Source: a virus
Lineage: Duplodnaviria; Caudoviricetes
IMG/VR virus record: IMGVR_UViG_3300028048_000085
Location: 54,851-118,850 of that record
Length of the DNA stretch: 64,000 nucleotides
Reading direction: 5' to 3' (one strand)
This document shows, one piece after another, positions 1-64,000 of this stretch (position 1 is the stretch's first letter; every line of letters starts with the position of its first letter). Both the position numbers and the translations under genes were made by a program. The notes under the pieces are model-generated. The model saw only the letters and a program-made list of their open reading frames with translations, ran no database searches and was not told the origin of the DNA.

Positions 1-666
1 ATAGCAATAGGAAGGATAATAGATATAATGTTCATCTATCAGATGGAACTGTCGTGAATAATTTGGAATGGTCAACATATAGTGAAAACTCAATTGCTTG
101 TAGAGAAGTAACTAATACATTCCAGTCATATGTATTATCTGAGCAAGATGTTCATACAATTCGTCAGATGTATCTGGATGGTCATACATATGCAGTTATC
201 AATGCACAATTTCCTAATGTTACCGTAAATACTATTCAAAATATATGTAGAAATAAATCTCATGTAGATCCAAACTATTATCCAGATAGAAAAAAGAATG
301 CATTTAATTATAATATCGATAACACGTTGAAGTTATCTGATCGTGATGCAGATATTATAAGAAAGCTCAACGCAGATGGTAAGTCTTATAGAGAAATTCA
401 ATCAAATTATTTCCCAAATGTCTCCATAGGAACTATTGGAAATATTTGTAATTATAAGACCCATGATACAAGAAGCCATCATAATGCATTCTTAGATTCT
501 ATCTAATATGTATTCATATGCCTGAGGTTAGGGCCTGTAATCATATATAACCTATGGTTACAGGTAGGGCATTTGGGAAGGTAAGTCCCTTTAATCCGAA
601 ATGGTAGACATTAAGTAAGCTAATGAAGATATAGTCTAGTCTTTAGTGAAATACTAAAGTAAATCG
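1..666 (+). mobile_element. Group I intron (3' part) interrupting an RNA polymerase beta' gene
   Basis: GAAGATATAGTCTAG (~625-640) matches the conserved S/P7 element, followed by a P9 hairpin CTTTAGT-GAAAT-ACTAAAG and a terminal G at 666; downstream sequence resumes the beta' frame (NYGSILQM). Confidence 0.8.
3..506 (+). CDS. Intron-encoded HNH homing endonuclease, 5'-truncated by window edge
   Basis: Frame is open from nt 3: SNRKDNR...NNLEWSTYSEN (HNH tail), then two HTH-like repeats (LSEQDVHTIR..TIQNIC / LSDRDADIIR..TIGNIC); lies within the group I intron. Confidence 0.8.
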   Translation, partial: SNRKDNRYNVHLSDGTVVNNLEWSTYSENSIACREVTNTFQSYVLSEQDVHTIRQMYLDGHTYAVINAQFPNVTVNTIQNICRNKSHVDPNYYPDRKKNAFNYNIDNTLKLSDRDADIIRKLNADGKSYREIQSNYFPNVSIGTIGNICNYKTHDTRSHHNAFLDSI

Positions 667-1030
667 CAATTATGGATCAATTTTGCAGATGTGGTGTGTA
701 GGTTATACAGACACACTAACAATGTCTGTACCATTACAGGCAATTAAGTCAATGGGTGCAGACTTTGACGGAGATGTATTAAATATCTTCCATATTATTA
801 ACCAGACATTCTTAGAGAGAACAAATAGAATCTTTAATCCAAGGAATGCTATGTATATCTCTCGTATTGATGGTAAACTCAATAGTGATCTAGTTGTTTC
901 AAGAGATACAATTATCTGTGCACAGACACTATTATCTCTTGGTCGTAACAACTACACTAAGAAGAATCTGGATAAAATTAAACGTATTAAAGAGAAGCAG
1001 AAGCAGTACTTCATGCAGACTAATGTGTAA
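667..1030 (+). CDS. Phage multisubunit RNA polymerase beta'-like subunit, last exon with catalytic motif
   Basis: C|AAT TAT GGA TCA ATT TTG CAG ATG... encodes NYGSILQMWCVG...MGADFDGDVLN, the DxDGD Mg-binding motif. Confidence 0.9.
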
Positions 1031-1077
1031 TATGAAAGATAGATAATTGTTATTACTAGAAAAGAGAGGATGAGATT

Positions 1078-1869
1078 ATGTTAAACAATAATAATGTGTC
1101 TACTGGTGGACGTAATATGTTACCAGCTTTCATTATTAATAGTGAAGGAACAAATATTGCAAGGCCGACAATAGCATCATTAGAAGATGCTGATAAGTTT
1201 GTAAGTGAACGTATTGGTACAGATGGTACATTTAGTTGTTATCTGGGAGAAGAGATTCTCATTAGGGATGGTGCATATAATGATATATGGCAGGTTGTTG
1301 GGGTAGATACCGAGCTGGGCAAAGGTGACACACCATTAATTAAACACCATATTACATTAGTACCAAAGGCAATTATTGATGTCAGTAAGATTCATAGTAG
1401 CAATGTTGATTGTCATGGTTATGCTAATAGTGATATGATGTATGCTAAAACAATACCTAACATTGTTACTCATCTTGAGAAGGTGTTAGGTGATCATCTA
1501 TTAGAACGTAGAGTTAAGTTATCTAATGCTACATCTGATAATACATCACCTAATGCTTACATATCATCTGATAATGGGTACTATAGCGTGAAGGCTAACC
1601 TGTTATGTCAGATGCAGGTATTTGGTACAGTAGATAGTTCAAATAGTAATGAATATGATACCGGAGATGATACTGAACAGTTACCTGGCTTTAAGTATGG
1701 CGAAGTTGATAAAGGCATTGATAATTGGTATTGGCTGCGAGACGTCTACGGATACGTTAGCAGCGGCAGCTACTACGGTTTCAGCGGTGTCAATACTGAT
1801 GGGTCTCTCGACTACACCAACGTCAACGCCAGCACCGGCGGCGTTCGCCCACTTATTACCATTGGATAA
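1078..1869 (+). CDS. CLec-fold (DUF6273-like) protein, probable DGR target
   Basis: C-terminal WYWLRD...GGVRPLITI signature; last ~40 codons GC-rich and NNC-biased. Confidence 0.7.
   Translation: MLNNNNVSTGGRNMLPAFIINSEGTNIARPTIASLEDADKFVSERIGTDGTFSCYLGEEILIRDGAYNDIWQVVGVDTELGKGDTPLIKHHITLVPKAIIDVSKIHSSNVDCHGYANSDMMYAKTIPNIVTHLEKVLGDHLLERRVKLSNATSDNTSPNAYISSDNGYYSVKANLLCQMQVFGTVDSSNSNEYDTGDDTEQLPGFKYGEVDKGIDNWYWLRDVYGYVSSGSYYGFSGVNTDGSLDYTNVNASTGGVRPLITIG
1732..1851 (+). repeat. Putative DGR variable region (VR)
   Basis: 26 of 40 codons end in C (TAC, AGC, GGC, GTC, GAC, ACC, AAC, GCC) in an AT-rich genome, as expected from A-mutagenised AAC codons; ends in GGCGGCGTTCGCCC. No template repeat seen in the window. 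Confidence 0.65.
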
Positions 1870-1920
1870 CAGATTGGTGTTATTGCTTAAATATTTTATT
1901 GGTTGATATCAATTAATAAG

Positions 1921-1951
1921 AGAGGAGGGATTATTCGTCCCTCTTCTTTTT
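1921..1951 (+). terminator. Intrinsic terminator
   Basis: AGAGGAGGGA-TTATTCG-TCCCTCTTCT followed by T-run. Confidence 0.75.
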
Positions 1952-1980
1952 ATATTAATTGAAATTAGGAGGTATATTAT

Positions 1981-2559
1981 ATGGTAAGTATAAATGATGT
2001 TATGATTCATGATTATATGAATTCACCAAAAGTTGAATTTTGTAACTATAGAACACTGCCAAGAAAGGATATTAGAGATGACATAATATATGCAGTCTTC
2101 AATCTATTTGAATTGGAAGTGGATTTTTATATTTATTATTGTCATGAATTGGTGTGGATCAACTGTCTATTGCGAGATGACATGATCTACAAAGATGCAC
2201 ACAATGGAAATTTAGTTAGTTTGGAGAGATATAAGCTGGCAGCAAGAGCATTAAAATCTCTTGATTTGAAAGATAGTGAATATCCACTGATATTCAAACA
2301 TATGATCAATGATACGATTGATACATCTATTGATTTTGATATGTTGAGGATTAATAATAATATTTTTGCAATGCGATCAGATATACCAAAAGCATATTAT
2401 TCTTCTAAGAAGTTCTTAGAGGAGAATAATATTACTGTTGATAAGCAATACGTTAGTTTAGAAGATGTACTACATAGAGAATTATTTTCTGAAGAAGAAT
2501 TATTAAAATTTAGAGCGTGGGTTATATATGGACACCAGCTATCTATATGGAAGTTTTAA
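1981..2559 (+). CDS. Hypothetical protein
   Basis: 192-aa ORF with AGGAGG RBS. Confidence 0.7.
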   Translation: MVSINDVMIHDYMNSPKVEFCNYRTLPRKDIRDDIIYAVFNLFELEVDFYIYYCHELVWINCLLRDDMIYKDAHNGNLVSLERYKLAARALKSLDLKDSEYPLIFKHMINDTIDTSIDFDMLRINNNIFAMRSDIPKAYYSSKKFLEENNITVDKQYVSLEDVLHRELFSEEELLKFRAWVIYGHQLSIWKF

Positions 2560-2598
2560 TATCTCACAAGATGATAGTGGATGGGATGGTGAATAACT

Positions 2599-2919
2599 AT
2601 GAAACCAATTAAAATTATAGGAATAGATGAGCGTGCACAAAAAACGTTATATGATGCAGCCGTAATACTGAACACAAATGCACAGGAATGTATGGAAAAG
2701 GTATGTAATGTTATCGATGATGTGGCTGCAACAATTGAAAAACAACTCGAATTGTTAGATGTGGATCTTCCAGACTTAGAGTTACCAAGATCTCCGGAAG
2801 AGATTAAAAAAGATATTAAGCATGAGAAAAATCCTATGAGATTGAAGCAGCTTAATAAGGAATTGAATGAGTCATATAAAGTATATAATAAAAGGAGGAA
2901 ATATGAAAACAAAATTTAA
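2599..2919 (+). CDS. Hypothetical coiled-coil protein
   Basis: 106-aa ORF overlapping the next gene's RBS. Confidence 0.65.
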   Translation: MKPIKIIGIDERAQKTLYDAAVILNTNAQECMEKVCNVIDDVAATIEKQLELLDVDLPDLELPRSPEEIKKDIKHEKNPMRLKQLNKELNESYKVYNKRRKYENKI

Positions 2920-3520
2920 CAGAATTATTGATGATTGGAAGACAGTAAAAAATCATTGTCGGACAACAGTAGGGAAAGAATTTACAGAGAAAGAACCAAC
3001 TAAGAAATTTATTAAGGCAATGCTCATTGCAGAGCATTCTCCGATCCGGCTTATTGAATTCGATTGGTCATGGCAGAACATTAGATACTGGGTATCTACT
3101 GAATGGAGCAGGCATAAGTTCGAGAAGTTCATCTCTAGCCAGAGAAACGATCGTCAAGATAAGTATGATCGGAATAAGGCTCCTCAAGATGCTAAGGTAA
3201 CATTTGATGGTTATGCTAATATGCAGAACCTGATTGATACTTTCAGAAAAAGACTATGTTTGCAAGCTGCAGGTAAAGCAAGGCGGTTGGGAGAAGATTT
3301 TAAAATTAAACTCTCTGAGACTAATCCTCTGGAGGCTGCTGTCTTAGTTCCTAACTGCATCTATAGAGCAGGTTGCCCTGAATTCGGCAACTGCCAATAC
3401 TGGAACTGTTTTGTTGATTGGTGCAAGAAGAATGGAAAGAATATCGATACAATCCAGAGTAGGTATGATGCTTATAACGAGTACTTTCGATGGACAAAAC
3501 GGAAACTGAAGTTCCATTAA
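2903..3520 (+). CDS. thyX: Flavin-dependent thymidylate synthase
   Basis: EHSPIR...VSTEWSRHKFEKFISSQRND (RH-x-S-x-R ThyX motif), RLC, PNCIYRAGCPE; start moved to ATG 2903 after AGGAGG. Confidence 0.8.
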   Translation: MKTKFNRIIDDWKTVKNHCRTTVGKEFTEKEPTKKFIKAMLIAEHSPIRLIEFDWSWQNIRYWVSTEWSRHKFEKFISSQRNDRQDKYDRNKAPQDAKVTFDGYANMQNLIDTFRKRLCLQAAGKARRLGEDFKIKLSETNPLEAAVLVPNCIYRAGCPEFGNCQYWNCFVDWCKKNGKNIDTIQSRYDAYNEYFRWTKRKLKFH

Positions 3521-3841
3521 TGTGTAGGAGGTAAGATAAGAATGAGTGAACAGGAAGTCGAAATCTATGAGGCTGAACATCAACCACAATTAGAGGAATT
3601 GTGGTTACAGTTATATGGAAATTTTAATGGTTTGCAAGATGATGAGGATGAGTAAACAATGAAAGAATTGAATATAATTGATGAAAGCGTGATTCCTATT
3701 TCAGATAGAATGACCAATGAAGATGTGGTTGAAAAAAATCTTTGGCAAAGATATTTGTTACACTTTAATTAGCGTGGTGTATATATCTCGTTGTGAGAAA
3801 TTGGCGAAATGGTGGAACGCACCATATAAGGGGGTGATTGA

Positions 3842-4174
3842 ATGACTAGGGATATGGATACAATTAAAATGAGTTATGAAGAAATGATAGATACACTTAA
3901 AGGTTTGGTATTTGGAACATTTGATAGAACAACTGCCAAGGAGCGAGAAGCACTTGGCATGGCAATCAAGGCACTGCAAACAGAGCCATCAGCAGGTGTA
4001 ATTCTGATTCCGGAGGGAGCAACCAACGGCGATATGATTAAAGTTATATTTCCTAATGTAGAATGTGGAAAAGATGAATTAGGGAATGTGTTTATCATAT
4101 CGAGTGCACAGTTAGGTTATATTGCGTTTAGAGAAAGTTGGTGGAACGCGCCATATAAGAAAGGAATGGAATAA
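3842..4174 (+). CDS. Small phage accessory protein (ATNGDMIK...WWNAPY family)
   Basis: ORF with RBS; the WWNAPYK-coding DNA is also present at ~3810. Confidence 0.65.
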   Translation: MTRDMDTIKMSYEEMIDTLKGLVFGTFDRTTAKEREALGMAIKALQTEPSAGVILIPEGATNGDMIKVIFPNVECGKDELGNVFIISSAQLGYIAFRESWWNAPYKKGME

Positions 4175-4353
4175 TGGGAGATGAGAGATTGAAAAATATT
4201 GAGTTATTGAGTGAATTAAGATCTCAATATAGTTGTTTTGATGAAAAAGAAGAACCATATTATCGAGCCTTGTCAGTAGGTATTGCAGCTATCAGAGAAC
4301 AGATATCTGCTAATAATGAAGAGCAGGCTCGTGAAGAAAGCGAGGAATAAAGA

Positions 4354-4653
4354 ATGGTAGGAATCGAAGGGATGAAAATGCCGGGCGACTGTATCAGTTG
4401 CCCTTTCTTAAAAGCCGATGGTACAAGATTCTTTTGTAGTCGAATAATGAAGTATATAGATAAAAATGATCTCGAAAGTAAACATAATGAATGCCCTCTA
4501 GTAGATATCGTTACTTGTAAGTATTGCAAACATTGGAAGGACAGTGATGGAGTATATCGCAGAGGTATTGGTGCTGAAAGCAAATGTCCGTTAAATACCA
4601 AAGAAGTATTTAAAGGAAACTTTTATTGTCCAATTGGTGAAAGGAGAAAATAA
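4354..4653 (+). CDS. Small Cys-rich phage protein
   Basis: CISCPF, ECPL, CKYCKHW, FYCP motifs. Confidence 0.65.
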   Translation: MVGIEGMKMPGDCISCPFLKADGTRFFCSRIMKYIDKNDLESKHNECPLVDIVTCKYCKHWKDSDGVYRRGIGAESKCPLNTKEVFKGNFYCPIGERRK

Positions 4654-4906
4654 AAATGGATTATATTGAATACTTATGGAGAGTATATGATAAATTAAAA
4701 ATTGATTACTATTGTGGTCGGATAGACAAATATCCACCATTTCCTATATGGAGTAGATAGGGAAGCAAAAGGAGGTATACTGATGGAGGATGAAAAAGAA
4801 GAACCATATTATCAAGCTGTGTCAACAGCTATTGCAGCTATCAGAGAACAAATATGTGCTAATAATGGAGCACAGATTGTTTATTTGATGGTAGTGGAGG
4901 AAGACA

Positions 4907-5176
4907 ATGATGTTTGATAAAGATTTATTTCTTTCTATATGTGAGAAATACGATGTAGAACTTAGTCAAACTGCGGATAGTCCTATGCTTAAGGAGGACG
5001 GGGGAAGAATGACAGATAAAGAGAAACAAATCAATTTGCAAGTGATTGATATAAGAGCAAACTTGCATAATATTATGAAAGATATTGAGCCAAAAGAATT
5101 ATATGATAAATTGGTTGATATTGATAATCAGATATATAAGATAAGAGAGATTCTGATGCAGAGTGAGGTAGAATAA
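4907..5176 (+). CDS. Hypothetical protein
   Basis: ORF with GGAGG RBS; stop/start overlap with next gene. Confidence 0.55.
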   Translation: MMFDKDLFLSICEKYDVELSQTADSPMLKEDGGRMTDKEKQINLQVIDIRANLHNIMKDIEPKELYDKLVDIDNQIYKIREILMQSEVE

Positions 5177-5805
5177 TGACAAGAGAAGGATTAATAAATT
5201 ATGGAGAAATGTTCCTTGAAGTGAACAATGATTCGAAAAATAGTAACACATATGAATTTATTGAAGAGGCACTCAAATTATTCAAACAGGATTCTGTTCT
5301 CGTTAAGATAAAATCCGAGATAAAAGAATGGTATTGGCAAGCTGATAAACAAGCATTAGCAGGAGACCCTTGCGTGGTTGATGGTATGATTGACTTGTTT
5401 ATCCGAACTATCAACAAGTATGAGAAAGGAACCCCGATTAAACACTGTGAAAAAGCAGTGAGTGTGCAAGATTGCATCAATGCTATTGAAAATACAGATT
5501 GTGAATTATCTCCACAAGCATGGAAAGAAATTACAACCAGTATAATGTCTTTACCACCTGCAATACCCACACGCAAGAAAGGTAAGTGGATAAAAATAGG
5601 TGATAGAGGTTTTGGTGTATCTGACACTGTGATTTGTAAATGCTCTGAATGTGAATATAAAACAGAATTTAGGGGAAAATTTGATGGACATGATCTTGTT
5701 ATAGATCCGAAGCACGCTCATAAATATTGCCCTAGTTGTGGATTAGAGATGGAGAATGCAGAACGAAATATATTTGGCAAATATAAGGAAATGGAGGTTG
5801 ATTAA
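5176..5805 (+). CDS. Phage protein with C-terminal Zn-ribbon
   Basis: KKGKWI...CKCSEC...YCPSCG motif. Confidence 0.65.
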   Translation: MTREGLINYGEMFLEVNNDSKNSNTYEFIEEALKLFKQDSVLVKIKSEIKEWYWQADKQALAGDPCVVDGMIDLFIRTINKYEKGTPIKHCEKAVSVQDCINAIENTDCELSPQAWKEITTSIMSLPPAIPTRKKGKWIKIGDRGFGVSDTVICKCSECEYKTEFRGKFDGHDLVIDPKHAHKYCPSCGLEMENAERNIFGKYKEMEVD

Positions 5806-5806
5806 T

Positions 5807-6526
5807 ATGGCTTTTAAATTTACAGAGGAGTCCCACATGCTTAATCAAGAAGAGATTGATAAGCTGTCTATCGATGATCAGCTTAGACATATTATGATAA
5901 ACACTGGAAGCATATTATTAAGCACACGTATTGCTTATATATCTTGCTGGGAAGCTATGCGCAAATCAATCGACAAGTACATATCTCTACGTCCCAAAAT
6001 AAATCAGCTATGCACAGATTTTGCAAATCTTTCAACAGAAGAGGTTATATCAAATCTGGCGGATAAAGAAGATTATGATGGTTGTAAAGAAACTGTAAAG
6101 AGTCTCCAGAATATTATTGATAGATGTAAAGAGTTCATGGATGATTTGGAACAGAATATGGGAAAGTATGTAGAGTTTACTGATCCAGAATATTATGTAT
6201 TGATTGATAAAGTAACTATCTTTCTCAATACACAGAAAACATTTAGGGCCTATAGCAACAATATCGATGATATCAAAGATATAATTTTATCAAAATGGTT
6301 TGACAGGATAGATTCAATTATTGATTCTATATTAGATGAATCTGCAGATAGTAATTATAAAGAATTATTATTCACATATGAGCCCGATATCAAAGCAGAC
6401 ATTGAGAAATTACGGGATGATATTGAGGCAAAGATAGCAGAAGATGAAGAGCTTAATCCTGAGTTAAAGATGTCATCTTTGGTGCTCAAAACTATTAACA
6501 ATTCAGCTAGGAGGTTAATTCTATGA
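5807..6526 (+). CDS. Hypothetical helical protein
   Basis: Start moved to ATG 5807 after GGAGG. Confidence 0.7.
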   Translation: MAFKFTEESHMLNQEEIDKLSIDDQLRHIMINTGSILLSTRIAYISCWEAMRKSIDKYISLRPKINQLCTDFANLSTEEVISNLADKEDYDGCKETVKSLQNIIDRCKEFMDDLEQNMGKYVEFTDPEYYVLIDKVTIFLNTQKTFRAYSNNIDDIKDIILSKWFDRIDSIIDSILDESADSNYKELLFTYEPDIKADIEKLRDDIEAKIAEDEELNPELKMSSLVLKTINNSARRLIL

Positions 6527-7458
6527 CAGGAACACAGGTTATTACTACGGTTAAAAGAGACGATATTCCAGAATATTTTTCTAATATTTCACAGTACTTA
6601 TTCTCAGTTTATGATCCAGATATGCGTATTAAGATGCGTAAGTATAATATTATCAACGATAATCTGGTATCTGCTACAACATATTATCTCAAGTTATCTG
6701 ATGATTTGAACTCTATCATTGTTAGTGCAAAAGCACCTAATACAGAAGAGAATAATGCTGGTTATAGACACAACGATTTAGACGTTACATATAACTCTAA
6801 GATTGTTGCTATAGATGCTACAGATGTGAATAATAATATGATAGTTCCACCTACATATTATACATGTAACCATAAATTATCAATGAAGATTTTTATACCA
6901 ATCACTTTTGGAAAATCTAGTGGCGCACAAAATCTGAAGCTTTCACTGAATAGTGTATTTTCTACATCAGTGTCTGATACTATTGAACGAGTGAAGTCAG
7001 AGTTCTCCGGTAATATTAAATATGGACAATGGGATTTACATCCTGATAAGACATATAGTCTGTATATACTGCTTCCTAATTCTAAGACAGTACCAGTTGT
7101 ACGATTAACAGATGATGAAGTACGATTAGAAGATCTGATCAATCCGGAATATGATGATGATCATGTATTATACAGCAATTATCTGGAAGAATATGAGGTA
7201 TCTCAGGAGAAGACAAGAGTTGTTCCCGCAAGAGCAGTTACCAATATAACATTCGATGCAAAGAATCGTATGCAGAATGAGTTGAATGTCAAGTATGATA
7301 ATATGCTCAAAATGTTAGAGAAGCAGCAGAAGCAGATGGTAACTACGGATAAGGAATCTATTGATGTCAAAGTTGATCTCTCAAAGAAAAATGGAAATGG
7401 TCAGACTATTGCATTAGAACCAGGAGCAGTTATCATGCCAGGTGATAAGTTTTGTTAA
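6523..7458 (+). CDS. Hypothetical protein
   Basis: 311-aa ORF, ATGA overlap with the upstream gene. Confidence 0.7.
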   Translation: MTGTQVITTVKRDDIPEYFSNISQYLFSVYDPDMRIKMRKYNIINDNLVSATTYYLKLSDDLNSIIVSAKAPNTEENNAGYRHNDLDVTYNSKIVAIDATDVNNNMIVPPTYYTCNHKLSMKIFIPITFGKSSGAQNLKLSLNSVFSTSVSDTIERVKSEFSGNIKYGQWDLHPDKTYSLYILLPNSKTVPVVRLTDDEVRLEDLINPEYDDDHVLYSNYLEEYEVSQEKTRVVPARAVTNITFDAKNRMQNELNVKYDNMLKMLEKQQKQMVTTDKESIDVKVDLSKKNGNGQTIALEPGAVIMPGDKFC

Positions 7459-7468
7459 GGAGTAAATA

Positions 7469-8140
7469 ATGTACGAATATGAGCAGTTCTATAACCCATA
7501 TACATTAAACATATTTTCTGATGCTTCGATGTTAAATGAGAAGCATCAGAGTATTGGTGGATGTTATGGAGCAATTGCTGTTACTGAAGATCGTGTAATA
7601 GAATCTGTATATAAATTTGCAAAAGGTGCTACAAATAACAATTGTGAGATAAAAGGTTTAAGATCCGCTTTACGTTTAGCAAATCGTTATAAGAATAATT
7701 TCAGAGTCATTAATATATTTAGTGACTCTGATATATCTATATCGGGTTTAACAACGTATATCCACAGTTGGAAATATGTGGCAGAAGAGCAGATGTTATA
7801 TACTAAGACAACAAATAAACCCGCTGCTAATCAGGAAGTATTTATTGAAGCTTTTCATCTATTGGACCATATGATCAAATCTGGATATAATATTAATATC
7901 TATCATATAAAGGGTCATACGGACAACTCACCTAATAGTATACAGAAGGCAACAATAACATTTTGCAAGCTGAACAATATACCTAGAGGTGTTAAAGTTG
8001 ATATTAATCTGATTGCTTATCTTTGTACTTACAATAACTTGGTAGACTATCGATCTAGGGCATTACTAGCAGCTGTTGATTTCAATACACAGAATTATCA
8101 AGATCCAATATCATTTTTTGCAACTAGTAGCATTGATTAA
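7469..8140 (+). CDS. rnhA: Ribonuclease H (RNase HI-like)
   Basis: IFSDAS, TNNNCEIKG, IFSDS, HIKGH, NNLVD: complete D-E-D-(H)-D set. Confidence 0.88.
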   Translation: MYEYEQFYNPYTLNIFSDASMLNEKHQSIGGCYGAIAVTEDRVIESVYKFAKGATNNNCEIKGLRSALRLANRYKNNFRVINIFSDSDISISGLTTYIHSWKYVAEEQMLYTKTTNKPAANQEVFIEAFHLLDHMIKSGYNINIYHIKGHTDNSPNSIQKATITFCKLNNIPRGVKVDINLIAYLCTYNNLVDYRSRALLAAVDFNTQNYQDPISFFATSSID

Positions 8141-8150
8141 TTTTCAAATT

Positions 8151-8170
8151 AATCATATACTATATACTTG
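8151..8170 (+). promoter_or_regulatory. Early-type phage promoter motif (representative copy)
   Basis: AATCATATACTATATACTTG; related copies at 11041, 26181, 32061, 32453, 33381, 38864, 41085, 44149, 46729, 48349, 54276, all intergenic and upstream of + strand genes. Confidence 0.8.
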
Positions 8171-8201
8171 ATACAATGGTTAATACTTAAGGAGGTTATT
8201 T

Positions 8202-9119
8202 ATGAACAATATTAATTACTTAGAGCAGATTGCTCCAATCACGTACAATGTCAATGCTGATGGCAAACCTGTTAAGACACGTGAACACAATGAATTATTT
8301 ACAACTGGGTACGATCTTGATGTATTAGGACACGAGGAGAGATCCACTATCTATGACGAAATAATATCAAGAGGACTTGGATCCGCTTCTCTGAATTCGT
8401 TTCGTCAAGGTGTTGAGTATGATTCTAAACGTAATAAGTTATTTCAGATTCGAGAATATGTAGCACTTAATGTGACTGATCTGGTAAACTATAAGATGAT
8501 TCAGTTCATGCAGGATGCTTTTGAGGTTCCTACAGGATTAACAGCTCAGGACTTAACTTATCTTCGCAATGCTGTTAACAAGTACTTTGATGAGATAATA
8601 TTTAGAGCGGCATACCCTGACCTTACGGCTGAGATTAATACAGATCCTAATAAGCCGGAAGTCTTACCAGAGATAGTTCGATTCGATTTGTTACTTGAAA
8701 GAGTCATTGATACCAGTGTTACGGATATCTTTGAGAATAGAATTCTCTTATATGTAAATTTTCCAAATCGACCAGATGGATATGCACAGATGTATGGTGA
8801 TAGTGATTTTAACACAGAGGTTCGTCATCTTATGTTATCTTATCCATTGGAAGAGGATATGATTAATGCAGTATTAGAGAATCCTTTAAACCGGTATACG
8901 TATATGACTGGAGTATTACGTGATATGGCTAGTTCATGTATTGTGGATTTATCTTATGCTTTTAAGCAGGTTGCTGCGACAGCAGCTAAGATGTTAGATC
9001 TTAACAATGTAAGCTATGCAGGCAACACGATCAAACATCAGCTTTCTGCTGGTAAAGATGCAGACTTATTGAAGCAGATTAAAGCAGATTATTTCACAGA
9101 AGATGATAAAAACGAGTAA
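8202..9119 (+). CDS. Hypothetical protein
   Basis: 305-aa ORF with RBS after the promoter motif. Confidence 0.75.
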   Translation: MNNINYLEQIAPITYNVNADGKPVKTREHNELFTTGYDLDVLGHEERSTIYDEIISRGLGSASLNSFRQGVEYDSKRNKLFQIREYVALNVTDLVNYKMIQFMQDAFEVPTGLTAQDLTYLRNAVNKYFDEIIFRAAYPDLTAEINTDPNKPEVLPEIVRFDLLLERVIDTSVTDIFENRILLYVNFPNRPDGYAQMYGDSDFNTEVRHLMLSYPLEEDMINAVLENPLNRYTYMTGVLRDMASSCIVDLSYAFKQVAATAAKMLDLNNVSYAGNTIKHQLSAGKDADLLKQIKADYFTEDDKNE

Positions 9120-9137
9120 AGAAAAGAGGTATAAACA

Positions 9138-10013
9138 ATGATAGGGTATATGGCATTTTACAAAGAGTTGACATATTGTGGTAAGCAGTATGAAGTAGGC
9201 AAGACGTACGAAATAGAAGGTGGGCCAACTCCATTCAAGCAAGGGTTTATATTTTATAAATCGATTTCAGATTGTTACTGCTGGAATGTAATGAGTGAGG
9301 TTGTACGAATTTGTAAAGTTGAAGTACTTGGGAATGTGGCCGATATGGTGGTAAATAATAATATCCAGTACAGTACAAATAAGATCAGGATTGTAGAAGA
9401 GGTATTGGAAGATTGGAAGAAGAAAGGTAATAGTGAACCAGATAATACTGGTTATAGGAATTGCGGTCATGGTAATTCCGGTACTGATAACTTCGGTAAT
9501 TTCAATACTGGACATAGTAATCATGGTGCTGGAAATACTGGTATGTGCAACATTGGCAATTTCAATGCTGGTAATTGTAACTCTGGTAATTACAATTCTG
9601 GCAATGGAAACAGTCTTGATTATAACTCGGGCGATTTCAATTCCGGTTATTGGAATTCCGGCACTGGAAACTTCGGTGTTTTTAATACAAATAAAAACAC
9701 AAAGATCAAAATGTTCGACAAAGAAAGTGATTGGACTATTGATGATTGGAAGGAATCAAAAGCATATGGAATAATGTTTGATTGTCCTTGTGCATATCTT
9801 GATTTTGTCCCAGCAAACAAAATGACTGAAGAAGAAAAACAAAGGCATCCTGAATACGAAACAGCTGGTGGATTTTATAAAGTATTCGAGGTCACAGTAG
9901 AAGAAAAACAGAAATGGTGGGACAAATTGTCAGAAGAAGACAAGCAGGAAATATTCAACTTGCCAAATTTTGACAAGGATAAATTTAAGGAATGCACAGA
10001 AATTGAGGTGTAA
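9138..10013 (+). CDS. Protein with G-x-x-N-x pentapeptide repeats
   Basis: N-terminal YKELTY..YEVGKTYE domain; repeats such as GNFNT/GNCNS/GNYNS; C-terminal LPNFDKDKFKECT. Confidence 0.75.
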   Translation: MIGYMAFYKELTYCGKQYEVGKTYEIEGGPTPFKQGFIFYKSISDCYCWNVMSEVVRICKVEVLGNVADMVVNNNIQYSTNKIRIVEEVLEDWKKKGNSEPDNTGYRNCGHGNSGTDNFGNFNTGHSNHGAGNTGMCNIGNFNAGNCNSGNYNSGNGNSLDYNSGDFNSGYWNSGTGNFGVFNTNKNTKIKMFDKESDWTIDDWKESKAYGIMFDCPCAYLDFVPANKMTEEEKQRHPEYETAGGFYKVFEVTVEEKQKWWDKLSEEDKQEIFNLPNFDKDKFKECTEIEV

Positions 10014-10209
10014 TAAGCATCTTGTGAGAAAGGAGGTGAGGTCAATTATATGATAGAAGATCCAAATCATTTTAAGAAAAATATCAAAGCAGATCTGGAA
10101 AAAGAAAGACTGGCATCAGAAGATCAAGATATAGATACACCTAAGACTTTTAAGGAGAAGGTAAAAGACTTCTTCTCAAAATTAAAATTACTCAAGGAGG
10201 ATTTCAAAC

Positions 10210-11037
10210 ATGAATGAAATTCAGAGCACAAATAATACGATGTTTCCAGATGAAAAGATCATTCAACCAGTAACATTCTTCGATAATAAGCGTCATACGA
10301 GTGAGCAGTTATCTGTTCTTCCTATGGAGATTATGCAGTCATTTAACAATCACATTGTAGAGGATGCTCCAAATGTTAGTGAATTAAGACATACCCATAT
10401 TGCAGCATTAGATGCAAATAATAAAGATATGTCAATAATGAGCACTGCACAAGTTATTCAGAATATCACATGGAACACATTCTTCTCAATGATCGATTAT
10501 AATGATCTTGCAAATACATTCCATGTGAATGCTGCAGCAGCATTAATTGGTGATATATGTAAAACATTCTATGAGTGTTTTGATTTAGGAGGATTACAAC
10601 AAATTATTCGCAGTGCATCTTATCCACCAACACCTATAATGATTCAGTTAGATGAAGAAAAATTCAAAGAATCAGTTCAGGAATATTGTAAATTTTGCAA
10701 ATATGTTTCTGAACAAATTACAGTGTTTTGCTTGTGCTCTATTTCGTATGCTGTTGATCGGGCAGCATCTAGTATCACATCAGATGGTTTGCTTGATATG
10801 GCTATGCAATTGTCTGAAAATTCACCTAAATCCGTAAATGAGATTATTTATGATTTAGATGGAAAACTTCGGTTATACTTTAAACCAATTATAGCCAATA
10901 TGCAGCCAATACTATTATCAAATATTGAGACCATAATTATTGACAATTTGCAGATGACACATCATACTGTATTTGGTGATATTTTTGATTTCAAGAACAA
11001 TGATACTCTTAGTGATAAAGCTAATCGTAAATTCTAA
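10210..11037 (+). CDS. Hypothetical protein
   Basis: 275-aa ORF with AAGGAGG RBS. Confidence 0.7.
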   Translation: MNEIQSTNNTMFPDEKIIQPVTFFDNKRHTSEQLSVLPMEIMQSFNNHIVEDAPNVSELRHTHIAALDANNKDMSIMSTAQVIQNITWNTFFSMIDYNDLANTFHVNAAAALIGDICKTFYECFDLGGLQQIIRSASYPPTPIMIQLDEEKFKESVQEYCKFCKYVSEQITVFCLCSISYAVDRAASSITSDGLLDMAMQLSENSPKSVNEIIYDLDGKLRLYFKPIIANMQPILLSNIETIIIDNLQMTHHTVFGDIFDFKNNDTLSDKANRKF

Positions 11038-11110
11038 AATAATCATATACTATATCTTTGATAGTAGTAGCAGACAACACACAGATTATCAAAGAAGGAG
11101 AGTTAATTAG

Positions 11111-12421
11111 ATGGCACTTCAACAAGTGGATTTCTACACGGGAGAACCTGTTACTGGTTCTCCCAACAATTCTCCTCCTGATGATGCAGCTCAAATGGCA
11201 TCGTTTGGTAAGTGGGACTATGATCCAAATTATCGCTCCCAGGTAATGATGAATCAGCAACCATGTTACCAACAGCCAATAATGCAGCAATTCCCAGGAG
11301 GATATGGTTATAATACAAACCCGAATCCAGGTCAAGGGTTTATGAATCCACCAGTCATTGGCTTGGGTTCTAATCCATATTATAACCAACAACAGACACC
11401 TTATCAACAAATGTTGCAACAGCAACAAGCATTACCATCAACAGTTGTCATACCAGCACTCAATCGAAATGGTCAGTATCTACCACCATTAGATATTGAA
11501 GAGCGTATTGATCAACTTGAGATTGATATTTGGAAATCTCAAGAAGAGCAAACAGCTAAGCAGAATGTTGACCGTATGATGAATGGTGGTGGTTATCAGT
11601 ATCCTTATATGAATAATGGTTTTAATTATTACGGAACCCCCTACTATAATCCATATTCATATAACCACGTAGATTCTCAATTCCAAACAGAAATTTCTAA
11701 GATTCAAGATCAAGCTAGAGAAGCACGTATTGAATTTGATACGCGTATATCAAAACTAGCTCACAAATTTGCAGGGGGCAATATTACAGATGCAGAGATC
11801 GAAGAACGATATCATGGTAAAGTGGTACCAGTTCCAGAATCAATGAAAGCATTGCTACCAGATATTGCAGAACAACAACGTTTAGATCGTCTTGTACCAT
11901 TTGACAATTCTGATTTCTATCGAAAACAGTATTATGATAGAAAAGCAATTGTTGATAGATTCATCGATCCTAATGCAGATGCTGATACTTGCTTTGAAAA
12001 CTTAGGACTTCTGATTGCTTATGACGAGATGGAAGAGGAAATGCACCGTCGTAGAGATGGTGGTAATTTGTATGATCATGATAGCAATTCGTATAAATAT
12101 TTCGTTAGGAAGAAGGCAGAAGAAAGATATGCGAGAGAGAAGGGTATCGACCCTTCAATATTACATGGCAAGGCATTGCCAGATCTAGATTTTAAACAGA
12201 TTAAACAGAATGCACTGAATAGTTTCAGTACATTAAAAGGAGCGACACTATCGGATGATGGTACGCTCAATATAACTTGCAACTTTGGTAAACATGCGGG
12301 GGACACATATAGTGTGCATAATACTAATGAGGCAGAGTATGATAGTAAACGGGAACGATTCTCCCAATTTATAGATTCAATACCTGGTTCTATATACGGG
12401 GGTAATCAATATGGACATTGA
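11111..12421 (+). CDS. Hypothetical protein with Q/N/Y/P-rich low-complexity N-terminus
   Basis: 436-aa ORF; QQPCYQQPIMQQ...YYNQQQTPYQQMLQQQQ. Confidence 0.75.
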   Translation: MALQQVDFYTGEPVTGSPNNSPPDDAAQMASFGKWDYDPNYRSQVMMNQQPCYQQPIMQQFPGGYGYNTNPNPGQGFMNPPVIGLGSNPYYNQQQTPYQQMLQQQQALPSTVVIPALNRNGQYLPPLDIEERIDQLEIDIWKSQEEQTAKQNVDRMMNGGGYQYPYMNNGFNYYGTPYYNPYSYNHVDSQFQTEISKIQDQAREARIEFDTRISKLAHKFAGGNITDAEIEERYHGKVVPVPESMKALLPDIAEQQRLDRLVPFDNSDFYRKQYYDRKAIVDRFIDPNADADTCFENLGLLIAYDEMEEEMHRRRDGGNLYDHDSNSYKYFVRKKAEERYAREKGIDPSILHGKALPDLDFKQIKQNALNSFSTLKGATLSDDGTLNITCNFGKHAGDTYSVHNTNEAEYDSKRERFSQFIDSIPGSIYGGNQYGH

Positions 12422-14360
12422 TAGAAATCGTTCTTTTATACTAGACAGAGTTAAGTCTAGGACTACTTCTATTGAAGAGTTTAACTTCGATCAATTAGCA
12501 GCACCTCCACTGAAATTACTACTATCATCTACAGATATTGGAGACTTGCATTATATCGCAACATCTGTAAAGTTGTCTGCAAAGCCTGAGCAGAAATATA
12601 AGTACATTGATGAAATTATGAAGCGAAGAGGTTTTGTAAAGTTTGGTGCTGGTACAAATCGTACAGTTTATCGCTTTTTAGAAGACCAGTCGTTCTTAGC
12701 AAAGATTGCATATGATTCTGTTGGTATGGGAGATAACCCAGCAGAGTTTCGCAATCAACAACTATTAAAACCATTTGTACCAAAGACATTTGAGATTGAT
12801 CCAAGTGGTGTAATAGCTTTAGCGGAGAGAGTGAATCCTATAACTTCTAGAGAAGAATTCTATTCTGTAGCAGATGATGTGTTTACATTAATTGATGAAT
12901 TTCTCGTCGGAGAATATGTGTTAGCAGATATTGGATCAAACTTCTTTATGAATTATGGAATTCGTAAGAACTTTGGTGTTGTTCTTTTAGATTATACATA
13001 TTGCTATCCATTAGATGGTAACAAGCTGTATTGTAATAAACCAGATCCTACTCAACCTTCTGGTAAATGTGAGGGTGAGATTGATTACGATGCGGGCTTC
13101 AATCATCTGTATTGCAAAAGATGTGGTGCAATGTATAAAGCAAAAGAACTCGCAGCAAAAGTAACAAAACAAGAAATCGTAAGGAAAAGACAAGGAGATA
13201 TTAAAATGAAAATTCGTGTAAAGGGTGGCTCAAAGAACTTAAATATGGAGAAGGATACATTCACAGGTGTTGCTAACACTCCAGCTAGACCAATCGTTAA
13301 GACAAATGTTAATAGTGTAAAAGCACCAGAGCCAGTTATTAAGAGAGCAGTGAATGGTATTGAGCCGGTTGAAGATGATAAGATTGCAGAGGTAGAAATG
13401 AAGGTTACTAATAGAATTGAAACACCTGTTGCTAGGAGCATCAATGATGATATTAGAGAAGCAGTTATGAAAGTTGCTGATAGCGATCCTATTAGTGATG
13501 ATGGTGAAAATGTTGAAGACAGCGTCTCAGTAACAGAACCTGTTGCAGAGAGCCCAAAAAAGGTTACTTCACCAATCAGCTTTGATGAAAGTCTCATGAA
13601 TGATGCTGCGAAAGCTGAATTAACAGATACTGATAGAATCTTGATGCTCATTGATAATATCAAGAATCTTGTTGATAATGTAACAGATGAAGGTGATCGC
13701 GAGATAATCGCTGGTAAGCTCGATGATTTGATTATTAAGAAGGATCTTGGATTCTATAATACTCCTGAGTTACGAGTTACCCATGGAATCGATGTTATTA
13801 ATGATAATATTGATAGTATTGAGGATGAAGCTGATAAGATCGAATTCTTAACAGACTGTGCAGTTAAGGAATTCATCGAGAAGAATTATACTATTACAGC
13901 AATTGGTGCTAGTATTAATGATCCTGAGAAGCCAAATTCACTCGAAGTTACAGCTGGTATGTTTGCTAATATTTCAGATTCTGAGGATCCAATTGTGACA
14001 TTTGATTTCACAATAGATATTCCGGAATCAGTGGCAACATTAGCAGAGAATGGTTCTGATAAGGCGCCATATGTTACACAGTATATGGCTTATAAAGAGA
14101 TCCTGAAGACAATTGATCCATTGTCAAACTCTGACAAGCGTGTATATGTTGTAAGAGATGAAGATGGTAATATTGTTGCTGATAAGAATGGATCTCTCTT
14201 GGTTATCAAGGCTCTTGATGACAATGATGTAGATGATGTGGATGTTGTACCATCTACATATATGAAGCAGCTTACATCTCATCATGAAGTTGAAGAAAAG
14301 CCAATTGCTCCGGGAGCATTACCAGCAGATGCTGCTGAGTATTCGGTAAACGGAAAGTAA
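12411..14360 (+). CDS. Protein-kinase-like protein with Zn finger and acidic C-terminal region
   Basis: FGAGTNRTVY (Gly loop), LAKIA (VAIK), NPAEF (alphaC Glu), ADIGSNFFMN (catalytic loop), VLLDY (DFG-like); C..C..CKRC. Confidence 0.65.
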   Translation: MDIDRNRSFILDRVKSRTTSIEEFNFDQLAAPPLKLLLSSTDIGDLHYIATSVKLSAKPEQKYKYIDEIMKRRGFVKFGAGTNRTVYRFLEDQSFLAKIAYDSVGMGDNPAEFRNQQLLKPFVPKTFEIDPSGVIALAERVNPITSREEFYSVADDVFTLIDEFLVGEYVLADIGSNFFMNYGIRKNFGVVLLDYTYCYPLDGNKLYCNKPDPTQPSGKCEGEIDYDAGFNHLYCKRCGAMYKAKELAAKVTKQEIVRKRQGDIKMKIRVKGGSKNLNMEKDTFTGVANTPARPIVKTNVNSVKAPEPVIKRAVNGIEPVEDDKIAEVEMKVTNRIETPVARSINDDIREAVMKVADSDPISDDGENVEDSVSVTEPVAESPKKVTSPISFDESLMNDAAKAELTDTDRILMLIDNIKNLVDNVTDEGDREIIAGKLDDLIIKKDLGFYNTPELRVTHGIDVINDNIDSIEDEADKIEFLTDCAVKEFIEKNYTITAIGASINDPEKPNSLEVTAGMFANISDSEDPIVTFDFTIDIPESVATLAENGSDKAPYVTQYMAYKEILKTIDPLSNSDKRVYVVRDEDGNIVADKNGSLLVIKALDDNDVDDVDVVPSTYMKQLTSHHEVEEKPIAPGALPADAAEYSVNGK

Positions 14361-14840
14361 TATAGTATGGTATAAGGTTAGTATAAATAACTATACTAAC
14401 CTTATATTATTAAGAAAGGATATTGCTAATGAGATCAGAAGAATTCTATTCTGTAGCAGATGATGTGTTTACATTAATCGATGAATTTCTCGTCGGAGAA
14501 TATGTGTTAGCAGATATTGGATCAAACTTCTTTATGAATTATGGTAACAAGCTGTATTGTAATAAACCAGATCCTACACAACCTTCTGGTAAATGTGAGG
14601 GTGAGATTGATTATGATGCAGGGTTTAATCATCTCTATTGTAAGAGATGTGGTGCAATGTATAAAGCAAAAGAACTCGCAGCAAAAGTAACAAAACAAGA
14701 AATAGTAAGGAAAAGACAAGGAGATATTAAAATGAGTATTCGGTAAACGGAAAGTAATATGGTATGGTATAAGGTTAGTATAAATAACTATACTAACCTT
14801 ATATTATTAAGAAAGGATATTGCTAATGACATCAGAAGAA
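14336..14840 (+). repeat. 108-nt direct repeats (14336-14443, 14733-14840) flanking a rearranged copy of kinase-gene segments
   Basis: The repeat copies differ at 2 positions; the interior matches 12851-12958 plus 13015-13209. Confidence 0.9.
14423..14746 (+). CDS. Chimeric mini-gene derived from the kinase gene (retains Zn finger)
   Basis: Protein identical to two internal stretches of 12411..14360 with a 20-aa in-frame deletion. Confidence 0.6.
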   Translation: MLMRSEEFYSVADDVFTLIDEFLVGEYVLADIGSNFFMNYGNKLYCNKPDPTQPSGKCEGEIDYDAGFNHLYCKRCGAMYKAKELAAKVTKQEIVRKRQGDIKMSIR

Positions 14841-15221
14841 ATAGAGTTGATTGTTCATAAAAGTCTAGAAGAACGTGGAATGCTAAATTACATTCCGCGA
14901 AATAAAAATGAGCAAGAGGTGTATAATCTTAGAATCCTTGATGCTGGCGGTGTTGTTAATCCAATCATTCGTGAACGTTATCAAGATATAAACAATAGAT
15001 TTGATTTATGCTTTCTAGCGAATGATTCCCGGTGGACTGTATTGGTAGAAGATTCTCAATCTAGTGATCCTGATGAATCACCTATCAAATCTATCACGAT
15101 TTATGATGATAATGATCTACCAGCTGAAGAGAATTTCGAACTAGCCCTTGATTATTGTAGAAGTATATATGGTGAATTGCATCGAGTTGCAGATTCTCCA
15201 GTATTCTTTAAGAAGGAGTAA
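14820..15221 (+). CDS. Hypothetical protein
   Basis: 133-aa ORF. Confidence 0.7.
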   Translation: MLMTSEEIELIVHKSLEERGMLNYIPRNKNEQEVYNLRILDAGGVVNPIIRERYQDINNRFDLCFLANDSRWTVLVEDSQSSDPDESPIKSITIYDDNDLPAEENFELALDYCRSIYGELHRVADSPVFFKKE

Positions 15222-15224
15222 GTT

Positions 15225-15881
15225 ATGTTACGAGGTACAATCTATTTAACGAATAATCCAAATATAATATATCAAGCAGATTTACGCACAACAAAGATTA
15301 TTAATATGGATGAAGATGGTATCTTGCAGGAGAACAAAAATATCTTAGGAGGAACATGTTTATTACCTCCTGTAGAAGCTAAGATAGCAGAAGCAGACGG
15401 CAATGAACAATTGTACGATATGAGTTACCACAATCATTTGTTGGAACCATATCAGCAGTTCTTCATTGCTGCTATCATAGCTGCGTTGTACAAAGGTGCT
15501 AATCTTCTTATCTTTTTTGATGAGATAGGATATACGAATACAACAAAGAAGTTCGTAGAACAGATGTACATCATTTATGGTATACACATCGGTATTATCG
15601 GTGAGCAAGATCCAGCATTAGCTAATTGCTATTATGATAATAAATGTATTCCTATATGGTTGAATCTGATCTATTCTGCAAAGATCATCGATGGATATGA
15701 ATTCTGCTTACAGTATCCACCAGATGCTGAGTTAACAAATCCACAAGTAATAAAAGATCTCATAGAAGAAATGAATCCTGTTGGTAATACACTTCAGGAA
15801 AAGTTCCATGAGTTAGATCGGTACAGGAAGGATTTACATTTGAATCCTAAAGTTATTATGCCGATATCTTCTATCGTATAA
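15225..15881 (+). CDS. Hypothetical protein
   Basis: 218-aa ORF with RBS; weak resemblance to next gene (LxPP...Y..LYxG..LLI). Confidence 0.7.
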   Translation: MLRGTIYLTNNPNIIYQADLRTTKIINMDEDGILQENKNILGGTCLLPPVEAKIAEADGNEQLYDMSYHNHLLEPYQQFFIAAIIAALYKGANLLIFFDEIGYTNTTKKFVEQMYIIYGIHIGIIGEQDPALANCYYDNKCIPIWLNLIYSAKIIDGYEFCLQYPPDAELTNPQVIKDLIEEMNPVGNTLQEKFHELDRYRKDLHLNPKVIMPISSIV

Positions 15882-15892
15882 GGGAGATTGTT

Positions 15893-16393
15893 ATGTTATT
15901 TTATGGTAACTCTAGTAATGTAGTTGGAGATATTGTTTACAATATCTCCTCTATGAATGAGAAATATTTTCGTTTAGCAACTCTACAACCACCAAACAAT
16001 ATTGGATATCTTACTGATCGTGATTTCGATATTGCTTATGCAAATTATATACTTCAGAATGATATCCCGTTCTATCAGTTCTTCATGATCATATATCCAT
16101 TATATATGGGAAAAGATGTATATCTTATATCTGGTGATGAAAATTGGAATGAGAATCTGATTGAATCGATTCTGAAACTGATTCAGCAGAGATATGGATA
16201 TGAAGGATTTCAGGTAACTTCACAAGAAGATTATCTATTCTTATCTTCCAGAACATCTGATTTCGATCCTGGATATGGATTGATTAATTTGGATCAAGAT
16301 AAGAATCGATTCTTCAATCTTGATATTATCATGAGAGAGCGATTTGGTACAAGTAGTGGATTTTGGAGTTATTCAAATGATGGAGAACTTTAA
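15893..16393 (+). CDS. Hypothetical protein (possible paralogue of 15225..15881)
   Basis: LQPP...FDIAYANYIL...LYMGKDVYLI...YGY. Confidence 0.7.
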   Translation: MLFYGNSSNVVGDIVYNISSMNEKYFRLATLQPPNNIGYLTDRDFDIAYANYILQNDIPFYQFFMIIYPLYMGKDVYLISGDENWNENLIESILKLIQQRYGYEGFQVTSQEDYLFLSSRTSDFDPGYGLINLDQDKNRFFNLDIIMRERFGTSSGFWSYSNDGEL

Positions 16394-17195
16394 AGGAATA
16401 TTAGACCGAATCGAATACTTTACGCCTATCAGATATACTTCTGGTAGGATCGTAGAGTATGATGGTAAGGCAGCAAACATTAATGCATTAAAACTAACAG
16501 GCAAGATTGACGATACAATGTACAATTATCTCAATAATTTGCCTAAGAGAGATCGAGAGATTTATATTGGTAAGCTGACTCGAACTTCTAGATCATATTA
16601 TGATGCCATACAGGATGGTATTATGAAATGTAAGATGGAATTGATTCGTCAGAATCATATAGAGCCTAGTCAAATCATTCGTATTGCGAATGATGCTGTC
16701 TATATCAATACACCATACGATCTAAAGCATACTTCATTTTTTGATAACCAATTTGAATTCAGAATAAAGAGTATATCAAATGTAGCAATGTATATCAGTG
16801 ACGAAGTTTCTATATTTGTATCATTTCTGCAGAATGATCAGATCAGTATTGATGTAAAAGGTATATCTGACGATCTATTACAGTTCCATCAAATGTATAT
16901 GTTGGGATTCTTGGCAAATTTAGTAAGATCCGTGGAGCGTTCTGGTATTGGTGCAGCTATCCAGTACTATAATCAATTCTATAAAGATTATATCAATTTA
17001 GATCTGCCTATTGGATTTTATCGAGAGTTTTCTAGTTCTTCTATGTATAGTCTAAAAGATGTTGATGATCTGTGGCATATGTCTTTAGGTGTTACTGTTC
17101 TACCGGAAGGAACTACTGTAGATATGATTGATATAAACTATAATCTTAATGTCTTGAGAAATATATGGACAATATTATTAGGATTATATCATTAG
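16344..17195 (+). CDS. Family-B DNA polymerase-like palm fragment
   Basis: IVEYDGKAAN (motif A-like), IRIANDAVYI (motif C-like), IDVKGI; no exonuclease domain; likely start ~16377. Confidence 0.45.
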   Translation: MVQVVDFGVIQMMENFKGILDRIEYFTPIRYTSGRIVEYDGKAANINALKLTGKIDDTMYNYLNNLPKRDREIYIGKLTRTSRSYYDAIQDGIMKCKMELIRQNHIEPSQIIRIANDAVYINTPYDLKHTSFFDNQFEFRIKSISNVAMYISDEVSIFVSFLQNDQISIDVKGISDDLLQFHQMYMLGFLANLVRSVERSGIGAAIQYYNQFYKDYINLDLPIGFYREFSSSSMYSLKDVDDLWHMSLGVTVLPEGTTVDMIDINYNLNVLRNIWTILLGLYH

Positions 17196-17210
17196 ATCGG
17201 AGATTTTTAC

Positions 17211-17579
17211 ATGGGTGAAATTATATTGTTTGATGTCTATGATCTAGATTCACGATTTAATCCATTTCGTAGACGTCAAATTAGAGAATTAGTAGACAAG
17301 ATGTTGGAAGATAATGGTTATGGGAAATGTAAAAAGAGCGTTATCAAGATGCAGATTGCTAATGGTTTGGAGCCTTCTGGTATTATAGGGATCGAAGATA
17401 TATACGTACTACTACAAGGCTACAACTTACCAGATGAATATTTCGTAGAAGTATATAACTACTTTAAAGGAAACTACAAGAACACGAGCCGATCTACTAG
17501 ATGGATAGTATTGCCAATCATATTTACCATATTGATTATCATGTATATCTTGTCAAAGATTGGAGGTAGTTTGTGTTAG
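17211..17579 (+). CDS. Hypothetical membrane protein
   Basis: C-terminal hydrophobic helix WIVLPIIFTILIIMYIL. Confidence 0.65.
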   Translation: MGEIILFDVYDLDSRFNPFRRRQIRELVDKMLEDNGYGKCKKSVIKMQIANGLEPSGIIGIEDIYVLLQGYNLPDEYFVEVYNYFKGNYKNTSRSTRWIVLPIIFTILIIMYILSKIGGSLC

Positions 17580-17941
17580 ACTTTAGAAGGGATAATAATA
17601 TTATCTATGCTGCACGATATTATAATTGTATGCGATTTCGTTCAAATAATGTAGACTACACCTTTTCTGAACTTAAGAATGATCTTAAGAATGCATCATA
17701 TGATGGTCCATTATCATCAATATATGATGGATCTTTAGTTATTCGTAATGGTGGATATGAGTTTAGTCCACACTTTAATATGAGTCATTACCAAAATAGG
17801 AATCTAACTGCTATACCATACAGATCTCATTGGAACAAGACAATGCACAGTGCGCAGCTTCGCGATTGGGATGATACACCACCAGACGAAGTTATTGATC
17901 GTATGAATGATATGGTTGAGTGTATAGTGAGTGGTCGTTAA
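17573..17941 (+). CDS. Hypothetical protein
   Basis: GTG start after GGAGG. Confidence 0.65.
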   Translation: MLDFRRDNNIIYAARYYNCMRFRSNNVDYTFSELKNDLKNASYDGPLSSIYDGSLVIRNGGYEFSPHFNMSHYQNRNLTAIPYRSHWNKTMHSAQLRDWDDTPPDEVIDRMNDMVECIVSGR

Positions 17942-17956
17942 CCGAGTCAAATAATA

Positions 17957-18002
17957 TCCCACATGCTAATCAAAGCATGTGGGAATTTTTATTTTTTTTG
18001 TT
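17957..18002. terminator. Terminator between convergent genes
   Basis: TCCCACATGC-TAATCAAA-GCATGTGGGA followed by T-runs. Confidence 0.75.
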
Positions 18003-18455
18003 TTAACTCATTAATTGAGAATTGTATGTATCTACAGCAACGATAGAGTATTCTGTCACACGATCATGTATAAATGCAATAAGGTCATCTGTATTCTGGA
18101 TCTGTCTTACAAGTTTGAATCTAAAAATCCAATATTCAGATACTTCTAATGTGATAAGTTTTGTAAGATCCCGGCGCATCTTATCTTGATCTTTACTGTT
18201 GATGTGTAGTACTTTTGATACTCTAAAGTTATAGATGATGTATCGATCAATATATTTGCGGAAGTATTTCTCAATCGATTCTTCTAATGCTTCTATATCG
18301 ATAGAAGCTAGCAATTCTTCAGACTTTAACTTATTAGATTTCTCCAATAGTTTATTTTTTTCAACCAAATACTCTGTTAATATTGATCGTGTAACAAGTC
18401 CTATAGTTACACAGATTGCAACAATGATTGATAGTGTATAAATATTAGTAACCAT
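18003..18455 (-). CDS. Hypothetical protein with N-terminal TM helix
   Basis: Start moved to MVTNIY (18455) after AAGGAG. Confidence 0.65.
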   Translation of the reverse strand: MVTNIYTLSIIVAICVTIGLVTRSILTEYLVEKNKLLEKSNKLKSEELLASIDIEALEESIEKYFRKYIDRYIIYNFRVSKVLHINSKDQDKMRRDLTKLITLEVSEYWIFRFKLVRQIQNTDDLIAFIHDRVTEYSIVAVDTYNSQLMS

Positions 18456-19218
18456 AATCAGAAAACGCTCCTTCCTCAGACTGTTGAAACTCTTGTTCAT
18501 ATGGTAATGCACCTAATTCACTAGGAGCCATACCACAATTCTCATTATAATATGCAAAATTCATAATCTGGTCAGCCATCTGAATATTGATAGTTGTTTG
18601 TAGTCCCTGCTGATATTTCTTGATATAGTTTAATACTTTATTTGCTATATCAAAGGTAATACCGTATCGATAGATATATAACAACTCCCACCATTTTCCA
18701 ATGGTCATCTCTGGAGGAATATATGATGATGCACCACCGGCTGTAAATATTTGATGTGCTGTTTTTGATAAGAATGTTACACCAACACGATTCTGTTGAT
18801 GTTCTTGTATTAACAGCTCTACAAGATCAAATGTTGTCAGTTTACCAATTGTCTTTAATACATGACCAGATATTAGAATACAGATATCAAATAATCCCAA
18901 TACATTATGATGTAATTCAACATCAGCGTCATCTACTGTAATATTACCAAAATATTGGCAACGATCTATACCGAGATATTCAATCAAATATGATTTATAA
19001 GCTTTGTATTCTTTGCTAGCTCTAAATCTTCTCTCAGCATTTTTCAAGAAACGATTATATGTGTCAATATCAACTAAAGATTCTGGCGTGAGGTAGAATA
19101 ACAAATCTGTCTCTGCATATGGTGATGATAATGTCGGATTATTCTCATCATATACTATGATGTCAGGATATTGGTTATCATCTAAATTGGTACTTAGTTC
19201 GTTCATAATATCACCCAT
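18445..19218 (-). CDS. HNH-like protein, paralogue of 40238..41041
   Basis: R.SKEYK.Y..YL...VELHH...VTFLSKTAHQIF; late-type promoter upstream at 19232-19245 (-). Confidence 0.6.
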   Translation of the reverse strand: MGDIMNELSTNLDDNQYPDIIVYDENNPTLSSPYAETDLLFYLTPESLVDIDTYNRFLKNAERRFRASKEYKAYKSYLIEYLGIDRCQYFGNITVDDADVELHHNVLGLFDICILISGHVLKTIGKLTTFDLVELLIQEHQQNRVGVTFLSKTAHQIFTAGGASSYIPPEMTIGKWWELLYIYRYGITFDIANKVLNYIKKYQQGLQTTINIQMADQIMNFAYYNENCGMAPSELGALPYEQEFQQSEEGAFSDYGY

Positions 19219-19262
19219 TTCTAGTTATTTCATTAATAAAAAGTTAATTTCGTCAATTTCTG

Positions 19263-19276
19263 CACATATAGTTAAT
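19263..19276 (+). promoter_or_regulatory. Late-type promoter motif (A/C)ACW-N6-TAAW (representative copy)
   Basis: CACA-TATAGT-TAAT; other copies at + 25120, 29540, 35270, 35971, 38274, 56121, 59118 and - 19232-19245, 41059-41072, 54231-54244. Confidence 0.7.
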
Positions 19277-19307
19277 ATGACTATCGTAGTTAGGAGGTGA
19301 ATTGTAG

Positions 19308-22300
19308 ATGGCTTATAAGGTTAACGGTAAAGTCTACACGGACCATCCATTGATGGATGAGATTGTGCATAATTGTAAGCTGATTATGGATGGAATCGTT
19401 GTTAAGAACCAAACGTTAGCAAATAGGTACGAGACAGAAGAGACATTAAACAATGCAGAAATCTACAAGATTCTGCATGATAATGGATCTATCTCTTTTG
19501 ATGTTTTCCCATTTACAAGAGAAGTATTAGCTGCATATGGATATACAGAAGCAGCTATTGATTCTTATATAGTAAATAAAGAAAACATCCCAAAATCCGA
19601 TCGTAACGATTTAATGGAATTCGTTGCAGAATATGTACCAGAGCATTTTGAAGAGAAGAATGATTACTACAGAATGTTAACTGGTTTGCCACCATACAAT
19701 ACAGGAACGCAGTATTATATTTATATTGATGATACATATCTTCCTTCTGGATTTGATCGAGAAGTAGATTTTACAGTACCATTACATGAATTAGATAAGT
19801 ATGTATTGGATGTGTTGTATTCTACTGGTAAGATGAACGAGATTCGTGAAGAATACCAGGGATCAAAGTATTCGTACATTAACTTCTTGGGACCAAAGAA
19901 GTTAGATCTATATACTGTACGTACTGCTAAGCAGTGGGATATCTTATATATTCCGTCTGTTTATTATATGGTAAAAGATCGTTTTGAAGATATCTATAAG
20001 ATCAATCAGGATATCTATCTAAATACGGTGTACCAGGATGCATATGCATATAATAGTGACTACTATGAACAGATGTGTATCATTATGCTATTAGCTCAGA
20101 CATTCAATGATATGGTCGTTGATGTTCCTGAGTGGTATATTCGTCGAGATATCTTCGATCTTCGTTCTGTGCAATACTTCTTAGAGTCTTATGGTGTTGA
20201 TTTCTATAAAGAGATACCACTGAAGTATCAGATTCGTATTGTAAAGAATATAAATAAGCTGATCAAGTATAAGTCTTCTAATAAAAACTTCAAAGATATT
20301 CTAGAAGTATTTAGTTTGGAAGATGCAAAGATTCATAAATACTATCTGTATAAGCATCGCCTTATGGATAAAGATGGAGTTCCGGTAGAAGGTGAGACAG
20401 ATGATGAGAAGTATGAATTAAAGTTCATTATCTCCGAATATGATAAATCATTTGATCAGTTTATCAATAACCAAATCAATATTAAACCTTATGATGACAT
20501 CACGTATGAGGATAAATATTGGGATGGTGAAGATACACATTCCTATATCAAATCACAAATCATAAATCAAGACTTCACAATTCAAGGTACCAAGTTTATG
20601 GACATTGAATATGAAGTAGATATGAGCAAGTATAACTATCAGATGAGTTACTTACTTGGTCTTATATTGGATTCAAAAGCTGATATGGATGATATCAGAA
20701 TCTCTGTACCGTCTTTGAATGCATATGTACCATTTAAAGTAAGTGATTTATTCTTATTGCTCTGCATCTTGTCTCAGGAATACTATGCTCCAGATACATC
20801 TGGTAGCTCCATGAATGTTCGTATACCAGAATTCAAGGAATTATCACCAGAAAAGACACCATATTTTATGGATCTTAATGGTGGTGAGAGTGGTACCGAA
20901 GATGATGATTATGATATAGAAGTCAATGGTAATATTACTACAAGAGATAATGGTACCGTTTGGCAGATTAATGCTGATGGTGGTGATGCTTATCTTGCAG
21001 ATGATGCTAGAGTTGGTGAGTTATTCTATGACTGGAAGAAAGAATATTTACCAGAGATATATGTGGATAAGAAACGAGTTGTATTAGGTTTCAATCCAGA
21101 TGTCAATATCGATGAATTGAAAAATGTTCTTCGTAGAAGACATTCTAAATTTAGATTTGGTAGCAATACACCAAAGTATGGTCCAATGGATAGTATTGTT
21201 GGTGAAGATTATCAAAAGCTGGCAGATGATTGGATTAAACGGTTAAAGCTCGATGACTATATCAGAGTAGATAGGAAGTTTGAATCTACAACAGATATCA
21301 TTGAGACTTATAGAAATAATACAAAGATCTATGAGAATCTAAAAGCTCTTGTAGATAACTGTGATAACGAGAGCGAGTATGCTACATTAATGTATGTATA
21401 CCGTCAGTTATTCACTAAAACATTTGATGATGGTTTCTATACATTATCTGATGGCTCAACTGCTAAGAATCTGAAAGATGTATTGAAGGATCGTAACTAC
21501 ATCTTGTATAACTCTTATACTACAATTATGTCTGACTCTAATAACGATAGCCGTAAAGATGCTATCCGTAATATTGAGAATGACATTGTAGATACACTGG
21601 AATACTATTTCCAAGGTGATGGATTAGAGTCACTCTTTGGATTTACATCTGTTGCATCTTTTGAATCATTATTACATTATATCTACTTGATGTTGAATTT
21701 CTTCAAATCATACAAGGTATATTTCTTGGATCCAGTGGTAACTTATAATGTCAATAATAAGAATAGTTTTGAGGATGGTAAATCCAAGTCAATTGATGTT
21801 TTTACAGAGATACGTGAGTTACAAGATGAATATGACCGAGCTCAATGCATCGATGCGTTCTCTATCAAGATGGAAGAAGATGTAACCGATTCAGCATACT
21901 CTATCTCCCAAAGAGAAATTGTTGACATTGATCAGTATTATATTCCTGATCTAGCATTTGATTATGACCTTGATGGTATGAATGCTGCTGATGGTGAGAA
22001 AGAAGGATATGTTGATATTGATGGTGGATTCTCAGATACAATTGGTCCATTCTTTGATATCAATGGTGGTAATGCACATGGTGGAAAGTTTAGAGTCTTT
22101 GACTTGAATGGTGCTGGTGCAGCTGAGCCTTACCATGGTGATATTAGTAAATATAACTTTGGTGTCGTTACAGATGATCCAACTGATAATGATCCACAAT
22201 ATCAAAATAATATGGATTTTGGTAATGAGGATAACGATACATCTAAAAAAGCAACATTCTTTATTGATGCTAATAAATTGGAAAAACCAGAAGTGCTAGA

Positions 22301-22805
22301 TATCGATGGTGGTTTTGCTTATAATCCATATGATCAACGTAGAGATTGGTTTGGTACTCAAGGATTTAATTATGTAATCGATGGTGGTTATGCATCTGAT
22401 CGTCTCTTTATTACAAAGACAGTAAGATTAGAGATTGTAAATAGAGCTCTGAAAGCTGATCTTAGATTATCAGAGAGATCAAATAATGGTATTGAGTTAA
22501 AAGATGATGGTATTTACTGTAATCTTGACAACTATATTGATCATACTTCTATAGATAATGCAGAAGAAGAGTTCAATAGAGAGTCTGAAGCTGCAATTGA
22601 GGAGGCTAGATCCAAAGTTAATCAGGTGAAGGAAACAACATTTGACCAAGAAGTAATCGTTCAGCTCACGGATAATATCTTAAATCCGATGCTTCAATCG
22701 ATTAATGATAACTATGCTGCTGTTACTAACTCCACTATGAAGAGAAATGTTCGAGCATATATGGATCAAGCAGCTACCAATCTTAGAGCAAAGTATATAA
22801 AGTAA
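19308..22805 (+). CDS. Large virion structural protein (baseplate-wedge-like) with D/N-G-G repeats
   Basis: 1165 aa; EKNDYYRMLTGLP, LIKYKSSNK; repeated xD(I/L)(D/N)GG; first gene of a late operon. Confidence 0.55.
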   Translation: MAYKVNGKVYTDHPLMDEIVHNCKLIMDGIVVKNQTLANRYETEETLNNAEIYKILHDNGSISFDVFPFTREVLAAYGYTEAAIDSYIVNKENIPKSDRNDLMEFVAEYVPEHFEEKNDYYRMLTGLPPYNTGTQYYIYIDDTYLPSGFDREVDFTVPLHELDKYVLDVLYSTGKMNEIREEYQGSKYSYINFLGPKKLDLYTVRTAKQWDILYIPSVYYMVKDRFEDIYKINQDIYLNTVYQDAYAYNSDYYEQMCIIMLLAQTFNDMVVDVPEWYIRRDIFDLRSVQYFLESYGVDFYKEIPLKYQIRIVKNINKLIKYKSSNKNFKDILEVFSLEDAKIHKYYLYKHRLMDKDGVPVEGETDDEKYELKFIISEYDKSFDQFINNQINIKPYDDITYEDKYWDGEDTHSYIKSQIINQDFTIQGTKFMDIEYEVDMSKYNYQMSYLLGLILDSKADMDDIRISVPSLNAYVPFKVSDLFLLLCILSQEYYAPDTSGSSMNVRIPEFKELSPEKTPYFMDLNGGESGTEDDDYDIEVNGNITTRDNGTVWQINADGGDAYLADDARVGELFYDWKKEYLPEIYVDKKRVVLGFNPDVNIDELKNVLRRRHSKFRFGSNTPKYGPMDSIVGEDYQKLADDWIKRLKLDDYIRVDRKFESTTDIIETYRNNTKIYENLKALVDNCDNESEYATLMYVYRQLFTKTFDDGFYTLSDGSTAKNLKDVLKDRNYILYNSYTTIMSDSNNDSRKDAIRNIENDIVDTLEYYFQGDGLESLFGFTSVASFESLLHYIYLMLNFFKSYKVYFLDPVVTYNVNNKNSFEDGKSKSIDVFTEIRELQDEYDRAQCIDAFSIKMEEDVTDSAYSISQREIVDIDQYYIPDLAFDYDLDGMNAADGEKEGYVDIDGGFSDTIGPFFDINGGNAHGGKFRVFDLNGAGAAEPYHGDISKYNFGVVTDDPTDNDPQYQNNMDFGNEDNDTSKKATFFIDANKLEKPEVLDIDGGFAYNPYDQRRDWFGTQGFNYVIDGGYASDRLFITKTVRLEIVNRALKADLRLSERSNNGIELKDDGIYCNLDNYIDHTSIDNAEEEFNRESEAAIEEARSKVNQVKETTFDQEVIVQLTDNILNPMLQSINDNYAAVTNSTMKRNVRAYMDQAATNLRAKYIK

Positions 22806-22815
22806 GGAGGATATA

Positions 22816-23697
22816 ATGCTAAATACTGTTTATTTAAACGATAAGGCATTAAGCTATGACAAATTGTCTAGTGATATGAAGAATGCTATTAATGAGAAGA
22901 TGTTTAGTGGTGTTAAGGGTACCAAAATTGAAATCATTAATGCAAATACTGGTGAGGTTGAGAATGTTTTGCATAACAAAACAGTTCTTACTGGATCAAC
23001 TCTCAATGCTTGTAATGCTTGGGGTGTTAGCCCATCATTCGTATTGCCTAATTATAATACAGATATGAATCTAGATCATACAGAAGATTATAATACGGTA
23101 GAGCCTAAGAATCTACCAATCATATGTCTATTCTGTGTATCTGATGCTGGTTGTGGTACAACAACAAAGGATGTATATGTTGCATCTTACGTTGATCGTA
23201 TTAAACCAGTTACAGATACAACAACAGAATTAAAGCCTGAGCATATCATGCCATTCCGTTATGTAGATTATGATAAGGATCTTTCAGAGGATCTTCGTAG
23301 ATACTACTTTGGACGTAAAGAGTGGGTAGATAAGGGTAAGATTGGTTATTACTTTAAGAAGTTTGATACAGAGCCTCAATTGCATCTTCGATATGCTGAT
23401 GGTACAATGATTACAGATGAGATGTATCAGTACGAAACAGATCAGATCGCAGAGTGTTATGTACAGACTCGTCTTAGAATCAACCAGAAGGATTTCAGAG
23501 ACTATTTTGATTCTGAATTAGGTTGGGATAAGGCTCGTATCAGTTCATTATCATTATGCTATGCTTGGTACGATGATACAATTGATGACTATGTATGGTA
23601 TCAGCAGATCACACCATATAGCTTACTGAACTTCCCATTCAAGGAGTTATCAGATCTCGATACTGCTATCGAGTTTGTATATAGTGTATACTACTAA
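22816..23697 (+). CDS. Putative baseplate/tail structural protein
   Basis: LHNKTVLTG, MPFRYV, GYYFKKF motifs; follows the wedge-like gene. Confidence 0.5.
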   Translation: MLNTVYLNDKALSYDKLSSDMKNAINEKMFSGVKGTKIEIINANTGEVENVLHNKTVLTGSTLNACNAWGVSPSFVLPNYNTDMNLDHTEDYNTVEPKNLPIICLFCVSDAGCGTTTKDVYVASYVDRIKPVTDTTTELKPEHIMPFRYVDYDKDLSEDLRRYYFGRKEWVDKGKIGYYFKKFDTEPQLHLRYADGTMITDEMYQYETDQIAECYVQTRLRINQKDFRDYFDSELGWDKARISSLSLCYAWYDDTIDDYVWYQQITPYSLLNFPFKELSDLDTAIEFVYSVYY

Positions 23698-23757
23698 ATC
23701 GTAATAGATGAGGATGGTATTGTCCCATCCTCATCTTTATTATAAGGAGGACTTATT

Positions 23758-25077
23758 ATGGTAGCAAGAGTTGCAAAGAATTGGACATATAATCCTAAGT
23801 ACGATGTCGAGGAGTTTGATATCAAAACATTAAATGTACAAAATCTCATCAACCAATTACTGGTAATTAAGCAGTCTGATATCAACTATGAATTTATCAT
23901 GGAGGTTTTTGGATCTTTCAATGGTAAATCCTTGTGTCATCATTATGATACATTCACTGTACCAGTGGGTAAGTTTAGATTTGTTGATGAGAGTAAGCCA
24001 GATCATCCAGTAATGGAGAATGTGACGCCTATTAATACAACATTAGGATTATGGATCTTCAATGTATTCTTCTTGAGAGATTTTAACTTCTCATGGGTTA
24101 TCGGAGGTTACATGAATGAGAATGTAACCACTGATGTATATAATGATATTAACCAGGAATTAGTATATGCTCTATTAGAGAACAAGATTGATTCCGTTCG
24201 TTATAAGAAATTCTTAGACTACTGTGGATTCATGATGCCATTCGAGGCTATATTATCTCCAAACCATTCCGAAAAGATCTTGGGATGTACAAAAGAGATC
24301 AATAAGATGAAAGCTAAGTTGATCAAAGAATATAAAGAAGAATTAGATAATGGTAATGCAGTTGTTGCAGAGATGATTGAGAAGAAATTGCTAGATTTCG
24401 CTTTAGAGTATCTCAAAGATGATCCAGCATTAGATCCATTGTTATCAGGAGCAGGTGGAGACTTAAAGAATAACTTTAAGAATCTCTATATTATGAAGGG
24501 TGCTGTTCGTGATCCAGACCCTAATGCAAAACATGAGTTCTCTATTGCTACATCTTCTTTCCTCGATGGTATATCTGCAGATGAATATTCATTATTAGCA
24601 AACTCATTAACCGGTGGTCCATATTCTCGTGCTAAGAAAACAGAGTTAGGCGGATACTGGGAGAAGTTGTTAGATTCTGCATTAAATTCTGTTATGTTGG
24701 ATGAACCAGGATCTGACTGTGGTTCTAAAGGATATATTACAATTGATCTTACTAAGAAGAATGTATCAATGTTTATGTATTCTTATATGATCAAATCCGA
24801 TGGCTCTTTAGAAGAATTAACAACAGAGAACAAAGATAAATACATCGGTAAACGAGTAAAGTTTAGATTCTCAGCATTCTGCAAATCAAAGAAAGGACTA
24901 TGCAACAAATGTGGAGGAAACTTCTTCTACAGACGAGGATCTAAAGCAATAGGATTAGCATGTGCTCAGGTACCAAGTAGTATAAAGCTTAGAAGCATGA
25001 AGAGCTTCCACGATAGCACAGTCAAGACAGTGGAGTTAAACCCAGCAGCTATCTTCGTTAAGAATCATACTAGATAA
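23758..25077 (+). CDS. Phage RNA polymerase beta'-like subunit (C-terminal part, probably virion RNAP)
   Basis: KTELGGYWEKLL, SDCGS, RFSAFCKS...LCNKCGG, AIGLACAQ, SMKSFH match beta' regions F-G and the Zn site. Confidence 0.85.
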   Translation: MVARVAKNWTYNPKYDVEEFDIKTLNVQNLINQLLVIKQSDINYEFIMEVFGSFNGKSLCHHYDTFTVPVGKFRFVDESKPDHPVMENVTPINTTLGLWIFNVFFLRDFNFSWVIGGYMNENVTTDVYNDINQELVYALLENKIDSVRYKKFLDYCGFMMPFEAILSPNHSEKILGCTKEINKMKAKLIKEYKEELDNGNAVVAEMIEKKLLDFALEYLKDDPALDPLLSGAGGDLKNNFKNLYIMKGAVRDPDPNAKHEFSIATSSFLDGISADEYSLLANSLTGGPYSRAKKTELGGYWEKLLDSALNSVMLDEPGSDCGSKGYITIDLTKKNVSMFMYSYMIKSDGSLEELTTENKDKYIGKRVKFRFSAFCKSKKGLCNKCGGNFFYRRGSKAIGLACAQVPSSIKLRSMKSFHDSTVKTVELNPAAIFVKNHTR

Positions 25078-25166
25078 TTTAATATTTGTATTCACGATAT
25101 TATTTTTTATAATACTACTAACTTTTATATAATAAAAATAATTATTATATAAAAAGGAGTAGTATT

Positions 25167-26117
25167 ATGGCAAAAGATTCAAAGAAATATGCAGAAATGT
25201 ATGAGGGTACGAGATATCAAACATCAACTGGTGAATGGTTCACTATTGAAAAGTATGTATCTAGCAGTGAGGTATATATACGATTTGATGATGCACCTTT
25301 TCAATTATTTAAGATCACTAGTTATAAAAATATTATATCTGGTACGGTATCTTTCCCATTTAAAACAAACAAGGATAATGGAAGTATTAGACCGTATTGT
25401 TTTGGTGGTAGAGATTTAGAAAGTATGAAAAAGCAATACATCGGAAATGTGTATAGAACTCACGATAATTCTTTAGCTGAAATAATATCATATACTGATG
25501 CAAAACATGTTGCTATTAGATTCTTAAATACTGATAATATTATCACGGTTGCTGCTAGAAATTTAGAAAAAGGTGAAGTAAAAAACCCTTATGCTAAAAA
25601 TACTCTCGGTGGATATACTGGTGGTTCTACAATTTATAATAGTAATGAGTATAAATGGTTATACACAATATGGTATAATATCCTTATGAGAACAAATCCT
25701 GATGCATCAGCGAAATATAAAAAATTCCAAAATTTCTCTGTATACAATGGAACTACAATTTGTGAAGAGTGGAAAAATTATAACACATTTGCATATTGGT
25801 ATATGACCAATTTAGAGAAACTCAATCCTAAATATAGGTACGATGTTGAAAAAGATTGTCTGTGCAAAGTAATGAAGGTGCCGAAAATATATTCTCCACA
25901 AACTTGTGAATTGGTTCCTCATGAGCTTAATCTAAATTTAATATGCAGGGCAGAAAAGAGTAGGTATACCACAGCAGAATCATTTGCTCAGTATAAAGTA
26001 GAGAAGGAACAGACAATTCATGAGTTAGCAGAGAAGTATTATGCTGAAGGTGCATTAACAGATAGAGGATATAATGCTCTGAAAAATTACTATGTTAATT
26101 ATGAAGATCTTGTTTAA
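25167..26117 (+). CDS. Free-standing HNH-type homing endonuclease-like protein
   Basis: Two N-terminal repeats plus WYNILMR...ICEEWKNYNTFAYW...VEKD...YSPQTCELVPHELN. Confidence 0.7.
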   Translation: MAKDSKKYAEMYEGTRYQTSTGEWFTIEKYVSSSEVYIRFDDAPFQLFKITSYKNIISGTVSFPFKTNKDNGSIRPYCFGGRDLESMKKQYIGNVYRTHDNSLAEIISYTDAKHVAIRFLNTDNIITVAARNLEKGEVKNPYAKNTLGGYTGGSTIYNSNEYKWLYTIWYNILMRTNPDASAKYKKFQNFSVYNGTTICEEWKNYNTFAYWYMTNLEKLNPKYRYDVEKDCLCKVMKVPKIYSPQTCELVPHELNLNLICRAEKSRYTTAESFAQYKVEKEQTIHELAEKYYAEGALTDRGYNALKNYYVNYEDLV

Positions 26118-26388
26118 TACGATACCACCTTTATTAATGACATAAGGTTAATAGCCTTATGTCATTTTAATTTTGAATTCGATCATATACTATATATTTG
26201 ACAGGAGGTGAAAAACAGTGATAACTTTTAATCGTGGACCAACATATAATAAACTTGTTAGGAGGTGATAATACAAGTAATATGTACACAAAAGATGAGC
26301 AATAGATATTGCTAACGATTACGCGGTTACCAAGATTTAAGTGAAAAAGATAGTGACCCTGACAATAGCAAAGTAAAGGAGTTTTATT

Positions 26389-27246
26389 TTGAAGAAACTT
26401 AATATACCAATGCTACTTATATGCTTAACTATTCTGTTAAACTTAAACGTAGTACCTGCAGTAGCAGGAGAGAATTTAACAGCTGGTGCCAATAAAATTA
26501 TGTATTCAGTATCACGAAATGACTATGATTCAGATGATGCTAATAGTACACTAGCTGGGGCAACGAGATCAATTTACAAGATTTTAAATGATTCGAAAAC
26601 ATCTGTCATTAATAATGATCTTGTAGAGGTTGGTGCTAGTGAAAATGAAGTAACTACTGATGGTACGATCGAAGTAAAAGAAGAGAACTTTGATCAGACT
26701 GGCTATGCCTCTACTGCTGTTGTACACAGAGCAGAAGCAACAAAAGATTCTGATAAGATTCAAACGATATATCAAAATAGTACAATTCATTATGTAAAAT
26801 CAAAAGATGATTGGACCAAAGTAAAATACAATGGTAAGATTGGTTATATTATGACAAAATATATCAGTGATAAACCAATCAAGATTGAAACAACAAATAA
26901 TGATTCTACAGATCATCAATCCATTCCTAGTAATTGGAGTGGAGAGAAATTAACACGATCGAATGGTCGAGTACCATCTCCTGGTGGTGGAACAGAGACA
27001 TTTTATAATATGAATATGTCTGGTGTAATACGAATCATGAGAGGTTTAGGATATACTGGTGAATACTGGGTACGTTCAGATGGGTGTAAAATGTTAGGTA
27101 ACTATATTATGGTTGCAGCAAAGATTGATCAAACCCATAAACGAGGGCGTATTGTACAGACTACATTAGGAATGGGAATCGTGTGTGATACTGGAGGATT
27201 TGTACGATCGAACCCATTAGGGTATGATATAGCAACTACTTGGTAA
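26389..27246 (+). CDS. Secreted SH3b + 3D-like cell-wall-binding/hydrolase protein
   Basis: Signal peptide; DWTKVKYNGKIGYI (SH3b); YIMVAA...GIVCDTGG...DIATTW. Confidence 0.7.
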   Translation: MKKLNIPMLLICLTILLNLNVVPAVAGENLTAGANKIMYSVSRNDYDSDDANSTLAGATRSIYKILNDSKTSVINNDLVEVGASENEVTTDGTIEVKEENFDQTGYASTAVVHRAEATKDSDKIQTIYQNSTIHYVKSKDDWTKVKYNGKIGYIMTKYISDKPIKIETTNNDSTDHQSIPSNWSGEKLTRSNGRVPSPGGGTETFYNMNMSGVIRIMRGLGYTGEYWVRSDGCKMLGNYIMVAAKIDQTHKRGRIVQTTLGMGIVCDTGGFVRSNPLGYDIATTW

Positions 27247-27373
27247 TCAATAAAAGTTGGAGTGATTTCTCACTCCAACTGCTTTTCTTAGAAAAGAGAA
27301 AATTATGTTTCAACCAACTTTAAATGTTAATAATGGACCGGCTAAACCTAGTTAAAATGTTTTTTTTTGAAAG

Positions 27374-28375
27374 GTGATAATAATGAGAGAGAATTATAAC
27401 GAATATGATATTACAAAGTTCAATGTAGATTCTATTGATGATACTGAAGAGGCAAAGAACTTCTTCGAGCGACAAATCGATATGGAGCGGGGATGGGACA
27501 ACTTATTTGTCAAGACGGGTGATAAGGAACCTGATATATTTGATCCAAATAATCAGATTTCGATGAATCTACAGGATCACTCTTTATCATTTCGACTAAG
27601 TTCAACAGATCCAATGGATGTTGGTAGACGACTGTATCGTAAAAAGTCTATTGATCTTGTACCGGGTCTAAATGTATTAGTTGGACCAAATGGTGTTGGA
27701 AAGACTACGATGCTAAGATGTATTCGTGATATATTAGAGAAAAACAATCTTGAGATATTCGAATATGATAATCTGAAGAAGGGTGGTCGTAATGCTGTAT
27801 CTTCAGCAGCATTCTTTGGAGATCTTACCTCTATGGTAAAGTTGATGACTTACTCTGAAGGTGAGTCTATCTTCTTTAATATAACATCATTAACAGAATC
27901 AATGGGTTCTTTTGTACGGGCTCAGCAATCTAAAGGTGAACCAGCAATCATATTATTTGATGCTATCGATTCTGGATTATCAATTGACTTTATGCTTGAT
28001 ATAAAGAATCTATTTGATTTGATGCATCGTATGGATAAATATGATAGTTTATACATCATCTGCACAACAAATTCCTATGAGTTAGCAGAGAATTCTTATT
28101 GCTGGGATGTACGTTCTTCTAAACCTGTTAAGTTTGACAAGTACGAACAGTTTAGAGAGTTTATTCTAGACATTCGTAAGAAGATAGAAGCAGCTGAGAA
28201 GAAAGCTAGAGAACTAGAGAAAAGGAAGAAGATGAATAAAGTCAAACATGATAAAAGTCATCAGATATCTTGGTGTGCTGATTGGTGTCCTAGTTCTAGA
28301 GAGTATAGACGTCATGGATGGTTGGGTAATCAATCTTATCGTAGACCTCGAAGTAATGATAAGAAGTTTTTCTAG
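27374..28375 (+). CDS. ABC-type ATPase
   Basis: Walker A GPNGVGKT, SEGE signature, Walker B/D-loop ILFDAIDSGLS. Confidence 0.8.
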   Translation: MIIMRENYNEYDITKFNVDSIDDTEEAKNFFERQIDMERGWDNLFVKTGDKEPDIFDPNNQISMNLQDHSLSFRLSSTDPMDVGRRLYRKKSIDLVPGLNVLVGPNGVGKTTMLRCIRDILEKNNLEIFEYDNLKKGGRNAVSSAAFFGDLTSMVKLMTYSEGESIFFNITSLTESMGSFVRAQQSKGEPAIILFDAIDSGLSIDFMLDIKNLFDLMHRMDKYDSLYIICTTNSYELAENSYCWDVRSSKPVKFDKYEQFREFILDIRKKIEAAEKKARELEKRKKMNKVKHDKSHQISWCADWCPSSREYRRHGWLGNQSYRRPRSNDKKFF

Positions 28376-28696
28376 AATATGTCATGGACGGAGAACAAAG
28401 AGGTAATAGATATATTCTACCGTACCATAACTAGATCTAGATTAGGAGTGATAGTAAGTCCGGGGTCATTAAAACAGAGAAACAAAAAGAAGAAGCTAGA
28501 AGAAAAGTAAGAGAAAAAGTTGTTCCTATGACAACGATCTTTATCTTTGGACCAGATGGTACAGTAAAATATAGCTATAATGCTAGAGTAGAGGTATTTG
28601 CTAAAGATAACATGATTTACTTTGATTATCATGGTAAGCGTCATGTATTCTACAACTGTGCTGTTGAGGTTATTATTGATAATAGGGAGCTCGATT

Positions 28697-28981
28697 ATGA
28701 AGACTAATGAAGAAATCTTGGCAGAAGCGATGTCGATCAATTGCTATAGAGATGATCATATTATCTATTCAGTGATTGTTCCAAAGTTCTCCAATATCAG
28801 TCAAAATGGTCAGGTATATGCTGTAACAGATGGAATCATTGTAAAGGGTAAAACAACAGCTATATCATTGCCACCAAATTCTATGATCATCAATACAGAT
28901 CTATTTGATATTGTAGAGATTACTAAGCCAGATGAAACGGGATTGCAAATTTTAGGTCAATACTTAAATGCGGAGAAATAA
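28697..28981 (+). CDS. Hypothetical protein
   Basis: Likely start MKTNEE after GGGAG. Confidence 0.55.
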   Translation: MKTNEEILAEAMSINCYRDDHIIYSVIVPKFSNISQNGQVYAVTDGIIVKGKTTAISLPPNSMIINTDLFDIVEITKPDETGLQILGQYLNAEK

Positions 28982-28993
28982 AGGAGGACGCTC

Positions 28994-29263
28994 ATGTTTA
29001 AAAGTATAAAAAGTATGTTGAAATTCAAATTCAGTAAAGGGATAAGATTAAGACGTAAGACTTGCCCTATATGTAGGAAGAAGCATATTATTATAGGTAC
29101 CAATATATCAGAATATGTTATGGTTAGCAGCACACTTAAAACCATTCGCTATGTTGATCTATGTAGACATTGTACTCGAGTATTTCTTAATATAGAAAGA
29201 GATTTAGGAATGGATTTAGATGGAGATACTGCTAATGTGGTATTCGGATTGCATACCGATTAA
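28994..29263 (+). CDS. Small Zn-binding protein
   Basis: CPIC...LCRHC; AGGAGG RBS. Confidence 0.65.
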   Translation: MFKSIKSMLKFKFSKGIRLRRKTCPICRKKHIIIGTNISEYVMVSSTLKTIRYVDLCRHCTRVFLNIERDLGMDLDGDTANVVFGLHTD

Positions 29264-29313
29264 CAAAGAGTGGCTCATCCTAATGAGCTACTTTATTTAG
29301 GAGGGATATCATT

Positions 29314-29445
29314 ATGGAAGTTGCAGTAATATTTTTATTAGTTGGAGCAATAGTATTATTAATGTCGGGTAGTATTGCTTTTGGAGATCCTGAAAATAAG
29401 AACTACAAAAAGGATCATGTGCAGCATAAACGTGCTGACATGTAA
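29314..29445 (+). CDS. Small membrane protein (43 aa, not in ORF track)
   Basis: AGGAGG RBS, MEVAVIFLLVGAIVLLM. Confidence 0.55.
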   Translation: MEVAVIFLLVGAIVLLMSGSIAFGDPENKNYKKDHVQHKRADM

Positions 29446-29578
29446 GTGCAAGCTAATACTTTTGAGTGATGACATAGGATGGATGATCAATTATAAAGAG
29501 TGGTAGAAAATACCACTCTTTATTTTTTGTCTTTAAATGCACATCTCTATAATTATGGTATAAATAATCCTTTGGAGG

Positions 29579-30241
29579 GTGATTAACATGAATAATGAAG
29601 AGTATCTGAGACAAGTTATAAAAGAAGCAGTAATAGAAGCTTTGAACGAGGCAGTAAATAATACGAGTAAAAAATCTTTTTATGAAAAGTCTTTTCTAAA
29701 TGGTGATGAAATTAAGATTACTAGAAGATTTAATTATGTAAATAATGGAATAAATAATTGCTGTGTAAATATAAAAGGTTACAAAGAACCTTTTAGAGCT
29801 AGATCAGAAATGCTTATATTAAAAGATGATAAAATTTATTTGGCAAAGATTCCAGATAAATTTAATGAAATCTTTAAGAGAAATTATATGGTTTCTGGAG
29901 GAAGTTGGGAACCAAAAGAAAAACCTCAAGATGCAGCAATTAGAGAAACTCAAGAAGAATTAATGGTTAATGTAAAGAATGTTAGGTATGTTGGAAACTT
30001 TTTAGTTCTTGGTGTTACCAAATGGGTAAAAGATAATATTCCAAAAGATAAACAATGGAGTGGATATTATAATGAATTGTTTATTGGAGAATATGATGGC
30101 AAATATAATGGGAAAGTGGATGAAGAAGATAAAGAAATCAAAATGAAAAATGCTGCTAAATTTTATGATATAGATAAAATCTATAATGATTTATGCCCAG
30201 AACATCAATATGCTATCGATACATATATTCTAAACCAATAA
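29579..30241 (+). CDS. Nudix hydrolase with N-terminal putative virion-targeting peptide
   Basis: Nudix box GGSWEPKEKPQDAAIRETQEEL. Confidence 0.85.
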   Translation: MINMNNEEYLRQVIKEAVIEALNEAVNNTSKKSFYEKSFLNGDEIKITRRFNYVNNGINNCCVNIKGYKEPFRARSEMLILKDDKIYLAKIPDKFNEIFKRNYMVSGGSWEPKEKPQDAAIRETQEELMVNVKNVRYVGNFLVLGVTKWVKDNIPKDKQWSGYYNELFIGEYDGKYNGKVDEEDKEIKMKNAAKFYDIDKIYNDLCPEHQYAIDTYILNQ

Positions 30242-30271
30242 AGATAAATTCGACAAAGGAGAAATCTTAAT

Positions 30272-31429
30272 ATGAATAACGAAGGTTATCTAAAACAAAT
30301 TATAAAAGAAGCAGTAGTTGAAGCTTTGAACGAGTCTATTATTATAAACGAAAAAGACATATTATATCATAAGAAAGAGTTTGATTCTGGTGAAATAAAT
30401 TTATGCTTTGTGACAGGACATTCAGGTTCTGGAAAATCCACTTTGACATATAATGCAGCTATGAAAGATCAAGATAAAATTGATACATATTCATTGGATG
30501 ATTTGATGTGTGTTGCTGATTATTTTACAATGAAGCAGCTAAAAGAATATGGTGATCTTATCTACTCTTTCTTTAACGGTCCAGGAAAGAAATATTATGT
30601 GACTTATGATTATCTTAAAGATAATAATATACATGGCAGTGAATACGAAGATAAACTGTTCCCCGATTTTGTTCATTATTCTATGAAATATGCAGCTGCT
30701 CATAGGAATAAGAAATTTTATGTAGAAGGTGTGTGGTTATTTTGTGATGGCGATGGTGGCAAACCGTGGTTTAACCCAGAAGAATTTAAAGATTATGCTT
30801 TCTATATTAAAGGTACTTCTATGATTATATCACATATACGTGCAGCAAAACGTGATAGTAAAGATAGTAAGCATAGATTCAAATCTTTTATGAAGCAAAT
30901 TACTCAAAATTGGAAGTGGTATCATATAGATGAGAAGCGTATTAATAGATTTAGAGCTTACTTTAAAAAATTAATGTCTACAAATGTAGAGGAATCTGTT
31001 AACCAGTCATCTCTTGATAAGCAGTTTAAAAAGAAATCTGGTAAATCGTTTAATATAATTGATATTAGTAATACTACTGCTATCAAGTATATGAAACAAG
31101 ATGGTATATTATCTAAAAATTTAGATTATATAGGTAAACATCGTATTGGAGAAATTGCTGTATGTGATGGTAAACTAGCAGGATATATCTTTGTAACAAA
31201 ATCTGGAGAGATTCAACCAATTCATATCTTTGAGGAATATAGAGGATATGGATTATCTAATACTTTAATGAAAGATGGTATAGAAAAATATGGTGCTAGG
31301 AAATTAGGAGTATACTCTGATAATCTAGTAGCTATAAAATTATATAAAAAATTTGGATTTAAAGTAGTTGGTGATAAAGTTTACAAGGATGGATCCAAAA
31401 TATTATTTATGGAGCGAATAGATGAATAG
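30272..31429 (+). CDS. P-loop kinase-like domain fused to GNAT acetyltransferase
   Basis: GHSGSGKST; EEYRGYGLS...NLVAIKLYKKFGF. Confidence 0.8.
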   Translation: MNNEGYLKQIIKEAVVEALNESIIINEKDILYHKKEFDSGEINLCFVTGHSGSGKSTLTYNAAMKDQDKIDTYSLDDLMCVADYFTMKQLKEYGDLIYSFFNGPGKKYYVTYDYLKDNNIHGSEYEDKLFPDFVHYSMKYAAAHRNKKFYVEGVWLFCDGDGGKPWFNPEEFKDYAFYIKGTSMIISHIRAAKRDSKDSKHRFKSFMKQITQNWKWYHIDEKRINRFRAYFKKLMSTNVEESVNQSSLDKQFKKKSGKSFNIIDISNTTAIKYMKQDGILSKNLDYIGKHRIGEIAVCDGKLAGYIFVTKSGEIQPIHIFEEYRGYGLSNTLMKDGIEKYGARKLGVYSDNLVAIKLYKKFGFKVVGDKVYKDGSKILFMERIDE

Positions 31430-31922
31430 AATAGTATTGTTGGTAGAATACGTGGAATCTAAAGTTAAAGATAATCTTGATACTGAGCTTTTAAAGTGGA
31501 TGAAATCTCATATTAAGTATCATAATTACACAAAACTGATGTCACATGATGAAGTGAAAGAAAAAGGTTATGGATCTTGTCATGATCAGGTCATGTTTGA
31601 GCTGAAAGAGTTATCACCATATCATCCAAAAGCAATGTTTCTAATAGAATATAATCCTGCTACAAATCAGGGTGGAGAAACTCATAGTTTTGTATACTAT
31701 AAGAAAGGTGATAAATTCTATTGGTTTGAGAATGCTTGGGGATCATATGTAGGTATTCATCCATTTAATTCTGTATCAGATATAAAGAAATTTATTAGAG
31801 ATTCTCACAATAATGGTAAACTTGGTAATGTGAAGAAGTTTCCAAATATAGAGATTACTAGTTTCAAATCTCATAAACCTGGTGAAACATTAGCTGAATT
31901 TGTTGATAAATGTTTAGGTTAA
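31422..31922 (+). CDS. Transglutaminase/papain-like Cys enzyme
   Basis: GSCHDQ (Cys), ETHSFV (His), WFENAW (acid). Confidence 0.6.
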   Translation: MNRIVLLVEYVESKVKDNLDTELLKWMKSHIKYHNYTKLMSHDEVKEKGYGSCHDQVMFELKELSPYHPKAMFLIEYNPATNQGGETHSFVYYKKGDKFYWFENAWGSYVGIHPFNSVSDIKKFIRDSHNNGKLGNVKKFPNIEITSFKSHKPGETLAEFVDKCLG

Positions 31923-32137
31923 CTATATGCTCTATACCAGCAATGGTATAGAGCTTTTATTTTTTGTATAAGTCCAGTGTGTTATATATACTATCAGTTC
32001 TGATTTTCTAAGTTACGGCAAATATTGAGTATACCAATTTTTGTATAAGTGCATAAAAATAATTATATACTATATATTTGTAAGAGAAACAATATCATCA
32101 AATCCTATATCAAATATAGGTAGAAAGAGGAACTTTA

Positions 32138-32292
32138 TGATTAAGGAAACTATTAGTGGTTTTAAGACCATGTACGAAGATTCCAAGCGCGTAGGAAAGG
32201 AAAAAGAGTTTGTAGCTTCAATTGCAGTTCCAACAGTAATTGGTGTGGCTGGTATTATTGGCTGTGTCATTTTTGACAGAAAGTATCGCTAA
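32138..32292 (+). CDS. Small membrane protein
   Basis: MIKETISG... with C-terminal TM helix; GAAAGAGG RBS; start approximate. Confidence 0.6.
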
Positions 32293-32523
32293 TTATATTT
32301 ATAATTAGCCAAATAATCTTGCCCTATACTATTACTAGTATAGGGCTTTTTATTTTTTGTATAAATACAGTATTATATATTGCCAATTTCTCTAAGTTAC
32401 TGAATTACATAATGACTCGAATATATTATTATTTGTATAAGTCCAGAGTTATACTTATATACTATAATCATGTAAAGAACAACATTATCAAATCCTACAG
32501 AGGTAGGTAGAAAGAGGTATGTT

Positions 32524-32832
32524 ATGGCATACGATCCAAACACTTATAAGGCACCTAGAGTATCAAGAGTACAGAAGCTCCTGGATAATCACGGATACAC
32601 CTTTGGTCGCACGGTAGATGGTGTGCAGAGCTTGATCCCAACACGTGCACGTTGGATGTCTTTGATGGATTACATTAACCCTGAATGTACCCCTGGAGAA
32701 TTAACAACAATGTACGTCTACGGACGTTACGACTTTGCACTCTACAGTGAACCAAACGAAACTCTTCGTGATTGGTTCCTGCGTCTTGGTTGGTTAGTCA
32801 AGCGCGATGGTCACATTGTAGAAGCTGACTAA
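32524..32832 (+). CDS. Hypothetical early protein
   Basis: Own promoter cassette and downstream hairpin. Confidence 0.7.
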   Translation: MAYDPNTYKAPRVSRVQKLLDNHGYTFGRTVDGVQSLIPTRARWMSLMDYINPECTPGELTTMYVYGRYDFALYSEPNETLRDWFLRLGWLVKRDGHIVEAD

Positions 32833-32917
32833 TCTTCTAAGTTGCAACAATATGTTGGGTATATGAATATTCATATACCCAACATTATTTAAATTGGAAG
32901 GTAAAAGGAGATCTATT

Positions 32918-33058
32918 ATGGTATCAGTAAAAGTTAAAGTAAAGAGCACCGTCGAAGAAGCTAAGAAGGACTTTAAAGAACACCCAGTACACACAGTAGC
33001 AACTGGACTGTATGCAGCTGTGATAACTTACAAGTTAATTTCATTATTCAAAAATTAG
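32918..33058 (+). CDS. Small membrane protein (46 aa, not in ORF track)
   Basis: AAGGAG RBS; MVSVKVKVKS...VATGLYAAVITYKLISLF. Confidence 0.55.
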   Translation: MVSVKVKVKSTVEEAKKDFKEHPVHTVATGLYAAVITYKLISLFKN

Positions 33059-33070
33059 GAGGAAATCATT

Positions 33071-33295
33071 ATGTATGAAATTATAGTTAAAGAAACAACA
33101 TCTAGAGTCAAGAGATACTTCTCAATGCAGACACCAGAGATTTTACCTTTTTTTGGTATTTCGATACATAACTGTATCAATATTGATGACATTCCAGATT
33201 GTATGGATCTGGAAGAGGCAATGAAGAATATAAAATTGCAGGATGTTATTGTCAATGCAAGTTCTTTTGTAAGAGTAACAACAACAGAAGTGTGA
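33071..33295 (+). CDS. Hypothetical protein
   Basis: AGGAGG RBS. Confidence 0.65.
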   Translation: MYEIIVKETTSRVKRYFSMQTPEILPFFGISIHNCINIDDIPDCMDLEEAMKNIKLQDVIVNASSFVRVTTTEV

Positions 33296-33469
33296 CAAAC
33301 GAGTCTGCTTAGAAATGAGCAGACTCTCTAAGTTACGACAAATATTGATATACCTAATATTTGTACAAGTGTAGTATTATACTTATATACTATATACTTG
33401 ATAAGATAGAGTTGATAGCCTATTTATCAAAAAATGACAATTTAGATTTATTTAAAGGAGGAAACTAAA

Positions 33470-33925
33470 ATGGCAGTAAATTATTTCAAATCAAGCAACG
33501 AAAGATACGCAACACCGATCGTTGAGTTCACAGAGTACAAAAGTAAGGACACTCTCATTCGTAGTGAGAGCATCTTCTTAGCAGTCTTCAGACTGCGTAA
33601 GTTCCAGTTCTCAAAAACTGAGGACGGGGAATGGGATTTTGGAAGCGGAAGAGATCTTCCAATTGAGTGGGAGAATAATGTTCTCCACAATCCTGCTAAA
33701 GCTAGATCATTTTTGAGCGATCAGCTAGATGCAGCTGTTGAGGACCTGTGCAAACATGCATATGGTCCAACGGATGAGTACAAGGACAAGTTCCTGAATG
33801 AGATTGAATCTATAAGAGATGATTTCATTAATGATTCTCTTAGGTTCCTGGCAACATATTGGAATCGTCCAGACCTCTATACAGAGTGCGCTGGACACTA
33901 TGATAGTTTACCTGTTGGGAAGTAA
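33470..33925 (+). CDS. Hypothetical early protein
   Basis: AAGGAGG RBS after promoter and leader. Confidence 0.7.
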   Translation: MAVNYFKSSNERYATPIVEFTEYKSKDTLIRSESIFLAVFRLRKFQFSKTEDGEWDFGSGRDLPIEWENNVLHNPAKARSFLSDQLDAAVEDLCKHAYGPTDEYKDKFLNEIESIRDDFINDSLRFLATYWNRPDLYTECAGHYDSLPVGK

Positions 33926-33931
33926 TTAGAA

Positions 33932-34222
33932 ATGGAGGATAAAAAGATGTTTGATAACGGTTTTGACTTTGAAGCTTTGGACAATGATGATGGTGTAGTT
34001 ACCTCTTTTACAAAAGGGTATGGTAGACGTGCAAAGAAAATGCGCGAAGACGATATCAAAGAAAAAGAGAATAGTTTGGATTCATTCATTAACGGATACA
34101 AAGTTATGAATGAAGACTTTAAGAGAGCTGGCATGAGAAACGTGCTTACTGGAATAGTTGCAGCTTCAGCAACAATTGCAACTATTGCTGTTATTGGCGG
34201 AATCATTTTTGATGCTGAGTAA
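33932..34222 (+). CDS. Small C-terminally anchored membrane protein
   Basis: Acidic N-terminus, C-terminal TM helix. Confidence 0.65.
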   Translation: MEDKKMFDNGFDFEALDNDDGVVTSFTKGYGRRAKKMREDDIKEKENSLDSFINGYKVMNEDFKRAGMRNVLTGIVAASATIATIAVIGGIIFDAE

Positions 34223-34308
34223 ATGCAGGGTGGTCTAAGTACCACTGACAATTTAACTATGAAATCATAAAGCCCATACCTATTTCTAGGTATGGGCTCA
34301 ATTTAAAA

Positions 34309-34536
34309 ATGGAGGACGAAATTATGTTTGAAGAATATCCTGTATATGGCAGCAATGATAATATTTTTGGTGAGGATGTTAAATGTGAGCGAGTACAAGC
34401 TGACAAGAATAAGATGCGGAAATTCTTTGGCAAAGAATTCGCAAAGGATTGTGCTAAAGAGGCTGCTATTGGAGTAATTGAGGTAGCAGCAATTTCAGCA
34501 ATTTGTGCAATTGGTTGCGCTATTGTGCGCAGATAA
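34309..34536 (+). CDS. Small C-terminally anchored membrane protein
   Basis: C-terminal TM helix. Confidence 0.6.
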   Translation: MEDEIMFEEYPVYGSNDNIFGEDVKCERVQADKNKMRKFFGKEFAKDCAKEAAIGVIEVAAISAICAIGCAIVRR

Positions 34537-34552
34537 GAATGGGGGTAGAAAC

Positions 34553-34777
34553 ATGAAGAAGTTTGTATTTGATGATTACAGTGAGTTATTTGTTGGATCT
34601 GCAAGAGAGATCCGATCACTTTACAAGAATCTGGAAAGGAAGACAAGCGCGATTCCGGCATTCGTGGATGATCCTATATTGCGTGGAGATCGTATGTACG
34701 GTATTCATGTACAAGAAGATGGCTACTATACTGTTGTGAACGCTAGTACATGTTTAGCAATTATTCTGGACGACTAA
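34553..34777 (+). CDS. Hypothetical protein
   Basis: Likely start MKKFVF. Confidence 0.6.
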   Translation: MKKFVFDDYSELFVGSAREIRSLYKNLERKTSAIPAFVDDPILRGDRMYGIHVQEDGYYTVVNASTCLAIILDD

Positions 34778-34791
34778 AAGAAAGTGAGGTA

Positions 34792-35010
34792 ATGAATATG
34801 GGAATAGACACAAGTATTAGAAATGGTTTTGAGGAATTTGGAGTTCCTCAGGCAGCAGTTAAAGAAGAAAAAGTAAACAAAGAAAAAGAAGAAGGTGCAA
34901 CAAAACATTATCATTACGAAATTGATGTACCTGATCCAGAAATTGCAGGGATGATTGCATTGGGTGCAACACTGATTGCAATTTCCGTAATTAAGTTATT
35001 ATCTAAATAA
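34792..35010 (+). CDS. Small C-terminally anchored membrane protein
   Basis: MNMGIDT...IAGMIALGATLIAISVIKLLSK; last gene before mini-array 1. Confidence 0.6.
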   Translation: MNMGIDTSIRNGFEEFGVPQAAVKEEKVNKEKEEGATKHYHYEIDVPDPEIAGMIALGATLIAISVIKLLSK

Positions 35011-35015
35011 TAACT

Positions 35016-35165
35016 TGAATCGACGATAAGAATAATCTTATATGTTTGAATGAGTTACCGAATCGAAGCAAAATTAAAGCACGGATACGAATTAAAGGTA
35101 GTAACTAAATTATGAATAATTAATGAGTCATAATGACGGAGTAAATATTAATACTAATGAACGAA
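35016..35165 (+). ncRNA. TIGR-like dual-repeat mini-array 1 (~4 units)
   Basis: YGARTY at 35016, 35051, 35088, 35124 (period 35-37) alternating with AATCTTA/AAAATTA/TAAATTA/AATATTA. Confidence 0.55.
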
Positions 35166-35282
35166 AGCTTGTATGGTGATACTTAATACACAATTCAGTT
35201 TTGTGTATTTTAGTATCACCATATTAGGGCTTTATAATATATCAAAAATTAATTTTTATTTTTTATTTTAACAATATGATAA

Positions 35283-35901
35283 TGAAGAATATGTTATTAG
35301 ATCGAGTTCATAGTATATGTATATGATAAGTTGTGACAAAATAGGTCCTATATAAATGGACACCGCATAGTATATGCACTGACTCTTTATCATATCAGAT
35401 ATTATGTGAAGCATCATCATCGATCACTAAATATAATCGAGCAAATTATTTTTTTATAGTAACCTCATTATTTATCCCAGGTCAGGTTAAAACAGCATTT
35501 GTTTAGTTACATTTGTGTCTATATCTTGTGTCAAATTTTATAGACTTTGGTGATCGGCTTCCCGATTCTATAACATTCTTTCTTCACAGCAACATTTTAA
35601 CAGAATTTATACGCGTATATTTGATGAGGGGATTTGTATACATAAAGTTTAAGTTACGTTTGCTTTAAACGATATAATATGATTGAGACTATGATTATAC
35701 AAATCCCTTCTATCAAGAAATTTTAGAGACTTGAGTGTATATGATGATTTTTTAGAATTGCACATTTACCTTACCAATATTGCAATCATTTTTGAATATA
35801 CAGTCAGATCACTGGCTACTTCTTACTTTGCGTAATCTGTATGCTTGAGTCTCTTTAATATATAAAAATTCAACTTTCTTGCTTATCCTCCATAAGAAGA
35901 A
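35283..35901 (+). ncRNA. Large structured non-coding RNA (unassigned)
   Basis: No ORF; late-type promoter at 35270 and terminator at 35917-35968; many nested helices with + strand G-U pairs. Confidence 0.7.
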
Positions 35902-35916
35902 TATGTTTTTTAGTTT

Positions 35917-35968
35917 CAGTAGATGCGTATAGAGTTTGCCAGCTCTATACGTTATTTACTGTCTTTTT
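35917..35968 (+). terminator. Intrinsic terminator closing the ncRNA
   Basis: CAGTAGAT-GCGTATAGAG-loop-CTCTATACG-TT-ATTTACTG followed by TCTTTTT. Confidence 0.75.
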
Positions 35969-36015
35969 GAAACATCTATATAAATTGTACATTTGAGAAA
36001 GGAGCAAATATTCTT

Positions 36016-37380
36016 ATGGGAGTATATGATAATCATACTTCAGATTATTTGATCGATCTTGTATCATTAGATGAAGCTTATATTGGTAAGCTGCCTGGAT
36101 TAATTGAGATTGAAAAGCAGATTGGTGTTATTAGAGCTAGTGGATTATCGCCATTTAAAGATAATAGTACCAGTCCAGAAGTTCTGAAGTTGAACAGATT
36201 ATTTGAAAAGCAGTTCGGTATGGATGTGTATGCACTACATATCGATCCTAGTGAAACAGTTAATGCATACACTCAGGTTGTAGCAAATACATTTGACTTA
36301 GCAGAATTAGAAGATATGCCAAGGTGGGTAGAGGCATCTCAGGCAAATGGATTCCGCTTTAAAAAGGATAATCCATTCTGTATTTTGGTTACAATATACT
36401 TTGGTATTATCAATGATCCACAGTATACAGACGCAGAGATCTTAGCAATATTATTACATGAGCTTGGTCATAACTTTGCTGATTGCTTATATGATGTAAT
36501 CAATATTAGCAATAAGAGAATGATGAATAATTATCGTGCAGCATTATTGAAGTCGGCAGCTATAGCTGTATGGATTCCAATTCTTGGATGGATATATGCT
36601 GCTCAGGTAAAGAAGCTTATCAATAAGACTCTGAATAATGGTGCACGTAATGCTGCTGAGAAGAAGAGACAGTCTGGTAAACAGCATAATATTGCGGCAT
36701 TCTTTACAGGACTGAAAACCAAGTATGTAGATTTTAGTGCATATATAAGCGAGATCATAAACAGATTAGCAGGTGGCGGCTGGATTGAGAGTTACAAACG
36801 CTATCTTATACAGAATGGTTTAGGTGGTGAAGAAACCAAAAAGAAGGTCGGTCGTCAAAATGAAGTTTTTGCAGATAAGTTTGCTGGTGTATATGGCTAT
36901 GGTCCAGAGCAGGGATCTGCATTGATGAAGATGACCAATAATCAATCTAAAGCTTCAAAGAAAGTAGATTCTCTTGGAGAGGCAGCTCGTAGAGCTAATG
37001 ATTCTTATATAGAGGCTTTAAGAGATATCACAGACTTTGATGTGCATCCACATCTTATTCAGCGTATTAATAGTGAGATCCATCTATTAGAAGCTGAACT
37101 GAAGAAGAAAGATATTGATCCTAAGATGAAGGCTGTTATGCAGGCTCAGATTGATGAGATGAAGAGACAGTTAGCTAATTTGGTAAAGGCTCAGGCTACT
37201 GCCTCAGATCGTGAGAAAGCTCAGGCGGCTTATAATAAGAGCAAACTCAAAAATGATCCAAATGCTACAACAGAACAGCTGGAAAAAGATATTGAGGCTG
37301 CTTATGATCGCTTATTAGATGATCAGAAAAAGAGATCCAAGGCAATGAGGAATAAGACAAAGAAAGGAAGTTCAAAATGA
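36016..37380 (+). CDS. Zincin metallopeptidase (M48-like), probable virion protein
   Basis: LAILLHELGH, downstream NEVFADKFA...GYG, DVHP. Confidence 0.75.
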   Translation: MGVYDNHTSDYLIDLVSLDEAYIGKLPGLIEIEKQIGVIRASGLSPFKDNSTSPEVLKLNRLFEKQFGMDVYALHIDPSETVNAYTQVVANTFDLAELEDMPRWVEASQANGFRFKKDNPFCILVTIYFGIINDPQYTDAEILAILLHELGHNFADCLYDVINISNKRMMNNYRAALLKSAAIAVWIPILGWIYAAQVKKLINKTLNNGARNAAEKKRQSGKQHNIAAFFTGLKTKYVDFSAYISEIINRLAGGGWIESYKRYLIQNGLGGEETKKKVGRQNEVFADKFAGVYGYGPEQGSALMKMTNNQSKASKKVDSLGEAARRANDSYIEALRDITDFDVHPHLIQRINSEIHLLEAELKKKDIDPKMKAVMQAQIDEMKRQLANLVKAQATASDREKAQAAYNKSKLKNDPNATTEQLEKDIEAAYDRLLDDQKKRSKAMRNKTKKGSSK

Positions 37381-38270
37381 TATTAAATGAAAATGTGTTA
37401 TTAGAAGAGAATGCACATCTTGAAGAAAGAGACGTCGCTAATGGCGTTCTCTTTAGTATGATGGAGAATGGTATTACACTTGATGGTTTAAAGAATCTTG
37501 TGTATCAGTTAGAGGCAGCAAATTGTGATGAACTTGATCTCAACAATTTCATGTCCACACTTGGAACTATTGCTGAATGTAATTTATTAGATGATGCTGA
37601 AGAGGCTCGTGTAATGTATGAGCATTTACAGATGGATGCACTTCTTGAGTATGCTGGTAAGGATGAAAAGAATGAAGAGTATAAGAAGCTTTTATCTGAC
37701 ATGGAAGCTAACCTTAAGAAGTGTATTGATAATACAGCCTTGATTGGTAAGTGGCTCGATACAATCGTTCCTACATTAAAGAAGATTAAGAATGAGAGTT
37801 CCCCAATCATTAAGATTCTTGAGGAGTCTAAGAAGGCTTATAATAAGATGGTAACAGCTACATCTGCCGCTTTTGGAGAAAGAGAGTGGAACGAGATGGC
37901 TAAGCAGTATACGAAGTTTAAGAAGGCTTCTAAGACTTTCAATAATAAGTATTCTACAGTAGGCTTAGATAATAAGAAAGCTATGGAGCAGAAGCTTCGC
38001 CAGTATGATGTTCAGGTTGGAAAGTTTGTCAAGGAGTGGCTGCAAGAGAGTTCAGTTAAGATGCTTGATCTTATGAAGGAATATGATCGTGCTAAGTATA
38101 TTGACAAGAATAATGTTGGTGAATACTGCAGATACATTAATACTGGTTTACGTTACTATGTATTTGGAGTACGTGCTTGTATGTCCTGGTTGTACAGCAT
38201 CAGAAAATGTATGAATATTAAGTTTGAGGGTTCATTAAGATACAAGATTGTACAGAAGGTATTAAAATAA
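37377..38270 (+). CDS. Hypothetical protein, probable internal head protein
   Basis: Acidic N-terminus with several L-x-E sites, basic C-terminus; late operon. Confidence 0.55.
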   Translation: MILNENVLLEENAHLEERDVANGVLFSMMENGITLDGLKNLVYQLEAANCDELDLNNFMSTLGTIAECNLLDDAEEARVMYEHLQMDALLEYAGKDEKNEEYKKLLSDMEANLKKCIDNTALIGKWLDTIVPTLKKIKNESSPIIKILEESKKAYNKMVTATSAAFGEREWNEMAKQYTKFKKASKTFNNKYSTVGLDNKKAMEQKLRQYDVQVGKFVKEWLQESSVKMLDLMKEYDRAKYIDKNNVGEYCRYINTGLRYYVFGVRACMSWLYSIRKCMNIKFEGSLRYKIVQKVLK

Positions 38271-38373
38271 TTCAACTTAATAATAAATCATTGTAATGGT
38301 GTTCGATCTTGATACTTGGAGTGAGGTTGTCAAATCTCACTCCATCCTTTTTTAATAAGAAGGAGAAGAGATT

Positions 38374-38694
38374 ATGAGTCGATATAGAAATTTAAAATTA
38401 CAATGGGATCCTAAGAACTTTATCAAAAATATGCTGTTCTGTATTATCATCGTTTTAGCAGCAATCTCGGTAATATATACTATTGATGGTATTACAAGAT
38501 TGGTAAAACGAGGATTACAAATGAAGGACAAGAAATCAAATCCATTAGAATTTGTTGCTAATACTTCAGATATAAACTCAAAGCTAAATAGCTGTATCAT
38601 CAATGATAAAGAGAAGAATGAACAGTATATTGTTGTATATTCATATGACACAAATGGTAATGTTACAGGGATCTCCATGCAGTTGAGACATTAA
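38374..38694 (+). CDS. Membrane-anchored protein
   Basis: TM helix near the N-terminus. Confidence 0.65.
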   Translation: MSRYRNLKLQWDPKNFIKNMLFCIIIVLAAISVIYTIDGITRLVKRGLQMKDKKSNPLEFVANTSDINSKLNSCIINDKEKNEQYIVVYSYDTNGNVTGISMQLRH

Positions 38695-38919
38695 TCTTAG
38701 GATAGTCACTAGGTAGAAATACCTAGTGACATTCAAATTGAAAAAGTCAAATATATTAATTATATATTATATCTATGATATAATATATAATTCGTAATCA
38801 TTATAATGGTTACATCATTTGTTTTTTTATTTTTTACTACACTTTGTACTAGTAATAAAAAATGGTTATATACTATATCCTTGATACAAAGGTAATCTTA
38901 TATCTATGGAGGTAGAAAC

Positions 38920-39066
38920 ATGAAGAAAGTATTAAAAATTGTAGCAGCAGTCGCATTCGTAGCAGGAGTTTTATCAGCATTAAAGATCTGGGCTTATAAG
39001 AAGACAAATGAACCTGATATCTTTGATGAAGATGATGATGATGAAGAGTTGTGGGAAGAAGAGTAA
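38920..39066 (+). CDS. Small membrane protein with acidic tail (48 aa, not in ORF track)
   Basis: GGAGG RBS; MKKVLKIVAAVAFVAGVLSAL...DEDDDDEELWEEE. Confidence 0.65.
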   Translation: MKKVLKIVAAVAFVAGVLSALKIWAYKKTNEPDIFDEDDDDEELWEEE

Positions 39067-39069
39067 GTT

Positions 39070-39468
39070 ATGTGTGGATTGATGACAAGGGAAGATGATC
39101 AGCAGTTACAAAACATCATTGACTTTGTTGCTGATCAACCATTACCTAAAGAGGCAAGAGTTGCGAATATGATATCTGAGAATATGCATATTCGACCATC
39201 AATGGAAAACATCAAAGATTTATATTTCATCGATGTTTTCTATTTCTGTACAGCAATTGATGTACAGGAAGATGAAGATGGGTACGCTAGCACTATTCAG
39301 TTTATGCTTGTACCTAATTCATCTATTAAGGATACAGTCATCGCAGAGATCAATTTAGATTCTCGCGATGTTGTATATCGAGATATGACAATGGAACCAG
39401 TATATTGGGATGATGACCGATATACTGAATTCTTCAAAAATGTAGTTGGTAGATTATTAGCAGATTAA
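39070..39468 (+). CDS. Hypothetical protein
   Basis: 132-aa ORF in an early operon. Confidence 0.65.
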   Translation: MCGLMTREDDQQLQNIIDFVADQPLPKEARVANMISENMHIRPSMENIKDLYFIDVFYFCTAIDVQEDEDGYASTIQFMLVPNSSIKDTVIAEINLDSRDVVYRDMTMEPVYWDDDRYTEFFKNVVGRLLAD

Positions 39469-39483
39469 TTTGGAGGTATTACT

Positions 39484-39756
39484 ATGGATGAGTTAATTGA
39501 ATACTTAAACGCACAGGAGGAATATGAAGGTGCTATGCATGAATATGTAAAATGCATACACGAAGTTGTTAAATCTATTGATGATGCAATAGATTTTTGC
39601 AACAAGAATGGTATTAATTGTGAGAATTTGGTTCAGGCAAAGATCCATGCACTTGCTTTTGATCTTGATGGTGTTAGAAAGTATATGGAGAAGCAGAAGA
39701 AGTATAACGATGAGTATAAAGCATTCTTAAAATCAATACTCGATCGTTATCAATAA
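39484..39756 (+). CDS. Hypothetical protein
   Basis: GGAGG RBS; last gene before mini-array 2. Confidence 0.7.
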   Translation: MDELIEYLNAQEEYEGAMHEYVKCIHEVVKSIDDAIDFCNKNGINCENLVQAKIHALAFDLDGVRKYMEKQKKYNDEYKAFLKSILDRYQ

Positions 39757-39890
39757 TGAATTAAATATAAAGCGAGTTATGATATCTGACTAATATTAAT
39801 GAATAAAAACGAATTCACAATCAGATACAAAATTACAACGGTCAAATGAATCAATGCAATAACTAAAATTAAACGAGGGAAATGAATCTT
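39757..39890 (+). ncRNA. TIGR-like dual-repeat mini-array 2 (3 full units)
   Basis: YGARTY at 39773, 39810, 39847, 39883 (37/37/36); AAWATTA at 39792, 39829, 39865. Confidence 0.65.
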
Positions 39891-39963
39891 AAGAAAGTGG
39901 AGTAGTCAATTACGACTACTCCATGATCTTTCTAAAATAAAACTCTCATAAGTATTTATTTTT

Positions 39964-40227
39964 TTACATATCAGCTTCTATAGCAAGCTCATATACAGCT
40001 TGATGTACATAAGCCATCATATCAAAACCGATAGTCTGTATTCCAGATTCACTCTCAACAGTGATATCTGTATCTGTTAATGTAAAGAATGGTAAGTAAT
40101 CTGACTCACTCTCACTGAACTGCACAGTATCCTTAGATCCATCTTCGATTGTCTTGATACGAATCTCGGAATTTGTGTCAGTAGCATAATCCTTTAATGC
40201 GTTTACTGCTGTTTCTCTTGCACTCAT
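39964..40227 (-). CDS. Hypothetical acidic protein
   Basis: AAGGAGG RBS on the minus strand. Confidence 0.7.
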   Translation of the reverse strand: MSARETAVNALKDYATDTNSEIRIKTIEDGSKDTVQFSESESDYLPFFTLTDTDITVESESGIQTIGFDMMAYVHQAVYELAIEADM

Positions 40228-40237
40228 AGTTACCTCC

Positions 40238-41041
40238 TTAATGTTTTATGATACTAGGATCAATATAAAATGGTTTTATAATCTTGTGCTGATCTGATTC
40301 ATTTTCAACTTCACCAGGTAGAGACAACATATTATTTTTTATCTGTTCAATCTGTGATTGCATCTTATCTGCAACATTACCAAGATCTGGTAACTGATAT
40401 GATGGATCTTTAATCTCAAACCTAACTTTATGTGGTTCGATAATCGTAGTATTCATCAGAGTCATATCATTCTGATTGCTATATTTTTCAATACGATTTA
40501 ATGTATCCATCATCTCTGGTGTAATGAATGGTCGATAATAATCTACGAAGAGTTTATATCTTCCCAAGACATTATTAACGTTAATAAATAATCGATGATT
40601 ATGGAACAACTTATGGTTTGTCTCAGATAATGGTACCAATGATACCATAAATTTGTAATGTAGACTCATTACTTCTTTTGATACCATTTGAACACTCATT
40701 GATTCGTGATAATATTCACGCTTCTTTATTACTATTTCAACAATATCTGCTAATGAAAATGGATAGTGGTGTAATTCTATAACAATACCATTCTGCTCTT
40801 CATTTGATACTCCTGTTTGAAAAGCATCCTTATTCATATTCATATTCTCACGCAGATATTTTACAAAGTTACGATACTCACTACTTTGTCGTACATTTCG
40901 TTCAATATCTTTTATATATGTCCTATATTCCTTATCATCCAGAAGATTATAAATCTCACCTTCATATGGTGGTACATTTCCAATCTTAATCGTATCTGCT
41001 AGATTATGATCTAGCACCTGTATTGCGTCGGGATCTACCAT
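40238..41041 (-). CDS. HNH-like protein, paralogue of 18445..19218
   Basis: RQSSEYRNFVKYL...IELHH...LVPLSETNHKLFH. Confidence 0.6.
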   Translation of the reverse strand: MVDPDAIQVLDHNLADTIKIGNVPPYEGEIYNLLDDKEYRTYIKDIERNVRQSSEYRNFVKYLRENMNMNKDAFQTGVSNEEQNGIVIELHHYPFSLADIVEIVIKKREYYHESMSVQMVSKEVMSLHYKFMVSLVPLSETNHKLFHNHRLFINVNNVLGRYKLFVDYYRPFITPEMMDTLNRIEKYSNQNDMTLMNTTIIEPHKVRFEIKDPSYQLPDLGNVADKMQSQIEQIKNNMLSLPGEVENESDQHKIIKPFYIDPSIIKH

Positions 41042-41142
41042 ATGATTCTCCTTTCTTTATTAATCAGGGGTTAAATCGCTAAATAATTATATACTATAAT
41101 TATAGTAGAGTAGTTACATATTAATTAGAAAGAGGTAAAAAT

Positions 41143-41751
41143 ATGAGTGAATATTTAAAACTAGATACACCACAAGATATATTCGTAGATCCGACAAGCA
41201 GGTTTAGATTTCATTTTCATTCACAGCAATCGATCTTTAATCCAGAGCAAGCTATGTGCTATATAGACGTAATAGATCCATTAGGAAATTTACAATTCCA
41301 GATCGTAGGAGGAGTACAACATTTCATAGATCTAGTTTTCGGAATCGATGAATTTCTTATGAGCCTCGGCGAAACAATAAGCACAGTATATTATTTTCCA
41401 CCAAATCAGGAATTCAAAGCTTATTCTATCGTAGCATATCTATTTAGCGAGACATATTATCCAGTAGAATATAAGCAATTACAACAGCAACGAGATTTCG
41501 TTTTTCGATCATCTTATCCAACAGAAGATACACCAGAGGACGAAACATATATTCAGATCATTATATATCAATACGATCAAATATATCCTCAAGGAAATCC
41601 AAAATTCTCGATGCTTCTTACTTACGATCAGCTAGAGCAATTTATATACGCAGCATACTCAGGATCAATAGAAGGTATCATAGACGCATCCGATCAATAT
41701 CAAGGGTATATTAAAGAGAATTACTCAGAGTTTTCAATTCAGATCAATTAG
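41143..41751 (+). CDS. Hypothetical protein
   Basis: 202-aa ORF after an early-type promoter. Confidence 0.7.
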   Translation: MSEYLKLDTPQDIFVDPTSRFRFHFHSQQSIFNPEQAMCYIDVIDPLGNLQFQIVGGVQHFIDLVFGIDEFLMSLGETISTVYYFPPNQEFKAYSIVAYLFSETYYPVEYKQLQQQRDFVFRSSYPTEDTPEDETYIQIIIYQYDQIYPQGNPKFSMLLTYDQLEQFIYAAYSGSIEGIIDASDQYQGYIKENYSEFSIQIN

Positions 41752-42233
41752 TAGATTATATACAAAAATAAATTAAGATATAGATTACACAAGGCATTTA
41801 TTTACAGTATTCCCTATACTTATTCGAAAATACACAAAATAATCGGTTTAAACAAAATAGTACTCTCTACAGATCCCATATTAGGCATCTATAGAACAGT
41901 TATATCTTACGAAAACACATACTAGAGGTCATTTTCAGCCCTCTAGATTACAGCGGAATTCATTTCCAGTTATTCGAAAAGGAGCGGAATACTAGTTTCC
42001 AATTATATGAAAGCTACGCACACATCGTCGATTACTAACAGAAAAACATCCATTACATTAATCACAAAAATAAAACAACATTATCTCGCGTAGCATTTTC
42101 GAAACCTTCGTACTTAGTACGAGAATATAAATATCGTTTCGTTCGTTAGAACGAAACTTTAATTATTCGAGTACGTACATATATAAACATTAGAAAACAA
42201 TTTTTACGTATACTTATAAGGAGATATTATATA

Positions 42234-42704
42234 GTGAGTATTAAAAATAATATATTAATCAATATAATTAATCAAAATAATATTACAGATAATTCCTATA
42301 TTGGAATATATCATACTGTAGATCATAATTATAAGATTCATTTTTCTAGAAAGAATTCTTTATCTCTCTTCAATAATGAATATGAATATATCTGTAAGAT
42401 ATCTATCTATAATAATCTGGATATACTATTGAAAGAAATTACTACTACTGAATTGGATATACAATTACTGATAGATAATCTGAATCAATTATTAGATTCT
42501 TCTAATACTGTAGAAGATATACATTTCTATTTTAATACAACTGATCCATATACTATATCTTCAGATTGGATATCTTTTCAGAAAAGAAATGATAATATAT
42601 ACTATATCAATATTGATAATATTATACAGTTTCAATCTGATAAAGAGAATTTATATTCTTTACTTGAGATATTATATACGACTTTTTATGACATACATCG
42701 ATAA
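42234..42704 (+). CDS. Hypothetical protein (extremely AT-rich)
   Basis: 156-aa ORF with AAGGAG RBS. Confidence 0.55.
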   Translation: MSIKNNILINIINQNNITDNSYIGIYHTVDHNYKIHFSRKNSLSLFNNEYEYICKISIYNNLDILLKEITTTELDIQLLIDNLNQLLDSSNTVEDIHFYFNTTDPYTISSDWISFQKRNDNIYYINIDNIIQFQSDKENLYSLLEILYTTFYDIHR

Positions 42705-42982
42705 GATGTATGTCATATTCTCTATTTTTGGGATTTTATATAATAATTTTCGAAGAAAATGAGCAGATTTTCGTTTAGATACATCGTTTATGTAAATAAA
42801 CGATAACTAAGGAAAATGTGCGGAGCTAAATAGCCGAGATGCCTTCAAAGCCAATAGGCAGCGAGAGCTTTCTTCCCCTATATTACTCTTTACAAAAATG
42901 TTTGTAATATTTTATTTTACAACATTTTGAGGTAATTTTTGACATATTAAACATAATGTAACTTTTTACAAAAGGAGATAAT

Positions 42983-43573
42983 ATGAGTAAAAAGAACAAT
43001 AATGAGATACTTCCTAATATTGATAGTGAGTTAATCTATCAATATTTTTCCAGATATGAGAAGAATCCTGTTGTTAGTGAAGAGATTTGGATACCAATTA
43101 CTAGTGCTGTATCAGATTCTATAGAACCAATGCGATATGATATATCTACAACTGGTAGAGTGTGGGATAATAAACTATCACAATATGTTATCATTCACAA
43201 TAATAAGGGTGACGATTATGTAGATCTAGAAAGATATTATAAATCCAATCCAAATAGAAATACAACGTTGATTCGTTTTAAGCTTACTAGATTAATGGGA
43301 TTTTGTTTTAATCGAGATCAATATGGCAATATTTGTCAGATACCATATGATGATCAATCGATGAATGTAATATATCTTAATAATGAAGATCGGACGAATG
43401 ATATTTATAATCTGCATGTCGGAAAGAATGTAGATAATTCAAAGCTGATTACAGAACGATATCAGCATCGTTTAAAGATTGCCAGAGCTAAGAATAAAGC
43501 TCATGTTAAGAAACAGAGGGATATGTATAAGGAGGCAGGATATGAACCAGTCGGTAAAGATTTTAAGCTATAA
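42983..43573 (+). CDS. NUMOD4 / degenerate HNH protein
   Basis: EEIWIPI...YDISTTGRVW (NUMOD4); VIYLNNEDRTNDIYNL lacks the catalytic His. Confidence 0.6.
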   Translation: MSKKNNNEILPNIDSELIYQYFSRYEKNPVVSEEIWIPITSAVSDSIEPMRYDISTTGRVWDNKLSQYVIIHNNKGDDYVDLERYYKSNPNRNTTLIRFKLTRLMGFCFNRDQYGNICQIPYDDQSMNVIYLNNEDRTNDIYNLHVGKNVDNSKLITERYQHRLKIARAKNKAHVKKQRDMYKEAGYEPVGKDFKL

Positions 43574-44108
43574 TGAAGAGATCATGGTTACCTTGTTTAA
43601 TCCTGGATATTATGATGAAAAATTATGGTATAATCAGCTGCGACATCTAGGATACGACGAGACTGGTACAATCTTTAATATAGAAACATATAAACCGGTG
43701 ATACTATCTACAAAATATGCTAAATACGGAGATATGATGTCTGCTAAAGTATACTTACCACCATTTGTTCAAGGGGATAATCCTGTTAGAGTTGATCAGC
43801 TTATTATTGCAAATGAATGCAATGTAAACTTTCGATATTCATTCAGTGGTGGTAGCAAATCTAAATATCAAGTATGGCATAAAGATGGCAATTGGAGAAA
43901 CAATGCATTATATAATCTAGAATTAGTAGATAGAGCAACATTTAATATATTGCTTAATGAAGCACATGAAAAAATGAGACGTAATACAACAGATGAATTC
44001 CCACCAAGAGGAGTTCATTCTCGTATAGATCTCAGCACTGGTAAGATTATCCGTACAGATATTAGTTGTTATGACGAGATACAACGTAATAAAACACAGA
44101 GACCCTGA
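43479..44108 (+). CDS. HNH endonuclease-like protein
   Basis: VWHKDGNWRNNALYNLELV; likely start ~43542 (MNQSVK). Confidence 0.65.
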   Translation: MPELRIKLMLRNRGICIRRQDMNQSVKILSYNEEIMVTLFNPGYYDEKLWYNQLRHLGYDETGTIFNIETYKPVILSTKYAKYGDMMSAKVYLPPFVQGDNPVRVDQLIIANECNVNFRYSFSGGSKSKYQVWHKDGNWRNNALYNLELVDRATFNILLNEAHEKMRRNTTDEFPPRGVHSRIDLSTGKIIRTDISCYDEIQRNKTQRP

Positions 44109-44245
44109 TCAGGGTCTCTGTTTATTTTTTGTATTTCTTAAATTTTATGATTATATACTATATACTTGATAAGATAGAGTTGATAGCCTAATACTTATCA
44201 AAATGACAAAATTAAATTTATTTAAAGAATTGGAGGAAATTAAAA

Positions 44246-45373
44246 ATGGGCGATTCATGGGGTAGTTTTTGGAAGACTAATCCGGAGAACGGATTAATCG
44301 GTTGGACAGATAACAATCTGTCAAAAGATCAGATTGACTTCAGAATTAAGGAAGTCGGCTGGGGATCAAGAGCAATGTTATCACAGTTCTATGCTCCAGA
44401 TAACAAGATGCGTTTAAACAACCTTCTCAATGGTCTTGTAAAATACGCGACGGAAGATGAGCTGATCAATTTAGCTTGTCTGCTTCATTGTAACGCAGGA
44501 TACTTAACTGGTATTCTTCCAATCGATGAAGACAAGTATGCTACGGAACCAGATTTCCGGGCAAACTTTAACGCTACTGGAATGATCCGGTATGAGGGTG
44601 ATCTTAATAAGCTCGGTAAGTTATACGTACGCAAGCTTGCTGAAAATGTTAAGATTCCTGTTGAAGTAATGACCATGGTCATTACAGGACAGATGCCAGT
44701 AACGGCATATGTCGCTAACAAGATTGAAGCTGGTATGAATAAGCTCAATCTTACAGTAACATATCATCCTTACAATGCTAGTAAGGACGTTTGCAAGCCT
44801 ATCTTCAAAGATAGTCTTCATATGCAGAAAGCAATTCAGTCTATCAATATGAGGAAGAAGGCCGAGAAGATTAAGTTGAAAGACTTAGTCGACAAGAAGT
44901 CCGATGAGGATGAAGCAAAGGAAGTTGCAGATATGCTTGTAGCTTCACTTGAAGAACCTGAACCTGTTCCAGAAACAACAGTGGATTCACTTACAACATC
45001 TGATGATAAAGAAAACATCAGCAGAGTTGTGCATTATGAGAATTGTATTCATAATGTACAGGAAGCTTTCGAGTATCCGGATGAAGAAGATGATCCAGAC
45101 TTCAATAAAGCATTTGAAGTTGAGATCGTCGGAGAAGGTCCGAAGATTCTTGGAAATATCAATGATGAAGATTTTGATATTGACAAGATTCCGATGCACG
45201 ATGATATTATTGTAAATGGTCGATATGGCGATGGTAATGTAAACAAGAAGAACCAGAGCAAGCAGGTTCTGGATTTAGTTAAGGAAATCAACGATATTGA
45301 ATTCCTTGACAAGCTTGCAAAGTATTGCTCAGCTAGAGCAGAAATGCTCAGATGTGAGCAGGATATTTTCTAA
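44246..45373 (+). CDS. Putative DNA-binding (XRE-HTH-like) early protein
   Basis: RLNNLLNG...ELINLACLLHCNAGYLTG and RKLAENVKIPVEVMTMVITG; acidic C-terminal half. Confidence 0.45.
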   Translation: MGDSWGSFWKTNPENGLIGWTDNNLSKDQIDFRIKEVGWGSRAMLSQFYAPDNKMRLNNLLNGLVKYATEDELINLACLLHCNAGYLTGILPIDEDKYATEPDFRANFNATGMIRYEGDLNKLGKLYVRKLAENVKIPVEVMTMVITGQMPVTAYVANKIEAGMNKLNLTVTYHPYNASKDVCKPIFKDSLHMQKAIQSINMRKKAEKIKLKDLVDKKSDEDEAKEVADMLVASLEEPEPVPETTVDSLTTSDDKENISRVVHYENCIHNVQEAFEYPDEEDDPDFNKAFEVEIVGEGPKILGNINDEDFDIDKIPMHDDIIVNGRYGDGNVNKKNQSKQVLDLVKEINDIEFLDKLAKYCSARAEMLRCEQDIF

Positions 45374-45472
45374 GATACAAAGAGGGGTCCAGAGTATTGT
45401 ATATACTCTGGACTTCTTTATGTATATACAATGTCAATTTATATTAATAGAAAGAAATTGGAGGAAATTATT

Positions 45473-46666
45473 ATGACAAAGAAGAACGATGAGAAGGTAT
45501 TAGTAGAAGCAGGAATCGCTGGTGCACAGAGTGATGAAATCATCGATGGATTTAATGTCGATGAGGATGTCGAACTCATGAAGGCATTGTCTTTATCCAA
45601 AGAGATCAAGACAAGCATTCTTGAAGTTGGTAATGTAGGACGTCAGGAGATTAAAACACTGGTTGATCTCTTCTATCAGATGCAGGACATTCGTAAAGCT
45701 CTGCGTGAGCAGATCCGCTCCATTGAACATGATGCTGATGAGGGATCATCTATCAATGTCATGATTCTGGAATGGAATCTGAAGAACATTGGTATCATTG
45801 AGAATGGTATCAAGAAGTGCCTGGAGCTGGTATGTCAGTCAGATCCAGTAGGACGTTGGCTCCTTTCTATCGTAGGAATGGGACCTATCCTGAGTGCTGG
45901 TCTTCTTGCATATCTTGATGTAACTGGTAAGAACTATGCTAGCAACTTCATTAGCTATGCTGGTTTGAACGATAATAACCGCCCATGGCTTGGTGCGGAA
46001 AAGTCTAAGAACCTGGTTAACGAGGTTGTCGGAACAGCAAAGACTATCACTGATGATATGGTGGTAGAGATTGCTGCTAAGTCTAAATGGTCATATGATT
46101 ATCTTCGTGATAATGCGTATAACCAGGAGAAGGAGAAGTGGAGTAAGACAGATCTTATCAAAGCTTGCTCTAAGATTCCGTACAACAAGAAGCTTAAAAC
46201 ACTTCTGTACAAGTGTGGATCTTCTTGGCAGTGGTGCTGCAATAAGCCAAACTCATTATATGGTCAGCTCTTTAATCAGAGAAGAGTATACGAGACCATT
46301 AAGAATGAGAATGGTGATTATGCAGCAGAGGCAGCTAAGCAGCTTGCTTGCAAGAACTTCAGTAAGACTACAGAAGCTTACAAGCAGTATAACCAGGGTA
46401 AGCTGCCGAAAGCACATATTACAATGCGTGCTATGAGATGGACAGAGAAGATCTTCCTGTCACATCTCTTCGAAGAAATGTATCGTGTAAAGTATGATAA
46501 GGTACCTGCAAGATACTATGCTCTTGAACATGTTCAGGGACATCATGATGAGATCTTGCCAGAGGTTCCATATACAAAGGTAACTGGTGAGAACGATGTA
46601 AAGGTTGCATCATCTGACGGAGAATACGAAGCATATGTTGGAGCATTCTTCGAAGGAAAGAAGTAA
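45473..46666 (+). CDS. IS110/Nop-domain RNA-binding protein lacking a nuclease domain (TasA-like)
   Basis: Coiled coil (EIKTLVDLFYQMQDIRKALREQIR), then WLLSIVGMGPILSAGLLAYLD...ASNFISYAGL, PYNKKLKTLLY, AHITMRAMRWTEKIFLSHL; no RuvC/DEDD N-terminus and no SG catalytic serine after YAGL; start at ATG 45473 after GGAGG. Confidence 0.75.
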   Translation: MTKKNDEKVLVEAGIAGAQSDEIIDGFNVDEDVELMKALSLSKEIKTSILEVGNVGRQEIKTLVDLFYQMQDIRKALREQIRSIEHDADEGSSINVMILEWNLKNIGIIENGIKKCLELVCQSDPVGRWLLSIVGMGPILSAGLLAYLDVTGKNYASNFISYAGLNDNNRPWLGAEKSKNLVNEVVGTAKTITDDMVVEIAAKSKWSYDYLRDNAYNQEKEKWSKTDLIKACSKIPYNKKLKTLLYKCGSSWQWCCNKPNSLYGQLFNQRRVYETIKNENGDYAAEAAKQLACKNFSKTTEAYKQYNQGKLPKAHITMRAMRWTEKIFLSHLFEEMYRVKYDKVPARYYALEHVQGHHDEILPEVPYTKVTGENDVKVASSDGEYEAYVGAFFEGKK

Positions 46667-46796
46667 TAAAAACAGGGGGTCTGCTCAGAAATGAGCAGAC
46701 TCTATTATTTGTATAAGTGTATAAAAATAATTATATACTATATACTTGTAAAGAAGAACAATATTGTCATACAATAATAAAAAGGAGGATAATAGT

Positions 46797-46991
46797 ATGG
46801 ACAAGTTGATGTATGTGGGTATTGGATTTGTTGCAGGAATTATCTATGCAACAGCAAAAACGGATGTGGATCCAAATCAGGTATTTTCTAAGATACCTGC
46901 GGATGTAACATCAGTAAGTAACAAAGCTGTGGAAAAGGTCAAGGGAACAATTGATGATTTCCGAGACTATCAGAAGAATCAGCAGCAGTAA
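46797..46991 (+). CDS. Small membrane protein
   Basis: MDKLMYVGIGFVAGIIYA after AAGGAGG. Confidence 0.65.
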   Translation: MDKLMYVGIGFVAGIIYATAKTDVDPNQVFSKIPADVTSVSNKAVEKVKGTIDDFRDYQKNQQQ

Positions 46992-47019
46992 TCAATAAGA
47001 GAAATGGAGGACGAAATTT

Positions 47020-47382
47020 ATGTTAGCAACAGTAGGCAGAACAGCAGCAGTAAGCGGTAAACAGCTTGCTATCACTATGGCAAGAAAGGTGACAACAAAC
47101 GTTGCCACAAGTCTCATCAAGAGACAGACAACAAAAGCGGTCAACAAGCATTATGCAAAAGATGCTGATAAGTTAACTGATGAAGAGCGTGAGAATCAGC
47201 GGAAGAAAGCCGATTACGTAAACATTGGAATTAATTCCGTTGTTTCGGGCTTAGTTGCTGTAGCAGATACAGCAATTGCAACAATGGCAACTGCATCAAA
47301 ATCATCAAAGACAGAATCATCTGATGACAAAAAGGATGATGGTAAAGCTGGAGACAGCTCTAGTCTTTGGATGTATTTATAA
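47020..47382 (+). CDS. Small early protein
   Basis: GGAGG RBS; hydrophobic segment near the C-terminus. Confidence 0.65.
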   Translation: MLATVGRTAAVSGKQLAITMARKVTTNVATSLIKRQTTKAVNKHYAKDADKLTDEERENQRKKADYVNIGINSVVSGLVAVADTAIATMATASKSSKTESSDDKKDDGKAGDSSSLWMYL

Positions 47383-47490
47383 GAGGTGATCACATATGAA
47401 CATGTCGAAAGCTCATATTTATGAGATTATCGGAGCATTTACAGTAACAGCAATTATCGCAGCATTATTTACCAAGGAGGAGGTATAAAC

Positions 47491-47799
47491 ATGAACACAA
47501 ATATGGGATTATTAATTAACGGTGATGACTTTTCAATTAAGGATGCAGTGATCATTGGTGGAGCAGCAGCATTGGTTGCAGGTATCGGAGTTGCCATCCA
47601 CAAGCTTCGTAAGAATGCTGATGAGGATGATTTCGATGCTGAAGATGATGATCTTTTTGATGAGGAAGAGTCAGCTCAGGAGAGCTCAGAGCCTGTAAAG
47701 GAAGAAGCTCCTGCACAGGATTCAGCACCTATCAATAATGAGAATCCGGAGCCAGCTAAGTTCACAGTAGTGGATGAAAATGGTAATCCATTACAGTAA
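47491..47799 (+). CDS. Small membrane protein with acidic tail
   Basis: AVIIGGAAALVAGIGVAI followed by a D/E-rich tail. Confidence 0.7.
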   Translation: MNTNMGLLINGDDFSIKDAVIIGGAAALVAGIGVAIHKLRKNADEDDFDAEDDDLFDEEESAQESSEPVKEEAPAQDSAPINNENPEPAKFTVVDENGNPLQ

Positions 47800-47887
47800 C
47801 TATCAACAATTTTTGGACAGCTCATTACAATGAGCTGTCCTTTTAACTTTAAACATTTTCAATTCAAAAATTAGGAGGAAACATATT

Positions 47888-48262
47888 ATGGAAAACATCG
47901 CAATCTCATTTTTAACAGCAAGTGCAAGTGTAGCAGTTAGTGGTATCTCAAAGGTAGTGTCCCAGCGTAAGATCGCTGCAAAGACAGCAAAGGCTACCAA
48001 GGAGATCGAAGATAAGTATAAGGCTGGTGAGCTTGAGAAGGATAAGGCTAATGAGATCCTTGCTGGTATGCAGAAGAAGTATATTAAGAAGCAGCGTATT
48101 GCAGCAACCGCATCTGCATTAGCAGGAATTGCAGTTGGTGGTGGTCTTGGAGCAGGTTACTATGTGATCTGTGATCATGCTGGATCAGCAGCACCATCAG
48201 ATGATTCCAGCAGTTCTGAAGATAGTTCATCTTCTTCAGATGGAGATTCTACCTCTGAATAA
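47888..48262 (+). CDS. Small membrane protein with Ser/Asp tail
   Basis: Two hydrophobic segments. Confidence 0.7.
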   Translation: MENIAISFLTASASVAVSGISKVVSQRKIAAKTAKATKEIEDKYKAGELEKDKANEILAGMQKKYIKKQRIAATASALAGIAVGGGLGAGYYVICDHAGSAAPSDDSSSSEDSSSSSDGDSTSE

Positions 48263-48410
48263 TTATTTGGAGGTTTAATCTCTAATTATATAAACCGGTT
48301 ACTAATATTTTAGTAACTGGTTTATTTTTTTTTGTCAAAATATGAAATAATCATATACTATACTTATGGTTAAAGAGAATAATAAAATGTATTATGAAAG
48401 GTTTAATGAA

Positions 48411-49130
48411 ATGAAGAAGTTATTCAAGATCGTAACACTGTCAATGATTATTGTAACATTACTTGCTATACCAGCTAATGCTGTAACAACATATTTGTCG
48501 AAATATGAGGTACAAGAACAAATCTCAAAGGTTTCCAAAATCATTAAGAAACTCCAAAAACAATATGTATCTCAGCGGAAAGTAGAAGCAAATGGATATA
48601 CATATATTGCATCTGCAAATATTATATCTTTGAATCCATATATTATAGAGGATATAGATACATCCGAAATGTACTACGTTGAATCAGAAGCAAAAGGATC
48701 ATCTACAATTGTGGATGATAAAGCTTATGATCTATATACAAGGATATCTAAGAACAAATATTCTTATAAAGGAAACATTTGTAAGGGAATTACACTTGTT
48801 AAAGTGGACCACCTAACATCAAATAATATTCTTAAAAAGATTAAGAAGTATCGTAGTAAAATTACAAATTATAAGATGATGCTGAAAGCTAAAGTTGTAA
48901 CTACAAAACTCAATCTAACAGTTGGTGATGAGCAGTATTGGTCTAAAGGATTCAAATTCAAGAAAGCACCTAATACCTCATATTCTGTTGAGATTAGAAA
49001 TAAAGATATTGTGTCTATCGATTATAAGACAGGTCATATTAAAGCTCTTAAATCTGGAAAGACTACAATGTCATGTACTTGCAAACAATCTGGTATTACA
49101 ACATCTATTGTAATAACTGTATCTAAGTAA
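48411..49130 (+). CDS. Secreted protein with C-terminal Ig-like (Big_2) domain
   Basis: Signal peptide MKKLFK...PANA; LTVGD...IVSID..TGHIKALKSGKTTMSCT. Confidence 0.65.
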   Translation: MKKLFKIVTLSMIIVTLLAIPANAVTTYLSKYEVQEQISKVSKIIKKLQKQYVSQRKVEANGYTYIASANIISLNPYIIEDIDTSEMYYVESEAKGSSTIVDDKAYDLYTRISKNKYSYKGNICKGITLVKVDHLTSNNILKKIKKYRSKITNYKMMLKAKVVTTKLNLTVGDEQYWSKGFKFKKAPNTSYSVEIRNKDIVSIDYKTGHIKALKSGKTTMSCTCKQSGITTSIVITVSK

Positions 49131-49141
49131 AGGAGAATCAT

Positions 49142-49309
49142 ATGGCTATCACATTAGAAGATATCAAAAAGAAGTATGAAGATACTATTAAAAGAGAATC
49201 AAAGATTTGGGAAAAAGCCGGACTAGATCCAGCTGGAAACCAAGCTTGTCAGGAAGCTAAACTTATCATTGGTCTCATTGAAGAGCACTATAACAATAAT
49301 AAAGAATAG
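49142..49309 (+). CDS. Small protein (55 aa, not in ORF track)
   Basis: AAGGAG RBS; MAITLEDIKKKYE...; last gene before mini-array 3. Confidence 0.65.
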   Translation: MAITLEDIKKKYEDTIKRESKIWEKAGLDPAGNQACQEAKLIIGLIEEHYNNNKE

Positions 49310-59152: not shown

Positions 59153-62100
59153 ATGGCTCAGAAAATAAAAATTCCTGGAGCAGTAAAAGCTACTGCAAAG
59201 GCATTTGGTTATGCTGTTGGTGATACATTAGCCGACTATAATCCAGTCATAACTAACATTATTCGAGAGACAAGATCTGCAAAGAGCAGAGCATTGAGTG
59301 ATATAAAATCAAACTCTAAAATCTCTCCTATTTTGAGTATGATATCTACCGGAAAAGATCAAAATCTTAGCGGTAACTATAATACTACTTATGACGAAGA
59401 AGCACAATCCAATATGTCATATGAGGACTGGGGCGATGACGATGCAAGTGAAGCTTCTGCTACACAGAAGATGATCGCTGAAGCAGCTAGTTCCAGAATC
59501 AGTGCTAGCCAGGTTGATCGTGTTGGATCTTCTATTTCTAAGAGCGTTGGTAGTAGTATTTCTAAATCTGCTAATTATATCGTTAGACAGAATGCGAAAG
59601 CTACACAGGCATTATACTCTTTGAATCAAGCTGGATTCAATAACGTTAATACCTTACTGCTCAACTTGAATAATACTGTTGAAGGTATTGCTAGATTGGG
59701 CGAACCAATCACACAGCATATACAGAATTCTTCAGTATTCTTTACCAATACTTCAAAGTCATTACAGAACATCGAAGCAACATTAGCTCAGATTGAAAAG
59801 AATACTCATAGTTATGCACCTACTGGTAGATATTCTGGACGAGGAAACAAGTTCGGTAATATCAGCGGTGGTGCAGAATACTACGATATGGTTAAAGCAA
59901 ACTGGCAAGAGTTTGGACATTTATTCTCTGAAGTTATATCTGGAGCTAAAGAAGCTAGTGGTATGAGAAGATCTGGTATTAGTAGTACTAGAACTACACC
60001 TAGAGGAATCGGTAGAGAACTTGGTACATGGTTAATGAAGGGACTGTTACCAAGTACACTTAAAGATGCATTTTCAGAATTGAATACAGCATTAATTGAT
60101 TCACTGCAAGTTGGTATGGCATCCTTTGCAAGAGGAGCCAAAAAACGTGGTGGTATTGCTGAATTATTGAGTAAACTCTTTTTACCACAAGATGGATTTA
60201 AGACTAAGATCAATACTTCAAATTATGAGAAAGGTCCAGTTCAATGGGATGGTATCGCTAGACAGTCATTGATAGAAGTAATTCCTACAATGCTGTTTAA
60301 GATCTACGGACAGATGACTGGTCTTACTGGTAATGATGAAATAAGATATGATTATAAGAATGGTAGATTCATTAATCTGGGCAAAGTCAAACGTCGTAAA
60401 GATTACGATATGATGAGGATGGGTGAAGCTGCCGGTGGTAGAATTCGTAAAGAAGCATTATATAATGCATCTATGAGCCAGAATAAAGACAAAGATCGTA
60501 TCGAAAATGAAGTTGATATGTTCTTCCATAATGCTGCTGTTCAGGGATGGATTCTTGATAATATTGAAGTTGAATTAAAGAATTCAAATTATCGTAGAGC
60601 TCATGGTATTAGTGCAGAAGCTGCTAATATTATATTGAAAACCCTAAAACAATCTGGAAGGGGATCTGCAAATGCTCTAAGGGTTGCTGCAATGCGTGAG
60701 AGAACTGCGCAGGGTAACCGTATGCAGGCTCATGAGGCAAACGGTGGAATATATCGTACACTAGATAACGGTTCAGACTTTACTGGTGCCAAGTATCAAG
60801 AGCAAGCTAATATGTATCTTAAGGGTATCTATTACAATACTCTTATTCTTGCTTCTAATATGAGCTTTATTGGTGGAAAGACTAATAATGTAAATAAGAT
60901 CGATCTTAATTCCATTAAGGATGAGATTCAGAAGATCGATATTAAGCAGCAAGAAAAAGATGCTAATATGTCTGCTGGTAATATGAATGATTCATCATAT
61001 CGTAATTCTCTTAGAAAAGAGTTTGAATATGATGATATGTCTGATGAAGAAATAGAGTTAGCAGAATTAGAGAAACAATTAACTTCTGGAAATCTTGGTA
61101 GAGTTCAGGCTGCTCAAGTTAAAGAGCAAATTAAACAGAAGAAGGTTAAACTTGAAAAGTCTGCTATTGGTAGAGGCGTTGGTAAAACTGTTGGAAAAAT
61201 GCAAGAACTTGCAAAAAATCCATTATCTGCACTCACTGGTCTTATCAATAAGATGACAGATGGAATTACTAGTATCTTCTGGGGTGGTCAAGGTAGAGGT
61301 GGAATTCTTGATACTGTGTTAGATGGTATCCATGATTTCTTTGATCCAGATGGAGAAAAGCAAGGAACATTCTTCTCAACAATTCGTAATCAGCTTGATG
61401 CTGGTATGAGTAATATTGCTACAAAGCTTGGTGATCATATCGGTCGCATGTTCTTTGGAGAGAATAACTGGCAGAGACGTAAAGAAGCAAAAGCTGCTAA
61501 GCGGCAAGCTAATGAAGCTGCTGCCAGAGCTCAAGAGTTTGGAACTAGTGAAAGTTTCATTAACTCAATATTCCAGGGTAATGCTGCAAATGGTCGAAAG
61601 ATTACACGTACTGGTATTGCTGCAGTTTCTGAAGGAGAGTTAATCATCCCTGCAGAATATAATCCATTCTATCATGGTAGAGTGAATAAAAGAGATCAGT
61701 ATCGTAAAGAGAATCGAGCTATCTCTAAATTCTTTGGAGCTTTTGCAGATGGTGGTGAAGTTGGAAAAGATCGTGGATCTAGTCCAATTAAAGGTGTTTC
61801 TAATATTGTAAAAGGTTTAAAGAAAAAGATTAGTCGCAATATCCAGAACTACACATACACAATTGGTTTAGATGCTAATGGTGAAGAAGTATACGTTAGA
61901 ACCAACAAGAAGACAGGAAAAGAGCAAGAGATTACTTTTGCTGAATATGCTGTTGGTGTTGGTAATGATGTTGCAGAAAAGGCTAGACAGAATCTTTATA
62001 ATCTTGATCTTAAGGGTAAAGCACAAGCTGCCAAGGATGCTGTAAATAACTTCAAAGAAAATCGATTCAAAGGTGGAATCGGTCAGGGTGTTGTTGGTAA

Positions 62101-64000
62101 TATTGGTGCTGCTGCTAGTACACTGTCTAGTGGTGTTGTAAACTTTATTAATGCTTGTCTTGGAACTTCTAAGGAAGATCAGGAAAAAGATCGTAAAGTT
62201 GTAATGGACAAGATCCAGACAGTATTCTCTGAAGCTAAAGATAATACTGGAAATATGCTTGTTGGTGCAATTGCTGGTGGTGGAGTATCTCTGTTAACTG
62301 GTGCATTAGTTGGTCCTTTAGCTGGTGCTGCTGTAGGTGCTGGTATTGGATTAATTAAGAACTCCGAATCTGTTCGAAAAGCATTATTTGGAGAACCAGA
62401 TGAAAAGGGTAACTACGAGAAACCAATAGCACAATTCTTAACTCATCAGTTAGAAGATGTTGCTGCTGGTGCTTCTCTTGGTGGTGTATTAGGAACAGTA
62501 TTCATGGGATCTCCTGTAATGGGTGCATTACTTGGATCAGCTGCTGGATATATTCGTTCTTCAGAAACTGCTAAAGAATTCTTATTTGGTAATGCTGAGA
62601 AGGGTAAAGATGGTGCAATTCCTAAGGAACTCCAAGAAAAGATTAAGAAGATAGCACCTAATATTGGCGCTGGTATGATGGGCATGGCAATCGCTGGTCC
62701 ATTTGGTATGCTTCCAAATCTTATGTTTGGTGCCGGCTTAGGATTCTTATCAACATCTAGCAACTTCCAGAAATTCTTATTTGGTGATGGTAAGGAAGAC
62801 AAGGGACTCGCTGGACAGATCCATGAGAAGATTATTAAGAATATTGATAGTATCTTCCGTAACCTTGGAAACAATGTTAAGGGTCATCTTACTACATTAG
62901 CTGGTAAGATTGGTGGAATGCTTAAGAATTTATTAGTTGGTAAAGCTAAAGCTGCTAGAGGCAGCAAAGGAATTGTTGGTAAGATTGTTCGTGGATCAGA
63001 AAAGCTTATCAAAGCCCCAGTAACTGTTGCTGGTGCTGTTCTTGGTAAAGCTAATAAAAAGATTCAGAGACGTAATCTCAAAAAAGGTTATGGCGTATAT
63101 GATAAGAACTATACTGATGGTGAAGCTCGTAATTTATTTGCTGATGAGCGTTTAAACAAAAGAGCTAATGAGCACATCATTGGTGGTAGACAATATGCTA
63201 ACTTTGATAGACTCTTAGCTAGCGCTGAAACTACTGAAGATCTCGATATGCTTCAAGAAGCTCTTGGTATGCTTAAGGGTGGAGAAGCTGCTAATAAATT
63301 TGCCAATAAGAAAGCTACAAATTCTCTGTATAGAAGTATGACTGAGAATGGTGAGCCTATAGTAGATCCTAAGACTCAGGAAAAGCTTGGAAAACTTCTG
63401 AATCAAGGTAACTTTGAAGAAGCTGATAAGTTAATGAAGCAGATTGGTGGATCTCTTGGAGATAAATCTGCAGCTAAGAGAATTGGTCAGGAGTATTCAA
63501 AGACTAGAGCAGCTATCGCAAAGAATAATAAAGCAACATTCGATGAAAAGGCATCACATGATCTGTTTAAGCAGGCATATGGTATCGATGTAACAGATGC
63601 TAATATTGGTTTACTCAAAGACCAGATTGCTAATGAGCGAAAGAATTCTAAATTCTTAGAAGATCCAGCTGAGCAGGAGAAGAATTACAAGACAAATATT
63701 CAGGGAATGATGGAAAACATCATGCTGAATCTTTATAATCTTGGTAATCATACTGATCCTATAAAGCCATATAAGATGAAGGGTGAAGTAAAATCTCAAA
63801 TTAAGGGATTATCTACTCTTATCAAAGATGGCAAAAGAAGAGCTAATGGTATTGGGCGTGCTGTAGATGGATCTGAGATTGATCAATACTTTGAAGATGA
63901 AGAGTCTGGACAAGGCGCAGATGAAGGTTCAGGTATCGGCAGAATGGTCGGACTGATTCTTGCTGCTCAAGGACTTAAAGGTAAGATAAGTAATGCTGGT
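59153..64000 (+). CDS. Very large virion protein (tape-measure-like), 3'-truncated; absent from ORF track
   Basis: ATG after GAAAGGAGG and a late promoter; MAQKIKIPGAVKATAKAFG...; frame appears open to the window end (spot-checked); Gly/Ala-rich hydrophobic segments at ~62250-62760. Confidence 0.75.
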   Translation, partial: MAQKIKIPGAVKATAKAFGYAVGDTLADYNPVITNIIRETRSAKSRALSDIKSNSKISPILSMISTGKDQNLSGNYNTTYDEEAQSNMSYEDWGDDDASEASATQKMIAEAASSRISASQVDRVGSSISKSVGSSISKSANYIVRQNAKATQALYSLNQAGFNNVNTLLLNLNNTVEGIARLGEPITQHIQNSSVFFTNTSKSLQNIEATLAQIEKNTHSYAPTGRYSGRGNKFGNISGGAEYYDMVKANWQEFGHLFSEVISGAKEASGMRRSGISSTRTTPRGIGRELGTWLMKGLLPSTLKDAFSELNTALIDSLQVGMASFARGAKKRGGIAELLSKLFLPQDGFKTKINTSNYEKGPVQWDGIARQSLIEVIPTMLFKIYGQMTGLTGNDEIRYDYKNGRFINLGKVKRRKDYDMMRMGEAAGGRIRKEALYNASMSQNKDKDRIENEVDMFFHNAAVQGWILDNIEVELKNSNYRRAHGISAEAANIILKTLKQSGRGSANALRVAAMRERTAQGNRMQAHEANGGIYRTLDNGSDFTGAKYQEQANMYLKGIYYNTLILASNMSFIGGKTNNVNKIDLNSIKDEIQKIDIKQQEKDANMSAGNMNDSSYRNSLRKEFEYDDMSDEEIELAELEKQLTSGNLGRVQAAQVKEQIKQKKVKLEKSAIGRGVGKTVGKMQELAKNPLSALTGLINKMTDGITSIFWGGQGRGGILDTVLDGIHDFFDPDGEKQGTFFSTIRNQLDAGMSNIATKLGDHIGRMFFGENNWQRRKEAKAAKRQANEAAARAQEFGTSESFINSIFQGNAANGRKITRTGIAAVSEGELIIPAEYNPFYHGRVNKRDQYRKENRAISKFFGAFADGGEVGKDRGSSPIKGVSNIVKGLKKKISRNIQNYTYTIGLDANGEEVYVRTNKKTGKEQEITFAEYAVGVGNDVAEKARQNLYNLDLKGKAQAAKDAVNNFKENRFKGGIGQGVVGNIGAAASTLSSGVVNFINACLGTSKEDQEKDRKVVMDKIQTVFSEAKDNTGNMLVGAIAGGGVSLLTGALVGPLAGAAVGAGIGLIKNSESVRKALFGEPDEKGNYEKPIAQFLTHQLEDVAAGASLGGVLGTVFMGSPVMGALLGSAAGYIRSSETAKEFLFGNAEKGKDGAIPKELQEKIKKIAPNIGAGMMGMAIAGPFGMLPNLMFGAGLGFLSTSSNFQKFLFGDGKEDKGLAGQIHEKIIKNIDSIFRNLGNNVKGHLTTLAGKIGGMLKNLLVGKAKAARGSKGIVGKIVRGSEKLIKAPVTVAGAVLGKANKKIQRRNLKKGYGVYDKNYTDGEARNLFADERLNKRANEHIIGGRQYANFDRLLASAETTEDLDMLQEALGMLKGGEAANKFANKKATNSLYRSMTENGEPIVDPKTQEKLGKLLNQGNFEEADKLMKQIGGSLGDKSAAKRIGQEYSKTRAAIAKNNKATFDEKASHDLFKQAYGIDVTDANIGLLKDQIANERKNSKFLEDPAEQEKNYKTNIQGMMENIMLNLYNLGNHTDPIKPYKMKGEVKSQIKGLSTLIKDGKRRANGIGRAVDGSEIDQYFEDEESGQGADEGSGIGRMVGLILAAQGLKGKISNAG

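Follow-up and report, generated by a model that had tools for sequence, protein, structure and literature searches.

What occupies the largest stretch without an open reading frame in the DNA analysed here, and can it be regarded as a gene in its own right? The window, that is, the whole stretch of 64,000 nucleotides that was analysed, comprises bases 54851-118850 of a 118.8-kb IMG/VR viral contig; the full record (G000) is estimated by CheckV to be ~48% complete, and has a G+C content of 34%. The gap covers 1005 nt (35011-36015), and is flanked by a gene for a small membrane protein and a gene for an M48-like protein (Table 1). An earlier note on this DNA interpreted the region as an independent unit that encodes a structured non-coding RNA. 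We favour, with fair confidence, a stand-alone gene for a structured non-coding RNA of ~675 nt, located at about 35281-35960 on the + strand. The earlier interpretation is thus maintained, and is supported by a promoter and a terminator of the unit's own, by the pattern of indels, by purifying selection in the 3' part, and by retention of shape in the 5' part.

Setting, coding capacity and transcription signals

Two genes in the window (23758-25077 and 49473-54281) match RNA polymerase (RNAP) beta in PHROG, as for a split multisubunit RNAP. The best cultured matches of the RNAP subunits are found in the Bacillus phages BpSp, AR9 and PBS1 and in Staphylococcus S6-like jumbo phages at ~32-35% identity, with values of ~32% for BpSp, AR9 and PBS1. 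Because these phages are the closest cultured relatives of the subunits, the source phage is, by its polymerase sequences, assigned as an uncultured jumbo phage of the AR9 lineage. For the M48-like protein downstream of the gap, more than 200 homologues were found with identities of 36-48%, several of which are located on contigs of 200-300 kb, and it appears to be the product of a widespread jumbo-phage gene. An HELGH (HEXXH) motif is present in the homologue from the relative L023. A search of the 64-kb window with ARAGORN returned neither tRNA nor tmRNA genes.

On the 5' side of the gap, the segment between the stop codon of the upstream gene and the terminator hairpin that follows it (35016-35167, the 3' UTR) is only 58-67% identical among strains, compared with 97-99% from position 35200 on. 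Since the upstream gene is about as divergent (68-70% identity) as its 3' UTR, this step looks like a mosaic boundary. No 36-nt tandem repeat was detected in 35016-35167 by Tandem Repeats Finder at score 30.

With respect to coding capacity, the gap holds only spurious frames of 32-51 amino acids under translation table 11, and it is closed in all frames when read with table 4 or with TAG as glutamine. Every small ORF is disrupted by 1-nt indels among strains, also inside the most conserved (3') domain, where a 34-residue frame is interrupted in this manner. Other short candidates, namely 35731-35835 (+), 35649-35765 (-) and a 14-codon frame at the predicted transcription start, were rejected, since indels or substitutions disrupt them in other strains. 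The single-base indels within the most conserved domain exclude protein coding as the cause of its conservation. At the level of sequence, the unit is thereby shown to be non-coding, in agreement with its earlier description as ORF-free.

Table 1. Features in and around the gap, with positions in the window and, for parts of the RNA unit, pairwise divergence among strains
Feature	Position	Strand	Description	Divergence
Small membrane-protein gene	34750-35010		5' neighbour of the gap	
Strong hairpin ending the operon of small-membrane-protein genes	35166-35223	+	15-nt arms 93% complementary; conserved in L011, L015, L018, L019	
Late-type promoter AACA-N6-TA	35270-35281	+	AACAATATGATA (AACA ATATGA TA); fits AR9 late consensus; predicted start A35281	
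5' domain	35284-35582	+	Consensus fold; closing stem 35284-35306/35562-35582, arms 35309-35406 and 35408-35561	0.10-0.17 plus indels
Hypervariable linker	35583-35622	+	Two unrelated sequence types swapped among strains	Mostly 0.3-0.5; 0.00-0.14 between strains of same linker type
Middle long hairpin	35623-35714	+	GAGGGGATTTGTATA / TATACAAATCCCTTC plus apex; 28+9 bp in consensus	0.04-0.12
3' domain	35720-35859	+	23-bp stem with 5 G-U pairs closing three-way junction; most conserved part	0.000-0.022
Tail hairpin	35863-35912	+	Consensus fold; CCUCC loop 35887-35891	35862-35917: mostly 0.00-0.05; apparent ~0.25 in L015 arises because an indel pair shifts the alignment
Terminator hairpin and U-rich tail	35918-35960	+	Core 35925-35952, 12-bp stem; terminator scan	
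Late-type promoter of M48-like gene	35971-35982	+	AACATCTATATA; separate; 33 nt before start codon; identical copy elsewhere in G000	
M48-like gene, 454 aa	36016-37380	+	3' neighbour of the gap; weak Pfam M48 match; phrog_2767	

The late promoter consensus of phage AR9 is 5'-A(-11)ACA-(6N)-U-A/G(+1) (PMC7598289). The late-type promoter previously proposed at 35270 agrees with this consensus and with the genome's own recurrent extended motif, although two mismatches are present relative to the best copies of the latter. The site is invariant in the 9/9 strains that cover it, and with the predicted start the first helix would begin 3 nt from the 5' end. In G000, the short late motif has 126 copies, 36 of which lie in non-coding sequence, which makes up 17% of the record. 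The extended form, aAACAtnnnTATAaat, is present in many copies 15-85 nt before start codons; examples are found at 35971 (gene 36016), at 56121 and 59118 (two large genes), and at 54244 on the minus strand. The putative late timing of the RNA unit is deduced from the class of its promoter motif.

Two further observations concern promoter motifs elsewhere in the genome. On the minus strand, two near-identical aAACAtnnnTATAaat-type copies are spaced 188 nt apart (record positions 49078 and 49266), the next gene called on that strand being 0.8-1.0 kb away from each, and several ORF-free gaps of 440-690 nt are located between record positions 42.6 and 51.9 kb; the paired motifs and these gaps may represent further non-coding late units. 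A different recurrent motif, TCATATACTATATAC, has about 12 copies on the + strand (e.g., 8153, 33383, 44151, 46731 and 54278), and is absent at the RNA unit. When T[CT]ATATACTATATAC is allowed up to three mismatches, 22 occurrences are obtained versus 10.4 expected, and the near-perfect copies (0-2 mismatches) are found exclusively on the + strand, several of them just 5' of + strand genes. In its behaviour this motif resembles the early promoters described for AR9-type phages (PMC7598289), and probably constitutes the early (virion RNAP) promoter class of the present phage.

As for the 3' boundary, a terminator is indeed present, but at 35925-35952 rather than at 35917 as first assigned, which places the end of the unit at ~35960 instead of 35901. 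The U-tract of this terminator is interrupted, and at the base pair 35928/35947 3 sequences have U-A where 9 have G-C, which amounts to a compensatory change. The separate promoter of gene 36016 is invariant in all strains. Because that gene has a late promoter of its own after the terminator, and has homologues that lack the RNA, the RNA unit is most readily regarded as independent of it.

Fold, strand and selection

The neighbouring 454-residue protein belongs to a cluster of 15 members at 90% identity, beyond which nothing above 48% is found. The contigs of the cluster members stem from at least 13 different sequencing runs (separate metagenomes), and provided eight distinct full-length and four partial copies of the gap, with a gap length of 957-1082 nt in all recovered strains. 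From seven full-length variants, RNAalifold derives one consensus fold of 227 pairs across the whole unit. Standard pairs account for 97.7% of the pair cells, compared with 37-46% when the partners are slid by 1-3 columns, and the architecture of the 5' domain is recovered in the minimum free energy (MFE) structure of each individual strain. The consensus energy of the alignment is -139 kcal/mol versus -81 +/- 6 in column shuffles (z -9.6), whereas flanking coding controls from the same seven genomes (three blocks of 733 columns) give z values of -2.9 to -3.2. For single sequences, z relative to dinucleotide shuffles is -3.7 to -6.2, with ordinary windows of the genome at -2 to -3 and a few reaching -5, and the folding residual after regression on G+C content is only -0.9 SD. 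Folding exceeds chance at the alignment level, and only modestly so at the single-sequence level; the single-sequence MFE was dropped as evidence for an RNA, being within the range of other windows of this genome.

The consensus features three folded domains followed by the hairpin with the CCUCC loop, and together with the alignment z value this agrees with the multi-domain structure that was originally claimed. Eight of the nine helices listed in the earlier note are present in the MFE or the consensus fold, while GTAAC/GTTAC appears in neither. The helix GATCACTAAA/TTTGGTGATC exists only in the window and in L019; in the remaining strains the pairing is shifted to a different register, UCAUCAA/UUGAUGA. 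Among strains, the middle hairpin is nearly invariant at its apex (35640-35695). The CCUCC loop is retained in 12/12 sequences, and is the complement of GGAGG ribosome-binding sites used by phage genes. A loop-loop contact, UGUCA/UGACA, that was seen by eye is broken in L015 without compensation, and was discarded. Strain L020 has an 18-nt (TA)n expansion (L020:1960-1985, aligned to ~35391) in the 3' strand of the AUAUGAUAA/UUAUCAUAU helix, with the fold still predicted, and the variable loop of its P5 arm is 28 nt larger.

The consensus contains 20 majority G-U pairs and no A-C pairs, and five of the G-U pairs reside in the 23-bp stem of the 3' domain, where they cannot form on the minus strand. 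The consensus energy is -116 kcal/mol for the reverse complement, i.e., 23 kcal/mol worse than on the + strand. One-sided substitutions, counted as + only versus minus only, number 24 to 11 on the + consensus, and still favour the + strand (21 versus 13) when the consensus is instead optimised for the minus strand. Compared with its own shuffles, the reverse complement likewise shows strong folding (z -6.5). The G-U bias, the energy difference and the one-sided substitutions point to an RNA from the + strand and argue against inverted repeats at the DNA level; the previous suggestion that the G-U pairs favour the + strand is therefore substantiated.

To provide a baseline for divergence among the strains, two downstream genes were used, for which pairwise values are 0.10-0.17 at four-fold degenerate sites and 0.012-0.035 at codon positions 1+2. 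Relative to these values (Table 1), the alignment shows the 3' domain to be under strong purifying selection, evolving about ten times slower than neutral sites and at a rate like that of codon positions 1+2. The 5' domain, on the other hand, drifts at about the neutral rate while its structure is retained. In random-mutation simulations the stability of the 5' domain corresponds to z values of -1.8 to -2.7; strains that carry 30-48 substitutions in this domain relative to the window equal or surpass it in folding, which is matched by only 0-3/150 randomly mutated copies carrying the same number and type of changes as the strain compared.

Double-sided changes are observed in 4 pairs, a number reached by 17/500 shuffles, and the covariation score is reached by 0/500 shuffles, both for 8 closely related, recombining variants. 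The compensatory series comprise U-A/U-G/C-G at 35518/35544 in the GUCUAUA/UAUAGAC helix and C-G/U-G/U-A at 35412/35557 in the P5 stem; in the middle hairpin, a U-A pair is changed to A-U in L015 and to U-G in L017, and the fourth two-sided pair is the U-A/G-C exchange in the terminator. As seen from the window, L019, L020 and L026, the strains are mosaic, with 5'-domain variant, linker type and terminator variant assorting independently. In its 5'-domain variant the window agrees with L019, and in its linker with L020. This pattern indicates frequent recombination within the phage population. Since the strains are mosaic, counts of variants do not represent independent events. With a single narrow clade and recombination, the compensatory events (4 pairs) are few and not independent, so that the depth of covariation is low. 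The covariation analysis that the earlier note proposed yields double-sided pairs and a score above all 500 shuffles, at the low depth given by one narrow clade and 8 variants.

Distribution and alternative explanations

A cmscan search of the whole window against Rfam 15 gave no matches at gathering scores. For 34900-36100 at E<=10, only chance matches below 21 bits to unrelated small families were obtained, and none to ROOL or GOLLD; five related loci were likewise without Rfam match. At E<=10, phi29 pRNA, 6S RNA, tmRNA, RNase P RNA and group I/II introns did not match, and a known riboswitch class was rejected on the same grounds. The Infernal/Rfam search that had been suggested accordingly assigns the RNA to no family, and the reluctance of the earlier note to name a class was justified. 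When the 1-kb gap was compared by blastn with 50,697 phage records no match was found, and scans of IMG/VR and JGI metagenomes for exact copies of conserved 17-23-mers returned one chance match in an unrelated 61-kb phage and otherwise none. A search with a covariance model of the 3' domain (R1) found neither a further copy in the 118.8-kb record nor any copy in L002, L023 or L024.

At the syntenic site in L002, only 113 nt precede the homologous gene, and the RNA is absent. The corresponding site in L023 also lacks the RNA, and features an uncalled, very hydrophobic ORF of 72 residues (9669-9887) that has a good ribosome-binding site and a terminator behind it. This ORF occupies the place taken in the clade of the window by the small membrane-protein gene and the RNA gene. 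As the RNA is kept in all close strains, but absent in L002 and L023, the RNA gene appears to be specific to a narrow clade, defined by at least 90% identity in the neighbouring protein. L023, a distant relative with a 289.6-kb contig, has a 549-nt ORF-free gap elsewhere (15377-15925) that contains a G-rich tract, has a z of -6.2 and no Rfam match; this gap is a candidate for a different non-coding RNA.

Other explanations for the unit have to be weighed against a stand-alone RNA gene. A non-functional spacer or the remnant of a decayed gene, with hairpins arising by chance in AT-rich sequence, would be in line with the ordinary single-sequence folding energy and with the absence from distant relatives. 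However, the 3' domain is ~ten times more conserved than four-fold sites, the structure z of the alignment is three times that of the coding controls, compensatory changes are present, the promoter is invariant, and the terminator is retained. Neither is a recent recombination sweep supported, as the flanks of 35720-35859 are not equally invariant. We regard this explanation as the least probable of those considered. An element acting at the DNA level, such as a replication origin, a packaging site or a cluster of protein-binding inverted repeats, is only marginally more probable. The region is the largest non-coding gap, AT-rich and endowed with many inverted repeats, and the z value of the reverse complement is what such an element would predict. 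Against this stand the 20 G-U pairs in the absence of A-C pairs, including the five in the 3' stem that would be mismatched in DNA or on the other strand, and the substitutions, which keep pairing of the + strand RNA rather than duplex symmetry. In addition, a search for iterons and tandem repeats found none, and the unit is bracketed by a promoter and a terminator.

More credible, yet in our judgement still unlikely, is a long cis-acting leader, i.e., an attenuator or processive-antitermination element that governs read-through into the operon of the M48-like gene. The end of the terminator and the start codon of gene 36016 are 62 nt apart, which is a layout typical of leaders, and base pairing is conceivable between the linker of the window (35601-35619) and the terminator's 5' arm (35920-35938). 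This pairing is without covariation, however, and linker type and terminator variant are independent in the window, L020 and L017. Furthermore, an invariant late-type promoter dedicated to gene 36016 is situated after the terminator and ahead of the ribosome-binding site, no comparable leader precedes the homologous genes of L002 and L023, and a length of 650 nt is far beyond that of leaders known to us. The leader or attenuator reading is weakened because of the promoter belonging to gene 36016, the missing covariation, and the absence of the RNA upstream of homologues. Equally unlikely is a precursor or carrier of smaller RNAs, where processing would take place in the linker, and where the 3' part and the CCUCC hairpin would act as late antisense on Shine-Dalgarno sites of early or host mRNAs in the manner of RNAIII and RsaE. 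The presence of the loop in 12/12 sequences, the GGAGG-type ribosome-binding sites of phage genes, and the linker as the sole part free to vary are compatible with such a role. Nevertheless, there is a single loop of this kind, its 5-nt match is without statistical weight, and the 135-nt junction domain is conserved far beyond the need of a seed-type regulator. In the available 118.8 kb, which correspond to about half the genome, the longest match to a potential antisense target is 13 nt (E about 1).

Possible function and relation to known systems

Returning to the stand-alone RNA gene, the RNA would be transcribed late in infection by the non-virion multisubunit RNAP of the phage, and would act in trans as a folded molecule, our best guess being via its invariant 3' domain. 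The invariant three-way junction in this domain, together with the apex of the middle hairpin, could be the surface by which a protein or RNA partner is specifically contacted, whereas the fast-drifting but shape-conserved 5' domain may provide a scaffold or stabilise the molecule. Contact with Shine-Dalgarno sequences may be made by the CCUCC loop, although a match of 5 nt proves nothing. With E. coli 16S, 23S and 5S rRNA as proxy, the longest complementarity or mimicry was 11 nt, a length reached by 55% of shuffles, and a supposed match of ACCUUACC to 16S rRNA was rejected as being below chance level.

Large structured phage RNAs such as GOLLD and ROOL are among the least understood RNA classes. 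In this respect the unit offers a clean case, with a defined promoter and terminator, a length of ~675 nt, a 135-nt junction domain that is invariant, and a variable 5' domain of conserved shape, and it gives experiments such as in vitro transcription, chemical probing, cryo-EM and pull-downs a concrete construct to work with. The narrow distribution limits the weight of the finding. As a speculation that we put forward with considerable doubt, the RNA might be one of an undescribed layer of large late structured RNAs in AR9-like jumbo phages, made by the non-virion polymerase and functioning as folded machines or decoys rather than as antisense RNAs. Examples of such a function, if the speculation is true, would be binding of a virion, assembly or host-defence protein, or multimeric assembly as in ROOL and GOLLD.

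Among known systems, S. aureus RNAIII and RsaE are regulators with C-rich loops, and the present RNA resembles them in its conserved C-rich hairpin loop (CCUCC) complementary to Shine-Dalgarno sequences. Unlike RNAIII and RsaE, it has only one such loop, and most of its conserved sequence is located elsewhere. In AR9-type late transcription, uracil-containing DNA is required for promoter recognition. The unit is similar to AR9 late units in that the promoter consensus is matched and multisubunit RNAP genes resembling those of AR9/PBS1 (about 32% identity) are present in the phage. The AR9 transcription report describes late monocistronic units inside early operons as well as late antisense and internal transcripts, but no non-coding RNA gene was found in it by a search for relevant terms (PMC5312081), which constitutes a difference to the unit described here.

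The likeness to ROOL and GOLLD proposed in the earlier note applies to size and phage origin, but does not extend to a covariance-model match. Shared properties are a length of 0.5-0.8 kb, location in a phage, a multi-domain fold and the absence of coding capacity, and as far as can be judged the mode of action is alike. ROOL and GOLLD are large ornate RNAs of unknown function, often found in Firmicutes phages and prophages, and GOLLD frequently adjoins tRNA genes in (pro)phages. In contrast to GOLLD, the unit has no tRNA genes within 64 kb. It also deviates from both classes by being very AT-rich with plain AU-rich loops, by its AR9-type late promoter, and by its occurrence, so far, in one narrow clade of virulent-type jumbo phage. 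We know of no large structured RNA described for jumbo phages that encode their own multisubunit RNAPs. Judged by these comparisons, the RNA represents a new family within the broad kind of large phage-borne RNAs, and it is real with good probability.

Follow-up and report, generated by a model that had tools for sequence, protein, structure and literature searches.

The window analysed here is a 64,000-nt stretch of viral DNA (positions 54,851 to 118,850 of IMG/VR record IMGVR_UViG_3300028048_000085). Its subject is the plus-strand gene tasA, which lies among the following features, given in window coordinates.

44152..44164, plus strand: promoter-like 13-mer motif TATATACTATATA, before the 375-aa gene and tasA, recognised by its recurrence
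44246..45373, plus strand: 375-aa ORF 5' of tasA; the ORF is present, with no function assigned by family search
45375..45425, plus strand: stable hairpin between the 375-aa gene and tasA (-29.9 kcal/mol, z -7.6, 0/200 shuffles as good)
45473..46666, plus strand: tasA, encoding a 397-aa nuclease-less TIGR-associated Nop-domain protein
45968..46177, plus strand: coding segment of a 70-residue wedge-region insertion (residues 166-235), placed by motif coordinates
46676..46703, plus strand: terminator hairpin 3' of tasA (terminator scan; fold -20.7 kcal/mol, z -7.0)

The tasA ORF is real. A GGAGG ribosome-binding site lies 8 nt 5' of the start at 45473 in a context (AATTGGAGGAAATTA) shared with the upstream gene, the alternative in-frame ATG at 45431 has no ribosome-binding site, and a homologue that is 98% identical has 398 aa. 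The gene occurs once in the 118.8-kb record, where it has a fixed place in the phage, flanked by a terminator and a promoter motif. The window is AT-rich (~33% G+C), gave no match in Rfam and tRNA scans, and carries a gene for a 1,602-aa RNA polymerase beta-like protein at 49473-54281. Since the source record is a linear virus contig of 118,850 bp with a CheckV completeness estimate of 48%, and since it holds multisubunit RNA polymerase genes, it belongs to a jumbo-type phage with its own polymerase.

Two elements that the preliminary description had reported around the upstream gene are borne out. The promoter-like motif TATATACTATATA at 44152 also precedes, with at most one mismatch, plus-strand operons at 8154, 26184, 32064, 33384, 38867, 46732 and 54279, and the tasA operon has it in common with a large guide-RNA array outside the window, where it stands on the minus strand directly 5' of the array. 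The hairpin between the two genes is likewise very stable; because its downstream tail is just moderately U-rich, it may be a partial terminator or else a processing or stability element. Judged from sequence, co-transcription of the 375-aa gene and tasA by read-through from 44152 is plausible, as no promoter motif separates the two genes, although the hairpin does part them.

The upstream gene itself had been described as encoding a putative double-HTH protein. An ORF is indeed present at 44246-45373, but it matches nothing in Pfam or PHROG, its AF2 model, at pLDDT 40, is not good enough to search for folds, and its HTH_26/HTH_3 leads in the ESM Atlas are weak (0.88, below 0.9); its two helical blocks could be HTH-like. 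These results speak neither for nor against a ParB-like protein such as that of the published tasParB operons. Conservation of the gene neighbourhood had been proposed as a check on this pairing, and it turned out negative: the 375-aa gene was not found beside tasA homologues in loci L001-L008. With five homologues, all close (87-94% identity), and no copy next to tasA in those loci, it is no conserved partner of tasA.

Sequence searches and structural comparison place TasA among the Tas proteins. Pfam yields just a sub-threshold Transposase_20 match over the helix-hairpin-helix (residues 143-180, E 0.0046), and PHROG 4285, labelled "transposase", matches at 1e-28. A 20-sequence profile searched against the PDB ranks TaTasR (9MTY) first at 1e-6 and SpTasH at 4e-5, followed by the IS110 enzymes ISCro4 and IS621 at 4e-3 and 8e-3. 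The AlphaFold2 model (pLDDT 76.8, pTM 0.70) has a disordered stretch at residues 1-39, long helices at 57-86 and 92-122, and then a helical C-terminal domain. Foldseek matched it at probability 1.0 to TasH and TasR chains only, and the best structural matches are SpTasH of Salicola phage CGphi29 (PDB 9W03, 9W04, 9VZX, 21KL) and TaTasR. VIA-align gave Z 16.8 for SpTasH (228 residues aligned, rmsd 5.0, over model residues 54-368) and Z 15.1 for TaTasR (188 residues), compared with 10.5-10.8 for IS621 and ISCro4, 7.3 for Nop5 and at most 9 for unrelated helical proteins. TasA thus has, as modelled, the Nop fold and coiled-coil hairpin of Tas proteins. It shares with SpTasH and TaTasR the helix-hairpin-helix GxGP, the NKxLK helix and, as aligned, a C-terminal loop of the LEHxxGH type, at an identity of 16-21%.

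Where SpTasH and TaTasR are DNA-cutting enzymes with an HNH or RuvC nuclease at the N-terminus, TasA has a disordered acidic N-terminus, with 12 D/E against 6 K/R in residues 1-55, and the coiled-coil of the model starts directly after the disordered part. Searches of TasA against nuclease families at E up to 1 returned no match. The earlier view of a Tas/IS110-type Nop-fold protein in which an acidic N-terminus of ~55 aa takes the place of RuvC therefore stands, and the absence of a nuclease domain makes the protein a TasA in the published definition, namely a nuclease-free Tas protein (PMC12045711).

A structure prediction of the dimer, suggested in the preliminary description, also came out in favour of the Tas assignment. 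Two copies of TasA are predicted to form a symmetric dimer through residues 44-116 with an ipSAE of 0.64, against 0.00 for the best control; 20 of 30 proteins solved as pairs reached this mark, as did 1 of 23 solved as single chains. Contacts coincide between runs to 85% or more, and the partner pLDDT does not fall below 81. Dimerisation via the coiled-coil is common to SpTasH and TaTasR, and since solved Tas dimers exist, the strength of the prediction may partly reflect likeness to these structures.

The similarity to IS110 recombinases (IS621, 8WT6; ISCro4, 9T56) raises the alternative that tasA is a decayed transposase fragment, kept by chance and unconnected with the guide-RNA arrays described below. 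The weak Transposase_20 match, the PHROG label and the Z scores of 10.5-10.8, which reflect a common RNA-binding Nop-like C-terminal domain, speak for it. Yet the Tas proteins score far above the IS110 enzymes, the reading frame of tasA is intact, and its relatives are 46-63% identical along their full length, with 40 residues invariant in 20 of them. The family comprises at least 1,286 representative clusters (50% identity, E<1e-30). Homologues with an intact RuvC domain had been named as the finding that would turn the gene into a truncated transposase; RuvC, DEDD (PF01548) and HNH are absent from all of the 10 longest relatives tested. Unlike IS110 enzymes, TasA also lacks the conserved catalytic serine, there being none between G164 and P236 among the invariant or >=90% conserved columns of 20 relatives. 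The gene is present in one copy and has neither IS ends nor a bridge RNA; short dual-guide arrays are found instead, and in relatives these lie directly beside the homologues. We consequently give this explanation almost no credence.

All known members of the family come from metagenomes. Neither the DNA nor the protein of the tasA locus has a match among GenBank phages, and no relative was found on GTDB genome contigs. In one part of Table S1 of Faure et al., no sequence carries the motifs of this TasA family, which has no bearing on whether the clade has been catalogued. Two distant relatives (P0215 and P0223) have an HTH_3 domain, above the Pfam cut-off, fused N-terminally to the TasA body; hhalign of the 375-aa protein against these fusions gave a probability of 0.1-0.15, that is, no detectable similarity. 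For one related locus (L003) an alternative genetic code was considered and rejected, as the gene reads through under table 11.

The most distinctive part of TasA is the segment between SYAGL, which begins at residue 161, and PYNKKLK, which begins at residue 236. This position is called the wedge in the nomenclature of a 2026 preprint, in which dual-repeat Tas proteins are described with a compact Nop core. The preliminary description had counted 65-70 extra residues here. A large insertion after the helix-hairpin-helix is present, with 70 residues between the motifs, but the equivalent loop has 13-15 residues in TaTasR and SpTasH, so that the true excess is ~55; typical catalogued Tas proteins have ~17 residues at this place and FpTasA, the dual-repeat TasA of Flavonifractor plautii, ~38. 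The segment is modelled as helices at 174-186, 194-204, 208-215 and 225-232 together with a short hairpin, and its block pLDDT values are 81-95. Across 20 relatives W206 never varies, and the motifs TQW and DDMV are conserved. Among the 153 relatives in which both flanking motifs could be found, the wedge is at least 65 residues long in every one (median 69, maximum 197), and in 19 of them it has grown to 150-197 residues. Because it is confidently folded in the model and present at this size in all 153, the segment is, by prediction, a family-wide wedge subdomain rather than a disordered linker.

The wedge sits outside the predicted dimer interface. It might possibly make extra RNA or DNA contacts or recruit another factor. 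Searched alone in the ESM Atlas, the segment gave leads that were all below 0.9, and a PWM scan for TIGR units within the tasA and wedge coding sequence found none. The subdomain is without a solved counterpart, a point that counts against the best explanation given below. TasA is also expanded, to a lesser extent (~30 residues), around residues 280-312.

The C-terminus may offer a link to guide-RNA processing. After the last core helix (HLFEEMYRV), TasA has PARYYALEHVQGHHDEILPEVPY, which aligns with the TaTasR C-terminus PWILEHGGHVDYIKP; within it, RYYALEHVQGHH aligns with PWILEHGGH of TaTasR. H358 is invariant in 20 relatives, and Y348/Y349 are conserved in at least 90% of them. In SpTasH, Y289 and H296 of a flexible C-terminal region catalyse pre-tigRNA cleavage (PMC13421893); the spacing from Y to H is 9 in TasA and 7 in SpTasH. 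Loops of this sort are described as a hallmark of dual-repeat systems that stem-loop systems lack (preprint 10.64898/2026.09.09.750476; 2026 preprint). As read from the alignment, the Y/H-type loop of TasA appears to fit dual-repeat arrays.

One could read the same loop, together with the Nop fold shared with Nop5 (Z 7.3), as a sign that the complex guides an action on RNA, in the manner of box C/D snoRNPs, or that TasA is mainly an array-processing RNase. The Nop5 match does not rise above the helical background, however, no methyltransferase partner was seen in the neighbourhood, and all Tas proteins characterised to date target DNA; we think both readings very unlikely.

The preliminary description saw no non-coding region of guide-RNA size, and on this point it does not hold. 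Four arrays are present in the record, three mini-arrays of 3 units and one array of ~70-78 units, with ~80 guide units in total.

35049..35160, plus strand: TIGR mini-array M1, three units (PWM scores 31.6, 30.6 and 18.2)
39771..39889, plus strand: TIGR mini-array M2, three units (pattern match at 39845 and direct reading; PWM scores 25.3, 33.6 and 31.1)
39897-39924, plus strand: hairpin after M2 (fold -21.6 kcal/mol)
49321..49431, plus strand: TIGR mini-array M3 (TRF, direct reading, pattern match and PWM)
49430..49464, plus strand: Rho-independent terminator closing M3, a 14-bp stem followed by a T-run (-23.2 kcal/mol, z -5.9)
48,340-51,770 of the genome, outside the window, minus strand: large array, 3.4 kb (pattern, PWM and unit parsing)

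The arrays have a common design with a 36-nt period: an edge repeat (AAYGARTYA), ~9 variable nt, a loop repeat (NCAAWATTA) and again ~9 variable nt. In an information profile of 26 clean units, the repeat positions stand out with high values, and those of the 9-nt spacers fall close to zero. M3 shows the layout most fully. The best-scoring repeat that TRF found in the window has period 36 and spans 49353-49430 of M3. The array begins 12 nt past the stop of an ORF at 49142-49309 with an edge repeat cut short on its 5' side (GAGTTA, 49321), continues through three 9+9+9+9 units whose edge and loop repeats are of the AATGAATTA and CCAAAATTA types, each followed by 9 variable nt, and ends in an edge repeat cut short on its 3' side (AATGAG, 49426-49431) that extends into the terminator. 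It contains two exact pattern matches and has PWM unit scores of 35.7 and 24.9. Truncated edge repeats at the ends and a terminator make up the TIGR array layout described by Faure et al. (PMC12045711), with which M3 agrees.

Two further searches extended the set. A search for AAYGARTYA-N10-CAAWATTA, with 3 hits in the window where 0.04 would be expected, revealed M2, and a PWM scan that found 77 units, compared with 0-2 in shuffles, revealed M1, which is followed by a long hairpin on its 3' side. Strings of M1 running from loop repeat through spacer to edge repeat match units of the large array at genome positions 50317/48764, 48654 and 50243, and by sequence the M1 units are diverged copies of those units. 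The large array itself (locus L009) consists of two blocks with an unassigned 181-aa ORF between them. It has 22 strict pattern matches against 0.01 expected; 68 of its units parse cleanly and 69 pass the PWM. DNA polymerase lies on one side of it and RNA polymerase beta-prime-like genes on the other.

The system most like this one is the published dual-repeat TIGR-TasA of Flavonifractor plautii (PMC12045711), which resembles it in its phage host, in a nuclease-free solo Nop domain bearing a coiled-coil, in units that run over 36 nt from edge repeat and 9-nt spacer A to loop repeat and 9-nt spacer B, in truncated edge repeats at the array ends followed by a terminator, and in spacers with a preference for a final A, as in this genome. 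Three differences stand out. The post-YAGL segment is longer, as described above. The arrays are dispersed rather than beside tasA, at 10.3 kb (M1), 5.6 kb (M2), 2.7 kb (M3) and, upstream, 48.5 kb (large array). The repeats (UGARUYA, CAAWAUUA) are rich in AU and differ from the UG...CCA type: edge and loop repeats both end in UYA/UUA at the position of CCA in TaTasR, and the edge repeat contains UG, whereas the loop repeat opens with CA/AA where TaTasR repeats have UG, which makes any box C/D assignment tentative. The stem-loop TasA repressors PlTasA, MbTasA and BlTasA (10.64898/2026.09.09.750476; 10.64898/2026.08.11.744272) use stem-loop tigRNAs and have no C-terminal Y/H loop, in contrast to the dual-repeat arrays and putative Y/H-type loop found here.

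Because 2.7 to 48.5 kb separate tasA from the arrays, we draw their pairing from co-occurrence and from related loci. When 30 such loci from viral and metagenome contigs were scanned with a detector of 34-39-nt periodic k-mer chains, 36-nt dual-repeat arrays were found in 16, as opposed to 0 of 30 shuffled loci, and inspection of these arrays showed the same 9+9+9+9 design. The start of most of them is no more than ~200 nt from the tasA stop, and several arrays are longer than 2 kb (L003, L021 and L037). An array immediately 3' of tasA is thus the norm of the clade, and since the arrays of relatives mostly lie directly downstream, the dispersed, unlinked arrays of this genome represent an unusual state. 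An exact search for the repeat pattern of this genome in viral contigs gave no match; repeats vary between loci, as published. The edge repeats of related arrays grade from GUGAACCA through AUGAAUCA to the AAUGARUUA of this genome (in short, UGAACCA, UGAAUCA, UGARUUA), a series that ties the AU-rich repeats seen here to the published UG...CCA boxes. With respect to the earlier suggestion that the gene is domesticated rather than mobile, its single copy and the lack of DEDD, RuvC and HNH in 10 relatives agree with it, but the implied orphan without an RNA is contradicted by the ~80 guide units in the same genome.

Taken together, we consider it probable that TasA serves a dual-repeat TIGR-Tas system of this uncultured jumbo-type phage as its nuclease-free effector and that it carries out RNA-guided DNA binding without cleavage. 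According to this model, the arrays would be transcribed, the large one behind the same promoter-like motif as tasA and the small ones at the 3' ends of operons, and the transcripts would be cut to tigRNAs of ~36 nt, probably by TasA itself through its conserved Y...GxH loop at the C-terminus. A TasA dimer might then hold one tigRNA, the two 9-nt spacers of which would base-pair within an 18-bp DNA site, one with each strand. The complex would bind and bend the DNA, most likely blocking transcription or replication of the target; a block is expected instead of a cut because TasA lacks a nuclease. TasA ribonucleoproteins are reported to bind DNA and repress transcription (preprint 10.64898/2026.09.09.750476). 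As to the target, the spacers were paired in four ways (A+rcB, rcB+A, A+B and B+A, up to 3 mismatches) and compared with the 118 kb of the phage, and the counts equalled those of mismatched-pair controls. Self-regulation is thus unsupported in the available sequence, which CheckV puts at 48% complete, and DNA of the host or of a rival element becomes the likelier target.

An alternative is that the main job of the TasA-tigRNA complex is something other than repression, and that it recruits or positions a factor on DNA through its wedge or acidic tail. Candidates would include the phage RNA polymerase, a partition or anchoring factor and the 375-aa neighbour, or the complex might serve as an RNA-guided DNA-bending aid. 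The wedge suggests an added function, being fixed in 153 of 153 relatives, enlarged to 150-197 residues in some and placed outside the predicted dimer interface; the two HTH_3 fusions point the same way, as do the proximity of tasA to RNA polymerase beta genes both in this genome and in L001 and the TasA-ParB operons and DNA bending described and discussed by Faure et al. (PMC12045711). Against this, no partner is conserved beside tasA, the upstream 375-aa protein has close homologues only, and TasA in published assays acts by simple target-dependent repression (10.64898/2026.09.09.750476). We see it as an unlikely alternative. The conserved wedge, expanded in some relatives, and the HTH_3 fused in some would also allow TasA to be viewed as an RNA-guided platform that recruits or excludes a machine, for example the phage or host RNA polymerase, at ~80 programmed sites, with guides supplied by operon 3' UTRs and the giant array as part of the expression programme of the phage. 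We attach a small chance to this idea.

Repression by RNA-guided DNA binding is an activity already known for TasA proteins, and TasA of this phage is a well-supported new member of the published TIGR-Tas system, not a new kind of system; the known mechanism is unchanged and the known system is extended. What nuclease-free TasA proteins do in phages is a question raised by the authors who described TIGR-Tas, and the present genome adds to it a case in which one tasA is accompanied by ~80 guides in four arrays, one of them 48.5 kb away and three at the ends of operons. With arrays lying 2.7-48.5 kb from the gene, a search of a few kb around a tas gene can miss them. A 2026 preprint lists 6,685 arrays for 20,096 tas loci, and distant arrays may explain part of the many tas loci that appear to have none. 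The folded wedge predicted throughout the family, for its part, provides a concrete handle for structure-function work on these proteins.

Outside the window, the same genome carries a giant TIGR array, a dual-repeat guide-RNA array with a 36-nt unit of edge repeat, spacer, loop repeat and spacer, which lies behind a TATATACTATATA motif at genome position 51759 and is accompanied by two ORFs in the same orientation:

G000:C1:48340-51770 on the whole record (4340-7770 in L009, the large-array region), minus strand: giant TIGR array in two blocks, ~70-78 units
L009 5404-5949, minus strand: 181-aa ORF separating the two blocks
L009 3857-4234, minus strand: 125-aa ORF between the array and a terminator

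Three edge-repeat variants (AATGAGTTA, ATCGAATCA and AATGAATTA) alternate cyclically along the array, thus generating super-periods of 73 and 109 nt, and some units are present as duplicates. Neither ORF had a match in Pfam or PHROG.

Within the window, the three-unit mini-array M1 and its hairpin are followed by a stretch that returned no match in Rfam:

35230-36015: ORF-free stretch, ~800 bp

Two promoter-motif regions of the window, 33384-33450 and 44152-44215, have a near-identical leader of ~45 nt 3' of the motif. It reads cttgataagatagagttgatagccta...ttatcaaaa, can form a hairpin, and may be a 5' UTR element common to both.

Several small genes are inserted between tasA, which encodes the nuclease-less Nop-domain protein, and the conserved phrog_12252 gene (40238-41041, minus strand). 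One of them encodes an endonuclease:

43479-44108: HNH endonuclease ORF (HNH_3, PHROG 959)

The related loci L001 and L005 lack this ORF, and it is probably an insertion of the homing-endonuclease type.

On three contigs (L006-L008, 5803-6423), the tasA homologue is just 206 aa long, corresponds to the C-terminal part of the protein and is followed by a repeat-rich 289-aa ORF; within 6 kb there is no array. This tasA may have been truncated or split. Two other TasA-family proteins, P0215 and P0223, are 614-616 aa in length. In each, the N-terminus carries an HTH_3 domain that exceeds the Pfam cut-off; a charged linker is also present, and the wedge segment, which in the window's protein lies between SYAGL and PYNKKLK, measures ~160 residues or more. 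These two relatives are HTH-TasA fusions.
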